A stretch of 61,329 bases of DNA, filler included, from Hausera hauseri (taxonomy: Eukaryota), in NCBI GenBank assembly GCA_046269625.1. It is 12 parts of 12 records of this genome, joined end to end, with 100 filler letters (N's around TTAATTAATTAA, not from the genome) between each part and the next. Parts side by side here need not be neighbours in the genome. Positions count along the whole stretch, not along the records: positions 6,559 to 13,786 come from JBJURY010029449.1; 11 more parts are not named here. One strand, written 5' to 3'. Shown here piece by piece: positions 1 to 61,329 of this stretch. The translations under genes and the position numbers were made by a program. The number at the start of each line of letters is the position of its first letter. Position 1 is the stretch's first letter. Under the pieces are notes generated by a model, which was not told the origin of the DNA, did not search any database, and was given only the letters and a program-made list of their open reading frames with translations.

Positions 1-19
1 AAAGAACTATAAAATATAT

Positions 20-130
20 ATATAGATGAAGATCTCCAAAATCTGAAAATAAGGAAGTGGAGGAAGGCAACAGAGGCGAGAGGTGGCACATAATATTTGC
101 AGCAGTATCACTTCATGGCTTTTACAGCTT
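20..130 (+). mobile_element. Possible 3' end of an RTE-clade LINE ORF (degenerate)
   Basis: Reads EDLQNLKIRKWRKATE / ERWHIIFAAVSLHGF across a frameshift, resembling the DLxxLxIxxWRxxAxDRxxW...HG C-terminus of RTE elements. Confidence 0.35.
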
Positions 131-2162
131 TATAAAGAGAATTAACAATACATAATAAGCAAGCGGATGAAATGTTCCAACAAAGACTCATTCAATCCTG
201 ACACAATTCAGTAGTCCTATGATCGTCGGGTGGGTTGGATACCTGATGCTCTTAGAAACAGACTATAAACTCTGAGAACTCGTGTATAATGGAAACGGAC
301 TATAAACTCCTAGGACCCATGTCAAAGTTTTGTATTGACAGATGCACATAGGAAAAAAAAGGTAAGCTGAAAATTCCGCTGCCCTAGAAAAATTAATTTG
401 ACAAAATGCATGTAGACTATTCCAAAATTTAAAGGTGATCTTATCTAATAAATAGTCGCGAACTTTACAGTAACTGTCAAAACCCATTATTATTTCAATA
501 TTTCTTGTATGATAAATGGTCTCGTTCGGATATTTTCTTTGACGATAGTTTGAATAGAAATCCAACGCAAATAATGCCCATAGAAACAATATGACCGTAA
601 CATAAAAGATAGCTTCAGTATTCCATGTAAAACCATGTCGATGATGAGTTTTACAGGGATGAACATGCAATACCTATTGCATATAGCATATCACTAATAT
701 TTGAAGCAATATTCTATACATTATTACAAATTTATGCTAATCATAATATAATGTATTTACCAAAAATTTAAAAGTGTTTAAAGTCTATAACAACAATTTC
801 TTTCTATGTGGATATAAAAAATTGTTTTTTGTGTCATTCTACTTGTTTTCATCAGTTAATTTACCACACAATTTAAAATTTAAAAAAATTGGACGAATTC
901 AAATGTTATTTTTTAAAACTTTATGTGCATCTCATAATTTTCTATATAAGTACACATTCTGTTTGATAAGTCTTTTAAAGTCTTTCATAAGCAAATTACT
1001 TTAAAGTATTATTTTGCCATTCTGGTAGTTATCAATATTCTATCTAAATAACGTACGATTCAATTTGTAGAAGTCCTGCTATGAATCAAAATTATCGAGT
1101 GAAAATAACTATATAACAAATTTATAGACTTACACACTAAAATTATTAATTATTACCATGTTTACGTACAAACAATACTTTGGCGTCACATCGCATGGAA
1201 TTCCCGCAGAATATTTGTAAAAATTTTTCTGGTCATTACGAATCTATCAGTAGTCGGTGGAATACCGACATCCGTAAGGGCATCAGTGGAACGGATGATG
1301 ACCGAACTGTGTCATTTCACCCGAACGTAAAAGAGATTTTGTTAAACGAAATGACAGGAATTCACAGAATGGAGAAACATTGATAACAACTGGAAAAGTG
1401 CCATTGTTGGATGGGATGCACGTGTTCGTTCTGAAATGGAGATTTTTATTGTTTGATTGTTGTCCAGTGGTTGGTTCGTCGTCAGCCGAGCAGAGTTGTT
1501 GTGTAAATTTTCATTGTCAATCAATTGATGAAATGAAATGTAGTTGGACGATATTCAAGGAGAATTATTCGGTATCAACCTGCTCCACGGTAAATCGGGG
1601 AGAAGTTTGAATTTATCCGACATGGACGTGTGTCGTGCCGTCGTTAATCTGCCAATTTTCAATGGGAAAATTGGTAATTTGATTAATTATTCGATTTCAC
1701 GTTATTTCATCAGTGTTTCCCCATTCGGCGAAGGAACACGGTGTCATGTTTGTTGTCAACACCGACGATGGACGGATGGTTTACATTGCCAATGTTCGAC
1801 GTATCGGCGTGATGCATGGACGGAATGTGAAATTCCCGTTTGTTGGATCGAGTTTTGGTGGGTCTGTAGTAACTTTGGTGGACCATCGACATTTCCCTCG
1901 TTCCGGTATGTTGTCGTCTTCTTTTTCTTCTCGTGCTTATCCATGATCGTTTGTCATATCGTTTCCAATTCATCGTAGCATTTCTTCCATCGCTAAAATT
2001 CTCCAATCTCTACGCATGTTTCTCCAATTTCCCCATCACCGTTTGTCAGAATGTCGATTCCTTTACCAAATCTTCCATGGCCGACTTGTTCACTTGAGGA
2101 TTTCATGAGATTCATCGTCGTCAATTTCATCAAAATGTCAGGTAACGAAATTCGATATTTTC

Positions 2163-3880
2163 GGCACTTGTTCAATATTCCCCACTCGGTTTAAAAATGT
2201 CGAACTTTGACAGAATTTGCGGTACTTTTCTCGAGTTAATGTTTTTAACATTGGATTTATGAATGTTTTCTGGATTGTTCTGTCAATGTAAAATGTATTC
2301 GTTGAATTGACAATGAGCATATTTTGGTACAGGACTGACCACAGACTATAGACCGAATATTCGGTGGATGGTTTTTATTTCAGTAGAATATTCAAGGAAA
2401 CATTATAAATGGAATATTGAAAGAATAGTAGTAGGAAAAAATGAACAAAAATGTTGTCAAAGTATAAAATTCATAAATGCGGAGGGAGGGAATTGAACAA
2501 GTGCCGAAAATGTCCGAGTGGTTTATTTCGACTTGGAAATGAAGATATTTCTTATTATATTAATCATCATTATATTTTGTGTGTCTCTCTGATTATTTGT
2601 TGTGAAAATTCATAATTTCAGTAACATCCTTCATTCGTGGCACTTGTTCAAATTTCCCACCAACGCGCACTATGTTTAGGAATTTCGAGCTGACGTCCTT
2701 TTAATATTCGATTTATAGTGTTATCTTGATGTTCTGTCGAAATAAAATATGAATTGAATGTTTTTAGTTTTGTTTTCTTTGTAAACATTCCAAATTTCCA
2801 AACCTAGTTGAGAGGGGGAATTTAGAACAAGTGCCGAATATTTGTTTAGAAAAAGAAACCTCCAGATTTACAGTAAAATTCGTTTCCTTGTTATATGTTG
2901 GCATATAAAATTTAAAGAAATGTAAAACAAACCATGTTTCTTGACAAAATGGCCAGCACGAATATTTGAACAGCAGCACACAAACGATGTTTAATCAAAT
3001 AACTAACATATGCCAATGTAAAAAGCATTTTGTAAAATCAACACGATGTTCAAGTATTGTATGAATTATACAACTATACAATGGTCATTAAGGAAATTAA
3101 ATGTCAAAATAACGCTGTGTGCAAACCAGCCGAATTTTCGGTTCGAATCTTTGTCGTCATTTTTTGGGTGAAAAAGTTCGATCCAGTCTTACTTGAGTAG
3201 TTGAAACAACTAGAACAATTTCATTTCTTGAATCTACGACATTCTTTACTCATTCATTTGAAAATTTGTGAACTGCACCGATTCCGGTTCGGTTTGCAGG
3301 CGTGTCTAAAACGATTAGTAAGAAAGCGTCAGAACGAACCATTTTATGTGACCCACAACAAGACGAAAGATTATTTCAGTGTACTTTATTTTCAGACATT
3401 CCTAAACTCAAGGATATTTGTTCCCTTATTATTATCTCGTTAATACAAGAATCAATAGCATTACAGCTTCATAAAGTTGGTAAAAACCTCAGCATTTCAT
3501 CGAATTCCTTTGAGTTCCTGAATAATCTGAGAGTTGTCGCAGATTTTTCCTACACGATATTTCTTCAGAAAAACGTTCCACAGAACCTAATAGACACTGT
3601 AAATTGTCCAGTAGTACAGAGGCTGTTCGAATTAAAAATTCCCGTCTATTTAAAGTCACGTCTGATTAAAAATTGGTTAGACATTCATTTATATTAACAT
3701 TCATTTCAAACTTAATTGTAGGTTATCTTTAATCTACTTCATTTAATATTTGATTGGCCAATTTTTATTCCATCGATTTTTTGTAATGAAATAAATTTGA
3801 CCAATTTTGATCATTTTTAATAAATTCGAGGTTTTTTCTTTTAAATTTGACAGTATTTTGCACTTATTCAAATGTGCCCC
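2163..3880. repeat. Dispersed ~20-45 bp motif GGCACTTGTTCAAATTYCCC, five copies in both orientations
   Basis: Copies at 2163-2183, 2488-2505 (reverse), 2639-2658, 2814-2835 (reverse) and 3860-3880 (degenerate). The 2488 and 2658 copies form an inverted pair around ~170 bp. Confidence 0.6.
3302..3697 (+). CDS. Putative terminal exon with SOCS-box-like motifs
   Basis: IPKLKDICSLII resembles a BC-box and LFELKIPVYLKSRL a Cul5-box. A possible acceptor TTTGCAG ends at 3299. The spacing between the two motifs is atypically long. Confidence 0.3.
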   Translation: MSKTISKKASERTILCDPQQDERLFQCTLFSDIPKLKDICSLIIISLIQESIALQLHKVGKNLSISSNSFEFLNNLRVVADFSYTIFLQKNVPQNLIDTVNCPVVQRLFELKIPVYLKSRLIKNWLDIHLY

Positions 3881-6458
3881 ACTATGTTTAGACATTTTTG
3901 TAGTAGTGGATAACATGATGTTAGTCTCAACTGAACTAATTGAAGAATAATTTTTAAGGGGATCAAAATCTAGTGTGTGAAATACAGGATTTCGGCACCT
4001 CCCGTTTTGTGTAATATAAAATGACGACGGGAATTTTTCAAAAAAAAAACAGTTATCGACTTTGTGACCATTTATATCCAAAAGAAAAAAACAGTGAATT
4101 GAGAAAGTGAAAGTCGAAACGTTTTGTAATAAAAAAATCATAATTCAACGCCAAGAAAAATTTTTCATCATATTTCGAAGGAAAATTTTTAGAGTCAATC
4201 AGTAATGAAGACTTTGCTCGGCAAGGTCGGCGGATCGAAATACTGAAGCTCACTTGGTTTCTTGACGCACATAATTCAAATTTAATTCTAAAGAGTTTTT
4301 AAAAAGTATTTATTTTTATCCAATATTTAAATAAAAATAATAATTTTGCTTATTATTTATTTTTGATGCTCCATTACTCAATCGAAAGTACTTCGCGTGC
4401 CATAAATAGTGCTGACATACTTTTTCACCAAAAGCAACATTTACTGTATGACGTTGGCGTTACTGTGTAAATTTTGATGTAGATTTCAAACTCTGATTTA
4501 ATTTTTCAATTATACTCCAAAAATTTGAAGTTTTAAATGGTGAACGAAGCACCGGAACTACGTTCATTTTTTATAAACGTATAATATCGGACATTTGATA
4601 AATGTCAGTTAGCAACTTGACCAATTTCATGTTTTTGTTCTAAGTGCCACTTGAGCATTGGGTGAATCTGATTATTTCAATGCACATTGCAACGAAAGAT
4701 TCACCGTATTAAATTGATAGACGAAATAGACAGTATCATTTTCTGAGTGTGTAAGATTAAGTGGTTACAATGAATATCCTTAATTAAATCAACCATGAAC
4801 AACAAAGGAATTGCCCGAAATTTTGGGGTGCCGAATTTCATCCGCATTAATGGCAAATTCGAGCACCCCACAAAAAATATCGTGATATAATGTTAGTTTT
4901 ATAGTAGTTATTTATCCAATTCATATGTGAATAAATTTGACAAATAAATATTTGAAAATCTTCGTCAGGCAATTAAAATTCCAACTCTAGCAAGAATCAT
5001 GTTTTCAATCAAGAAATCAATTAAAGCAATATGTCCGCAAATTTTCGATATATTTTGATTTTTTTGTCACGATTTGTGTATTTAAACAACAAAATCTTTA
5101 GAAAACTGCATATTAGCAAGGTCGAGTAAATCCGGCCCTTGTACTGCAAAACTCCCGGCAATTATTTGTAACATTTAGATTAACACATTTACACAACAGA
5201 TCGGCAATGGCATCGAAGACATCTTGTCTAATCAACGAGTCAGACATTGACTCTGCTTTTAAATTTAATGTTCACTTTGTTGAACTTTTCGGGTTCAGTT
5301 AACATTTTTAATGTACACATTTGCCAGTGGGAAACGAACAGATCTTGGATTTTTCTTTTGAGATAATCTTCTGGCATTCGATAAGTGATATCCAGTAAAG
5401 GTACGACATATTCCGGGAAGATAATACTTAAGAAAAGAATATTATACTTGTGAAAAACTAAGCATGAATCTAAAAGTTCGATCCACACTGTTTGATGGTA
5501 CAAACCAAGCCATAACTCAGTGGTAAAATTAATGCTCATGAAAATAAAAGAATTCGCAGCTGGGTTTGAATCCCACTTCGTACACCAGTTTATGATAGTG
5601 TTGTGAATATCCGCAGTAACGCACGAGAATGATCAGAGACAACGTAATATCCAAATAAATATAAATCCACAGCGAGAATATAATACTGTAATACTGAAAA
5701 CTAAAATTCAAGAATCAAAATGGCAAAATTAATTTTTCAAAAATGTAAATAACTTTATTGAAGGATTAAAACAAGCCACAGAATCAGCATAATTACTCTG
5801 AAAGTATCCTGACATGGAATAAAGCAGATGACGATAAACAAAAGACTGAATTACACATTCAATAACAATATTATTGTAGTTTTATCAGTAAATTCTGCGG
5901 ATATGAAAATTCGATTTATTTTAGTAGCCATTGAAAACAGGTAGAATTTGTCTGATTGTTTGTAATTTGTGTCTTACAGACAGAACTGCGAATGGTATAC
6001 GGCAATATTTGATGGAAATTCGTTGAAAATATTCGGATTGATAACGGGTCAATATCGATTGTGTTTGTTTGGTTTCCGCAATGTGTTTTGTGAGAACTTG
6101 CATTTGACCAACTAAAATTCTTCTGTGAGAATTGCCGATAGAAAAAGTAGTCATTTGAACAAGATGTCAAGAAGTATTCCACAAACATTAAAAAATCCTG
6201 TACGCAATTTGACAGTAAAAAGTACAAATCGAAGTGAAGATTGTGGTGCCGACGGCGACTGGTGCTCTTTGGCCCATTCGGTTGGGCACGGTCGGTACTC
6301 CGTTATCGCCGCGTCGGACTCATGCTTGGGTTCCGGTTTCCCGCCTCGTGGGGTTTCCGAGGTGCCGCATAAAGTCGTCGATTCAAATATAATTACAATC
6401 ATAAATATGGATTGAAAAAGTTCTGAACGTTTCTTCACTGTTATTTTCAGAAACTTCA

Positions 6459-6558
6459 NNNNNNNNNNNNNNNNNNNNNNNNNNNNNNNNNNNNNNNNNN
6501 NNTTAATTAATTAANNNNNNNNNNNNNNNNNNNNNNNNNNNNNNNNNNNNNNNNNNNN
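6459..6558. other. Artificial contig-joining spacer (first of 11)
   Basis: 44 N + TTAATTAATTAA (stops in all six frames) + 44 N. The same spacer recurs at 13787-13886, 18419-18518, 22787-22886, 27501-27600, 31646-31745, 36742-36841, 40804-40903, 46536-46635, 50722-50821 and 55019-55118. Plain 100-N gaps lie at 10606-10705 and 59704-59803. Confidence 0.97.
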
Positions 6559-6618
<60 letters not shown>

Positions 6619-7296
6619 GCTATATAGTACTCTCCCTTCCCTTCCATCCCATTCCCTTCTGGACCTTTGGACGATCAACACCAACGCTCTCTAGTAGTTT
6701 TTTCAAAGTCATGCAAAAGACGACATCGAATCCTTCCACGATCGCGCAAGAGTACTGGAACTGGAATGTCGGAGTTGAAAGCCTGCACAGGATAATGCTT
6801 TGTTAATCACTAGATTGAATTGCTTCCCTGGCCGCCTTGCTCACATGTGGTTCATGGTTGCTTACCAATTGACCCAGGACCCAGATTGCATGCCCAACTG
6901 CTTGGGCTACAAGGACACAATCAATGCCATCAAAAAAGGTAAAATGCATTTGTTAACTTTCTTAATTAACTGCAAGCTATTTTGTTGATTCAATTTAGAT
7001 AGAGAAGGACAAGTTTAACATCCCCGTCCCATTTTCATCTTTCGATACCTTGGGAAACTCAATATAGAGTCTAAATAAACTTGGGCTGTTCACCTGACAG
7101 CCACAAAGGTGAAGTAAGCTCGAGGTAACCGCTTTCTGTCTGTCGATATAAAATAAATTATTACTATACCATCTTAACCTTGGTAATCTGGCAAAAATTC
7201 AGTTAGAGAAACTTTATGTCTTTCAAAATAACATGTTAAGATTTTTTTCTAGTAGTGTCTTCCATCTTCACATAAAACTTGTTAGAAACAATATGC

Positions 7297-8297
7297 CGAC
7301 AGAAGAAGGAAAAATTTTGAAAATGGAAACAAAATGGCGTCGGCTATGTGTGAATGGCCAATGGGCCTGTGGAGCTTGCTAAGGAAACAAAATAGTGGTT
7401 TCATTCCTTTTAGCAGTGAAGAAGGGAAAATTTTGAAAAAGGAAACAAAATGGCGGCGGCTATGTGCGAATGACTAATAGGCCTGCGGAGCTTGCTGGGG
7501 AAACAAAATGGCGGTTTCATTCCTTTTAGCAGTGAAGAAGGGAAAATTTAGAAAAAGGAAACAAAATGGCGGCGGCTCTGTGCGAATAACCAATGGGCCT
7601 GTGGAGCTTGCTGGGGAAACAAAATAGCGGTTTCACCACTTTCAGCAGTGAAGAAGGGAAAATTTTGAAAAAAGGAAACAAAATGGCGGCGGCTCTGTGC
7701 GAATAACCAATGGGCCTGCGGAGCTTGCTGGGGAAACAAAATAGCGGTTTCACCACTTTCAGCAGTGAAGAAGGGAAAATTTTGAAAAAAAGGAAACAAA
7801 ATGGCGGCGGCTCTGTGCGAATAACCAATGGGCCTGCGGAGCTTGCTGGGGAAACAAAATGGCGGTTTCACTACTTTCAGCAGTGAAGAAGGAAAAATTT
7901 TGAAAAAAAGGAAACAAAATGGCGGCGGCTCTGTGCGAATGTCTAATGGGCCTGTGGAGCTTGCTGGGGAAACAAAATGGCGGTTTCATTCCTTTTAGCA
8001 GTGACGAAGGGAAAATTTTGAAAAAGGAAACAAAATGGCGGCGGCTCTGTGCGAATGTCCAATGGGCCTGTGGAGCTTGCTGGGGAAACAAAATGATGGT
8101 TTCATTCCTTTTAGCAGTGAAGAAGGGAAAATTTTGAAAAAAGGAAACAAAATGGCGGCGGCTCTGTGCGAATGACCAATGGGCCTGCGGAGCTTGCTGG
8201 GGAAACAAAATGGCGGTTTCATTCCTTTTAGCAGTGAAGAAGGAAAAATTTTGAGAAAGGAAACAAAATGGCGGCGGCTCTATGTGAATGGCCAATG
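7297..8297. repeat. Tandem repeat, 116-118 bp unit, ~8.5 copies
   Basis: Anchor AGCAGTGA at 7412, 7528, 7644, 7761, 7879, 7997, 8113 and 8230. Each unit has GGAAACAAAAT(G/A)GCGG twice and usually a CCAAT. Confidence 0.95.
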
Positions 8298-8454
8298 TTC
8301 CGAAAAGCATTAAGATACACTTCACTGTGCACTCAATCAATCTCAAAGGTGCTTTTAAGCAACAAAATGGCGGTATTCCCAATGGGCCTGTAGAGTTTGC
8401 TGGGGAAACAAAATGGCGCTTTGACTACCTAATAGAATATAGAGTAATACTACC

Positions 8455-9200
8455 GTGCTGGCCTGTCGTGGTAACAGGCCAGTGGTCCACCAAAGAATAG
8501 GCTTTCCTTTTGCCTTTGACATCCTTCCTAGGACTCCCAGGTTTGGGAGGGGGGGGGGTGACCCTGCTGGCCTGTCATGGGTCCATGGTAACAGGCCGCA
8601 GGTCCACCGGAGCATAGGCTTTCCTTTCCAAAAGACCCTTTGACATCCTTCCTCGGGCTCCCAGGTTTGGGGGCCTGGCATCCATGGGGGGTCTAGGGGG
8701 GTGACCCTGCTGGCCTGGTCCGGCCGCAGGTCCACCGGAACATAGGCTTTCCTTTCGAAAAGGTATGCCTTTGACATCCTTCCTCGGGCTCCCAGGTTTG
8801 GGGGGCCTGGCATCCATGGGGGGTGACCCTGCTGGCCTGTCATGGGCCCATGGTAACAGGCAGCAGGTCCACCGGAGCATAGGCTTTCCTTTCGAAAAGG
8901 TATGCCTTTGACATCCTTCCTCGGGCTCCCAGGTTTGGAGGGTCCTGGCATCCATGGGGGGTCCATCCTGCTGGCACGGGCGTCAGTCGTAGGGCTCCCA
9001 GGTTTGGGGGGGTGACCCTGCTGGCGTGTCATGGGTCCATGGTAACAGACCGCAGGTCCACCGGAGCATAGTCCTTCCTCGGGCTCCCAGGTTTGGAGGG
9101 GCCTGGCATCCATGGGGGGTCCATCCTGCTGGCACGGGCGTCATCCATGGGGGGTCCATCGACCGTCCATCCGTCCGAGGGCTCCCAGGCTTGGGAGGGC
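8455..9200. repeat. GC-rich modular tandem repeat (~120-190 bp variable units)
   Basis: Recurring modules GGTGACCCTGCTGGC, CCATGGTAACAG, GCAGGTCCACCGGAGCATAG and CTCGGGCTCCCAGGTTTGG, about 5 times each. Confidence 0.9.
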
Positions 9201-9419
9201 AGGTCCACCAGAGAAGAGGCAAGGTTTGCCTTGGGTCCAAGCATCCAAGTCCAGCGGGGTTCCTTCGAGGTCCGGCTTCCGCACCCATCTCCTCCTTCCT
9301 GGCCACTGGAACGCAGTTCTCCAAGGAGCGGCTCTTCCATCAGAGGGGATCCACCATCCCTCCATCCAGGGAAAGGCTGATTAAAGTTGGTTGTGAACTG
9401 AATTATATGATATATAAAG

Positions 9420-10781
9420 CTCTTCCGGAATACTGGTGACTGGATTTTTCTATTTCATTTTTCTTCCAGATTTGATTTTTAGTTTAGTAAAACTGTCACA
9501 ATAAGCTTCTAAGTTGCCAAAAAAAATGAGTATGTACTAATTATGCAACAGGGTAAGATACGAGGATATTTTCGTGTTTTTTGCCAGGTCCTCTCAGCAA
9601 TGGGAGGCGAGATTAGGATTTTAGCGCCATCAGCATGTGTCAAAGAGTGCGTCAACCCATCATTAGCAATCCTGGCAGCGAGAGAAGTATATAATAATAC
9701 AAAAATTTAAAAAAATATAAATGCAACCCGTCCATTTGCTATATATTAATAATACAAAGTATAAAAATACCTTTTTATTCGTTGGTTCCGCCCACTGTGC
9801 ACTTGGAAACTGCTACAACGCCCACTCCAGGACAATCGTGTTTATTACCTCTTCCAATACTTTCAAACCCTTCTAGGATGGTGGATTATCAAAAAATATA
9901 AGAAAAATATAAGAAAAAAATATAAAAATATATAAATCCGACAACTTTGGCGCCTAATATTAGAAAAAAATACAAATCCGACACCTTTGGCACCTCGCTG
10001 CACATTGTTACACACTTTACCAGCATAATAATATGTCCAAACCATCCAACATAAACTTTGCTATATATTAATAAAAATATTATAATAAAAAATATGAAAA
10101 AATATATAAAAAATGCTTTTTTTTCAGATTTAATTTTTGGTTCAGAAAAACTCTTCCGGAATACTGGTGACTGGGATTTTCTTTCAGATTTAAATTTTGA
10201 TTTATTTTCAGCTTTCACATTAGGCTTCTAAGTTGCCAAACAGGGTATTTTTGTCTGAGCTGTGAAGAGGGTGTGTTTTTGCCAGGTCCTCTCAGCAATG
10301 GAAGGCGAGATTAGTGTTTTAGCGGCATCAGCAAGTGTCGAAGACGCGTCAACCCATCATTAGCAATCCTGGCAGCGAGAGAAGTATATAATAATACAAA
10401 AATTAAAAAAATATAAATTCGACCCATCCATTTGCTATATATTAATAATACAAAGTATAAAAAATACCTTTTTATTCGTTGGTTCCGCCCACTGTGCACT
10501 TGGAAACTGCTACAACGCCCACTCCAGAACAATCGTGTTTATTACCTCTTCCAATACTTTCAAACCCTTCTAGGATGGTGGATTATCAAAAAATATAAGA
10601 AAAATNNNNNNNNNNNNNNNNNNNNNNNNNNNNNNNNNNNNNNNNNNNNNNNNNNNNNNNNNNNNNNNNNNNNNNNNNNNNNNNNNNNNNNNNNNNNNNN
10701 NNNNNAAATGCTTTTTTTTCAGATTTAATTTTTGGTTCAGAAAAACTCTTCCGGAATACTGGTGACTGGGATTTTCTTTCA
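9420..10781. repeat. ~0.7-kb tandem duplication, collapsed at an assembly gap
   Basis: CTCTTCCGGAATACTGGTGACTGG at ~9420, ~10151 and ~10747. The segment 9581-9907 is nearly identical to 10279-10605. Confidence 0.9.
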
Positions 10782-10796
10782 GGTACATTGAAAACA

Positions 10797-11210
10797 TTAA
10801 TCTAATGACTGGATTAAATCAACACCTGAGGGAGATTGGGTATCTATCTATCATCAAGTCATCCATTGTACTGTCTAGCCGTGGTTCATCTTCTATGCTG
10901 AGTTGGCAAAGATTTAAGATACACTGATTTTTTCAAAGCTGATTTTTTCAAAGCTGATTTTCCATTGCTGTACGTCGGTTTCAATTTTCAAACCATGCCT
11001 GTTTTATCACATATGAGAAGCAGAACAGATTTGACTTTCAGTTTCTGAGTACAGACCCAATATTTCTTCTTAAAAATCTGTGATATATCAACTGGAATTG
11101 CACATAACTCAACAACTGGTTTCATGATAGTTTGAGGTGACAAGACTGGATTAAATCAACACCTGAGGGAGATTTGGGTATCTGTCATCAAGTCATCCAT
11201 TGTACTATCT
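10797..11210. repeat. Intergenic repeat module, also present at ~12560-12972
   Basis: Shared blocks GACTGGATTAAATCAACACCTGAGGG, AAGATACACTGATTTTTT and GAACAGATTTGACTTTCAGTTTC. Confidence 0.85.
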
Positions 11211-11385
11211 ATCCAGTGCGGATAAAGATTTCAGCACCGATACAAAAAAAATGTTTTACCCAACCTTGGATCAAACACATTCATTTTTCACTTTACATTT
11301 TGGATTGATTTTTTTTTTCTTTTCCCTGATCCAACATTGATTCCAAGATATTCTTTTTTTTTTTAAAAAAAAAAAATCTTTCTCC

Positions 11386-11453
11386 CGCGCATTCCCTTTT
11401 GCGCAGCGGCAGCGGGCTATAAAAGCGCGCCGCGAATCCCTTTCCTCTCATTC
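11386..11453 (+). promoter_or_regulatory. Core promoter of array gene 1
   Basis: CGCGCA...TGCGCA, then TATAAAAG at 11418-11425 and Inr-like TCATTC at 11448. Same layout as genes 2 and 3. Confidence 0.65.
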
Positions 11454-11478
11454 TCATTCTCGCACTCTCCGCATCCAG

Positions 11479-11820
11479 ATGTCCCGCGACTACGTGTCCG
11501 AATACTTGGCCGCCCACTTCCCTCACATCCAACGGACCCATGAAGAAAACGTACGATTCTTCAACAGCCTGGACCACGACTGGCCGGTCCCCCCCCGCCC
11601 GGGCGAGACTCTCTGGGAGGGTATCCGTCGGCGGTCAGCCAACATCCGAGAGCGGGTGCACCGCCACTTTTACCCCGAGGACTTTCCCGTAGACGACCCC
11701 CGTCCTCGACCCGCAGGCGCACCCCCTCCATATCCGTCCTCGCCCGCACCGCCTCCCACCGAGTTGGCGTACGTCACGCAGGGGGGCCGGAGGATCCTTT
11801 TCCGGATGCGGCGAGAGTGA
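11479..11820 (+). CDS. Array gene 1: 113-aa proline-rich protein with PPPY and conserved C-terminus
   Basis: Intact GC-rich ORF after TATA/Inr. C-terminus LAYVTQGGRRILFRMRRE aligns with genes 2 and 3. Confidence 0.7.
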   Translation: MSRDYVSEYLAAHFPHIQRTHEENVRFFNSLDHDWPVPPRPGETLWEGIRRRSANIRERVHRHFYPEDFPVDDPRPRPAGAPPPYPSSPAPPPTELAYVTQGGRRILFRMRRE

Positions 11821-11848
11821 TCACCCATGGTTTTAAAAAAAAAAAATT

Positions 11849-11908
11849 AAAAAAAGCCCAAAGAGAAGGGTCCCTCGGAGGAGGGATTCTTCTCTTTGGG
11901 CTTTTTTT
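11849..11908 (+). other. 3' hairpin 1: 28-bp stem, GGAG loop
   Basis: Arms 11849-11876 and 11881-11908 pair fully when two G-U pairs are allowed (plus-strand RNA only). Ends in a T run. Confidence 0.85.
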
Positions 11909-12050
11909 TGTGTTTTACACAGACCCAACGTTGGAAAACATAATTTCACACACTGCTCTCGTGTCGATAAATATTTTTTCGATGCAAAAAAAAATGTTTT
12001 TTCACCCAACGTTGGAAAAAAAAAGATCCTTTCACACGCGGCTCGGCTCC

Positions 12051-12117
12051 CGCGCACGTGCATCTGCGCAAGGCTTCCCCTATAAATAGCGGACCCACAC
12101 AGCCAGCGAGATTCATT
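12051..12117 (+). promoter_or_regulatory. Core promoter of array gene 2
   Basis: CGCGCA...TGCGCA, TATAAATA at 12081-12088, TCATT at 12113, GCCATG start context. Confidence 0.65.
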
Positions 12118-12129
12118 TTCTCTCTCGCC

Positions 12130-12375
12130 ATGTCCCAGTCAACACCTCCACCACCCGACGCAGAGAGGACGCTCCCGCCGGGTCCTCGCTGGATCCCTGG
12201 ACCCCGATGTCGGATCAGACGGAGGAGGAGCAGGGTGAGGCGGAGGTTGTTGGAGTCTCCGCCGGCCTACCAACTCCCGGACCTCCCGATCCTGTTGGAG
12301 AACTGGGATCTCGAAGAGATCGTAGTCCTCACCCCGACGGGGGAGAGAATTGTCTTTCGCCGAGTGCGAGAGTAA
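12130..12375 (+). CDS. Array gene 2: 81-aa protein MSQSTPPPP...VRRRLLESPPAY...IVVLTPTGERIVFRRVRE
   Basis: ATG in GCCATG context downstream of TATA/Inr. Clear paralog of gene 3. Confidence 0.75.
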   Translation: MSQSTPPPPDAERTLPPGPRWIPGPRCRIRRRRSRVRRRLLESPPAYQLPDLPILLENWDLEEIVVLTPTGERIVFRRVRE

Positions 12376-12415
12376 GTAACCCTCACTCTAATCGATCCGT
12401 AGCGATGTGAGGGGG

Positions 12416-12471
12416 AAAAATGGCTTAAAGAAAGGACGAAAGGGGGTCCGTCCTTTCTTTAAGCCATTTTT
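12416..12471 (+). other. 3' hairpin 2: perfect 23-bp stem, 10-nt loop
   Basis: AAAAATGGCTTAAAGAAAGGACG / CGTCCTTTCTTTAAGCCATTTTT, preceded by a smaller CCCTCAC...GTGAGGG stem. Confidence 0.9.
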
Positions 12472-13127
12472 TTTGGGTAGCGTGACGGACCAACGTTGGA
12501 AGTTCCCATTAGAAATCGACTCGATTTTGTTTATTTTTTAATTTGGATGAAATAGATTTCTTAGTCATCAATTGTACTGTCCAGCTTAAGATACACTGAT
12601 TTTTTTCAAAGCTGTCTGAAAAAAATTGATTTTCCATTGTTGTACGTTGTTTAAGTTCTCAATTTCAAATCACATATGAGAAGCAGAACAGATTTGACTT
12701 TCAGTTTCCGAGCACAGAGCCAATATTTCTTCTTAAAAAATCTGTGATGTGGAGTTGTACATAACTCAACAACTGGTTTCATGATAGTTTGAGATGGCTC
12801 TAACAAATGCCCACATTGATCTAATGACTGGATTAAATCAACACCTGAGGGTATCGGTCATCAATTGTACTGTCCAGCCGTGGTTCATCTTCTATGCTGA
12901 GTTGGCAAAGATTTAAGATACACTGATTTTTTTCAAAGCTGTGAGAAACAGAACAGATTTGACTTTCAGTTTCGGAGGAGGGATTTCTTCTCTTTGGGCC
13001 TTTTTTTTTGTGTCTCACGCAGACCCAACGTTGGAAACGTCCTTTGACACACTGCTCTCGGATCCGATCCCCCCCAAAAAAAAATGTTTTTTTTTTACCC
13101 AACGTTGGAAAGAAACATAAAATCCAC

Positions 13128-13193
13128 CGCGCACTCCCGTCTGCGCAGCGCTTCCTCTATAAAGAGCGGACCCACACAGCCAGCGAGATCATT
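13128..13193 (+). promoter_or_regulatory. Core promoter of array gene 3
   Basis: CGCGCA...TGCGCA, TATAAAGA at 13158-13165, TCATT at 13189. Confidence 0.65.
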
Positions 13194-13205
13194 TTCTCTC
13201 TCGCC

Positions 13206-13511
13206 ATGTCCCAGTCAACACCTCCTCCTCCATCCGACGCAGAGATGACGACCGACGCGGAGATGACGACCCCGCCGGGTCCCCGCCCGGTCCCTTCCCC
13301 ACCCCTCCCTCGGCTTCGGATCCCCGAGCGCCACGTCCCGAGGAGGAGCGGCGTGAGGCGGCGGCTGTTCGAGTCCCCGCCGACCTACCAGCCCCCGCCG
13401 GCCTACGAGCCCCCGGACCTCCCAACCCTGTTCGAGAGCCGAGATCTCGAAGAGATCGTGCTCGTCACCCGGGCGGGGGAGAGAATCGTCTATCGCCGAG
13501 TGCGAGAGTAA
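13206..13511 (+). CDS. Array gene 3: 101-aa protein MSQSTPPPP...VRRRLFESPPTYQPPPAY...IVLVTRAGERIVYRRVRE
   Basis: Paralog of gene 2. The net length difference is a multiple of three (DAEMTT duplicated, PPxY duplicated). Confidence 0.75.
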   Translation: MSQSTPPPPSDAEMTTDAEMTTPPGPRPVPSPPLPRLRIPERHVPRRSGVRRRLFESPPTYQPPPAYEPPDLPTLFESRDLEEIVLVTRAGERIVYRRVRE

Positions 13512-13551
13512 GTCACCCTCACCCTAATCGATCCGTAGCGACGTGAGGGGG

Positions 13552-13609
13552 AAAAATGGCTCAAAGAAAGGACCGAGGGGGGTCGCGGTCCTTTCTTTGA
13601 GCCATTTTT
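13552..13609 (+). other. 3' hairpin 3: perfect 24-bp stem, 10-nt loop
   Basis: AAAAATGGCTCAAAGAAAGGACCG / CGGTCCTTTCTTTGAGCCATTTTT. Confidence 0.9.
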
Positions 13610-13886
13610 TTTGGGGAGCGCGACGGACCAACGTTGGAAGTAAGTCCCCATTCGAAATCGACAGGATTTTGTTTATTTTTTAATTTGGATATTGATAAAA
13701 AAAAAATATTAATAGAAATATTAATAAAAATATTATAATAATAATAATAAAAATATCATCTTTGGCACCTCACTGCAAAGTTTAGANNNNNNNNNNNNNN
13801 NNNNNNNNNNNNNNNNNNNNNNNNNNNNNNTTAATTAATTAANNNNNNNNNNNNNNNNNNNNNNNNNNNNNNNNNNNNNNNNNNNN

Positions 13887-14365
13887 ACGGAACCGTCATT
13901 GTATAAATAAAATCCGCTGTGTCTCACTTCTTCTTTGTATTATGAAGTAATTTATTACTACTACTATTACTATTACACTTAATTCACATTTAGCTGAATC
14001 CGAGCTAAATCACTACGGATAACTGCCCTTGAGTGCGAAATTTCGTGGCGTGTTTCCACTGCATGGTGTGCCGCGTGATTTACGATAAACTGGCGGTGGT
14101 GGCTTTATTGTCAATACACACACTTCATCGTTGTCTGGCGAACATTGGATTGCTGTGTACGTCCACCATCCGATCAGCGTCGTCAGAGTATTCGATCCGC
14201 TCGGATTTTACTACCCGTCATCGTTAGTTTCTCAAAATGAAAGACAATCGCCATCGTCATATCGTGTTGAATACAATTGATTTCATTATCAACATCCACT
14301 GACCGTATTATGTAGACATTATTGCTTACCGTGGCTAAAGTTACAGACACTTGGACGAAAAATAA
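13887..14365 (+). pseudogene. Maverick/Polinton hexon 3' tip plus adenain (C5 cysteine protease) pseudogene
   Basis: Frame from 13981: KFRGVF...FIVNTHTSSLSGEHWIAVY...FDPLGF...YQHPLTVLCRHYCL with three stops. Same family as 47510-47863. The contig starts with the GTVIV* hexon end also seen at 47925. Confidence 0.88.
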
Positions 14366-16169
14366 TTGTACTTTGTGTTTATTTTGAGAGAAATACAGTA
14401 TTTTGTTACACATGTGTTATTAATGCCATCACTTCGCCGTCCCTTTGCTACACGCATGCACACACACGCTTTACGTCACAATTCATTATTTCGTTTTGCA
14501 TGCAGGCATGTCTGGCGCGTAAAGCACACTTGTTTCACGTCATGTCTCACCACTGCACGTGTCAACTCCTCGTATCCCGGCTTTGTCTTCTGCGACACGC
14601 AAAACTGACCGCACCACTGAACTCGCCGTTGTCGATTTGATCACAAACCGTTCTTTTACCGGCGTTAACATCAATGGATCCATTGAAATTCATCTGAGTT
14701 TCCATTGGCGCCACCTTTTCCTCTCTTTGACCGACTTTCCCACTTTTCACCCCATGTTTCCCACATCATTAGAACGCCTGTACTCTACTCTACACTTTCT
14801 CCTATCCATCCCTGCTCTAATTTTGCTACTGGAAAAAGTTCGTTTTTTGCATTTCCCGATATTGTCTTTTGCGACACAGGAAACTCAACCGCACCACTGA
14901 ACACGCCGTTGTCGCATTGTCCAATCAGCATGCGAGCCGCTTGTGATTGGTCAATTTGTGCGTGGGTGGACCCCCCTTTTTTCTAGAACTCTCTTTTTCC
15001 ATAATTCGCCAACATCGATTTACCCTTTGTACACATTTTCTCAGTGCTAGGAACATGTTTCGCGTTACACGTAGGCATTTCCTGTTTTGCTTCTTCCTCT
15101 TTTAGCGCTTCTCCCTTACATTTATGTAAGCCGCACCGCTATTACCTTTTGCTCAGCTCGTCGAGCTCTACCGATGTGCATCGGTCCGATGTCCAAAACT
15201 TGTTCCCATGGGGGAGGATCATGAGAAAATTTTCTAAATGCTCCAAATAGCCAATCAGGCGGGGAAAAGTGGTCAAGAAGTGCGGTGAAGCACTCACTTT
15301 CCCCTACTTACCTGTACATGATCAATCCTGTACATCACCCTTCTCTTTTTCTTTTTCTTCGATAATACTGATTTTAATTTGGTTATCGCCACATTCACTG
15401 TGTTGACAATCTTCGCAGCAGTCCTGGAACAATTCAGTATCTTCAATCTTATTGGCTGCATCCAATTGGATACATGTATATTCTGCAACATCTTCTTCAA
15501 AGTACGCATCATCCCGTTTGCTCATATCAGTCATTGGTTTATTGTCCATTATGTAGGTCATATTCTATATTTAGCAATTGTTTATACACCAAATTTTAAT
15601 GCACTTTTGTTTTAAATCATCAATTAAATACATGGCGGCACCAAATTTAAGGTTTTCGACAATGGGGTATCGAATGACGTCATTAATTTTTCTAATGATT
15701 CATGCTTGACCGAGTTTTCGAGTTCGAATAGATAATTAATCGATTTTGAATAATGTATTCGAATATCTAACACCAAATTTAGATTCGACATACATGACTT
15801 CCTATCCATCCCAACTTATAGATTTATTGATTTCCGATTCATTGGGCTTTAAATGCACATTTTGCTTAATTCGAAATGTTCATTTTGTATCTATATAGTA
15901 CATTTTCATGAAATAATTTTTATGCATAAGGGGGTTTTCGAACATGAGGAATCGACTGCCGCTGTTAGATTTTTCGAATAGTTCGATATTCGATATTCGA
16001 GCTCGAAAATTTACGAATTTTGAATGTCTGACTCGAGATTCGAAATCGCCATATTTGACTTCTTATCTGTACCCGATAATTATTATATCGAATTTTGCTC
16101 TCTTAGGACCTAAATAACCTATGCGGGTTCTCCCTCAGTTGCATTTTGGATCGATATTATTCGAAATCT

Positions 16170-16490
16170 AATCGATAAATTTAAATTCTAACTACACATT
16201 CATATACTGCACCATGTTTGTGTTCAAATGCACCCGGTCACATGTCCTAATCATCAATATCGGATATATCGGAAATCCAATATTATTGATTTTTGCACAC
16301 TTGCACATGTGGTACGCACCTGCACAGTACATATAAAGGTGCATCTCGATGTGCTCTATCTATATGCACTTAGTCCTAATCGATTTTATCAATCCTACGC
16401 TGCATAGTGACAAATATGTGAAAAGTGACAAAGTACCTTAGTAGCCGTATCCAAGAGCACACCTGACTCGAGTATTGCACTGAACGATTA
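16170..16490. repeat. Repeat family shared with 31746-32345
   Basis: Shared ATATTATTGATTTTTGCACACTTGCACATGTG and CCAAGAGCACACCTGACTCGAGTATTGCA. Confidence 0.85.
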
Positions 16491-17260
16491 TTAGTATTGA
16501 TTAAACTTTATAATAAACTGTTTGGTCGTTGGACAAATCTATGTTGATTTAAAATGTCTAAACTGTCAAATAAATTTTCTTTGTGAGAATAGACCCAACA
16601 CCTTGTTTTGATATTTCTAGATTAATAAAAAATCACTTACTCTTCTGGTAGTCTAACGAATAAGCCAAATGCATAAATAATGTTGTTGTAGGATCGAGTT
16701 ATTATACTTGTCAATGTGTTGAATGATATCACGCCTGGCCTTCATTCTAATTGGTCCAATTTGGCTAGGACGCGTGAATTTCAGCTATATAAACTCACTA
16801 TAATTGTAGTTAAATTGAACAATTTTTCTCCGGACTTCGGCGAGAGATCTAAAGCAAGCACAGCTCTTTTATGAAAAAGGCTAGTAGTGAACTTTAAAAT
16901 AGCACCACAGGGCTAGTTTTACACACAACCTGACGGGCTAGTAAAATAATTTGGATTTCATTATCATTTGGAGTAGTAATATTATTGGATTGATCGTTGG
17001 TAAATTTTGCTTTGTTATATTGATTTGTTTTTCAGCTTGTATATTATTCGGTTTAAGGAATAAATCTTTATTGTGTCGTTGAATTTTATTTTAGTAATAC
17101 AGTTTCTCCCCTCAGATTTCAAAAGCTTAATGACAAAATTTCTAATTTCTTTTATTGAGTATTGTACATTTTGTATCAGAGAATACATTTCGTTCTTAGT
17201 TTACCCATAAAAGGATACCAGTTGTTGAAATTAGTTCAATTTTACACTGTATTATCTAAT

Positions 17261-17293
<33 letters not shown>

Positions 17294-17520
17294 GGGGCCT
17301 CGCAATGAAATTTGCAATCGGGCCTTGCGCTACCTAGATCTGGTCTTGTTTCTTGCCAACCCAATAGTATTAAAAAGCACATTCAAATAAAGGAAGTTTG
17401 GAAATTAAGTTAGAAAAAGAACATTAAAATTTGTACATTTCAGAATACAGGAATCAAAATAATTTGGTACAAAAAGCACATTAGAATTAATGCATTTCGG
17501 ATAAACAGTGAAACTTTCAA

Positions 17521-17631
17521 TGGTCCGTAGAAAACAAATAGTTCATGAAAATATAAAATGGACCATAGAAATCAAATAGTTCATGAAAATATAAAATGAT
17601 CCGTAGAAAACGAATAGTTCATGAAAATATA
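17521..17631. repeat. 38-bp minisatellite, ~3 copies
   Basis: TGGTCCGTAGAAAACAAATAGTTCATGAAAATATAAAA at 17521, 17559 and 17597. Confidence 0.9.
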
Positions 17632-18519
17632 TTTTGGTACATGATTTCATTCAAACTTGTGATGTGTGTAGTGAATAGACAAAACAATCGGTTCTATAAT
17701 CGAACTGTTTCCGTGTGTTAAAAGAGGCCGTTCCACGCGACTGTACCACCGCTAAAAAGTCTTAGATGTTCAATATCAACAAGAGAAAACGGCTGAAATT
17801 TGCTTCTTACCACACAGATTAGGAAATCAAGAAGAGAAACCGTGTTATTCCAAACTTTCTCTGGTAGTCGTCAAATACATGTACGTATTAGTCCGATTGA
17901 AAATTTCAGACAAGAATGCATTGCTTTCACCACCAAACATGTTGGAAATTCACTGATAGAGAGAAGGTGCATGCGAGTACTTGGTTAAGTCTTCTACACC
18001 GTTGTTGCTTGATTTACTTCTGTCATTTTTTTCGAAGTAAAAGGTACACCTGCTTCTCAGTAGAAAAATGATCTGTGTCCCAAAACTCGAAAAGCAATAA
18101 ACTTCCTCCAACGTCAAGGTGTAAAAGTGTTTGACTAACATCCGCAGAGCCTGGGTGTGAGTTATATATAGTAACTGACCATGTAATCGCTTGCACTGAA
18201 TACACTTGTCCATATGAATCACGCTAGGTCATTGACAGTTTATGCACTGCACCATTCAGTTTGGGAACTTGTTCTCATGTGTTGTGTACAAAGTAGGCAT
18301 GGTCTGTTTCGTTCACTCTGTCTGTTGGCGAGAAAACAGCAGACATAATTTTTTCTGAGGCACTTTCAGGTTGGTGCAAATGATTTTATATTATCCTGTT
18401 TCAACAGTTCTTTACTACNNNNNNNNNNNNNNNNNNNNNNNNNNNNNNNNNNNNNNNNNNNNTTAATTAATTAANNNNNNNNNNNNNNNNNNNNNNNNNN
18501 NNNNNNNNNNNNNNNNNNT

Positions 18520-20487
18520 TCAAATAACTCAGTCGAAACGGTAGTACTCAACCCTAAACGAAGGGTTGTACTACCACAGAAAGATATGGAATATAAAATA
18601 TCTGAAATACCGTTCACTTTTCAAAACCCAACCTCTGGATACACTTTACAACGAGGAATTTTGGCATTCCCTTTAACTAATCAAACTATCAGCTCAAAGG
18701 AACGAATTAAATCCGTTATAGAAATCAGACGTAAAAGTTTTGATATGGATGACTTACCAGAGAAAAAACGGACTAAATTGCAAAATCAAATTCTCACAAA
18801 TTTAGAAGAAGATAATAAATATAGAATTAAACATCGATCCTGGAATGAAATGAGCGAAAGAAATTTAATTCAAATTTATGATCCAAGAAGGAATCAATAT
18901 CCGTCAAAGTTTTATTCCAATATGATTGAATTAATGGAAGACTCTAATGATCTCCTTTATCCAGAAAGTAGATATATAGAAAATAAGTTAAAAACTTCTA
19001 CAACCAATGATCGATCATTCAGATTAATCAAGATAGATAAATCTTTGTACAATGTTAGTATGACGGATCTTCTTCAATTCGATCAGGATACCGAGAAAAT
19101 TCTACTACATTTAGCAAAAGGCAAAATACAAATACGTGCTGAGAAAGAAATTTTCCTGGAAAATGCAGCACTAACTGCTAAAAATACCATGAAAATTAAG
19201 TTGGAGGCTCTCCGAACAAAATTTTATTTCCGAGTGTTACTAACCCCAGTATTACTCGGAACAGAAGTATGTAAGATGATGGATCCAAATATGGGTTTCA
19301 AGAAACCCATCTTTTATAAAAAACCAGAAAATAATGTCTCTAACTATAAATTAACAACCATTTCAAATTATCGGTCCCTCGCAGTTACTTTAGCCTATGC
19401 ACCAAATGGCGACCCACTACCAATTGAAGTCATAGCTGCTGATGAGAAGCAACTAATTATTTATCAAGCTTATCTTTCCGCGGAGAAAAATAGGAAATAC
19501 TAACGAGCATATACACGGCCTCTCACAACACATCATTCATGAAGCTCCAGACGAAGACGAAGTCCGAAAAGAATTGATTAAATATTTATATGGCTATATA
19601 ATTATAAGTGCTAACACCAGCACTATCCTTCAGGCTCTCCGTATTCCTAAATCCTTTGTATTTGGTATATTAGACCTATTGGCAACTACGAATACCAAGC
19701 AGAGATTTGCAGAAGAAAAATTAAAGATAAACTTAACGCAACTGCCAACGGTTTATAATTTGTCGTATGAATTCTCTAAAGTAGCCGAACAAATAATCCA
19801 CACTCTGTTCGAAATATATAACAAAATTGATCAATCGTGTTCTAATGAACAATGGAATTTCGACTGGAACCCGCCACTAAATAACTTGATAGATTCCGGT
19901 AGTCTTATGCAAATCTCATCTATCACCTGAGATACAACTACGAAAATATTCAGGTTAACACACCATCTCCAATACAACAAATGAAGGAAAATACTGCCAC
20001 GATACTGACAACATTTCAACAAAATCAAACTAATGATTTCGCTAATTTGTCTATCTTACTATATGGAAGACGAAGTCAGTCCATTAATGTCCAATATACC
20101 ATGAAACCACAATCATCGATTACAAAAAATCGATTAATCATACCAAGCAGTAACTTTGGAAAAGTTTCCGGATTTATCTACAAACATGTAATACACCACA
20201 CATTATATTTGGCACTCATTGGAGCAAATGCAGAAAAAATCAAGGAGTTAGATCACGACACTATCCTTACTACCCAACCAATTCCAGTTCAGTTGGACGA
20301 CGATCCCATTCCTAAACCAAGGAAAAATCGACCCCTTGTTCTCAAGAACGCAAGTAAAACAAAAATACGTATGATCCTATTTGCCAAACAAGACAAATAT
20401 ATCCTTGAGAATCTGTATAGAATGTCAGTTTCAGTCCAATCAGATGAAGAAGCACTCCAGTCAGCCGACATATTGATCCAGATCTAA
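18520..20487 (+). pseudogene. Unassigned intronless ~655-codon frame with two frameshifts (candidate endogenous viral element)
   Basis: Open from the contig edge. ORFs 18586-19503, 19574-19930 and 19981-20487 join through shifts near 19490 and 19900 with no other stops. A-rich coding strand; no family recognised. Confidence 0.5.
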
Positions 20488-22329
20488 GAAAAATTGTAAC
20501 TTTGAACTATATAACTTTAATCGTGATAGCTTGCTTTATTTCTTTATGGCTACTTTTGTTTTTGTACGTTTACTTCATGATTCCTTTCATTGTATTGTAT
20601 TCAGCATTTTTATGTTTTTCTTTTATCTTACTCAGTATTTTTATGTACAAATAAAAAGGTGTCATGATAACATGAAATTTTCTACAGGAAAATTTTGCTA
20701 AAGGGAGGGGAGATGCTGTATAATGTAAAGTTAAGATGTTGTTGCGAAGTAGAATTATCAAAGTTAAGAAATCTACAGAACAAAAGATAGAAATTAAGAA
20801 AAAAATAGAAATTCAAGAACGATGAAATTTTATGACATCAAACTTGTTAAAACTCATAAGCCAGTATCACTATGTAACTACCTAAGACTAAATAATGCAG
20901 AAAACCATTTTCAATTGTAGCATTGAGTTTAAACATAATAAAAAACGCGTTTTAATCTAAACAATCAACTAAAACTAGTACGCTACAAAAAGCGTTACAA
21001 CTTAATCTAACAAATATTAGTAAAAAACAACCGTGTAGCAAAAGTATATTTAATATCTAACTACAAAGCAAATACGAATTAACATTTAAAAACAGTAATC
21101 TGGGGCTTTAAGTTCGATGGCGGTTCGGAACCCGAGGGTTACCTGCACCCATTCTTCCTCATGCATAAATCGAATTAAATTATATTTGTTTCTTTGTTCG
21201 CTGCTTATTGTACAATCCATCTGATATCCTTGTCATCATTATAGTGATAAACTATTGTTACCTTACATCAAACTTCAAGATAATGATCCTTATCCAAACT
21301 CAAATAATTATAAACGCATAACTTCTAAGTGTTACATAAACGATCAGTTTCTAAATGTTTTAACGAAAATGTGTCAATGCTACGTATTTTTATCCATTAA
21401 TACCACGTAATCTTTATTAATTAATCAGCAAAATATATACAACCATCTAATTTTATTTGAAATATTAAAAAGAATTAAAATGACAATTCTCAATATTGAG
21501 AATGCAAAAATTTCTAAGGTCCAGATTGAAATATGATTTGCTTAAACAAATTGATACAATTTCAACATAGAGTAACAATAATGCATGTGCCTTGAATCAC
21601 TCCCAATGGACTTTTTTTCTTGGCTAATATTTTCACGTTTTTTTAAAGTGTGAAAAGATATTTGCTTGTATAGTGTGGGGTTTGGTGTACAAGTACTAAA
21701 AGTGCAATTTCAAAAATGGCCACAATGTATTTATGGTGATCAGTAATCACTAATACAGGGCAATAGTTAATAAATAAAATCGAGCTTTACCTATATTTAT
21801 TTAATTCAAAAATTTATAGATGTCATAAGTATCATATGCTAGAATTTGTGAAAATTGTTCAAAATTTCATTTATAAAATTCGACCATGGTTTGGTTATTT
21901 GTGATAACCATGTGTAAAGTTTGTCATTTATAATATATAGACGAAGATTTTTGAATTTTTATATTTTGAACAACAATTACAACTCCGTTACTATGGAGTA
22001 ACAAACTGAAGTGTACTTTTGATAAAAATGTTTGGTACTTATGCAGTATCGCACCATATTGGAACATGCACACATTTTCCTTAGAGACGATGCTGTTGAA
22101 TCCAATAGAATAATGCACATATAGGTTAAAGGTCGATTAAAATCTTTATAATTTTTGGTTCCACAACGGGGGTGGGGCGCGATATTGCACAAGTTTCTCA
22201 CATTTAGTTTAACTTTTAAATAGAACTTACAAGGGAACTATCATTGTAGTAATCAATTTCCAACCTCAAAAATTATCATGTAAGTAGATAGATGTGAGGA
22301 CACCAAGCCAACTCCCCCCAGGGAAGGAA

Positions 22330-22620
22330 AGTAATCAATCAGAGGAGGACACGTCATCGGAGTAGGAAAACTGACCAATCAGAAGAGGACACGTAATCGA
22401 GGGGTAAAGGAAACTGACCAATTAGAGAGCAGTATTCAGTAGACCCAATAACATCTGGCCTCATTGGGTTTCAGAATTCCCAGCCCCTAAAACAAAGTCT
22501 ACCCCTCCCAATTGACCCCCTCGAAATAAAAATTGACCCCCGCGGTATAATAATCGACCCCCTCGGGATAAAATGAACCCCCCTCAAGCGTACCCATTTC
22601 CCAATTTCTGGTATATATAC
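22330..22620 (+). promoter_or_regulatory. Repeat-built enhancer/promoter
   Basis: About 2.5 copies of a 40-43 bp CAATCAG..GGACACGT unit, four 21-bp AATTGACCCCC units at 22510-22586, and TATATATA at 22612-22619. Confidence 0.55.
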
Positions 22621-22646
22621 CCATGTTAAAATGTCTATTATGAAAA

Positions 22647-22786
22647 ATGAATGTACAAGACCAATTAGTACAATTGCAACATTTTGACGAATTATCATTT
22701 GCTCAGTTGTTAACATGGTGGAAAGCAATTAAGAACGACTTGGTTAAAGAAGCAAGAGATTTTGGATTTCCAAAAGATTTGGCAAT
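22647..22786 (+). CDS. 5' part of an unknown ORF (MNVQDQLVQLQHFDELSF...), truncated by the contig end
   Basis: ATG 28 bp after the TATA box, open to the spacer. Confidence 0.3.
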
Positions 22787-22899
22787 NNNNNNNNNNNNNN
22801 NNNNNNNNNNNNNNNNNNNNNNNNNNNNNNTTAATTAATTAANNNNNNNNNNNNNNNNNNNNNNNNNNNNNNNNNNNNNNNNNNNNCTTTTATTATGCA

Positions 22900-23385
22900 T
22901 TATATTAGCGTATTGGAGGCAATTTTTACAACGTCGTTAATTGTTCTAATTTTAGTCTTTTTATTGGTCTTTTTCGAACGTCTCTCAAAGGTAGATGATA
23001 TTGTGGTATCAGTATTAGGTTCAGAAGTAGCATTTGACTTGCCAGTATTAGGTCATGTTGCTATAGAGCTTGGTGGTGCTATTTTTATTGGTCTTTTTCG
23101 AGGGTCTCTCATACATAGGGACTGAACAGAAGATGTTGTGGCATCAGCATTAGGTTCGGTAGCGGTATTGGACTTAGTACTAGGTCCTGTTTTTGTAGTA
23201 CTTGCTGATGGTTCTAATGGTGCTGAGGTTTGTTTTTCATCTGTCATTGTACTAATAGTAGCAGCAGTACTTGTAGTAGTGGTATTCGTTACTTGATCAA
23301 AAGCGGCTCGAATTTCTTTTTGTAAAGCAATTAACTGTTTGAATTCTTCACGACTTAGAGATACCAGCCTTCGTAGGGTATTTTA
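22900..23385 (-). pseudogene. PC4/Sub1-like C-terminal fragment followed by a Thr/Ser-rich duplicated tail
   Basis: KYPTKAGIS / LSREEFKQLIALQKEIRAAFDQV across a small deletion. Resembles the PxKKGISLxxEQWxxLxxxxxxIxxA end of the PC4 domain. Confidence 0.5.
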
Positions 23386-23600
23386 TGTAGCTGAAGCAGT
23401 CACTAGTTTCATGGCCCCCAGCGTCTTCACTAGAGCATCCTCACCAGTTATGAACAAGAAGTCGTCGATCTTGATAAATATTTTTTTCGGTGTGTCAGAA
23501 AAACCAAACAAGTTTCTTATATACCGTTATAACCTGTTGAAGCCGGTTTTTATCACGTCATAGTTATTTATAAAACAAATTAAAATTTGTTTTTATGTGG

Positions 23601-24043
23601 TCAAGGTCGGACGAGACGCCAAACGACGCTGTCTTTTGTGTCCTGTCTCGTAGATGTAAAGGGCATAAGGACGCGTTGCATGGATCCCTCACTTACTTTA
23701 ATTATGATAAAATAAATGACGCAGAACCCACGAGTGTTACTAAAACGTCTTGTTGCACGTTATATGTGAATTCTCTGATGGAGTTACATTTAATAAACTC
23801 CTCAATGTTTGCGAACAGCGGTGGAAATCCAAATGAATTGAAATAGTGATATGTACCAACACCGTCCCATAGGGCTACCCAGTGCATACTGGGACAGCTG
23901 GTAGAATCTATATTTACGACGAATGCTGCTAGTTTCATAGGGTCAATTCATTTATGTAGCAATTTGCGAGACAATACTTTGATGGGATGTCGGTGGACGA
24001 AAATATCAGATTGTAGAATTCCATGTATCTGACGAGCCTTCAT
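23601..24043 (-). pseudogene. Maverick adenain-like cysteine protease
   Basis: FVVNIDSTSCPSMHWVALW...YFNSFGFPP...FSNTRGFCVIYFI with one stop and one frameshift. The position of the catalytic Cys appears mutated. Confidence 0.88.
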
Positions 24044-24046
24044 CTT

Positions 24047-25232
24047 TTAAGCGGGGTAATCCATTAACACTTATCTCGTTTTTAAAATTTCAATTATAGA
24101 GTATTATTTGGCTTACACAACAACTTATAAATGATCCAATTTAATTCTAACTAAAGAGGTCCGTTTTTCGCAAATTCAAACTGGCCACCATCGAAAATAC
24201 TGGGACTTAAAACTAGATTCGTTCAAAAAATTCTCTGGCATGATGGTTATTTTCAAAATCCGCCATTAACGGCTTCCCTGTGACCATCCGCCCGGCAACG
24301 GTTATATTTAAATATGTTCAGCGAAAGTGTTGGAACTTGAACAGATTATTTTTGTAAGTACTATTAAAGGCTGTGGAATTAACTATTCCGACATAATGGG
24401 TGTGGGCGTGTGACTGAGGAAAAGGTTGTCTTGAATGTGCAACAACATTCCTCTGGGAATGGACAATGTCTTTGTCACGACTTGTTTGGTGGGGTATTTT
24501 GCGTTCGCTGTAGTCAAGGCTTTTTTGTGGGCTAGAGAAATGGCTGGATTTAATTTGGCTTTCCTGACCACCAGGACGGCGGACGTTATAATTGATTTAT
24601 AACCGAGCGCGGGGTCGTCGGCTATGACGTTGAACGAGTCTTTAGAAGGGGTGAGTTTGATCTTTACGTCCACACCGTTCAGCATTGGGTGAAAATGTCG
24701 CAGTGTAACTTTCCCATCATATCCACTTTTCGACTACCCGCAGCAAACTCACGACGCGTTTTCAGTCCCGCATTTGAATCGGCTTTAGCTTCATCAAACA
24801 ATTTTGGCGTGTTATTGTAGTATAGAGCTACCGTCAGGTGACCCCTTTTGGCTTCGCGACTGTAATTTAAAACGGACTTGAGGTAAGATCTGTAAGGGTG
24901 TGTTTTCACTTGGCGTGATTAACAGGGCCACTTGAGAAAATAAACTGTGCAAATAATTGTTGACCGGGGGCCACTTCAGCACCGTCAGGTAAATTGTCGC
25001 CATTGGCCAAAGCGACTTTGGCTCTCACGTGTACAAGAGTATTAAACAAATCTAGATACTCTTCGCCGTTTCCCGATATTATAAATTCTATGGGTGCCCT
25101 GGGCGCGAGAGAAGCGAGAGGGTGAATTTCTACAAACTGTCCTTCCTCTACCACCGTTTATGTCGGAGGAACGCTAAACAAATCCAAACCTGAATGGAGA
25201 CACTCGCACGAGCCGGGGTGTATCAAAACCAT
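24047..25232 (-). pseudogene. Maverick major capsid protein (hexon/PY)
   Basis: SCECLHSGLDLFSVPPT...PIEFIISGNGEEYLDL...NNYLHSLFSQV...PYRSYLKSVLNY...LNGVDVKIKL, with several frameshifts. Confidence 0.92.
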
Positions 25233-25237
25233 GTCCT

Positions 25238-25713
25238 TTAATCAAAGATGTCTGAATGCTTCTTTCCTCGTCGTTTCTTGGACTCGTTGTGAGAACTGTT
25301 CTGGACGAATGCTGGTTTTATTCTTTTATTAACGGGTTCGCCTGGCGGTGCGGCTTTTCTTATACGACGCATGCCGCCACCCGATTGGTAACCGGTCACG
25401 TGATTCACGGCTCTTTGCAACAGCCTCTGTCTGGCCTCTTTGGCTCGATCTCGGAAGGATTCGCAGACATTTCTACATGTTAATGAGTCCTGGGCCACTT
25501 GCAAACCCATCCCGACTCCTTCCCTGATTATAGCTTTGCCACCTGTCTTTAACCACAGGAGTATCATTCAACCCAACCTACTAAAGAAACTACTGATGCC
25601 TCTTCCGCGTTGACTTCTACTGCCGACAAAAACGGAAATTCCATCTCCTGCTTGACTGCTGCAAAAGTCTTCATAAACTTAGCGCTTCGATGAAAAGGAG
25701 TGCGTCTGACCAT
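25238..25713 (-). pseudogene. Maverick pX/core-like protein
   Basis: QAGDG...QRGRGISSFFSRLG*MILLWLKTGGKAI...QSGGG and a basic tail ending DIFD. Typical position between penton and hexon. Confidence 0.8.
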
Positions 25714-25717
25714 TCTT

Positions 25718-26481
25718 TTATTGCAAATCGGAATGTTTCCTGGGTCGAAAATGTAACGTGACCACTGAGGAACCGTTCATGCATGGGATCTTTTGTCCCA
25801 GGTCGTTGGTTAAAAGCATTTCCACGTTGTCAAAGGAAAATCGACTCAGCGGCAGGTAGTGGGGTTTGTCGTAGATCCGAAACACGGAGGTCAAATTTCT
25901 CACCAAAGTGGGGACCGTCCATAACAAACGCACCATGACATCTCCGACGGGTCTCGCTGCAACGATATCATAGTACACGTACACGTTTCGTATGTTGCTA
26001 TCCAAATTGTCCTGCGCCTTACGCAGTTGAAGATGGTCCTGGTCCGTTATGTAGGTTTTTGACAGTCCCAATATATTTTTCAACTTTTCGCTGATGATAA
26101 CGTCCACCCCCGACTCGAATCTTTCCAGTAAGGTGGTTTTCTGCGTTTTGTGGCAATGGATTTTCAACAGGACTGGATCACCTCCCTTCGCGCGTGAGCT
26201 AAACTATCTGCTTAATTCGTCACAAAGATCCGCCGGCGACTTGTAGTGGCCGCAATTTCAAACGACGGTTTGGTGCCGTTCGCGTGTGGAAGGTAATGTA
26301 ACCACACTTCATTCTCTAAGACATTAAAGTAACTGTTTGGAAATTCAGTCTCCACCAAACCCACTTCGTATTGTGAATTCAAGTCTATGGTTTTCGGGAG
26401 TTTCACGTAAAAATGTTCGGGTCCATTATCCGGAAACGTTTTCATGGAGGCGTTGCTTGGCAGCGTCACGTAAAAACTCAT
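25718..26481 (-). pseudogene. Maverick minor capsid protein (penton)
   Basis: FYVTLPSNASMKTFPDN...YEVGLVE N-terminus and VYVYYDIV..VGD..LL..FDKPHY-like..VVTLHFR C-terminus. Frameshift near 26200. Confidence 0.9.
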
Positions 26482-26734
26482 TATTGTTGCGAGTTTGTCT
26501 TTGGGTTAGGTAACAGATAACCGAGAGAACTACACAGTAAAACTATCCACAACTTGTTGTCCTGGTCGTTGCTTGTTGTCAGATTGAAAAGAGACACACC
26601 GATGATGGTATATATTGCCAAAAGTTGCGAAATAAACACAACTTCGACACGAGGAACAAGTTGACCAAAAAAAAAAAATGTAACGGGTCATCTTTCTATT
26701 CTTTCATTGATGGGAGCGGCTTCTTCGGCCATGG

Positions 26735-27400
26735 CTAGTCTTTATGTCTCGAAATGTGTTTTCCCGAATTCCAGCTGTTGAATGATGAATTATAACAGAA
26801 CCATATCACTAAATATTCTTTGACGTCCGCCGTTCGCCTTTCTCATATGATGCTTTCTATTCTGTAAACTTGTTTGTCTCCGACATTTTGGAGCTCTTCG
26901 TTGTAAAATGAACCTAAACGTTTTTCAACAGTGTCGTCTTTGAGCACATAAGTTATCGGATTCGTCGCGTTTATACGAGACACGGTAAACAATTCTTCCG
27001 TCCATGCCGAACTGTAGTCTTTCTTGAAATTTTGTCTGGACTCTGATGCGGTCTCCTGCCGTAAACGCTTTTCTGCCGACCACGACGATCGATGAGTACA
27101 AATTGTTCCACACCACTACTTGGTTATCAGCGTTTACATCAGCAGGGGCCATGCGAATACTACTGTGATAAGACAGGTTGTAATTTAGAAGGAAACCATG
27201 GATCGCGTCTACGTAGCGAAGACCATTTGTTTTGTTAAAGTATTGTCACAAGTTTTCTTTTAACGTTCGATTAAAGCGCTCCGCGATGGCAGCCTTAATG
27301 TCTTCGTTTTCCGTAGTAAAGAAACGCACGCCTCAGTCTTTGAGAAACTTGAGAAATGTTTTGTTGAGAAATTCGCTGCCTTTGTCGGTCTGTAGCACCA
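26735..27400 (-). pseudogene. Maverick retroviral-like integrase (C-terminal half, with chromodomain-like end)
   Basis: LQTDKGSEFLN...AERFNRTLK...YNLSYHSSIRMAP...WTEELF...GSFYNEELQ...YRIESII. Confidence 0.93.
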
Positions 27401-27403
27401 TAG

Positions 27404-27500
27404 TCTTCATCATCATCATCAGATGCCGTGCTGCGAAGCACAGGCTATCATGGATCTCCACCTCTCGCGATTCCTGGTGTCTCCAATCATCTCTGCTGTT
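27404..27500 (-). mobile_element. 3' end of an RTE-clade LINE with (TGA)n tail
   Basis: TRNRERWRSMIACASQHGI* followed directly by TGA repeats. Abuts the Maverick integrase. Confidence 0.75.
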
Positions 27501-29519
27501 NNNNNNNNNNNNNNNNNNNNNNNNNNNNNNNNNNNNNNNNNNNNTTAATTAATTAANNNNNNNNNNNNNNNNNNNNNNNNNNNNNNNNNNNNNNNNNNNN
27601 ACCTGTATTTTGTTAAATGTCTTCTTGTTGATGTTATTATTAAACCTTTTGATTGGTATCACCGTCACTGCTGCGATTGTACAATTGTTGTACCCAAAAT
27701 AACAAATAGTAACAAACTAAATTATTGTCTAAGTTATTGTCTCTCCATTCTTTGAATTTTCATCGTGGACACCTCGGATGTTCTACTATTAAATTAAAAT
27801 GATTGTATTTTCACTTTCTGGACTTTCAGCTTAACTGTGCATGAAAACATTTTATGAAGTAACCGAATATTTAAATAAAATTGAAATCAAATACTCCTCA
27901 GAATCTTAATTAACAAACGATATTAAACATGAGAAGTTAAAAGTTCATTTTCAAAAATCCACAAAACTCAACAACATGCAGTTTTGAAAACCGAATAATC
28001 ATAATTGGAATAATTGCCGGAATCCATCCAAATCAACAAGACCCCAATTGTTAGAAGCAATTTTGAAAATCGCCACGAGCTCTCCGGATATTTTGAAAAC
28101 TCTACACTTTAATTATCGGAGACATTTTGGAAAACTGCTTAGCACATCTGCCGAATGTTTTTAAAAATTCTATGGTAGTCCCCGATACGTCCAATTTGGT
28201 AAATCATTAAAGCAATTTCAAAATTTACCAACGAGATTTCAGGATCCTGCAGCAAATCCGAGAATCCGATTTTAGTAATTACTGGTGAATTTAAATAATT
28301 AGGAAAAATTTAAACAAAAGGGCAGCATGTAAACTGCCGTCACCAAAACAAAACAATACTGAAATATTATTTTTCGATGCAGGTCTTAAGAAAGATTTTT
28401 ACTGTTACGCAATTAATTGGCAGATTTCAAGCCATATTCATTGTAGTTACATTTGGGTCAGTTGAACGGATGTAAATATTCTTCGTCCATTCGTATAGCT
28501 GCAACTCCAAATTCTAGAACCATAATATTCATGATACAAAATTCCTACGAAAGCATAATTGCCATATAAATATCACTACTGATTCCTAATTCTTTGACTC
28601 AACTTATCACCGAAGACTGGCCATTCTATTTCAGAATAGAAGACAATTGACTCAGCACCGAAAGACTGATATTACCGTTAGACCGATACGAGGAAATCAT
28701 TCCATAATCTACCAGCGGATACTCGAAAGAGCAAAACCCTACTAATTAACTAAATTAAAAATCATAATGAACAGTAACGACACAAATATCGAAGGAACTC
28801 GAGGTGGAGAAGACAACATAGGTAAACAGATGTAATAGTCTCGTAAATTATTAGTCTGAGTAAATTGATGGTACTTTTCGAGTTTGTTACTACGATTAAA
28901 TCATAGTATAGTACGCCTCTATGTTACGTAATTTTTTGTATAAAAATAAAAGTTGTTCGATAATAAATCAAATTGATTAATGAATGGTGACCAGTATTGT
29001 ATGATGATAAGTCCACCATTACCAACGAGTCGTTATGCAGCGTTAACGGATGCTCAAAACATGGACCGTTGTTCAACAACCAGTACACCGGAGATTCTAT
29101 ATTATCTTCATTAACACTTGTAATACAATAACTCGTAGTTGTTCTTTACTTTCTCTTAATGAAATCCAACTTAGCTTATTGTAGTATTGATTTATTTTCT
29201 TTGTAAATAATCTTTTCTAATTTGTCGCATAACGATGATTTGAAGCAGTGTCCTTTTTAACGTTCATACAACCCTCACTTATATCATTAGACAATACACG
29301 CATGTTATACAGAACGTAGTAAGAGACGGTTATTTTTCATCATCTATATATCGTTAACTATAAACATCTTGTTAAAATTGTCGACGTATGAAAATATACC
29401 CATTAACCCCTACAAGTTAGTCCTATGACAAAATATATGATATTTACTATCAAAGAATCTTCATAAAGCAGATGGAACATATATGTTGTAATTTATACAA
29501 AATAAGAAAGAACCCCTTC

Positions 29520-30240
29520 TGACCTTTTTGCAACCCAGATGGTTTGGGAAGCCTGGAATTCCATATGTTCTTCAAACCGCCCATATCATCAATGGAGACG
29601 AAATTCGTCAAACTGTTAGACATAGATGGAATGAACCTATCTTCCGTATCTTTGGTAAATACTTTATCCCTCTCTATTTTCCTTTTATCCACAGTTTTCA
29701 TACTGGTCGACGATTCTGTCATTGTAGGAATTATATCCTCCCGCAACATCAGCAACTTCACCGATTTCTTCCTCTCATCCAACTTTCTCACCTGCCTGCT
29801 CAGAGACGCACTCTGCCATCGAGGATTGGAATTGTGTATTCGCTGTTGAATTTGATGTTGGGCAGATTTCGACAGTTTGTTCCGGTCATAAAGAATGTAA
29901 AATGTTTGCTTTGAAGAATCGTTTTCAGAAAGATCTGTATTCAGTTCATTGAAGTCCTTTTCATTTCGAGATTTCATCAATCGAACTGCAGAATTGATTT
30001 CATTCTGAAACGGCGAAGGAACATTAACAAAATCTTTACGTCCAACGGATGTGCCGGAAATGTGATTTGGGAAATTTTGTTTTAGATCCTCAATTGGAAC
30101 GGGTTGAATACAACTAGCAAAACACGCACTTCTACTACGAATAGTCGACATCTCATTGGAACGATATTTACTCTTAAGAGATGACGGTCTGGTTGGAAGG
30201 AACGCGTTGCTTGCGACGTTAATTTTTCCCTGTTTTCCAA
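29520..30240 (-). CDS. Possible host exon encoding a Ser/Lys-rich, likely disordered segment
   Basis: About 240 open codons in AT-rich DNA; no domain recognised. Confidence 0.3.
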
Positions 30241-31745
30241 ACGNNNNNNNNNNAACAAACAGTAGCAACTCGGAATTGATTCATGGTAAAATGTGAAAAT
30301 TGTGAGTTACTGAAGAACAATGAATCAAACAAAACACTGAATTTCCGTTTCACTATTGTTCCACAAAGATGGCAGTCATTGATTGCTACAAAGAATGAGA
30401 GACAGAGAGGTAAAAAATAATCCACTTATCTAAAACAAAATTGAAAACAACAGTTCACAACAGACTGATAGAATCGGTGTTGCAGATATTTCTGATAAGA
30501 CAAAGAAGCATCAATTCAACGATATGTTGACATAGTTAACGGTGCACAGTGATGGTTGATTGGATTAGATTACTTTAAATAATGAATAATTAATATGTAG
30601 TTTGTGATGACGACAGAAAATCATTGACTACAAATGTATGTGTGCGTCTTACGTGTTTCCGTATTTAATTGTTTTTTGTATCTATCATTTTTGACTTTGG
30701 TTGCTAAATTCTCAAATTTCTGATGGTAGAAAATTTTCTAATAATGAGTGAAGAGATGATTTTTGGTAATGATAAATATACAGTTTAACCATATAAAAAT
30801 AATTTTGTTTTCATTCAACATTTCTTTTATATAAATGGAGATGTCATTAAAATGACAATATGGATAAACTCATTACATGAACCTGATTTGTTGTTTATTG
30901 TCGAAGCCCAACGACAAAGGTCTGACATAAATATACATTTTCTCCATCAAGCACAATTTTACCAGAGTAAATTGTCTGTTGACTTGCGTCGGAAACAGCT
31001 TAGTTTTTAATAATCGCTTTTAACTTCCTTCGGTAGCATCTGATATACAAAGAATATGTCGCCATCAAGAAACAGAGTTATAAAACTACCGTTCGAATAT
31101 TCCCTGCAGTACAATACACTGTTATACAATTTTAACTTTTGGAATCCACTGGGTAAAATCGTGAGAATCATCGTTCTGAGAAATTAAATTCAACAACTTA
31201 AGGTACGTTTTTGCTGTGATAGCTTGTGAAATAAAAGCTTTACTTATTTGTAAATAACTAATAATGTATTTCCATATACATAAACAACATTAAATAATTT
31301 TCATATCCTCACACTGCAGTATTATCATCAAGTCTTTTCCTAAATTCGTATCAAAATATGTGGGATTTTTAGTAGGATTTTAATATCACTCTGCATATTC
31401 ATAATACGTTCGTTCTACTGGTTTACATACTAACGTCCACAGTAGGTAGAAGTTGGAAAATCTATATAGAAACAATACAGCAAATTTTCTTTATTTTCAC
31501 ACACTACCCTTAAAAGGAAGTATTATGCCCGTCATCTCACTTCCCACATCAAAACTCATTCCCTTTTACCAACTTCCGACCAAACCCGAATACCCTTGAA
31601 CTTGATCCATAGAGCGTCTTCTTCCCAAGCAGCTTTCCTTTTACTNNNNNNNNNNNNNNNNNNNNNNNNNNNNNNNNNNNNNNNNNNNNTTAATTAATTA
31701 ANNNNNNNNNNNNNNNNNNNNNNNNNNNNNNNNNNNNNNNNNNNN

Positions 31746-32345
31746 TTTTTGCACTGCACAGCATATAGGAAAGTGCATCTCGACATGCTCTATCTACCTG
31801 CACTTGAATACAATCGATTCCCTCAATCCTATGCTGCACAATGACCAATAAGTGAAAAGTGAAAAGTGCCTTCGCAACCGTACCCAAGAGCACACCTGAC
31901 TCGAGTATTGCATTGTACGATAGGACATCAAGTACTGCACCCGCCAGTATTTGTGCCATATTGATATTATTTATTTTCAATTTATATCGGAAAGGCCTGT
32001 GGGGAGTCTGCTCCAGTTGGCAATTATTTGAAAACCACTCAATATATTTAAATTCTAACTGCACATTGGCACAGTCCATCACGTGTGCTTTTGATTGCAC
32101 CCGGTGCCAGGTGCCAATCATCAATATTGGGAATATCGGAAATTTGATATTATTGATTTTTGCACACTTGCACATGTGCTGCACACCTGCACTGTGCACT
32201 AATCGATGTGCACTGACGTGCACTATTGATTAGCACTTTGACCCGATCGATTCGATCAATTGTGCAATGTGCAGCGATCGATTTGTGAAATGTGCAAAAA
32301 TGTGCTTAGCAACGGTCCGTAGCGGCACCGTCACCTAGAACACTA
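31746..32345. repeat. TGCA/ATCGAT-rich repeat, ~1.4 diverged units of ~0.42 kb
   Basis: Internal repetition and homology to 16170-16490. Confidence 0.8.
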
Positions 32346-33296
32346 CCGATCGATAGTGCACAATGTGCATTATCGATTAGCACATATGCACTATATATTT
32401 ATCGACGCGCATACCCCCCGGCAGGGTGGGACAGACTCCCCATTTTTCCCCTACTAACGGGAATTAATAAATTTAATAATTTAAATAATTAATTTAAATA
32501 TTTTTAAATCAAATTTTGTCAAAAATCACCATCAAATCAACAAATATTACAACTTATTCAATTCTATAAATGTCTGAAAATAAATGTTGTACGATGAACC
32601 TACCCCTATTGGAATTCTATGAAAATACCGATATGCACACATACATACATCATACTTAAAATATTGAAACAAAAATCATTTATTACCTCGAATTTCATTC
32701 ATTCTCCCATTGTCAAATTCCTTTGCAACTTCCGTACTGATGCAGTAGTCATCAATAATTAATGAAAAATATTACAATTGTATTTATTGTCTCGTCGAAA
32801 TAAATATGAATGATTAATTTTGTTGGTTGTGAATTTTATGATGGTGATTTCTTTTCTTTGTGGACTTACAGGGGTTTAATTGGGTCGTTTGTAACTGTTT
32901 TGTAAAAATGATTAAGAAAATCGGTACTTATTCATTACACCCCGATACTGTCGTAAATTGTTCATTTTTCTTAGTTTTGATTTACTCTATGTGGAAAATC
33001 CGCAAAACGTTTACTTGGACATTGAAAGAGAGAACAGAAAAAATGTAAAATGGATATAAAGTTGAATGGATTAGTAAAACGGATTTGTAGGTCATATTGT
33101 ACATTTAAGTAAGCTGCTGAACATTATTAATAAAAATTTTGTGTTGTCGACAATTTTCATGTTGAAATTCAATCAAATTTGACTTTGAATAAAAAATCAA
33201 ACTTCCTCATATAACCAAAAAGACGATGCTTAGCATCTGTCAAAAGCATAAAAAAAACTTACGGCATTGCTGAATATGAAATCTATNNNNNNNNNN

Positions 33297-33455
33297 AGTG
33301 TGGTGACCACGTTCTCTAGATTCTGTCTTCTTAAAAAATATAACCAATCGTAGATGCTTGTCTCTTTCTAATTGATAAGCGTTCTTTCTGCATCTGCTTC
33401 GTGTAAATATACCCATTTGTTCCCCTACTGTCCATGGGATTTTCAACATTCTACT
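33297..33455 (-). mobile_element. Degenerate RTE LINE fragment
   Basis: RMLKIPWT then LSIRKRQASTIGYI across a frameshift, matching the RRMLKIPW...IRKRQLxFxGHI motif after the RT domain. Confidence 0.65.
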
Positions 33456-36400
33456 CACACATGAAGGGTCACACTTAAGTGTCCCAAACTCCACTCCAGT
33501 GTTTGTAATTGAAAAGTGCTTTTCGTAAATGCAAACAAATGCGTACATGCAAAATTTATATTATTTCTGTCTATGTATGTGTGTTTGTGAATGAAACTGA
33601 AGGCACTTGTAATATTTTACTTTTGGTAAATGGAATTAGCTTTTGTATAGTGAAATTAACGTTTGATTTCATTGGTGTTTATTTACTTTTATATGCAGCT
33701 CAGTAGGATAAAAATAACGTACTTGATGCTCACAAAGCACCTAGTGTCGATTTTGACACGCTGATTTCACGGAACAGTAAGTCGAGTTTGTTGGATGAAA
33801 GAAAATGGTATAATTTTCGTATGGATAGGTGAGCAAACATGTTTTATACATTGAATTATAGAGTAAGCAAAGATGCATCTACCAATGTAAGTTTCAATTC
33901 AATCGAAGCATAGATGTGCACAGAGTGATATCCGGAAAAATTGTCCAGAACTGGCGGTGGATGTCGGACTGCGGACTATGGATTAAGAAATTCGATATAC
34001 GGATAGGGGAAAAACTAGGAAAAGTTACATGGGTTGTTATCTCAATCCATATGTGTGTGCATCGATCTACTGATTTCGGCCCAATACAAAGTCGGATTGA
34101 TAGAGCCCGACAAGCCACATGCGATGGAGTTAATCGGATTGAAATACAACACGAATCGGTTGAGTAATGGTCGAAAATTCGTAGTCTAAAAGGTCTGTGA
34201 ACGAGGTCAAATTGTATGTCAAACAAATGGACACATTGAGTCAAATATGGTGTTGATAAACGGCATCTCAGCAGTTATGTTAGTTGATTGACGTTCAACT
34301 TTCACTAAAAAATTATTTTTCATTTTTTTATTTTTCATATTATCATTTCAAAAATTTTCATATCCAGAATTCAAATTACTTTTATGAAAATGTCGAGAAA
34401 ACATTTTTTACCATCATTTAAATCGATTATTCTAGAACAAGATTTCCCCATCAAATGAACATGAAATATTCTTGTTCTCATTTTGAAATTTGGTTTTGAA
34501 TGGGCTTTACAAAATTTGATAAGTTTACCTATTGATCAACACAGAAATTTGGGTGTTTTATTGTGATTTGTTAAAAAATATGACAAATGACAATAAATAA
34601 TCAATACAGAAAATTTGAATTTAAAAATTTGAATATTTTGAATATATATATTGAATAAATAAATATAAACAAACGAAAGCAAACGGTGTTACTTACATTA
34701 TTGACTTCATGGTATTCTTGGTGTTGGAAGTGTGTTTCTGGCGTATAAACTGTATATTATTTTATTTATATATGGTAATGGAATGGTGAAAGGAAAAGTA
34801 TAAATATGTTAACAATAGTCACTTACAAAATTGTCGTCGGATTTGATCTACTTTGCACTGAACTGCTCTGTACTATTACGATTTGATTACTTAAGTGGTA
34901 ATATTGTTATTGTTTTCTAATCGATTTTGGTAACGTGGAATTTCATTTATAACCCTTTGTATTAGTTTATGAGTAGTTGGCAATTTACGTATTTGTACTG
35001 CGTTAACTGTATTTCTTACGTGTTTTAGACCTCTATTAAGTTCATTAATATATTTCTATTTTTGTTTATGAGAGTCGTTATCATTTTGCTTTTACCCATA
35101 AGTAATATAATTAAATCAATAAGCGTCCAAAATAAAGCGGATAAATCGCTGATCAGGTCATCTCTACTCGTTGGCAGCCAGTTTAACTCTCAATAAATCT
35201 ATAGGATAATAAACCTTAGTGAGTAACAATAAAATAAAAATACTCATCCTATTACACATCACCTGCTATTACGATAAGTAAGATTCTATACGGATCCCTC
35301 TGCAACACATATTCACGCCTAAATAAACGGGATAATTTTGTTCTCCGCACAAATTTGTATTATTGAAGGAAATAAAAGTCTCACCCAATTAGAACTTGTG
35401 AGAACTAAACAATATAAATACCGGTTGTATTTCGATAAAAAAGAAAGACAATAAGAACGACACACATAAAAGGAAAATTAAAATAGAAAGTTCTTCATTT
35501 TTTAAGATGCGTTCATGGTTGCATGAGTATTGTAAGTTTTATTCATTCTTTTGTTCTTTTGTATTACCGAACCTTATTATTCATTTTAAACCTTATTTTA
35601 TGTCGATTAATAAAGAATTTTTTTTATCTTTGACTTTTCTTGATTTATATATAGAAAGGTGGGTTATTTCATAACATAGACGAATTGAGATCCGAAATGG
35701 TACCTGACGTTTCATTGTACATAATCTTGGATCAAATTGTAATTGGGGTTTGAGATATAACTTATTTAATATAGAATTTCATATCAATGTCTGTTTATTG
35801 TAAATACTCGATGATTTTGATTGTTATTTATTCCTAGGTCATCACTGTAACAATGTATAAATTAACATATCATTAAAACCAGGACCCGCTTTCGGTATGA
35901 CGTCCATTAAGGACGTTTGTCTAAAATTATAGTCAAATAAGGGCGAATCGACTGGTGTGCCTCTTGATATCGGACTCGTACATCAAGCCCAAATAATTTA
36001 GCAACCCAGAGGTTATTACATAGGCAAAATAAAGTTAAAGTTTGATGTCAAGAGACCCAAACCATGTCTGATCATTAAATTTAACATAGTCGTTATATTT
36101 ATTATAAAGATATAAGAATACGTCACAAAAGTTACTTATTACAATAGTGATGAAAAATCAAAATACTCAAATTCAAAATAACGACAAACACATTTTTCAT
36201 GCGCCAGCAATGTTTTAAAAAAAGAGAATGAATAATTACTGGACGTAACTAATGTTACAATTGGCGAATTAAATGATTTTCCGGACTTGGGGATTAAATG
36301 ACAAACAATATTTTGGTTTTTGAAATTCCCTTGAGAACGTAAAAACCGCATCAAATTGTTTCCAAAGCAACTTAAATTTTGAGAGTGTAAAAAACAATTG

Positions 36401-38000
36401 AAATACCAAATTCTTAGACGATTCTTTACCATGTTCATTTCGTATCTTTCATAGCTGCGTATCTTATCAAAAATAATCAAGCCCCTACTATGGGAGATGT
36501 CAGTAAATTGTAAATGGAACGAAAATCCGATAGGTGATATGACAATTGTAGATTTGTCTGGAGAGCTGACTCATCGAATTAAATTAAAAAGCTTTATATT
36601 GAGCATAAACGGATACCATCTACATTATTCTGATCTAGTATCATCCTTTTTACCCCCACCTTGATCGCTAATAATTACTTTATATCCTCGCCTATTCGTT
36701 GGTTCCGAAACGAAATCACCACTAAACACTTCTCAGGAACTNNNNNNNNNNNNNNNNNNNNNNNNNNNNNNNNNNNNNNNNNNNNTTAATTAATTAANNN
36801 NNNNNNNNNNNNNNNNNNNNNNNNNNNNNNNNNNNNNNNNNATATAATTTACATGATGTAAATGACGTGGTTCTTCTTTACTGCCATTAGCTTTGAAATT
36901 TAAGGTGTATTACTAGTGAGCATAATAAGGCATTTAGGATTTCCAACAGCCTATTTGTTGAGAATGTACATGTGCAACAAAAACTCTTATTTTATTTTAT
37001 TATAATTCAGCTTCCAATGTTTGGAGAAATATCACAAGATTACCAAATGAATGAAGTGTGGTGATGAAACTTTTAACTGTCAATTACTTAAAGAATACAA
37101 ACACTAACAGTCGTTAACAAGCACTGCTGGTGGTTGATTAAAGAAATGTGTAGAATTTGTAGATTTTTAGGATCCAAAAGCATTAATATTAAGATCTTGC
37201 TATGTGTAGAGATTCTTCTTAAAATATTGAAGTATTCCCCTAGAATATTTACAGCATTAAACCGTGAGGATTATGGGTTTAAAAAGATTTTACTTACTTT
37301 TTTTGTAAGTCATAAAATGTGCCCTAACATGGTAAACAAAAATATATCTAATGCATGCCAATACTACGTATAGCCACATTACTGACATACATGTACGTTT
37401 TTATTCCACAGTAGATGCAGTTTTACTCTAGATGTGCTCTACGTAGTAAATCCAGAAGAGGGCATCCAAGGAAAAAATGCACAGTGAATTTACTTAGTAA
37501 AACTGTGAAGTTCTATGAGTTACCATTAATTATTTCACTAAAACTTTTTTTGATAAAATTGTGAATTACGAGAAACAAAAATTATAAATAAGTTTCAGTA
37601 GGTACTATTTGTCTGGTGCTTGAATGTGCCTTATACTAAAGTAGCACCATCTAAGACCCACCAGTCAGGAAGCCTGAAAAAAATATAGCAGTTTTTACAA
37701 AAGTGCTGAAAATAGAGGGGAAATGGAAACAATAATTCGCAGTATTTTTTAATCATATTGAATGTAAAATAAATTACACTCCACCAATGGGGTGTCTATA
37801 TACTTTTGGCTATACAGATTAAACCTTTTGCTTTTGTCCAAATATTAACTGAATGATAAAAATACTGAGTGCAGCAGTGATCGTCAGCACATTCTTATTC
37901 ATTTTGTGACGTCATAATGATGACATAACCACATTCTAAGAATTCTGAGCTGTATTAGTGCTCACTTTGACTCGACTCACTGAAGCATGCAGCAGCAAAA

Positions 38001-50821: not shown

Positions 50822-51552
50822 AATAGGTCAAACCTGAGACTGTGCAATAATGCTAAAAAGCTAGTTACATATGCTAGTAAGGCCCAGTTTAAAGAGAGCA
50901 TTATTATAGATAATGACTTGGTTGCTGTTCGTCTGGGTAAAGATATGGTCACCTTAGATAGATCTTCATACATTGGTCAGGCCGTACTTCATCTATCCAA
51001 TTTACGGATGTATGAGCTGAATTACATAGAGTTGGAGACATATAGGCACCAGTTTCAGTGTGAACTTAATATCGTTGCCGGTGACACAGACAGTTTTTTA
51101 TTGAATGCCGTGGTATTGATTTGAGATCGTAACTGTTACCAGCAATGATAGCTAATGAACAGCTAGATACATCGAACTATGACAAGAGTGATCAGCTATA
51201 CTCGACTTGCTTCGCAGTTGTAATTGGGAAATTTAAAGACGAAAGTAACGGCTGCGTTCAGTATGAAGAGGGGATTTTTCCACGGCTAAAATCTTATGCA
51301 CTGAAAACCCAAACCAAACCAGTCCTCAAATGTAAGGGCGTAAATCTCAAGCAGACAGACTTGCAGTTCAGTAACTACCTACAAGCATATGAAACCGGTT
51401 GTGAGACCATGGTGAACGAGGAGCAAATTGGCAGCAAAAATCACCATCTTATGACAATCAGTTCAAAGAAGAAAGCGTTGGATCCCTTTGACGACAAACG
51501 GCATTGGATTGAGAAAAACAGATCAGTTGCTTACGGACATTATTGTATTTAA
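50822..51552 (+). pseudogene. Maverick protein-primed PolB, C-terminal part
   Basis: YIGQAVL.LS..MY, DTDS, DTSNY, IGKFKDE, KSY, KCKGV, DDKR...YGHY*. Confidence 0.95.
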
Positions 51553-53383
51553 TTGTAAAAATTTCGATTTATTTGTATATGCTGTATTAATAAAAGTTTT
51601 AATCTGTATTATGTTGTTTCTGTTAGTTAGGCCTTTTAGTAAATACTTTCAATTTCTGTTATTTTCGACACTAGACACAGCATTATGTTTGAACCTACTA
51701 CTACATAATCACACATTAAGAAAACAATACACATATAAAGGTAATCGATGGGAGGAAAACATGAATGCATCTAAAAGCATTTGATCCCTAAGGTGGAAAT
51801 AGTGAAACCCTGTCTGCAGCAGAAATCCCTTTTGTTCAAAACCAAAATTTAAGTAAAGTGGGGTGGGAATAGTGAAACCACGATAAGCACAGGAAGCTAT
51901 TTTCCTATGGATGGGAATAGTGAAACCCAATCTGCCGCAGAAATCCTTTTGTTCAAAATTTAAAGAAACCGACAAATCACATTACACCAAAACCAAAATT
52001 AAGACAAAAATTTCTTTCACGCGAAATTCAAAATTTTAAACCCGACTTAAATCCATGCAGTTCTCGTGCTTGTGTGTATCCACTTTCTGATTGTGTGCCT
52101 CCAAACTCCGCCATATTAATTGTGTATTTGTGTAACGTTTTTTCTACCCCATGACTCATCCACGAACCACTTCATTTCTTCCTTCCCTGGGAGGGGAGTG
52201 GGTCTGTGCGCGTGTCCTCCCTTCCATCTACTATTTGACTAAATGTGTTTTGTTTACTTCATAATATTTTGACTAATTTTTGTTTTCTTTATGTTTTGTC
52301 GATGTAATATTTTGTAATTATGTTTTGTCAACATAATTTTTTTGATGTTTGCCGAAATATTCTATTACATCATATTACATGTGTGTGTCCTAATTTCTAC
52401 TGGCTATTATGGAGTATATAAGAACCAGTAAATATTTATTATTTCTTTCCAATGTCAAACATGCTGTGCTCCATATTCTATGGTAATTGTAGCACATTCA
52501 ATATCTGTATGGTAGGATATATCCATCATCACTGTGGTGCCACGGTCACCGGCGGCTCGGTCTCTCGTCCGGATGCTAGTTGTCAGTGTAATACTTCTGA
52601 TGTTAAGAAGCAACCGTTTCGTCCGAAATATCGATCTCAACCACTTTCCAGATGAAGAAGTTTCCACCACCATTTCTTATCAACATACACAGTACTTGCA
52701 TCCGTCTGTCAATGTTTGTGATGGCAAATTAATAGAAGGAAAATTAAGCAAGTAATGATAAAGGAATAATGAATAAAGTTGAAAGAATTTTGAATGCGTA
52801 CGGTTCATCAGTCACTGATTTACAAATATGAATTTATCCAGAGTTTAAAGAATTAACTGTGTCATCTCATACTTCTTCAATATTCCCTCCTTTAAAGTGA
52901 GAAGAATGGATTACGTCATTTCACATTTCTTCAATATTCCCTCCTTCAAAGGGAGATAATGAATAATATGATAACAATCGAAAACATTATTATCGCACAG
53001 ATTTTCCTTTTAAAATGTAGAATTGGACCTTGGATTCACTTATATTCAATTTCAAAACTGTTGAAAATACATTAGATGCTGTGAAATCAAAAGCTTTTAG
53101 GTATAAATGTCAAATCAATGTAGACACTGATGAAGTAAAATATGTGTACAGAAATATCCGATTGAAATTATATAAAGACAAAATCTGATTTCATTAAATT
53201 TTGAATGTTGTACAGAGAAATCTTTATTGGCAGAGATAAGTCGCTTTCGTTAAAAATATTGACAGATCAATAAGTGTTATTGAAAATGATTAATGTTTGT
53301 TGATTGAAGAATTTTAAATTTAAACAGAAATATAATACATTTTGTTCTTCAAGACTGGATTTATCTTGAATTTTTAACTGATT

Positions 53384-54127
53384 ATGAATACATTTAACCG
53401 TCCATCTTTGTTATTTCAACTGGAACCAAACTGGTGTCAGAATTCACACAATGACATTACCGATGATAATACTAAAAATCCTGATGAACAATGTCAGAAA
53501 GTTTACGAATGGCCGGAACAAATGCCGACACAAACAAATGTCGAAGACTTATCATACAATTGGCAAACCACCAAAACCATTATCAAAAGTCGTATATCCA
53601 TTATGTTTAATAATCAAGCTCTAGCTGATGTTTATTTACTTGTTGGTCGAACTCCAAATGTGCAAAAATTTCCATCTCATCAGTTTATATCAGCTATAAG
53701 TAGCGTAGTTTTTGATGCCATGTTGAAATTCATTTACACTGATGAAATTCATCTCGGACCGGATACGGTGATGACAACTCTATATGCTGCCAAGAAATAC
53801 TCCATTTCAGCATTGGAGAAGGCTTGCGTTGATTATTTGAAAAGGAATTTGTGCAGTGAAAATGCATTTATGCTATTAACGCAAGCAAAAATCATCACTG
53901 TTCATTTCCCGTCATTCGTTGACAACGTTCGAGCCATTTCCGAGATTAATAATACCAGTTCGACTGCAGATGAAATGACAGAAACCAAAACTACTACCGA
54001 TGTTGAAGATGAGAGCTGTGACAGTTTTAAACATAACAATTTAGAAGTGCACAAAATCGTTTCAAAGCAATTTGTATATAAATCTTCAGAACATGAAGAC
54101 AGTATAGACACTCTTGATGGACGATAA
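53384..54127 (+). CDS. BTBD1/2: BTBD1/2-derived chimeric ORF with internally deleted BTB domain
   Basis: YNWQTTK...FNN..LADV...VFDAM|LKFIYTDEI.LGPDTVMTTLYAAKKY...NAFMLLTQA. About 25 aa are missing after FDAM, and the sequence after LLTQAK is unrelated. Confidence 0.8.
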   Translation: MNTFNRPSLLFQLEPNWCQNSHNDITDDNTKNPDEQCQKVYEWPEQMPTQTNVEDLSYNWQTTKTIIKSRISIMFNNQALADVYLLVGRTPNVQKFPSHQFISAISSVVFDAMLKFIYTDEIHLGPDTVMTTLYAAKKYSISALEKACVDYLKRNLCSENAFMLLTQAKIITVHFPSFVDNVRAISEINNTSSTADEMTETKTTTDVEDESCDSFKHNNLEVHKIVSKQFVYKSSEHEDSIDTLDGR

Positions 54128-55018
54128 TAAAATAGTGGAAAATTATGGCGAATTTGTTGAATTTTTTGTTAATTTGGTTTTTAAGCCCAATCTCGAAAAT
54201 TTAGTTATTTCACAAGAAGCGTATAATGTTATGTTTTATTTATTAAGCGACATTTTTGTCTTACCTAGCCCATATAGTGTAAAGACGCATCCCGAATGTA
54301 GTATTTGTCGACCAGCACTGAATAATGTCGACGAACAATTGATTTTGGACTTATTGAATAAATCGTCAATTGATAAAACTTTATTGGCGAGGAAAACCGA
54401 TGTAGATTGGGAGCAATATTTCCGGTTCAGTTACAATGTTGGAATGCGTTACTGTCAGTAACAAACAACTTCGTTTCACACCGTTGTTTGTGGATTTTCG
54501 TAAATTGTTTTTATCGGACTCCGAAATTGCTCAATTTAATGACATTATCTTGCTGAACTCTGAAACTATTTTAAAGTGTTTAAATCTCCACAATCAATCT
54601 ATTAAACAATTTTCATTTGTTTATTTGGATATTTTACGAGTAACAAATAATGCTACGAACGAATTCAATAAAATTGCAAAGTCAATTCTCATTCTACTTT
54701 TCGAACTCAATCCGACACCTGAGTTTATAAAATGTATTACTGGATTTTGTAATACCAAAGATGTATCACAAATCTTTAAAAATGTTGTGATCAGGAGGAA
54801 ATTGGATGTTGATGCATTAAGAATCGTTATATGCGTTCTGCGATGTGCCAAACTGACAAAGTGTAACAAAGTATATTTATTAAATTTAAAACAAGACGAA
54901 AATGCCATCTACTCAATAAATGAAACCCAACGACAAGGTAATTTGCTTGTAAAAAAAATCAATATCAATATGTATATAAAAAATTTTCTGACGCAACTTG
55001 TTTATCAAAAAAGTTCCC
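54114..55018 (+). CDS. Two overlapping unassigned ORFs (54114-54461 and 54436 to contig end), possibly one frameshifted gene
   Basis: Continuous coding-like sequence following the BTB ORF; no family recognised. Confidence 0.35.
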
Positions 55019-55118
55019 NNNNNNNNNNNNNNNNNNNNNNNNNNNNNNNNNNNNNNNNNNNNTTAATTAATTAANNNNNNNNNNNNNNNNNNNNNNNNNN
55101 NNNNNNNNNNNNNNNNNN

Positions 55119-55720
55119 GTAGAAGATTTCTTTTTATAGTTTCCGCGTCTCGTTTGTCACTGAGGCATATTTCTCTTCTCATCTCTCTATTGTTACAACA
55201 TTGAACAATAGTTCCTCTTTCAGAGCCTCGCGTGAAAAATTGTGCTTCATGACTTTATCCAAAAATTTCTCGATTGCCTCGAAGTAAGCCTTCGGTTCCG
55301 ATCCATTGATTTTGTACTCGAGTACTTCTTTCATATCTTCACACAGGGTTGAGGATCGGGTGAAAGCCTTCCGTAGTCTGTTTTGATATCCAGTTATCTT
55401 CGCATCTACTGCCTCGTATCTTTCTCTTGTGCTTCTTCCTCCAAGAGGCATTCAACCATGATTTCCCGCTTCGCAGCCGGTGTGTTCATATATATGAAGA
55501 ATTTTTCAAATGCTTTAATGAACTTCTCCACGTCGTCTCCTTTCCTGAATTTGTTGGGCAACAATTGATTCGCGAAAATGTCCATTGTGGCTAGAGTCGC
55601 TATGTTGGCAGCGTGCGAATCCACGCCGTCCACGTCATCGCCCAGTTTGGGTGGGGTTGGAAAATCCCCACCCCCTGGTATGTCTGCTGAATCAAAATAG
55701 GATCGTTTGAAATTACTCAT
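55119..55720 (-). mobile_element. LTR retrotransposon gag remnant (distinct from the Ubl-gag family)
   Basis: LPNKFRKGDDVEKFIKAFEKFF...LLEEEAQERYE fits the gag PxxFxGxxDxxxFxxxFE pattern; one frameshift. Confidence 0.6.
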
Positions 55721-56049
55721 TAAAAAGTAAACACCAGTTGTAGAAAAATTTTATTGTAATCCAAAATACTTATTTGGAAACAAAAATTCTAAATTCAAAT
55801 CTTACTTTTAATCAAATTACACTTTTAAATTAAATTTTTTAAAATTTAAAATGTTTCTAATTTAAATTTAGAATTTCTGTTCTCGATTATATCCTCACAC
55901 ATCATTTCTGTTGTAGATATGTCTGTGCCTTTGTTTGAGGCGTTTAATGGATGTGTTTATGCATGACTTAGACAGTACATATATAAACTTCCGCAGTAAG
56001 TGCTAGATTAACAGCTTTTTGTTTGCCAGTTTTATCTCTTCGCTACACA

Positions 56050-57030
56050 ATGCCTCAACCTCAATAAGCACCAGCTGTTCGAAAGCGGATTATTGCACTA
56101 AGCACCCACACCACCAAATCACACTACCAAATTGCTCGAGATCTTAGTTTAACAAACAATTCTGTTTTCAGAATCATCAAACTCTACAAAGAAGTAGGTT
56201 CCACCGCTCCTGGTCTTCATTCAGGTAGACCCAGGTCATCACACCAACCACCGACAGGGTATTCTGTCGTGAAGTGGTACGCAAGCCGTTTATATCTGCT
56301 ACTAAACTGAAGCGTGCCCTCATTCATCTTCTGGATAGAGTTTCTATTAGGACGGTGCAACATTGACTGCAGAAGATGAGCATGCCTTCCCTTAAACCAG
56401 CCAAAAAGCCCCTCATCATTGCAAAGATGTGGCAGAGTCGCCTTCATTTCTGCCGCGAACATCAGCACTAAACAGTTAATGACTAAAAGAAGGTGCTCTT
56501 CAGTGACGAAAGCACTTTCAAGCAACAGGATTGCCTTCCCAAACTCATTGGCTGGACTCCAGGTGCATCTCCACTCGATCTTCGGTATACTGGCAAGACT
56601 GTCAAGCACTCTCCGAGAGTCATGGTGTGGGGATGCTTTGAGTCTCAAGGAGGAGGCGCTCTCATTTCTGGAAAAAGGTAAAAAAAATGAACAACGAGAC
56701 CTACATCGCCATCCTGGAAAGAAAGTTAAACATATCCATGCAGGTGCGGGGTTATAAGACAAAGCACCTTGCCACACCTAAAAACGAACCATGGACTGGT
56801 TTAGAGACAACGGCGTGACGGTACTGTCCTGGCCTGGCAGCAGCCTTGACCTCAACCCTATCGAAAACCTGTGGTCGCAGGTCAAAGTCAAAATTGACTA
56901 CAAGTGCAAGTTTCTTGAGGCGCTCAGACAGGAAGCAAGGCGGGTGTGGTCTCGGGAAACCAGTCTGGAGGAATGTACAAGGATGGTGGAGCTCATCGAG
57001 GATATCGCATCAAATACTAGATGGCTGATG
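56050..57030 (+). mobile_element. Tc1-like transposase remnant
   Basis: SGRPR, KPAKKP, VLFSDESTF, VMVWGCF, DKAPCH, WPGSSLDLNPIENLW, with stops and frameshifts. Confidence 0.93.
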
Positions 57031-57789
57031 CGTTTTTATGATTATACAAGCACTGTACATACATATTTTCATGTAAAAACACATTTTCTGCTAAAGTGAA
57101 TGTGAAAACTGTGAACCAAAGAAGTCAGAAAGCAAAAAGTCAAATATTATTAAATTTGATAAAAGAAACTATCGAAGAAAAGGAAAACACTGCCAAATGA
57201 TACTAATGTCAATAAGACGGCAAAGCAAATAATCAACCAATGATACCTAAATCTTAAAGTGCTCCCGCAAAAGCCGTTTCGTATCACTAGGATTTTGTAC
57301 AGAAAAAGACGTCGTTAATGGATCATGAAAGATTTCATAGTCATTTCCTCCCTGGATCCAAAAAATAGACTATGGGCAATTTAATACAACTACTTCAAAC
57401 GTCTTATCCCCATAAAAACGAATACTTTCAAATTCATCTTTGATATGTCGTAAACAATACGTTTTATTCCATCCGACGGGAAATACGTCAAAACTAATCT
57501 GACCACCTGATAAAACCACCGACATTTCTTTTACCAAAATCAAATAAAATTATTTACCAACGGCAAATGACAATCCGAGATGTCCGAATGTTTCTTTTAA
57601 ATGATCGATCATCGTTTTACGAATATGATTTTTCTGAATGAAAATCGTTTTTCCACAAATTGCAAAAACTGAAACGGAAATCTAGCTCCAAAATACTATC
57701 CTGTCGACAGTAAACCATCGTATTTTCCAAGTCAAACCTCACGTGGTGTGGCTAAGATCTCGCGAAAAAAGTTTGTGGAATTGAAAGAG

Positions 57790-57900
57790 GGCATTTGATT
57801 CGAGATTTTTAGTCCCAGATACGAAAATGAAAGTGGGCTGGGGTTCTGTATGTCTCGCAGACCGCATTGGCGACTGTGGAGTTTGAGTGTTTGGTTAATA
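57790..57900 (-). mobile_element. Possible Gypsy RNase H C-terminal fragment
   Basis: PTFIFVSGTKNLESNAL resembles YxxGxxNxxADALSR. Confidence 0.35.
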
Positions 57901-58149
57901 CAGATCGATAGATCTTGTCAAGGCGAATTGAACGATACGTGGCATTTTGGGTTTGGTTACTGTTAGAAAGCTGGGATGAGGGAAGCCATTAAAAAAGTTG
58001 AAAAACTATAGTAAAATAATGTTCAAAACCATTAATGGCTCTTGTATGTTCAGTGGCATTCACAGGCCTTGTAGGTTCAGGATAATTTTCTGTCCTTATG
58101 AGCCGACGACCGTCATCTGCACCTGGAGGTTGATAAATATTCTGAGCTC

Positions 58150-58290
58150 TCATAAACTGTTTACGTGTATTACTGTATGTGTGGTAATGTGCCTGTTGTT
58201 AAAAAAGAAAAGGAGATAAGAGGAGGTGGTATGTCCGGGGGCATGTCATGGGGCGGCAACGAACAGCGCCGTCTGACCCAATGGTGCAGA
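58150..58290 (-). repeat. 5' fragment of the Ubl-gag element
   Basis: Nearly identical to 59600-59703 and similar to 60530-60650. Confidence 0.85.
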
Positions 58291-58796
58291 GAGATCGAGT
58301 GAGGAGGGAGATCGGGGCGCGACTATTCGCCCGACGCGGAGTCGGCGGACGTCCGGCCGTGTCCAACCAAATGGGCCAAAGGGCACCTGCCGCTGTGGGT
58401 ACCCCATCGATTATACTTTGATCATTAAATACAATCATAATAGATTATTTGAATCAGTGGGTCATGATTAGTAAATTTGGCAAAATATTTTTACAAAAGA
58501 TTGTTATTTTAATTTTCGATATATTGTTTTGTTGATGTTCTGCCGAAATAAAAGTATCCATCGAATACAGTTCGTGTTTATTACATTCTTGAAAAAATCT
58601 CCGAATAGGACATAAACGGTGTAGTTGCGACATCTGATATTTTGTGAAAAATCCATTTATATTAACTAATAAAATTTTCTATCATAAAATCCCGATTATC
58701 GTCTCTGAGAATATATCCATAAATGAAAAATCAGTTGAACGAAAATTTCCAAAATGGAGATGACGTTTCTGTACTTCACAAATTAAAATTCAAGAT

Positions 58797-59703
58797 GCAA
58801 TGTGTTGTTGGTCTGTTGTTAATGCCGCAGAGCTAGTGCTGTGTGTGAGTGCAGTACTTCATATGCTTAGTCCGCCAGTTCGGCTAGCTTGTCCAGAGCC
58901 GTGGAGTCTTCGACCACGGTAAGCAAAGCTCTTATTTGAAGGGGCAATGCATTTAAAAGTAGCGACGAATAAGTTCTGGACTATACTCAGATGTTACGCC
59001 AAGGGTGTTGAGGTGAGACAAGGATGAGTGTAAGAATTCAGAAGGCTTCTGAAGGTCCATGGCGTTATCGTTGAAGAACCTTTGAATAATTGAATCGATT
59101 GAAGGTTCAGTAAGCTTGAGAACGGCATTGTAAAGTTGAGTATATGGGTCGGTGTGATGAAGGATATCGATGATATTGGTAATTTTAGTTTTGATGGAAG
59201 CTGGTAAATGGAAAAAGAGGCTGTTGGCTTTGGATAGAGTCGACGACGTTTTGTGATTGGAGACAGAATTGGTGCAGTTTTAGCCAAGTTTGAGTAGAGT
59301 TTTGGCTGTCGAGGAAGTATTCGGTGTGGGGTGAATGAGTGAGGAGGGTGTTTTGTGTAGAATTGTTTGAAGCAGTTTGGGAAAGTGAATGATAGAAATC
59401 TGTGGTTTGGTGAGTTTGTCCGTGTTATCAATTGTGGGTGATGAATGCATGCCACCACGGATACGGAAGTGAATGTGAAGACAGATGTGGGTTTAGGAAC
59501 ATTGTAGAGTTCCAGCGAGGGGTATTAGATATCCATTATGTGTGATATAGAAGTTAGAGGAGTGAAGAGAAGTGGAGATGATTTTATTGATGGTAGCTGT
59601 GTTTACATGTATTACTGTATGTGTGCTAATGTGCCTGTTGTTAAAAAAGAAAAGGAGATAAGAGGAGGTGGTATGTCCGGGGGCATGTCATGGGGCGGCA
59701 ACG
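58797..59703 (-). mobile_element. Ubiquitin-like + Gypsy gag element, copy B
   Basis: SNFYITHNGYLIP...CLHIHFRIRGG|M (RIRGGM at 59448-59465), then TWLKLHQF...DPYTQLYNAVL...KPSEFL...ALPLQIR...LDKLAELAD. Confidence 0.8.
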
Positions 59704-59803
59704 NNNNNNNNNNNNNNNNNNNNNNNNNNNNNNNNNNNNNNNNNNNNNNNNNNNNNNNNNNNNNNNNNNNNNNNNNNNNNNNNNNNNNNNNNNNNNNNNN
59801 NNN

Positions 59804-60715
59804 GGCTAGCTTGTCCAGAGCCGTGGAGTCTTCGACCACGGTAAGCAAAGCTCTTATTTGAAGGGGCAATGCATTTAAAAAATAGCGACGTATAAGTTCT
59901 GGACTATGCTCAAATGTTACGCCAAGGGCGTTGAGGTGAGACAAGGATGTGCGTAAAAATTCAGAAGGCTTCTGAAGGCCCATGGCGTTATCTTTGAAGA
60001 ACCTTTGAATGATTGAATCGATTGAAGGCCAAGTGAGCTTGAGAACGGCATTGTAAAGTTGAGCATGTGTCGGTGTGATGAAGGATATCTATGATATTGG
60101 TAATTTTAGTTTTGATGGAAGCTGGTAAATAAAAAAAGTCTGTTGGCTTTGGATAAAGAGTCGACGACGTTTTGTGATTAGAACCAGAACTGATGCAGTT
60201 TTAGCCAAGTTTTAGTAGAGTTTTGGCTGTCGCGGAAGTATTCTGTGCAAGGTGAATGAGTGGGAGTGTGTGTTGTGTAAAAGTGTTTGAAGCACTTTGT
60301 TTCGGTAAGTAAGTGATAGAGATCTGTGGTTTGGTGGGTTTGTCCGTGGTATCAATTGTGTGTGATAAATCCATGCCACCACGGATACGGTAGTGAATGT
60401 GAAGGCAGACACAAGTTGTAGCAGGTTGGAAAAGTCCAGCGAATGGCGCTACGGATTCATTGTGTGAGATAAAAGTTAGAGGAGTGAAGTCAGATAGAGG
60501 TGAAGTTGTAAATAGCCGCAATGTGTAAGTGTAATACTGTATATGTATAAATGTGTTTGTAATTTAAAGAAAGGAAAATGAAGTACAGAGGTGCTATGTA
60601 AGGGGGCATGTTGTGGGGCGGCAACGAAAGGTGCCGTCTGACCCAATGGCGCAGGGTGGGCGGCCGGGACCTCAGCCTAGCTGCGGCGGGTCTCAAATTT
60701 CGGGGTAACCGAGTG
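59804..60715 (-). mobile_element. Ubiquitin-like + Gypsy gag element, copy C
   Basis: MPPYIAPLYFIFLSLNYKHIYTYTVLH...CLHIHYRIRGG|M (RIRGGM at 60372-60389), then MGLQKPSEFLR...FLNALPLQIRALL. Confidence 0.8.
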
Positions 60716-60759
60716 CTTCTCTTGCGGTATGATGAAATGCACCGGTGACGGAGTAACAA

Positions 60760-61329
60760 GTGGAGATGGATCACATTCTATATGCAGCATTTTTTTGCAT
60801 TTACAACAACGACAGCTAGGCCATTTGCAGGTACTATTGCCATGGTAATGATGCAGCAACGCCAGGCGCGGTCACATACGGAAGAAATAGAGTGACCTCT
60901 TCGCCGGGTTTGAGCACAACAGTCATATAACGTGTAGTTATTATGCCTACAGAAATTTGAGTCAGCAACTGAAACTGTAGAAACGTTTGGTTTTGGCGAG
61001 AAACCACAATCGTTACAGACACAAAGTGAATCACATTTCCATTCATTTTTAGGAATTGCAGCCATTGGAGGTTGTAAACGACATGTGTGAAAACCTTTGT
61101 CGCATATATCACATATGAGCATTTTTCCTCATATTTGCTTTCGCTGCATACAAGGCAAGTTTTACATTCGGCACACTGCCACTCAGCACACACAGTAGGG
61201 TTGATTATGAGTGGTGGTTCAAGACAGTTACTGTATTAGTGTTGATCACAGCTTGTACAATAAATAAGATCATTAATGTCTCCTTTTCGCTCACATAAAG
61301 AACACATACAATGTTCATTTGAAGAATCC
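60760..61329 (-). pseudogene. KMT2C/D: KMT2C/KMT2D (MLL3/4, Lpt-like) PHD-finger cluster
   Basis: CTSCDQH*YSNCL...WQCAECKTC..C...KMLICDICDKGFHT..LQP..WKC...CNDCG...CKKMLHIECD follows the MLL3 PHD motif order. One stop, frameshifts, no introns. Confidence 0.82.

Follow-up and report, generated by a model that had tools for sequence, protein, structure and literature searches.

What are the three small GC-rich reading frames that stand in a row in AT-rich DNA of Hausera hauseri, and where did they come from? The earlier note described them as an array of self-contained cassettes encoding PPxY proteins. The window, meaning the whole stretch of 61,329 nt that was analysed, is a chain of 12 parts from short scaffolds with N44-linker-N44 joints. 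Because these scaffolds were joined artificially, the genuine context of the cassettes is positions 6559-13786 alone, an unplaced 7-kb (7.2-kb) scaffold on which the array sits within a repeat of ~335 bp. Our best explanation, to which we give a probability of roughly 0.4, is that the cassettes are captured transcription units of a DNA-virus type, amplified in satellite DNA and encoding WW-binding adaptors.

Organization of the cassettes

The three intronless ORFs were present on the + strand as described, with lengths of 113, 81, and 101 aa. Their GC contents of 0.66, 0.63, and 0.70 and GC3 of 0.72-0.80 compare with 0.37 for the window, and GC3 was higher than GC2. The proposed layout of box, TATA, Inr-like site, ATG, ORF, hairpin, and palindrome was found in all three cassettes. 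Beyond the first description, a palindrome also precedes each promoter, and positions 12973-13034 are the 3' half of a fourth cassette of the gene-1 type.

In cassette 1, the upstream palindrome (11260-11269, one mismatch) lies within an upstream element common to the three cassettes. It is followed by a promoter-like region (11386-11453, + strand) with the GCGCA-N8-TGCGC box at 11386-11405, TATAAA at 11418, and an Inr-like TCATTC at 11448, and then by gene 1 (11479-11820, +), its 3' hairpin (11841-11916, +), and the downstream palindrome (11925-11934). Cassette 2 runs from its upstream palindrome (12006-12015) through the promoter-like region (12051-12118, +; box 12051-12070, TATAAA 12081, TCATTT 12113), gene 2 (12130-12375, +), and the hairpin (12416-12471, +) to the downstream palindrome (12490-12499). 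The corresponding parts of cassette 3 are at 13099-13108, 13128-13194 (+; box 13128-13147, TATAAA 13158, TCATTT 13189), 13206-13511 (gene 3, +), 13552-13609 (hairpin, +), and 13628-13637. About 1.3 copies of the AT-rich ~335-bp repeat lie to the left of cassette 1 (10794-11214), and more copies occupy 12551-12972, directly before the remnant of the fourth cassette (+), which consists of a hairpin loop, a 3' arm, and a palindrome at 13025-13034.

The pattern CGCGCA-N8-TGCGCA occurred three times in the window, once ahead of each ORF (0.03 expected). The palindrome CCAACGTTGG, with at most one mismatch, occurred seven times, all within 11260-13637 (1.33 expected; 0/100 shuffles). The box, the palindrome, and the long hairpin were absent from the rest of the window.

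No mobile-element gene was recognised on the array scaffold (6559-13786), nor were Maverick/Polinton genes (polymerase B, integrase, capsid, protease) between terminal inverted repeats found there. Maverick-like remnants do occur in the window, among them one of a polymerase B of the protein-primed type (PF03175, E 0.00018), but they lie on other scaffolds, past artificial linkers, and those scaffolds have no comparable hairpin, box, or palindrome. The viral or transposon origin that the earlier note suggested is one that we infer, since the scaffold offered no demonstrable Maverick link.

Long 3' hairpins in place of poly(A) signals

With the N-linkers set aside, no true inverted repeat elsewhere in the window was as long as the hairpins of the three genes, which had sense-strand folding z-scores of -8.5, -6.6, and -5.6 for genes 1, 2, and 3, respectively; the arms are perfect over 23 bp in gene 2 and 24 bp in gene 3. 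The hairpins are homologous and are kept by compensatory changes: both sides had changed in 8 of the 22 predicted pairs, and none of the outer 19 pairs was broken. The gene 1 hairpin folded better as the sense strand (-53.7 kcal/mol) than as the antisense strand (-47.3 kcal/mol), owing to two G-U pairs. For gene 3, the two strands of the hairpin fold equally well, so that it could also be maintained at the DNA level.

No AWTAAA was detected within 200 nt past genes 2 and 3, and the ATTAAA of gene 1 sits within its hairpin arm. All three genes have a 3' hairpin, at which their transcripts are predicted to end. Replication-dependent histone genes are likewise arranged in tandem and intron-free, with a TATA box, a short leader, and a 3' stem-loop. 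The cassettes resemble their repeats in these respects, including high GC3 and a very short 5' leader, but carry no histone domain, have stems of 23-36 bp, and gave no histone stem-loop among 14 Rfam matches. Hairpins without poly(A) signals are proposed terminators in iridoviruses of invertebrates (PMC5923455, available text), and hairpins set the 3' ends in Mimiviridae (PMC4402537, available text). With such genes of Nucleocytoviricota the cassettes share compactness, lack of introns, a long 3' hairpin, and the lack of a nearby poly(A) signal. They differ in their TATA/Inr promoters, in hairpins without CATTA/TAATG arms, and in the palindromes on either side of the genes. No viral core gene (capsid, polymerase B, packaging ATPase, D5) was recognised on the 7.2-kb scaffold, which is short for such a test, and sequence searches of IMG/VR and of 1.84 billion representatives gave no viral relative. 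The TATA/Inr promoters are host-like, unlike the AAAAT motif given for iridoviruses in the accessible part of PMC5923455, and count against a viral origin.

The size and stability of the hairpins, their compensatory changes, and weak matches to microRNA models in Rfam would fit a functional RNA product, the hairpin of 56-76 nt serving as a precursor of the microRNA or siRNA type and the ORFs being passengers. We consider this very improbable. All 14 Rfam matches were far under their gathering scores (the best reached 32.8 bits where 80 were required), the stems are close to perfect while their arm sequence varies, implying that shape rather than a guide sequence is kept, and the ORFs show a constraint of their own.

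Coding constraint

That constraint was seen in a DNA sequencing run holding the array (X1), which may be the window's own sample and is therefore not independent; no RNA run was among the sequencing runs listed as holding the array. Differences were classed by hand using codon phases, and all counts refer to the rows listed (40 of 73 and 12 of 46), with frame-breaking copies possibly among the rest. In gene 1, 14 of the 24 listed differences were at third positions and 13 were synonymous, compared with ~28% synonymous sites, and the three listed differences in or beside the PPPY codons were all synonymous. Frame-breaking indels, which the earlier note had named as evidence against its reading, were absent from the listed ORF changes: the four net length changes were all multiples of three (-3, +6, -15, -45). 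None of the six listed indels outside the ORFs was a multiple of three. For a gene 3 variant, one of seven listed differences was synonymous, and three may stem from one repeat unit aligned to two. The dN/dS between genes 2 and 3 was 0.55, not significantly below 1 (Fisher p 0.07).

The three ORFs are very probably real genes because the module motifs are cassette-specific, the hairpins are compensated, and the X1 variants are in frame with synonymous changes. A non-coding composite repeat, with GC-rich parts that are stop-poor by chance and motifs that are accidental, is hardly credible in comparison. A GC content of 63-70% does favor open frames, the dN/dS of genes 2 and 3 is compatible with such a repeat, and language-model recognition scores were low (1517, 1625), although by the tool's own account such scores leave the reality of a gene undecided. 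Chance would have to account, however, for TATA, Inr, and ATG in order in all three cassettes, for GC3 above GC2, for the in-frame indels and synonymous excess among the listed X1 rows, and for the protein likeness of genes 1 and 3 over their C-terminal 40 residues (38% identity, E 0.002).

Protein motifs and predicted structure

The C-terminal motif shared by the three proteins, the PPxY in each, and RRRL[LF]ESP in genes 2 and 3 were all as described. Gene 1 combines three predicted helices (residues 3-64) with PPPY (82-85) and the terminal beta-hairpin motif (95-113). Gene 2 carries RRRLL (37-41), SPPAY (43-47), and the terminal motif including RIVF (73-76), and gene 3 carries RRRLF (51-55), PPTY (58-61), PPAY (64-67), and a predicted beta-hairpin (81-99). 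Gene 1 lacks an RxL upstream of its PPxY, so what the whole family has in common is PPxY together with the terminal beta-hairpin rather than RxL. A predicted helical N-terminal part takes the place of RxL in gene 1, whose sole RxL-like match is a loose RILF inside the hairpin (RIVF and RIVY in genes 2 and 3).

The model of gene 3 showed a confident beta-hairpin at the C-terminal end (pLDDT 87) and no structure in the remainder. The description of the proteins as small disordered adaptors fits gene 3 except for its end. A homodimer prediction for residues 62-101 of gene 3 scored 0.15, compared with a mark of 0.32, which counts neither for nor against a dimer. The PPxY lies in a disordered region in all three proteins, making them, as judged from sequence, candidate WW-domain ligands. 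PPTY and PPAY of gene 3 form an 18-nt tandem duplication (13375-13415). PPxY is short and arises readily in proline-rich sequence.

RRLF (gene 3) and RRLL (gene 2) meet, by eye, the strict cyclin-docking RxL consensus, and gene 1 does not; the RxL region of gene 3 is unstructured in the model. A Cip/Kip (p21/p27) CDI domain after RxLF was absent, with no Pfam match at E up to 10 and no match among PDB sequences. A general minimum distance separates a docked CDK site from RxL. The SP of genes 2 and 3 is probably too close to serve as such a site, since it lies 2-3 residues past RxL and a docked site is normally well upstream (17 residues in one example in the available text of PMC10846619). Fewer than 15% of strict RxL matches bound cyclin in a large screen (PMC12356897, accessible part). 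The proposed coupling of cyclin-CDK to WW proteins is accordingly possible for genes 2 and 3, which fit the strict RxL, but does not extend to gene 1 and probably cannot lean on the adjacent SP.

The PP1 consensus [RK]-X(0,1)-[VI]-{P}-[FW] (10.1101/2022.09.09.507380, available text) is matched in gene 1 (RILF) and gene 2 (RIVF). The C-terminus might thus be a PP1-docking RVxF, and each protein might work as a minimal scaffold in the manner of ASPP2, delivering PP1 to a substrate with WW domains (e.g., YAP/Yorkie) and so activating that substrate, which would be compatible with either a viral or a host origin. ASPP2 likewise uses PPxY and RVxF (PMC4216074, in the part available), and ASPP2-type scaffolds and NEDD4 PPxY adaptors share with the cassette proteins a PPxY in a disordered chain plus a second docking element. 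The cassette proteins, however, have fewer than 115 residues and no Pfam domain, whether ankyrin, SH3, or another. We regard this reading as very unlikely: the RIVY of gene 3 falls outside the consensus, leaving two of three proteins with a fit; the accessible part of 10.1101/2022.09.09.507380 puts chance occurrence at about a quarter of proteins; and these residues make up just one side of the predicted hairpin, in which the turn and the opposite strand are conserved as well.

Searches for relatives

The earlier note recognised no named family, and searches of Pfam, PHROGs, and 1.84 billion representatives gave no true relative. No Pfam family was found in the six scaffold ORFs tested, and neither PHROGs nor PDB sequences gave a match. 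The full HMMER search of the 1.84 billion representatives returned two hits, one to a protein of helical repeats and one to an ORF made of tandem repeats, which were rejected as repeat artefacts. A word-indexed protein search confirmed 0 of 54 candidates for gene 3, 0 of 12 for gene 1, and 0 of 8000 for longer proteins, the last being weak evidence. Sequence searches were negative in IMG/VR (0/128 and 0/20 stretches) and in metagenomes (0/596), and the ESM Atlas was blank, which shows neither novelty nor absence. The promoter pattern occurred at three IMG/VR loci, none with the palindrome, and was rejected; in L001 and L002 it lay within phage-like ORFs. The paired-palindrome and palindrome-plus-box patterns gave no IMG/VR match.

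Viral relatives were found neither by sequence nor by fold, short low-complexity proteins being hard to search. For the gene 1 model (pLDDT 61), Foldseek gave nothing at E up to 0.001, and the best Z of 5.8 (rmsd 2.9, 64 aligned) was within background. For the mostly unstructured gene 3 model, no Foldseek match was significant and the top row was papillomavirus E4 (E 0.25), without a Pfam E4 match. A weak or missing fold match does not establish a new fold. In papillomaviruses, which infect vertebrates, E4 is spliced and overlaps E2, unlike a free-standing cassette. The likeness is one of outline, as E1^E4 is small, largely unstructured, binds cyclin-CDK, and multimerises (PMC5371391, available text). 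A literature search, with subscription papers mostly outside its reach, found no description of the cassette layout. By sequence comparison, the cassettes are a multi-copy, orphan gene family whose protein and layout match nothing in the libraries searched.

Copies, repeats, and origin

Contigs of X1 joined cassette 1 to cassette 2, and gene 2 to the ~335-bp repeat (records 4 and 5). X1 cover was low at 12968-13195, including the junction at 12972, and across the gene-1 hairpin, a hole that proves nothing. A 2-kb tandem unit from joint 12850 to 10845 was set aside as unproven, since the joint falls inside the repeat. Runs X2-X4, considered as other species, contained scraps at depth 2-4 that were mostly letter-identical, with other contigs at 24-35, and were read as carry-over.

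The short, unplaced scaffold and the depth of exact-match X1 contigs of the array (49-168) could point to a co-sequenced virus or symbiont genome, with the repeats as its own origin or enhancer repeats. The paired palindromes between the genes, 74-81 nt apart, resemble viral enhancer repeats. Such a non-integrated array is nevertheless distinctly unlikely. The scaffold runs on into repeats of 116 bp, 137 bp, and ~697 bp (for the first two, the connection is less secure because of 100 N at 10606-10705), and the summed X1 depth of the spacer repeat reached 865, compared with 63-480 for the genes, as a dispersed host repeat would show.

The flanking ~335-bp repeat would also fit a host-born selfish or ampliconic family (a germ-line driver, or a toxin-antidote pair of gene 1 with gene 2/3) whose short-motif proteins would act in the germ line and which would spread between satellite blocks. 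The pairing of gene 1 with gene 2/3 was seen twice, the second gene 1 being the remnant, and the cassettes are multi-variant in X1 and orphan. The Dox superfamily in the 359-bp satellite of the Drosophila simulans clade is comparable, being small, young, multi-copy, and set in a repeat of similar unit length, with 29 of 29 copies flanked by 359 repeats (10.1101/2021.08.05.454923, available text). According to the same text, however, Dox genes combine recognisable host genes into chimeras, which have an HMG/protamine-derived domain and multi-exon transcripts; neither feature was seen in the cassettes, for which no parent gene was found. As a host birth also leaves the compensated hairpin and the palindromes on either side of the genes unexplained, we consider it somewhat unlikely.

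If the cassettes are captured viral units, as we prefer, the modules would likely have come from a DNA virus or virus-like element and been multiplied through recombination within the ~335-bp repeat around them. A dimeric factor bound to the GCGCA-N8-TGCGC box would help RNA polymerase II to start ~32-34 nt past the TATA box, and the flanking palindromes may bind a further factor. The long hairpin, not a nearby AATAAA, would set the 3' end, as in large DNA viruses that terminate at hairpins. Through PPxY the protein would engage a WW protein, either a NEDD4-type ligase or YAP/Yorkie, and its conserved terminal beta-hairpin would bind a second partner that is thereby brought to the WW protein. 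The cargo may depend on the N-terminal part, which is helical in gene 1 and which in genes 2 and 3 comprises T/S-P sites followed by the RxL cyclin-docking segment. A bolder idea, which we hold to be quite improbable, is an animal gene-cassette system of one-gene modules that have one and the same oriented palindromic site at either end, a promoter of their own, and a hairpin terminator without a poly(A) signal. Integron-like recombination at these sites would shuffle and stack the modules, and the interchangeable motif-only effectors would redirect signalling through WW domains, cyclins, and phosphatases.

Signs of constraint are seen in the reading frames as well as in the hairpins, although the protein family and layout are unmatched in the libraries searched. 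A viral origin would mark an unsampled lineage of invertebrate DNA viruses and a minimal, motif-only effector design, and a host birth would provide a candidate selfish gene family outside Drosophila. With either origin, the cassettes offer a direct test of whether animal polymerase II genes other than those for histones can terminate at a long hairpin when no poly(A) signal is present.

Structure and Setting of the Cassette Array

The three ORFs described in an earlier note were found on the plus strand at 11479–11820 (gene 1, 113 aa), 12130–12375 (gene 2, 81 aa), and 13206–13511 (gene 3, 101 aa), with a GC content of 0.63–0.70 versus 0.37 for the window. Each ORF is preceded by CGCGCA-N8-TGCGCA, which occurs three times in the window against 0.03 expected, and by TATAAA and TCATT. 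In the three cassettes, the distance from the TATA to the presumed start is 32–34 nt and the leader is 15–29 nt. A hairpin lies 3′ of each ORF, and these three are the longest true inverted repeats in the 61 kb. The palindrome CCAACGTTGG occurs seven times in the window, always within the array: upstream of each promoter, in an upstream element common to the cassettes, and downstream of each hairpin. The seventh copy is part of a fourth-cassette remnant truncated at the hairpin loop.

The window consists of short scaffolds linked by N44-linker-N44 and does not represent one continuous chromosome stretch. The scaffold carrying the array (6559–13786) contains one 100-N gap, and the rest of it comprises a 116 bp satellite (7302–8297, 8.5 copies), a 137 bp satellite (8553–8975, 3.1 copies), a ~697 bp repeat, and a ~335 bp repeat. 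Both satellites contain YY1-like and RFX-like words. The CpG ratio is 0.93, which suggests an invertebrate host. Across the array, the repeat is followed by genes 1 and 2, then by repeat again, the gene-1 remnant, and gene 3. One contig (depth 6.4) from X1, a sequencing run whose contigs carry array sequence, links the region 3′ of cassette 1 (11976) back to the cassette 1 upstream element (11244); given this joint, alternative cassette orders may exist.

Evidence for Coding

X1, perhaps the source sample itself, contained 0.81 of the sampled words. Contigs from this run matched all three genes exactly (depth 63–168) and added at least two gene-1-type and at least two gene-2/3-type variants (depth 14–117), some of which may be alleles. 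The counts below are among the differences listed in the X1 tables, which give 40 of 73 rows in one case and 12 of 46 in the other. For gene 1, 13 of the 24 listed differences, classed by hand from codon phase, were synonymous. This is about twice the synonymous-site share (28%, computed on genes 2 and 3); approximating by hand, with rows pooled over contigs, gives a p of about 0.005. All four net length changes listed within ORFs kept the frame, as did none of the six indels listed outside them. Against coding stand the gene 2/gene 3 comparison (dN/dS 0.55, p 0.07), a gene-3 variant with one synonymous difference among the seven listed, and the partial listing itself. ORFs open by chance are a very unlikely explanation, and the three are very probably real protein-coding genes.

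The 3′ Hairpins

The three hairpins are homologous, with both-sided changes in 8 of 22 predicted pairs and none of the 19 outer pairs broken; their shape is conserved while the sequence drifts. The gene 1 stem has two G-U pairs, favouring a sense RNA fold, and the sense and antisense strands of the gene 3 hairpin fold equally well. Hairpin RNA could itself be the product, but we consider this highly improbable. No known RNA family in Rfam fits the hairpins. After the stop codon, the first AWTAAA lies at 457 nt for gene 2 and 212 nt for gene 3, and gene 1 has an ATTAAA within its stem. The genes would be transcribed by polymerase II, with transcript 3′ ends set by the hairpin. For invertebrate iridoviruses, hairpins that lack a poly(A) signal have been proposed to act as terminators (PMC5923455), and in Mimiviridae the 3′ ends are defined by hairpins (PMC4402537).

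Proteins and Motifs

Pfam, PHROGs, PDB sequences, IMG/VR, metagenomes, and word-indexed or HMMER searches gave no homologue of the cassette proteins, in keeping with the earlier remark that no named family was recognised. The gene 1 and gene 3 proteins align over the last 40 residues only, a stretch running from PPxY through to the C-terminus (E 0.002). The gene 3 model has a terminal beta-hairpin at 81–99 (pLDDT 87) and is otherwise unstructured; in that of gene 1, three helices occupy 3–64 and the same beta-hairpin is present at low confidence. PPxY and the beta-hairpin thus form the family core, joined to two differing N-terminal parts. The proteins would bind WW domains, and the beta-hairpin may engage a second partner.

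With regard to the proposed adaptor role between cyclin-CDK and WW proteins, RRLF (gene 3) and RRLL (gene 2) match the strict cyclin-docking pattern. The SP lies only 2–3 residues past RxL in both genes, probably too near to be the docked CDK site. Cyclin docking normally serves phosphosites well upstream of the docking motif, so T5, T22, and S31 are better candidate CDK sites than the SP. The example in PMC10846619 has its docked CDK site 17 residues upstream. RxLF is the favoured docking form, but fewer than 15% of strict matches bind (PMC12356897).

In genes 1 and 2, the second strand of the beta-hairpin matches the RVxF consensus for PP1; in gene 3 it does not. In sequence motifs, PPxY plus this match in genes 1 and 2 would mimic the arrangement in ASPP2 (PMC4216074); a mechanism in which the proteins scaffold PP1 seems improbable.

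Other Elements in the Window

The minus strand at 22887–27500 carries broken ORFs that are, one after another, integrase-like, penton-like, core, capsid-like, and cysteine-protease-like; by motifs, we take them to be a decayed Maverick, and none had a significant Pfam match. Further Maverick-like remnants at 44139–51552 are spread over three scaffolds and include a protein-primed polymerase B remnant (44139–44540, PF03175, E 0.00018). The suggested link between the array and a Maverick cannot be drawn, because none of these remnants shares the array's scaffold or contains the module.

AT-rich DNA at 18586–20487 contains two long ORFs of 305 and 168 aa, both intact; they had no match in Pfam and no significant match in PHROGs and are possibly viral. 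An intronless BTB-BACK fragment (53384–55017, E 9e-12), possibly a retrocopy or captured gene, adjoins two unassigned ORFs at 54117–54461 (+) and 54436–55074 (−). A DDE_3 (Tc1-type) transposase fragment (56791–57099, E 2.4e-05) and a remnant PHD finger nearest to MLL3/KMT2D (60778–61122) were also present. Together, the BTB-BACK fragment, the polymerase B remnant, and the PHD finger mark the host as an animal.

Origin of the Cassettes

The array combines a repeated module, a compensated hairpin, signs of coding constraint, and protein motifs. We lean towards an origin by capture, the source being a DNA virus or virus-like element, at a probability of roughly 40%, because the uniform one-gene module, hairpin end, and motif-only products amount to a viral design and the orphan status fits an unsampled virus. 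The host-like cassette promoters count against it, and no decisive viral evidence was found on the array scaffold. Ranked second, and rather unlikely, is a host-born selfish gene family that uses the repeat to spread, comparable to Dox in the 359 satellite (10.1101/2021.08.05.454923). A non-integrated virus or symbiont ranks after it and is quite unlikely, and we likewise doubt that the array is a new cassette system. Viral capture remains our preferred reading. The earlier observation is confirmed and extended and its interpretation partly supported; judged from sequence, the cassettes form an unexplained gene family, unusual in its layout and known from one species.

Follow-up and report, generated by a model that had tools for sequence, protein, structure and literature searches.

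Hairpins that define mRNA 3' ends have been described for IIV-6, in which hairpins following the ORFs of a large DNA virus replace poly(A) signals and the mRNAs are non-polyadenylated (PMC5923455). Under the mimivirus hairpin rule, palindromes at gene ends set the 3' end in the cytoplasm, where a viral RNase III cuts inside the hairpin and a viral enzyme polyadenylates the product (PMC4402537). Among roadblock systems, the yeast Pol I Reb1 terminator places a T-rich release tract 5' of the Reb1 protein site (PMC8701712), and yeast Pol II piles up within ~25 nt of a bound roadblock protein (PMC6314782). Baculovirus late RNA polymerase is associated with T-tracts at gene ends, and in AcMNPV a canonical poly(A) signal accompanies ~80% of the transcript ends (PMC8789824). 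Finally, nrEVEs of spiders have been assigned to a Lefavirales-type virus, in a paper whose main text does not mention hairpins, polyadenylation or palindromes (PMC12219104).

The locus studied here carries a gene-end element made up of a long stem, a T7-10 tract and the palindrome CAAYRTTG (the box) 16 nt beyond the last T. One close parallel is IIV-6, although its hairpins contain TAATG/CATTA and the available text mentions neither a T-tract nor a spaced box (PMC5923455); in addition, the virus here looks Lefavirales-like. The TAATG/CATTA pair is absent from the 14 stems analysed, which are closed by an A-tract, GGC or GCC, and a T-tract. A downstream box is likewise not mentioned in the accessible part of the mimivirus report (PMC4402537). 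The T-tract lies a fixed 16 nt 5' of the motif in 14/14 cases, resembling Reb1/TTF-I-type roadblocks, but the yeast examples, as far as the available text describes them, work without a long RNA stem and roadblocked Pol II RNAs are degraded, whereas the putative products here would be mRNAs (PMC8701712, PMC6314782). Baculoviruses belong to a related order, yet no stem or box is described for late termination in the part of the report available (PMC8789824). The element has more structure than was noticed at first and belongs, as a variant, with viral gene ends defined by hairpins. We favour the view, with a probability of about 0.58, that this three-part element follows a subset of genes of a likely spider-type baculovirus-like virus and terminates their mRNAs at the U-run, no poly(A) signal being needed. 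No earlier description of the element was found in the literature searched (most subscription journals lie outside that search).

Hairpins after three related ORFs

The window, the whole 61,329-nucleotide stretch of DNA analysed, consists of short, unrelated contigs strung together with N spacers between them; of these, only positions 6559-13786 (JBJURY010029449.1, here C29449) are relevant. An earlier note on this DNA had recognised the 3' hairpins, which are real, but had missed the box, the half copy, the small hairpins beside hairpins 2 and 3, and the unrelated-contig layout. The features of this part of the contig, other than the boxes and a promoter at the left contig end, are as follows.

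10770..11230, no strand: scrambled spacer repeat, common to other virus-like contigs (second block at ~12550-12970)
11387..11423, + strand: promoter-like block of ORF 1, GCGCA-N6-T-N-TGCGCA then CTATAAA
11479..11820, + strand: ORF 1, 113 aa, proline-rich, with the family C-terminal motif
11849..11909, + strand: hairpin 1 (type A), A7, 21-pair stem with two G-U pairs, GGAG loop, T8
12007..12086, + strand: promoter-like block of ORF 2, starting with an extra box copy
12130..12375, + strand: ORF 2, 81 aa, ORF 1 family, GTAAGT overlapping the stop codon
12380..12413, + strand: small hairpin CCCTCAC/GTGAGGG directly 5' of hairpin 2
12416..12474, + strand: hairpin 2 (type B), A5, perfect 18-pair stem, 10-nt loop, T8
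12973..13033, + strand: half copy of hairpin 1 (loop, 3' arm, T9) joined to the spacer repeat
13100..13163, + strand: promoter-like block of ORF 3, starting with an extra box copy
13206..13511, + strand: ORF 3, 101 aa, ORF 1 family, GTAAGT overlapping the stop codon
13516..13549, + strand: small hairpin directly 5' of hairpin 3
13552..13612, + strand: hairpin 3 (type B), A5, perfect 19-pair stem, T8

A GCGCA...TGCGCA block, a TATA box and a TCATT motif lie upstream of each of the three ORFs. None of the three proteins has a Pfam match, and that of ORF 3 has no Atlas match; the proline-rich motif of ORF 1 is one we take to be of PPxY type. The GTAAGT motifs on the ORF 2 and ORF 3 stops (12372-12377 and 13508-13513) have no good acceptor evident, while introns are clearly present at this position in a related virus family.

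The observation of the hairpins held up: computed folding of the sense RNA gave z = -10.3, -7.0 and -8.5 for hairpins 1, 2 and 3, with 0/200 shuffles as stable in each case. The sequence also contains both reported differences between hairpins 2 and 3 (a paired T-A/C-G swap and an added C-G pair), and hairpin 1 is indeed completed by two plus-strand G-U pairs, its sense fold being more stable than the antisense (-46.7 versus -40.6 kcal/mol). The distance from stop codon to hairpin had been put at 30-40 nt, which is right for hairpins 2 and 3 (40 nt each, measured to the A-tract) but not for hairpin 1 (28 nt); of the tails reported as U8-9, all three T-tracts are T8 and none is T9.

Homology and spacer-repeat searches of the same assembly yielded further hairpin units (on C615220, C714898, C58330 and C361929). 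The 14 hairpins follow at least four different protein families. Twelve of them follow an ORF with matching polarity, and the other two have no preceding ORF, one coming after an ORF-less promoter and one at a contig start. Eleven of the 14 begin 31-78 nt past the stop codon, and one follows a 3'-UTR intron. Introns of the form GTAAGT...CTAAY...polypyrimidine-AG, 113-139 nt in length, occur past the stop in 3/3 paralogues of one family; in the sole complete case, the last exon enters the hairpin without a poly(A) hexamer. Overall, A[AT]TAAA is absent 5' of the stem in 10/14 hairpins. In contrast, all four type A hairpins (hairpin 1 included) have ATTAAA or AATAAA 10-15 nt 5' of the stem and a U/GU-rich stretch 3' of it, flanks that fit ordinary polyadenylation as well. 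The fixed post-ORF position, the fixed polarity and the 10/14 without a hexamer mean that a poly(A)-independent 3'-end signal, one of the readings offered earlier, fits best, with the type A hexamers as the part that does not agree.

The element accompanies a subset of the putative virus genes and is not universal. Within the ORF 1-3 family, three complete paralogues (two on C679496, one on C152286), which have a second promoter type, lack both hairpin and box. Both are also absent from the lef-9, CtIP-like and pif-1 gene ends, and the pif-1 cluster terminates near AATAAA.

Across the eight type A and B copies, both-sided change is seen in 5/14 pairs and 97% of cells pair, compared with at most 66% in slid controls; the stem shows covariation over the copies. 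Since the structure was derived from the same sequences and the copies are related, this shows kept symmetry and is silent on which molecule folds. The G-U pairs had been taken as pointing to sense RNA, and while they exist, this argument proved weak: at the hairpin 1 positions two paralogues have U-U/U-U and another has U-U/G-U, and G-U pairs overall number nine in sense versus four in antisense (p=0.13). The sense fold is the more stable in 12/14 hairpins (the copies being non-independent), and DNA folding is almost strand-neutral. The position after ORFs is a better argument for an RNA end, as read from the sequence, than the G-U bias.

The box and its 16-nt spacing

In all 14 complete hairpins, on six contigs and across five stem types, CAAYRTTG is separated from the last T by exactly 16 nt. 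The hairpins were picked by script through the stem end and T-tract, without the box as a criterion; 13 lie on contigs found independently of the box, and one (C198856) was reached via the box pattern. In the window the boxes are:

11926..11933, + strand: box CAACGTTG, 16 nt past the hairpin 1 T-tract
12491..12498, + strand: box 16 nt past hairpin 2, the next 400 nt without TATAAA
13629..13636, + strand: box 16 nt past hairpin 3

A 15th gene-end hairpin, with a long loop and following a RING-like gene, has by eye a variant box, CAACCTTG, at 16 nt. The half copy at 12973-13033 retains its box at 16 nt although it has lost the fold (z -0.56). When all 109 T6+ tracts on nine contigs were considered, 23 had a box within 40 nt, 17 of which at 16 nt; the remaining six distances were 3, 4, 4, 7, 13 and 27 nt. 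As the T-tract varies from 7 to 10 and the box nevertheless stays at 16, the distance is set from the last T. The 16-nt spacers themselves differ at a mean of 9.7/16 positions. The spacing could have been inherited from one ancestral cassette.

Neither T6-N16-CAACGTTG (37 matches genome-wide versus 38 for the control) nor the promoter motif GGACCWTTGGACG (26 versus 32) is enriched, and the worth of both motifs rests in their context only. Thirteen of the 37 matches are on hairpin contigs, and of the 24 elsewhere none has a hairpin (best -18.6 kcal/mol; three are cut by contig ends). A pattern scan of IMG/VR for the element returned one match, with no visible hairpin in its flank. All matches from the hairpin searches of the assembly fall on four virus-like contigs (search counts being lower bounds), and the alternative that these are dispersed, gene-unlinked MITEs is not supported.

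Nine of 26 boxes are off the 16-nt position, and seven of these nine sit 40-193 nt 5' of a TATAAA, which raises the possibility of a promoter role for the box. For 7/17 boxes at 16 nt, there is no TATAAA in the next 400 nt, three of the seven being near contig ends.

How the element may act

In animals, mRNA 3' ends are almost always specified by either a poly(A) signal or, for histones, a stem-loop. Judged from its position, the element probably defines the mRNA 3' end. The TATA boxes, together with the spliceosomal-type 3'-UTR intron in one family, suggest that host RNA polymerase II would transcribe the hairpin genes. Since the palindrome is also found in promoters, the simplest view is that it is the site of a dimeric DNA-binding protein, and such a protein, once bound to the box DNA, may stall the polymerase about one footprint upstream. 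The polymerase footprint is ~15 bp, and a base-exact distance from the end of a variable T-tract is as expected from a stalled polymerase. The RNA would then be released at the U-tract, on a weak rU:dA hybrid, with the stem either aiding release or shielding the free RNA end. We regard this roadblock mechanism as tentative, a minority possibility. More speculative still, and on present evidence unlikely, is that a nuclear arthropod DNA virus has arrived at a hybrid Pol II terminator, combining a bacterial-style stem and U-tract with a DNA-bound roadblock one footprint downstream. If so, the virus would bypass host cleavage and polyadenylation and still obtain stable mRNAs, and the pure A(n)-T(n) tracts that follow its core genes would represent a reduced version of the signal. 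A compact ~85-nt element whose stems are interchangeable and whose 16-nt spacing is exact would, if this is true, constitute a new mode of ending mRNAs in the animal nucleus.

Alternatively, the T-tract could be a terminator for the viral LEF RNA polymerase, which adds poly(A) after U-rich stretches, with the stem modulating this and the box a separate promoter or insulator of the next gene. A lef-9 gene is present in the assembly, and 52% of AcMNPV late 3'-UTR isoforms end near T-rich regions, according to the available part of that report (PMC8789824). Pure A(n)-T(n) tracts follow five ORFs (polB, innexin, RNR small subunit, dUTPase and that of C543047), the first four of which, like the extra boxes that precede TATA boxes, speak for this model. 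It is nevertheless improbable, since the hairpin genes have TATA promoters and, in one family, spliceosomal-type introns, and since the 16-nt box distance is kept in the 7/17 cases (three near contig ends) that have no TATAAA within 400 nt. The tracts themselves, on C92165, C98398, C538564, C255760 and C543047, consist of A30-55, a few bases and T30-50 after the ORF, a templated A-run with fold-back that is usually just 5' of the next TATA box; their lengths may be inflated by assembly.

Cleavage of the stem by RNase III or an Integrator-type nuclease, with the box as an RNA downstream element akin to the histone and snRNA 3' boxes, would suit stems of 13-29 pairs plus an A-U base. A fixed downstream distance is typical of the histone and snRNA boxes, and counts in favour of such a model, as do the hairpin-defined ends reported, in the text available, for IIV-6 (PMC5923455) and mimiviruses (PMC4402537). 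A DNA-style palindrome that is also found upstream of promoters is difficult to reconcile with an RNA box, and we consider this reading a little less probable than the LEF polymerase one.

The element might instead act as DNA, as a cruciform and protein site for recombination, cassette duplication or replication, its symmetry being kept by template switching. Gene duplication does copy whole promoter-ORF-hairpin-box cassettes, a hairpin loop (12973) is the site of one junction, long perfect palindromes occur in spacers too, DNA folding is near strand-neutral and the G-U bias is not significant. Template switching, already raised in the earlier note, can explain the paired changes within a family but leaves the fixed 16-nt box spacing unexplained. 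With 12/14 hairpins following an ORF in matching polarity, and the spacer palindromes devoid of T-tract and box, a DNA role is quite unlikely. These spacer palindromes (C361929:4793-4926, C88939 and C553945) have arms of up to ~50 bp. They are reminiscent, we presume, of baculovirus hr repeats.

That the hairpins are pre-miRNA or shRNA-like precursors, as also proposed initially, is scarcely credible: although they are perfect hairpins of 50-60 nt with weak miRNA-shaped Rfam matches, and small RNAs are reported from spider nrEVEs in the accessible part of that study (PMC12219104), all Rfam matches are far below the gathering score (best 32.8 bits versus 80), hairpin length ranges from 34 to 71 nt, and no arm sequence is conserved over the five types, stems and loops varying freely between families.

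The virus and the source assembly

The hairpin genes are likely those of a spider-type baculovirus-like (Lefavirales) virus. No contig carries both hairpin genes and core genes, and the assignment rests on a shared promoter block:

6559..6690, + strand: second promoter type at the left end of the contig, with T56, a TATA-like box and GGACCTTTGGACG

This block recurs 5' of lef-9 (C452280) and on the pif-1 contig (C135929). Of the 26 matches to GGACCWTTGGACG, which lies within the block, 11 lie within 70 nt of both a TATA-like box and a T10+ tract, including those on C29449 and on the lef-9 and pif-1 contigs. Runs of A or T of at least 25 occur on 4/4 core contigs and 2/11 hairpin-set contigs, compared with 0/46 other loci and none on a herpes-like contig. 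CpG o/e is 0.86-1.16 in all these ORFs but one, versus 1.6-1.7 for the herpes-like contig.

Among the core genes, C92165 encodes an intronless 932-aa family B DNA polymerase (polB). It has 65 close relatives, of which those with names come from spider genomes, and it shares 47-56% identity with spider-genome proteins (50% with an Araneus protein). The element would provide a first look at the gene signals of a widespread virus group hitherto recorded from spider genomes. By eye, the polB motifs match the DNAP row of the spider nrEVEs, and the C452280 ORF, which is LEF-9-like with an RNA_pol_Rpb1_2 match, corresponds to their LEF-9 row (PMC12219104 supplement, the portion available). In further likeness to the spider nrEVEs, PIF-1 (above the Pfam cut-off) and a PIF-2-like ORF (below it, E 1.7e-4) are present in the assembly, both off the hairpin contigs. 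No p74 was found in the assembly, and a Pfam search of it for LEF-8 gave no match, the profile being silent in controls as well. None of the RING-like, CtIP-like, 173-aa and polB proteins has a close relative in IMG/VR, and the JGI metagenomes gave distant polB only (21-27% identity, about half of the collection scanned).

A separate 28.6-kb herpes-like contig in the same assembly (C666551) has weak terminase, US22, macro and Ig-domain matches. Its presence in the pool makes the virus link of the hairpin contigs indirect; herpes-like and iridovirus origins were both considered and are not favoured, and C666551 has no such hairpins and a different CpG content.

Four short RING-like proteins (C58330, C615220 and C744196) form one family without close database relatives: a word search found none, RING matches were weak, and a full profile search gave five weak unnamed matches. 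For the 221-aa family, 0/2474 candidates scored. An intronless 127-aa ORF with a SAE2/CtIP C-terminal domain (C368083:1052-1435) lies beside the virus spacer repeat.

Assembly GCA_046269625.1 contains six full COI genes and is therefore a pool of several animals; we take these to be two bivalves, a fish, a crustacean, a spider and a mite or other arthropod. Integrated, partly decayed virus copies are suggested by several features, namely the half hairpin, a LINE-like fragment near 6940-7010, the unit that lacks an ORF and a second, partial copy of the polymerase, a point left unsettled by the uneven read depth (28 to >100 in the probable source run). Four further sequencing runs gave short, near-identical pieces at a depth of 2-4 and were not counted as independent.

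Elsewhere on C29449, an array of ~116-bp repeats occupies 7300-8300, eight of them containing CAAAATGGCGGC, which we presume resembles a YY1 site; GC-rich repeats of ~130 bp follow at 8470-9200 and tandem repeats of ~697 bp at 9450-10760. Fragments on other contigs of the window (24383-26481 and 44139-51552), with one weak DNA_pol_B_2 match, look to us like Polinton/Maverick genes. Broken intronless pieces of cellular DNA polymerase genes adjoin retrotransposon sequence on C49319, C43555, C37445 and C780092, and C698770 carries an intronless 2185-aa DNA polymerase epsilon-like ORF that probably derives from a compact-genome organism in the pool.

Follow-up and report, generated by a model that had tools for sequence, protein, structure and literature searches.

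LTR retrotransposons normally process Gag with a protease of their own, and it is regarded as rare for them to have further domains fixed (PMC9289625). Within Ty3/Gypsy, the CsRn1 clade comprises CsRn1, PwRn1, Boudicca and AgCR (PMC2582038). In BVDV ubiquitin-like inserts have repeatedly been gained ahead of NS3 (PMC13517609), and host deubiquitinases (DUBs) cleave divergent ubiquitin-like (Ubl) fusions such as SDE2 (10.1101/2025.05.23.655772). For giant transposons the accessible text lists MATH, BIR and OTU domains and no ubiquitin junction (PMC6431247). A natural Ub/Ubl-Gag fusion in a retrotransposon was not found in searches of the open literature. An earlier inspection of the DNA analysed here, hereafter the sequence-only reading, had likewise known of no Gypsy family with a Ubl-Gag layout. 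Here we describe element copies that we read, with a probability of about 0.72, as decayed members of a Ty3/Gypsy clade in which Gag stands behind a Ubl ending in Gly-Gly (GG) in one frame and in which host deubiquitinases likely cut after GG.

The analysed window, i.e. the whole stretch of 61,329 nt from Hausera hauseri (GCA_046269625.1), consists of contigs joined end to end by N-linkers, with the last contig extending from 55,119 to the end. It contains three broken element copies (A, B and C) and one 5' fragment (A0), all on the - strand. Copy A (58797-59703) and copy B (59804-60777) are parted by a 100-N scaffold gap (59704-59803), and copy C (40904-41869) lies on a separate contig. The sequence-only reading, from which copy C and fragment A0 were missing, had taken A and B for tandem copies. 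Given this gap, and a window assembled from contigs strung together, a tandem array is unproven. Since A and B are only 84% identical, they are also not alleles of one place.

Read along the - strand, copy A begins with the end of a leader (59661-59703), which is truncated by the gap and carries one stop in the Ubl frame. It is followed by the Ubl domain (59451-59660), a predicted beta-grasp with a structural match to ISG15, which has one in-frame stop and ends in RIRGG (GG at 59451-59456). The gag part (58797-59450) comprises linker and capsid region and matches the database protein P0009 (35% identity over 258 columns, E 2e-39); it is frameshifted and stops short of the zinc knuckles, with no pol after it. 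Copy B has a longer leader (60586-60777), a Ubl domain split over two frames with one stop (60375-60585), which again ends in RIRGG (GG at 60375-60380), and a gag part of linker and capsid (59804-60374) that is frameshifted and truncated by the gap. The Ubl domain of copy C (41656-41869) contains one frameshift and its tail reads RGD. From the first gag residues on through the capsid copy C keeps a single frame with stops; its gag part (40904-41655), with capsid and coiled coil, ends at the contig end. Fragment A0 (58158-58406) consists of a GC-rich leader and the first ~20 Ubl codons and is 98% identical to copy A over 104 nt. Identity between the copies was 85-92% in gag and just 57-71% in the Ubl, where the nucleotide comparison of copy C with A and B gave 57-58%.

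The motif LHIH[FY]RIRGG|M, which the sequence-only reading had reported for two copies, was located at 59448-59465 in A and at 60372-60389 in B, both on the - strand. This motif class occurs twice in the window, compared to a mean of 0.03 (maximum 1) over 100 shuffles. In both copies the end of the Ubl, GG and the first gag residues share one frame. The gag motifs that had been noted downstream are present as well, with a weak Pfam match of the gag pieces to DUF7041 (E 0.014 and 0.086, below the cut-off), and the Ubl pieces of the window gave no Pfam match. Stops or frameshifts were found in every copy, as had been stated before, and none of the window copies encodes an intact Ubl-Gag protein any more.

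No pol was found in any copy of the window, nor any clear LTR. A PBS-like site lies directly after CA-T in copy B (60634-60645, a putative PBS) and in A0 (58269-58280). Going upstream, B and A0 lose their resemblance within ~30 nt, and no tRNA gene was found in the window. An interpretation of A0 as a canonical 3' LTR was rejected, given that no PBS lies past its end and no target-site duplication was visible by eye. Elsewhere in the window, a GC-rich stretch of ~127 nt (6243-6369, + strand) is 76% identical over 76 nt to the A0 leader and has imperfect TG...CA inverted ends; it is possibly a solo LTR or a small repeat.

The search for relatives was a full HMMER scan of 1.84 billion proteins with a profile built on the pieces in the window; it provided 61 matches. 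P0008 and P0009 (E 5e-55 and 2e-54) are matched along the entire stretch from Ubl through Gag. In a Gag tree of 58 rows, from which P0016 (a repeat artefact) and P0011, P0040 and P0058 (too short) were left out, copy C falls inside a clade of 41 rows (support 99/96), where P0008 and P0009 are closest to it. The clade thus consists of 40 database proteins and copy C; 34 of the 40 proteins reach the Ubl-Gag junction, while six begin at or after it. All 34 carry GG at the junction, and 33 have L or I at P4, as scored by pattern with five proteins assigned by hand. The residue after GG is S in 15 proteins, M in 4, N in 4, G in 3, T in 2, A in 2, and D, Q, V and K in one each, and in none of them P. 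Proline after GG blocks cleavage. In an alignment of 36 rows G69 and G70 are invariant, with Ubl rows that are 8-24% identical to copy A; the surface of the Ubl varies freely across the clade while GG does not. Gags that fall outside the clade, 17 in number, as a rule begin near the capsid and have no xxGG tail, noting that gene calls may omit an upstream frame. They carry a single zinc knuckle, whereas the CHCC knuckle is doubled in clade members where complete, and the tree places the clade beside single-knuckle DUF7041 Gags. The Ubl-Gag fusion is real and clade-wide.

All 20 relative clusters that were looked up derive from ENA, JGI/IMG or Logan and none from NCBI or UniRef, which may explain why the layout went unnoticed. 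A word-seeded protein search returned nothing for the copy C gag or the window-piece profile, and with the clade alignment it returned just two proteins, both already known. For the window's own subfamily no relatives were obtained from viral contigs, from prokaryote genomes or in a first pass over metagenomes.

We characterized the Ubl fold using an AlphaFold2 (AF2) model of copy A, built with 35 relatives; the alignments included near-canonical ubiquitin rows, which possibly aided the models. The model has the order strand-strand-helix-strand-strand-strand at a pLDDT of 74. It superimposes on ISG15 with Z 10.5 and an rmsd of 1.7 Å over 69 residues, and it matches ISG15, ubiquitin and SUMO with TM values of 0.72-0.77 depending on the target (E ~7e-3). 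The Ubl of the database protein P0010 is likewise modelled as a beta-grasp (TM 0.83, rmsd 2.4, Z 12.0). The beta-grasp that had been expected for the first ~80 residues is thus borne out by the copy A model, and the Ubl is predicted to adopt this fold. Behind the Ubl, the P0010 model shows two domains that are confidently predicted as helical; a coiled coil and a pair of knuckles follow. DUF7041 matches were obtained as well. The fold searches, dominated by ubiquitin rows with one weak metavirus ORF1 row (E 4.4e-3), gave no confirmation of a retroviral-type capsid. A Gag-only profile gave no capsid match against solved structures, which is no evidence of absence. Searching PDB sequences with the window Ubl pieces retrieved SDE2 weakly (E 2.3) or nothing. 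Descent from SDE2 in particular was rejected; the near-canonical members point to ubiquitin itself.

Pfam scores for ubiquitin (PF00240) range across the clade from 86 bits down to none, with E ≤ 0.001 in 7 of 32 proteins; P0045, P0065 and the loci L001, L003 and L004 carry near-canonical ubiquitin at 68-86 bits. These sequences, together with L010, are nested among sisters whose Ubls have diverged, as if ubiquitin of the host had been captured anew at this junction.

Selection on the Ubl was assessed from dN/dS, with pairs that are not independent of each other. Values were 0.16-0.44 for the Ubl, where 10 of 12 pairs could be computed; gag gave 0.05-0.15, and the leader, for which alignments of 20-27% identity make the estimate unreliable, gave 0.23-0.82. 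By these ratios the Ubl fold is under purifying selection and the leader weakly constrained. In two of five pairs (A-B, p 0.003; L001-L004, p 0.0003) synonymous divergence was not the same for Ubl and gag, a hint that the 5' module may have been exchanged; the other three pairs gave no sign of it.

Purifying selection on the fold would also be expected if the Ubl stayed attached as a folded N-terminal Gag domain, serving as matrix substitute, in trafficking or in proteasome/ESCRT contact, with GG as a relic. Such a role would fit the many Ubls that are too diverged for Pfam, and engineered Ub-Gag fusions are reported to change the fate of retroviral Gag. We consider it unlikely, since GG is invariant though the surface varies freely, and since an attached leader that varies and can reach several hundred residues would presumably burden capsid assembly. 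Uncleaved UBL domains such as those of Rad23 and Dsk2 are without a GG end, which counts against a permanently attached domain as well. Alternatively, the cut may occur but the selected product would be the leader-Ubl with its free GG, which might modify other proteins or divert the ubiquitin enzymes of the host. A cut would indeed expose LxGG, one subclade has kept a near-canonical ubiquitin, and FUBI is reported to be conjugated. The wide variation of the Ubl surface with dN/dS of up to 0.44 is however a poor fit to recognition by E1 and E2 enzymes, and makes this explanation improbable.

The anatomy of the elements was obtained from 19 metagenome contigs of one sister subclade (query A9), which is not the window's own subfamily. 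Because these contigs are collapsed, neither paired LTRs nor target-site duplications were visible in them. LTR and pol, which the sequence-only reading had proposed to look for, were found in these relatives and not in the window. The order of features is a purine tract, TGT, the PBS, Ubl-GG-Gag and pol. A purine tract followed by TGT was seen in 10 of the 19 loci. The PBS TGGTGTCAGAAG, which we take to be of tRNA-Leu type, was present in 13 loci at 340-685 nt past TGT, while a tRNA-Trp-type PBS pattern was matched nowhere ahead of the Ubl in 17 loci. According to motifs pol has the order PR-RT-RH-IN, and in L004 and L010 Pfam recovered RVT_1, RT_RNaseH, Integrase_H2C2 and rve in this order. 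At all 13 junctions examined an A-AAA-AAC run precedes pol, which lies in the -1 frame. The CHCC knuckle has the form CX2HX9CX3C and is mostly doubled in the relatives; the window copies end before it.

Of the 19 loci 17 cover the Ubl-Gag junction, with GG in every case. In 14 of these one uninterrupted frame runs from the Ubl into the capsid, and the other three have a stop or shift further down. The single open Ubl-Gag frame that the sequence-only reading had proposed to test for is thus present in intact relatives. That the arrangement is a chance motif or an artefact of gene prediction or assembly has a negligible probability: although the window copies are broken and below the Pfam cut-off, and some of the database proteins may be spliced gene models, the idea is refuted by the contiguous DNA frames in 14 loci together with the clade-wide GG, and the shuffle control also speaks against it.

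The frame also extends upstream of the Ubl. For 9 of the 11 loci with a PBS upstream of the Ubl it begins at an ATG that precedes the PBS and stays open through the PBS into the Ubl; the exceptions, L010 and L017, are shifted. In the nine loci the open stretch is 135-500 nt long with an AT content of 68-81% and is free of stops (shuffle P 0-0.033 each), while the other frames have stops in most loci. Six of the nine loci show the LTR start, and in all six the ATG lies between LTR start and PBS. In Ty1 the gag frame begins in the LTR, which resembles the start of the frame in these loci. Short direct repeats were seen in the LTR/leader of three loci (L003:1306-1473, L005:2315-2488 and L014:67-637), where the frame stays open if they overlap ORF1.

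The sequence-only reading had instead pointed to the ATGs 59686 and 60609, ~79 codons before the end of the Ubl. These are not the conserved start: ATG 59686 lies in the leader end of copy A off the Ubl frame, with an ACG at the same place in copy C, and ATG 60609 in the leader of copy B is in the Ubl frame only because B is shifted by one base with respect to A and C. The 30 residues before the Ubl of P0009 match A0 in the Ubl frame at 11 of 30 positions (ungapped, score 55; other frames at most 8), such that the conserved frame runs further upstream than the ATG. Against copy B, the matching frame of the P0009 leader differs from the Ubl frame of B. The idea of a captured Ubl as leader of Gag is hence retained insofar as a Ubl is fused ahead of Gag; an N-terminal, Met-initiated Ubl is not, as it is internal in a longer frame. 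By its frame structure, the Ubl is an internal junction and not an ATG-started leader. Its position within a longer frame starting in the LTR of the relatives makes it better read as a cleavable junction.

The position of the start also bears on the possibility that the Ubl sets the dose of Gag, by way of expression, folding or an N-degron, rather than uncoupling it from the leader, with translation often starting at a Met near the Ubl. L004 does have a Met at the Ubl start, and the residue after GG is S, M, G, T, A or V in 27 of the 34 proteins, all of which are stabilising by the N-end rule. The frame that is open from PBS to Ubl in most loci while other frames mostly have stops, and several leaders that are without any Met between PBS and Ubl (L008, L009), leave this explanation little probability.

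For the preferred reading, in which the Ubl is a junction cut by the host, we propose the following scheme. A Ubl would have been captured from a host ubiquitin mRNA. Translation would start in the LTR and yield a leader-Ubl-Gag protein, whose leader may matter mainly as an open frame. A host DUB would then cut after GG, and Gag would begin at one fixed residue regardless of the sequence ahead of it, so that the Ubl would act as a host-cleaved junction comparable to the ubiquitin insertions in cytopathic BVDV and to the UBL of SDE2. From time to time the 5' module would be swapped by template switching. As the majority of Ubls differ strongly from ubiquitin, recognition by host DUBs is an assumption of this scheme.

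Fragments of host genes were found next to two of the copies. A broken KMT2C/D-like PHD-finger gene piece (60770-61329; best match MLL3, E 4.9e-11) adjoins the leader of copy B, and a broken SETDB1-like 5' piece (42584-43378; E 2.4e-18), reaching to the Tudor domains, lies ~700 nt upstream of copy C in its Ubl frame. Both are on the - strand, i.e. the strand of the element, and would be part of it only if the element carries cargo. Over 123 aligned SETDB1 codons no gap of intron size was seen. These pieces hint that host-gene cargo may have been captured. Among the 34 junction-covering proteins, which are predictions and may be spliced gene models joining neighbours, at least 6 have host pieces before the Ubl (DIS3L+CNOT1, Arp8, 5'-nucleotidase, H2A, SCC3/SA and Hsp90); P0060 looks spliced when compared by eye to P0055. 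In the 11 ORF1 leaders obtained from contigs no host-domain match was found. In a gene-dense genome, moreover, element and host genes are likely to be adjacent by themselves, which argues against cargo. We regard it as possible but doubtful that the Ubl junction is a cargo-uncoupling device, by which pieces of host mRNAs would be captured, shuffled and expressed as Ubl-tagged peptides while the element stays mobile. If Gag is freed at GG by host enzymes, nearly any in-frame LTR/leader sequence would be tolerable; such uncoupling, if true, would explain in-frame host gene pieces without loss of Gag.

The window holds further features. A BTB/POZ gene piece (53378-54127, + strand; Pfam E 9.5e-12, half a domain) seems internally deleted and truncated and is possibly a stray host-gene fragment. 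The 3' end of a phosphomannomutase gene (57250-57640, - strand; Pfam PMM E 1.5e-27) with two introns of ~40-55 nt lies ~500 nt downstream of A0. In addition there are a decayed Tc1/mariner-type transposase (56050-57100, + strand) with HTH_Tnp_Tc3_2 and DDE_3, and, at the end of the contig, another frame that looks gag-like by eye (55121-55750, - strand) but is unrelated to the first and has no significant Pfam match. Decayed DNA-polymerase-B-like pieces at 43900-46534 (- strand) and 50774-51552 (+ strand), without Pfam match, are presumably of Polinton/Maverick type. Taken together, the short phosphomannomutase introns, the SETDB1-like, KMT2C/D-like and BTB pieces and the Tc1-like transposase point to a probable animal host whose genome is compact. 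Tandem arrays of 116-nt units (8.5 copies) and of ~137-nt GC-rich units occupy 7302-8297 and 8469-9198, respectively.

By retaining a ubiquitin-type cleavage site before Gag, such a clade would pass Gag maturation to host deubiquitinases. The host would thereby gain a control point over Gag, and what occurs sporadically among pestivirus mutants would here have become fixed. The Ubls, which exist in dozens of natural versions ranging from almost ubiquitin to beyond recognition, may furthermore serve as a resource for mapping what DUBs need.

Among described retroelements the CsRn1 clade is similar in its CHCC knuckle CX2HX9CX3C, a helical DUF7041-type Gag, a gag/pol overlap with -1 frameshift and the order PR-RT-RH-IN (PMC2582038). 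It differs in having one knuckle instead of two, no described Ubl-GG before the capsid, and a tRNA-Trp PBS, whereas here the PBS is TGGTGTCAGAAG and ORF1 starts upstream of it. As the tRNA-Trp PBS is absent, and as the placement was made by a Gag tree, we file the elements as Ty3/Gypsy near CsRn1 and not within it. LTR-mediated retroposition resembles the present case in that pieces of host mRNAs, sometimes of several genes, are taken up in frame via template switching; the accessible account mentions no cleavable junction (PMC5131818). Like the 2A-like peptides of non-LTR retrotransposons (PMC3708506), the Ubl would separate an upstream peptide from a retroelement protein, but by host proteolysis in an LTR element rather than by ribosome skipping. 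SDE2 and FUBI-eS30/UBA52 share with it a divergent UBL ending in GG, which in their case is removed by a host DUB (10.1101/2025.05.23.655772; PMC8354635); theirs is an N-terminal UBL in host genes, whereas the one described here is internal and mobile. A further parallel is found with cytopathic BVDV, in which a captured Ub/Ubl lies in frame inside a polyprotein ahead of a protein that needs release and has been gained repeatedly (PMC13517609). There, the insertions are sporadic events in an RNA virus, while here the junction is fixed and under purifying selection in a whole retroelement clade.
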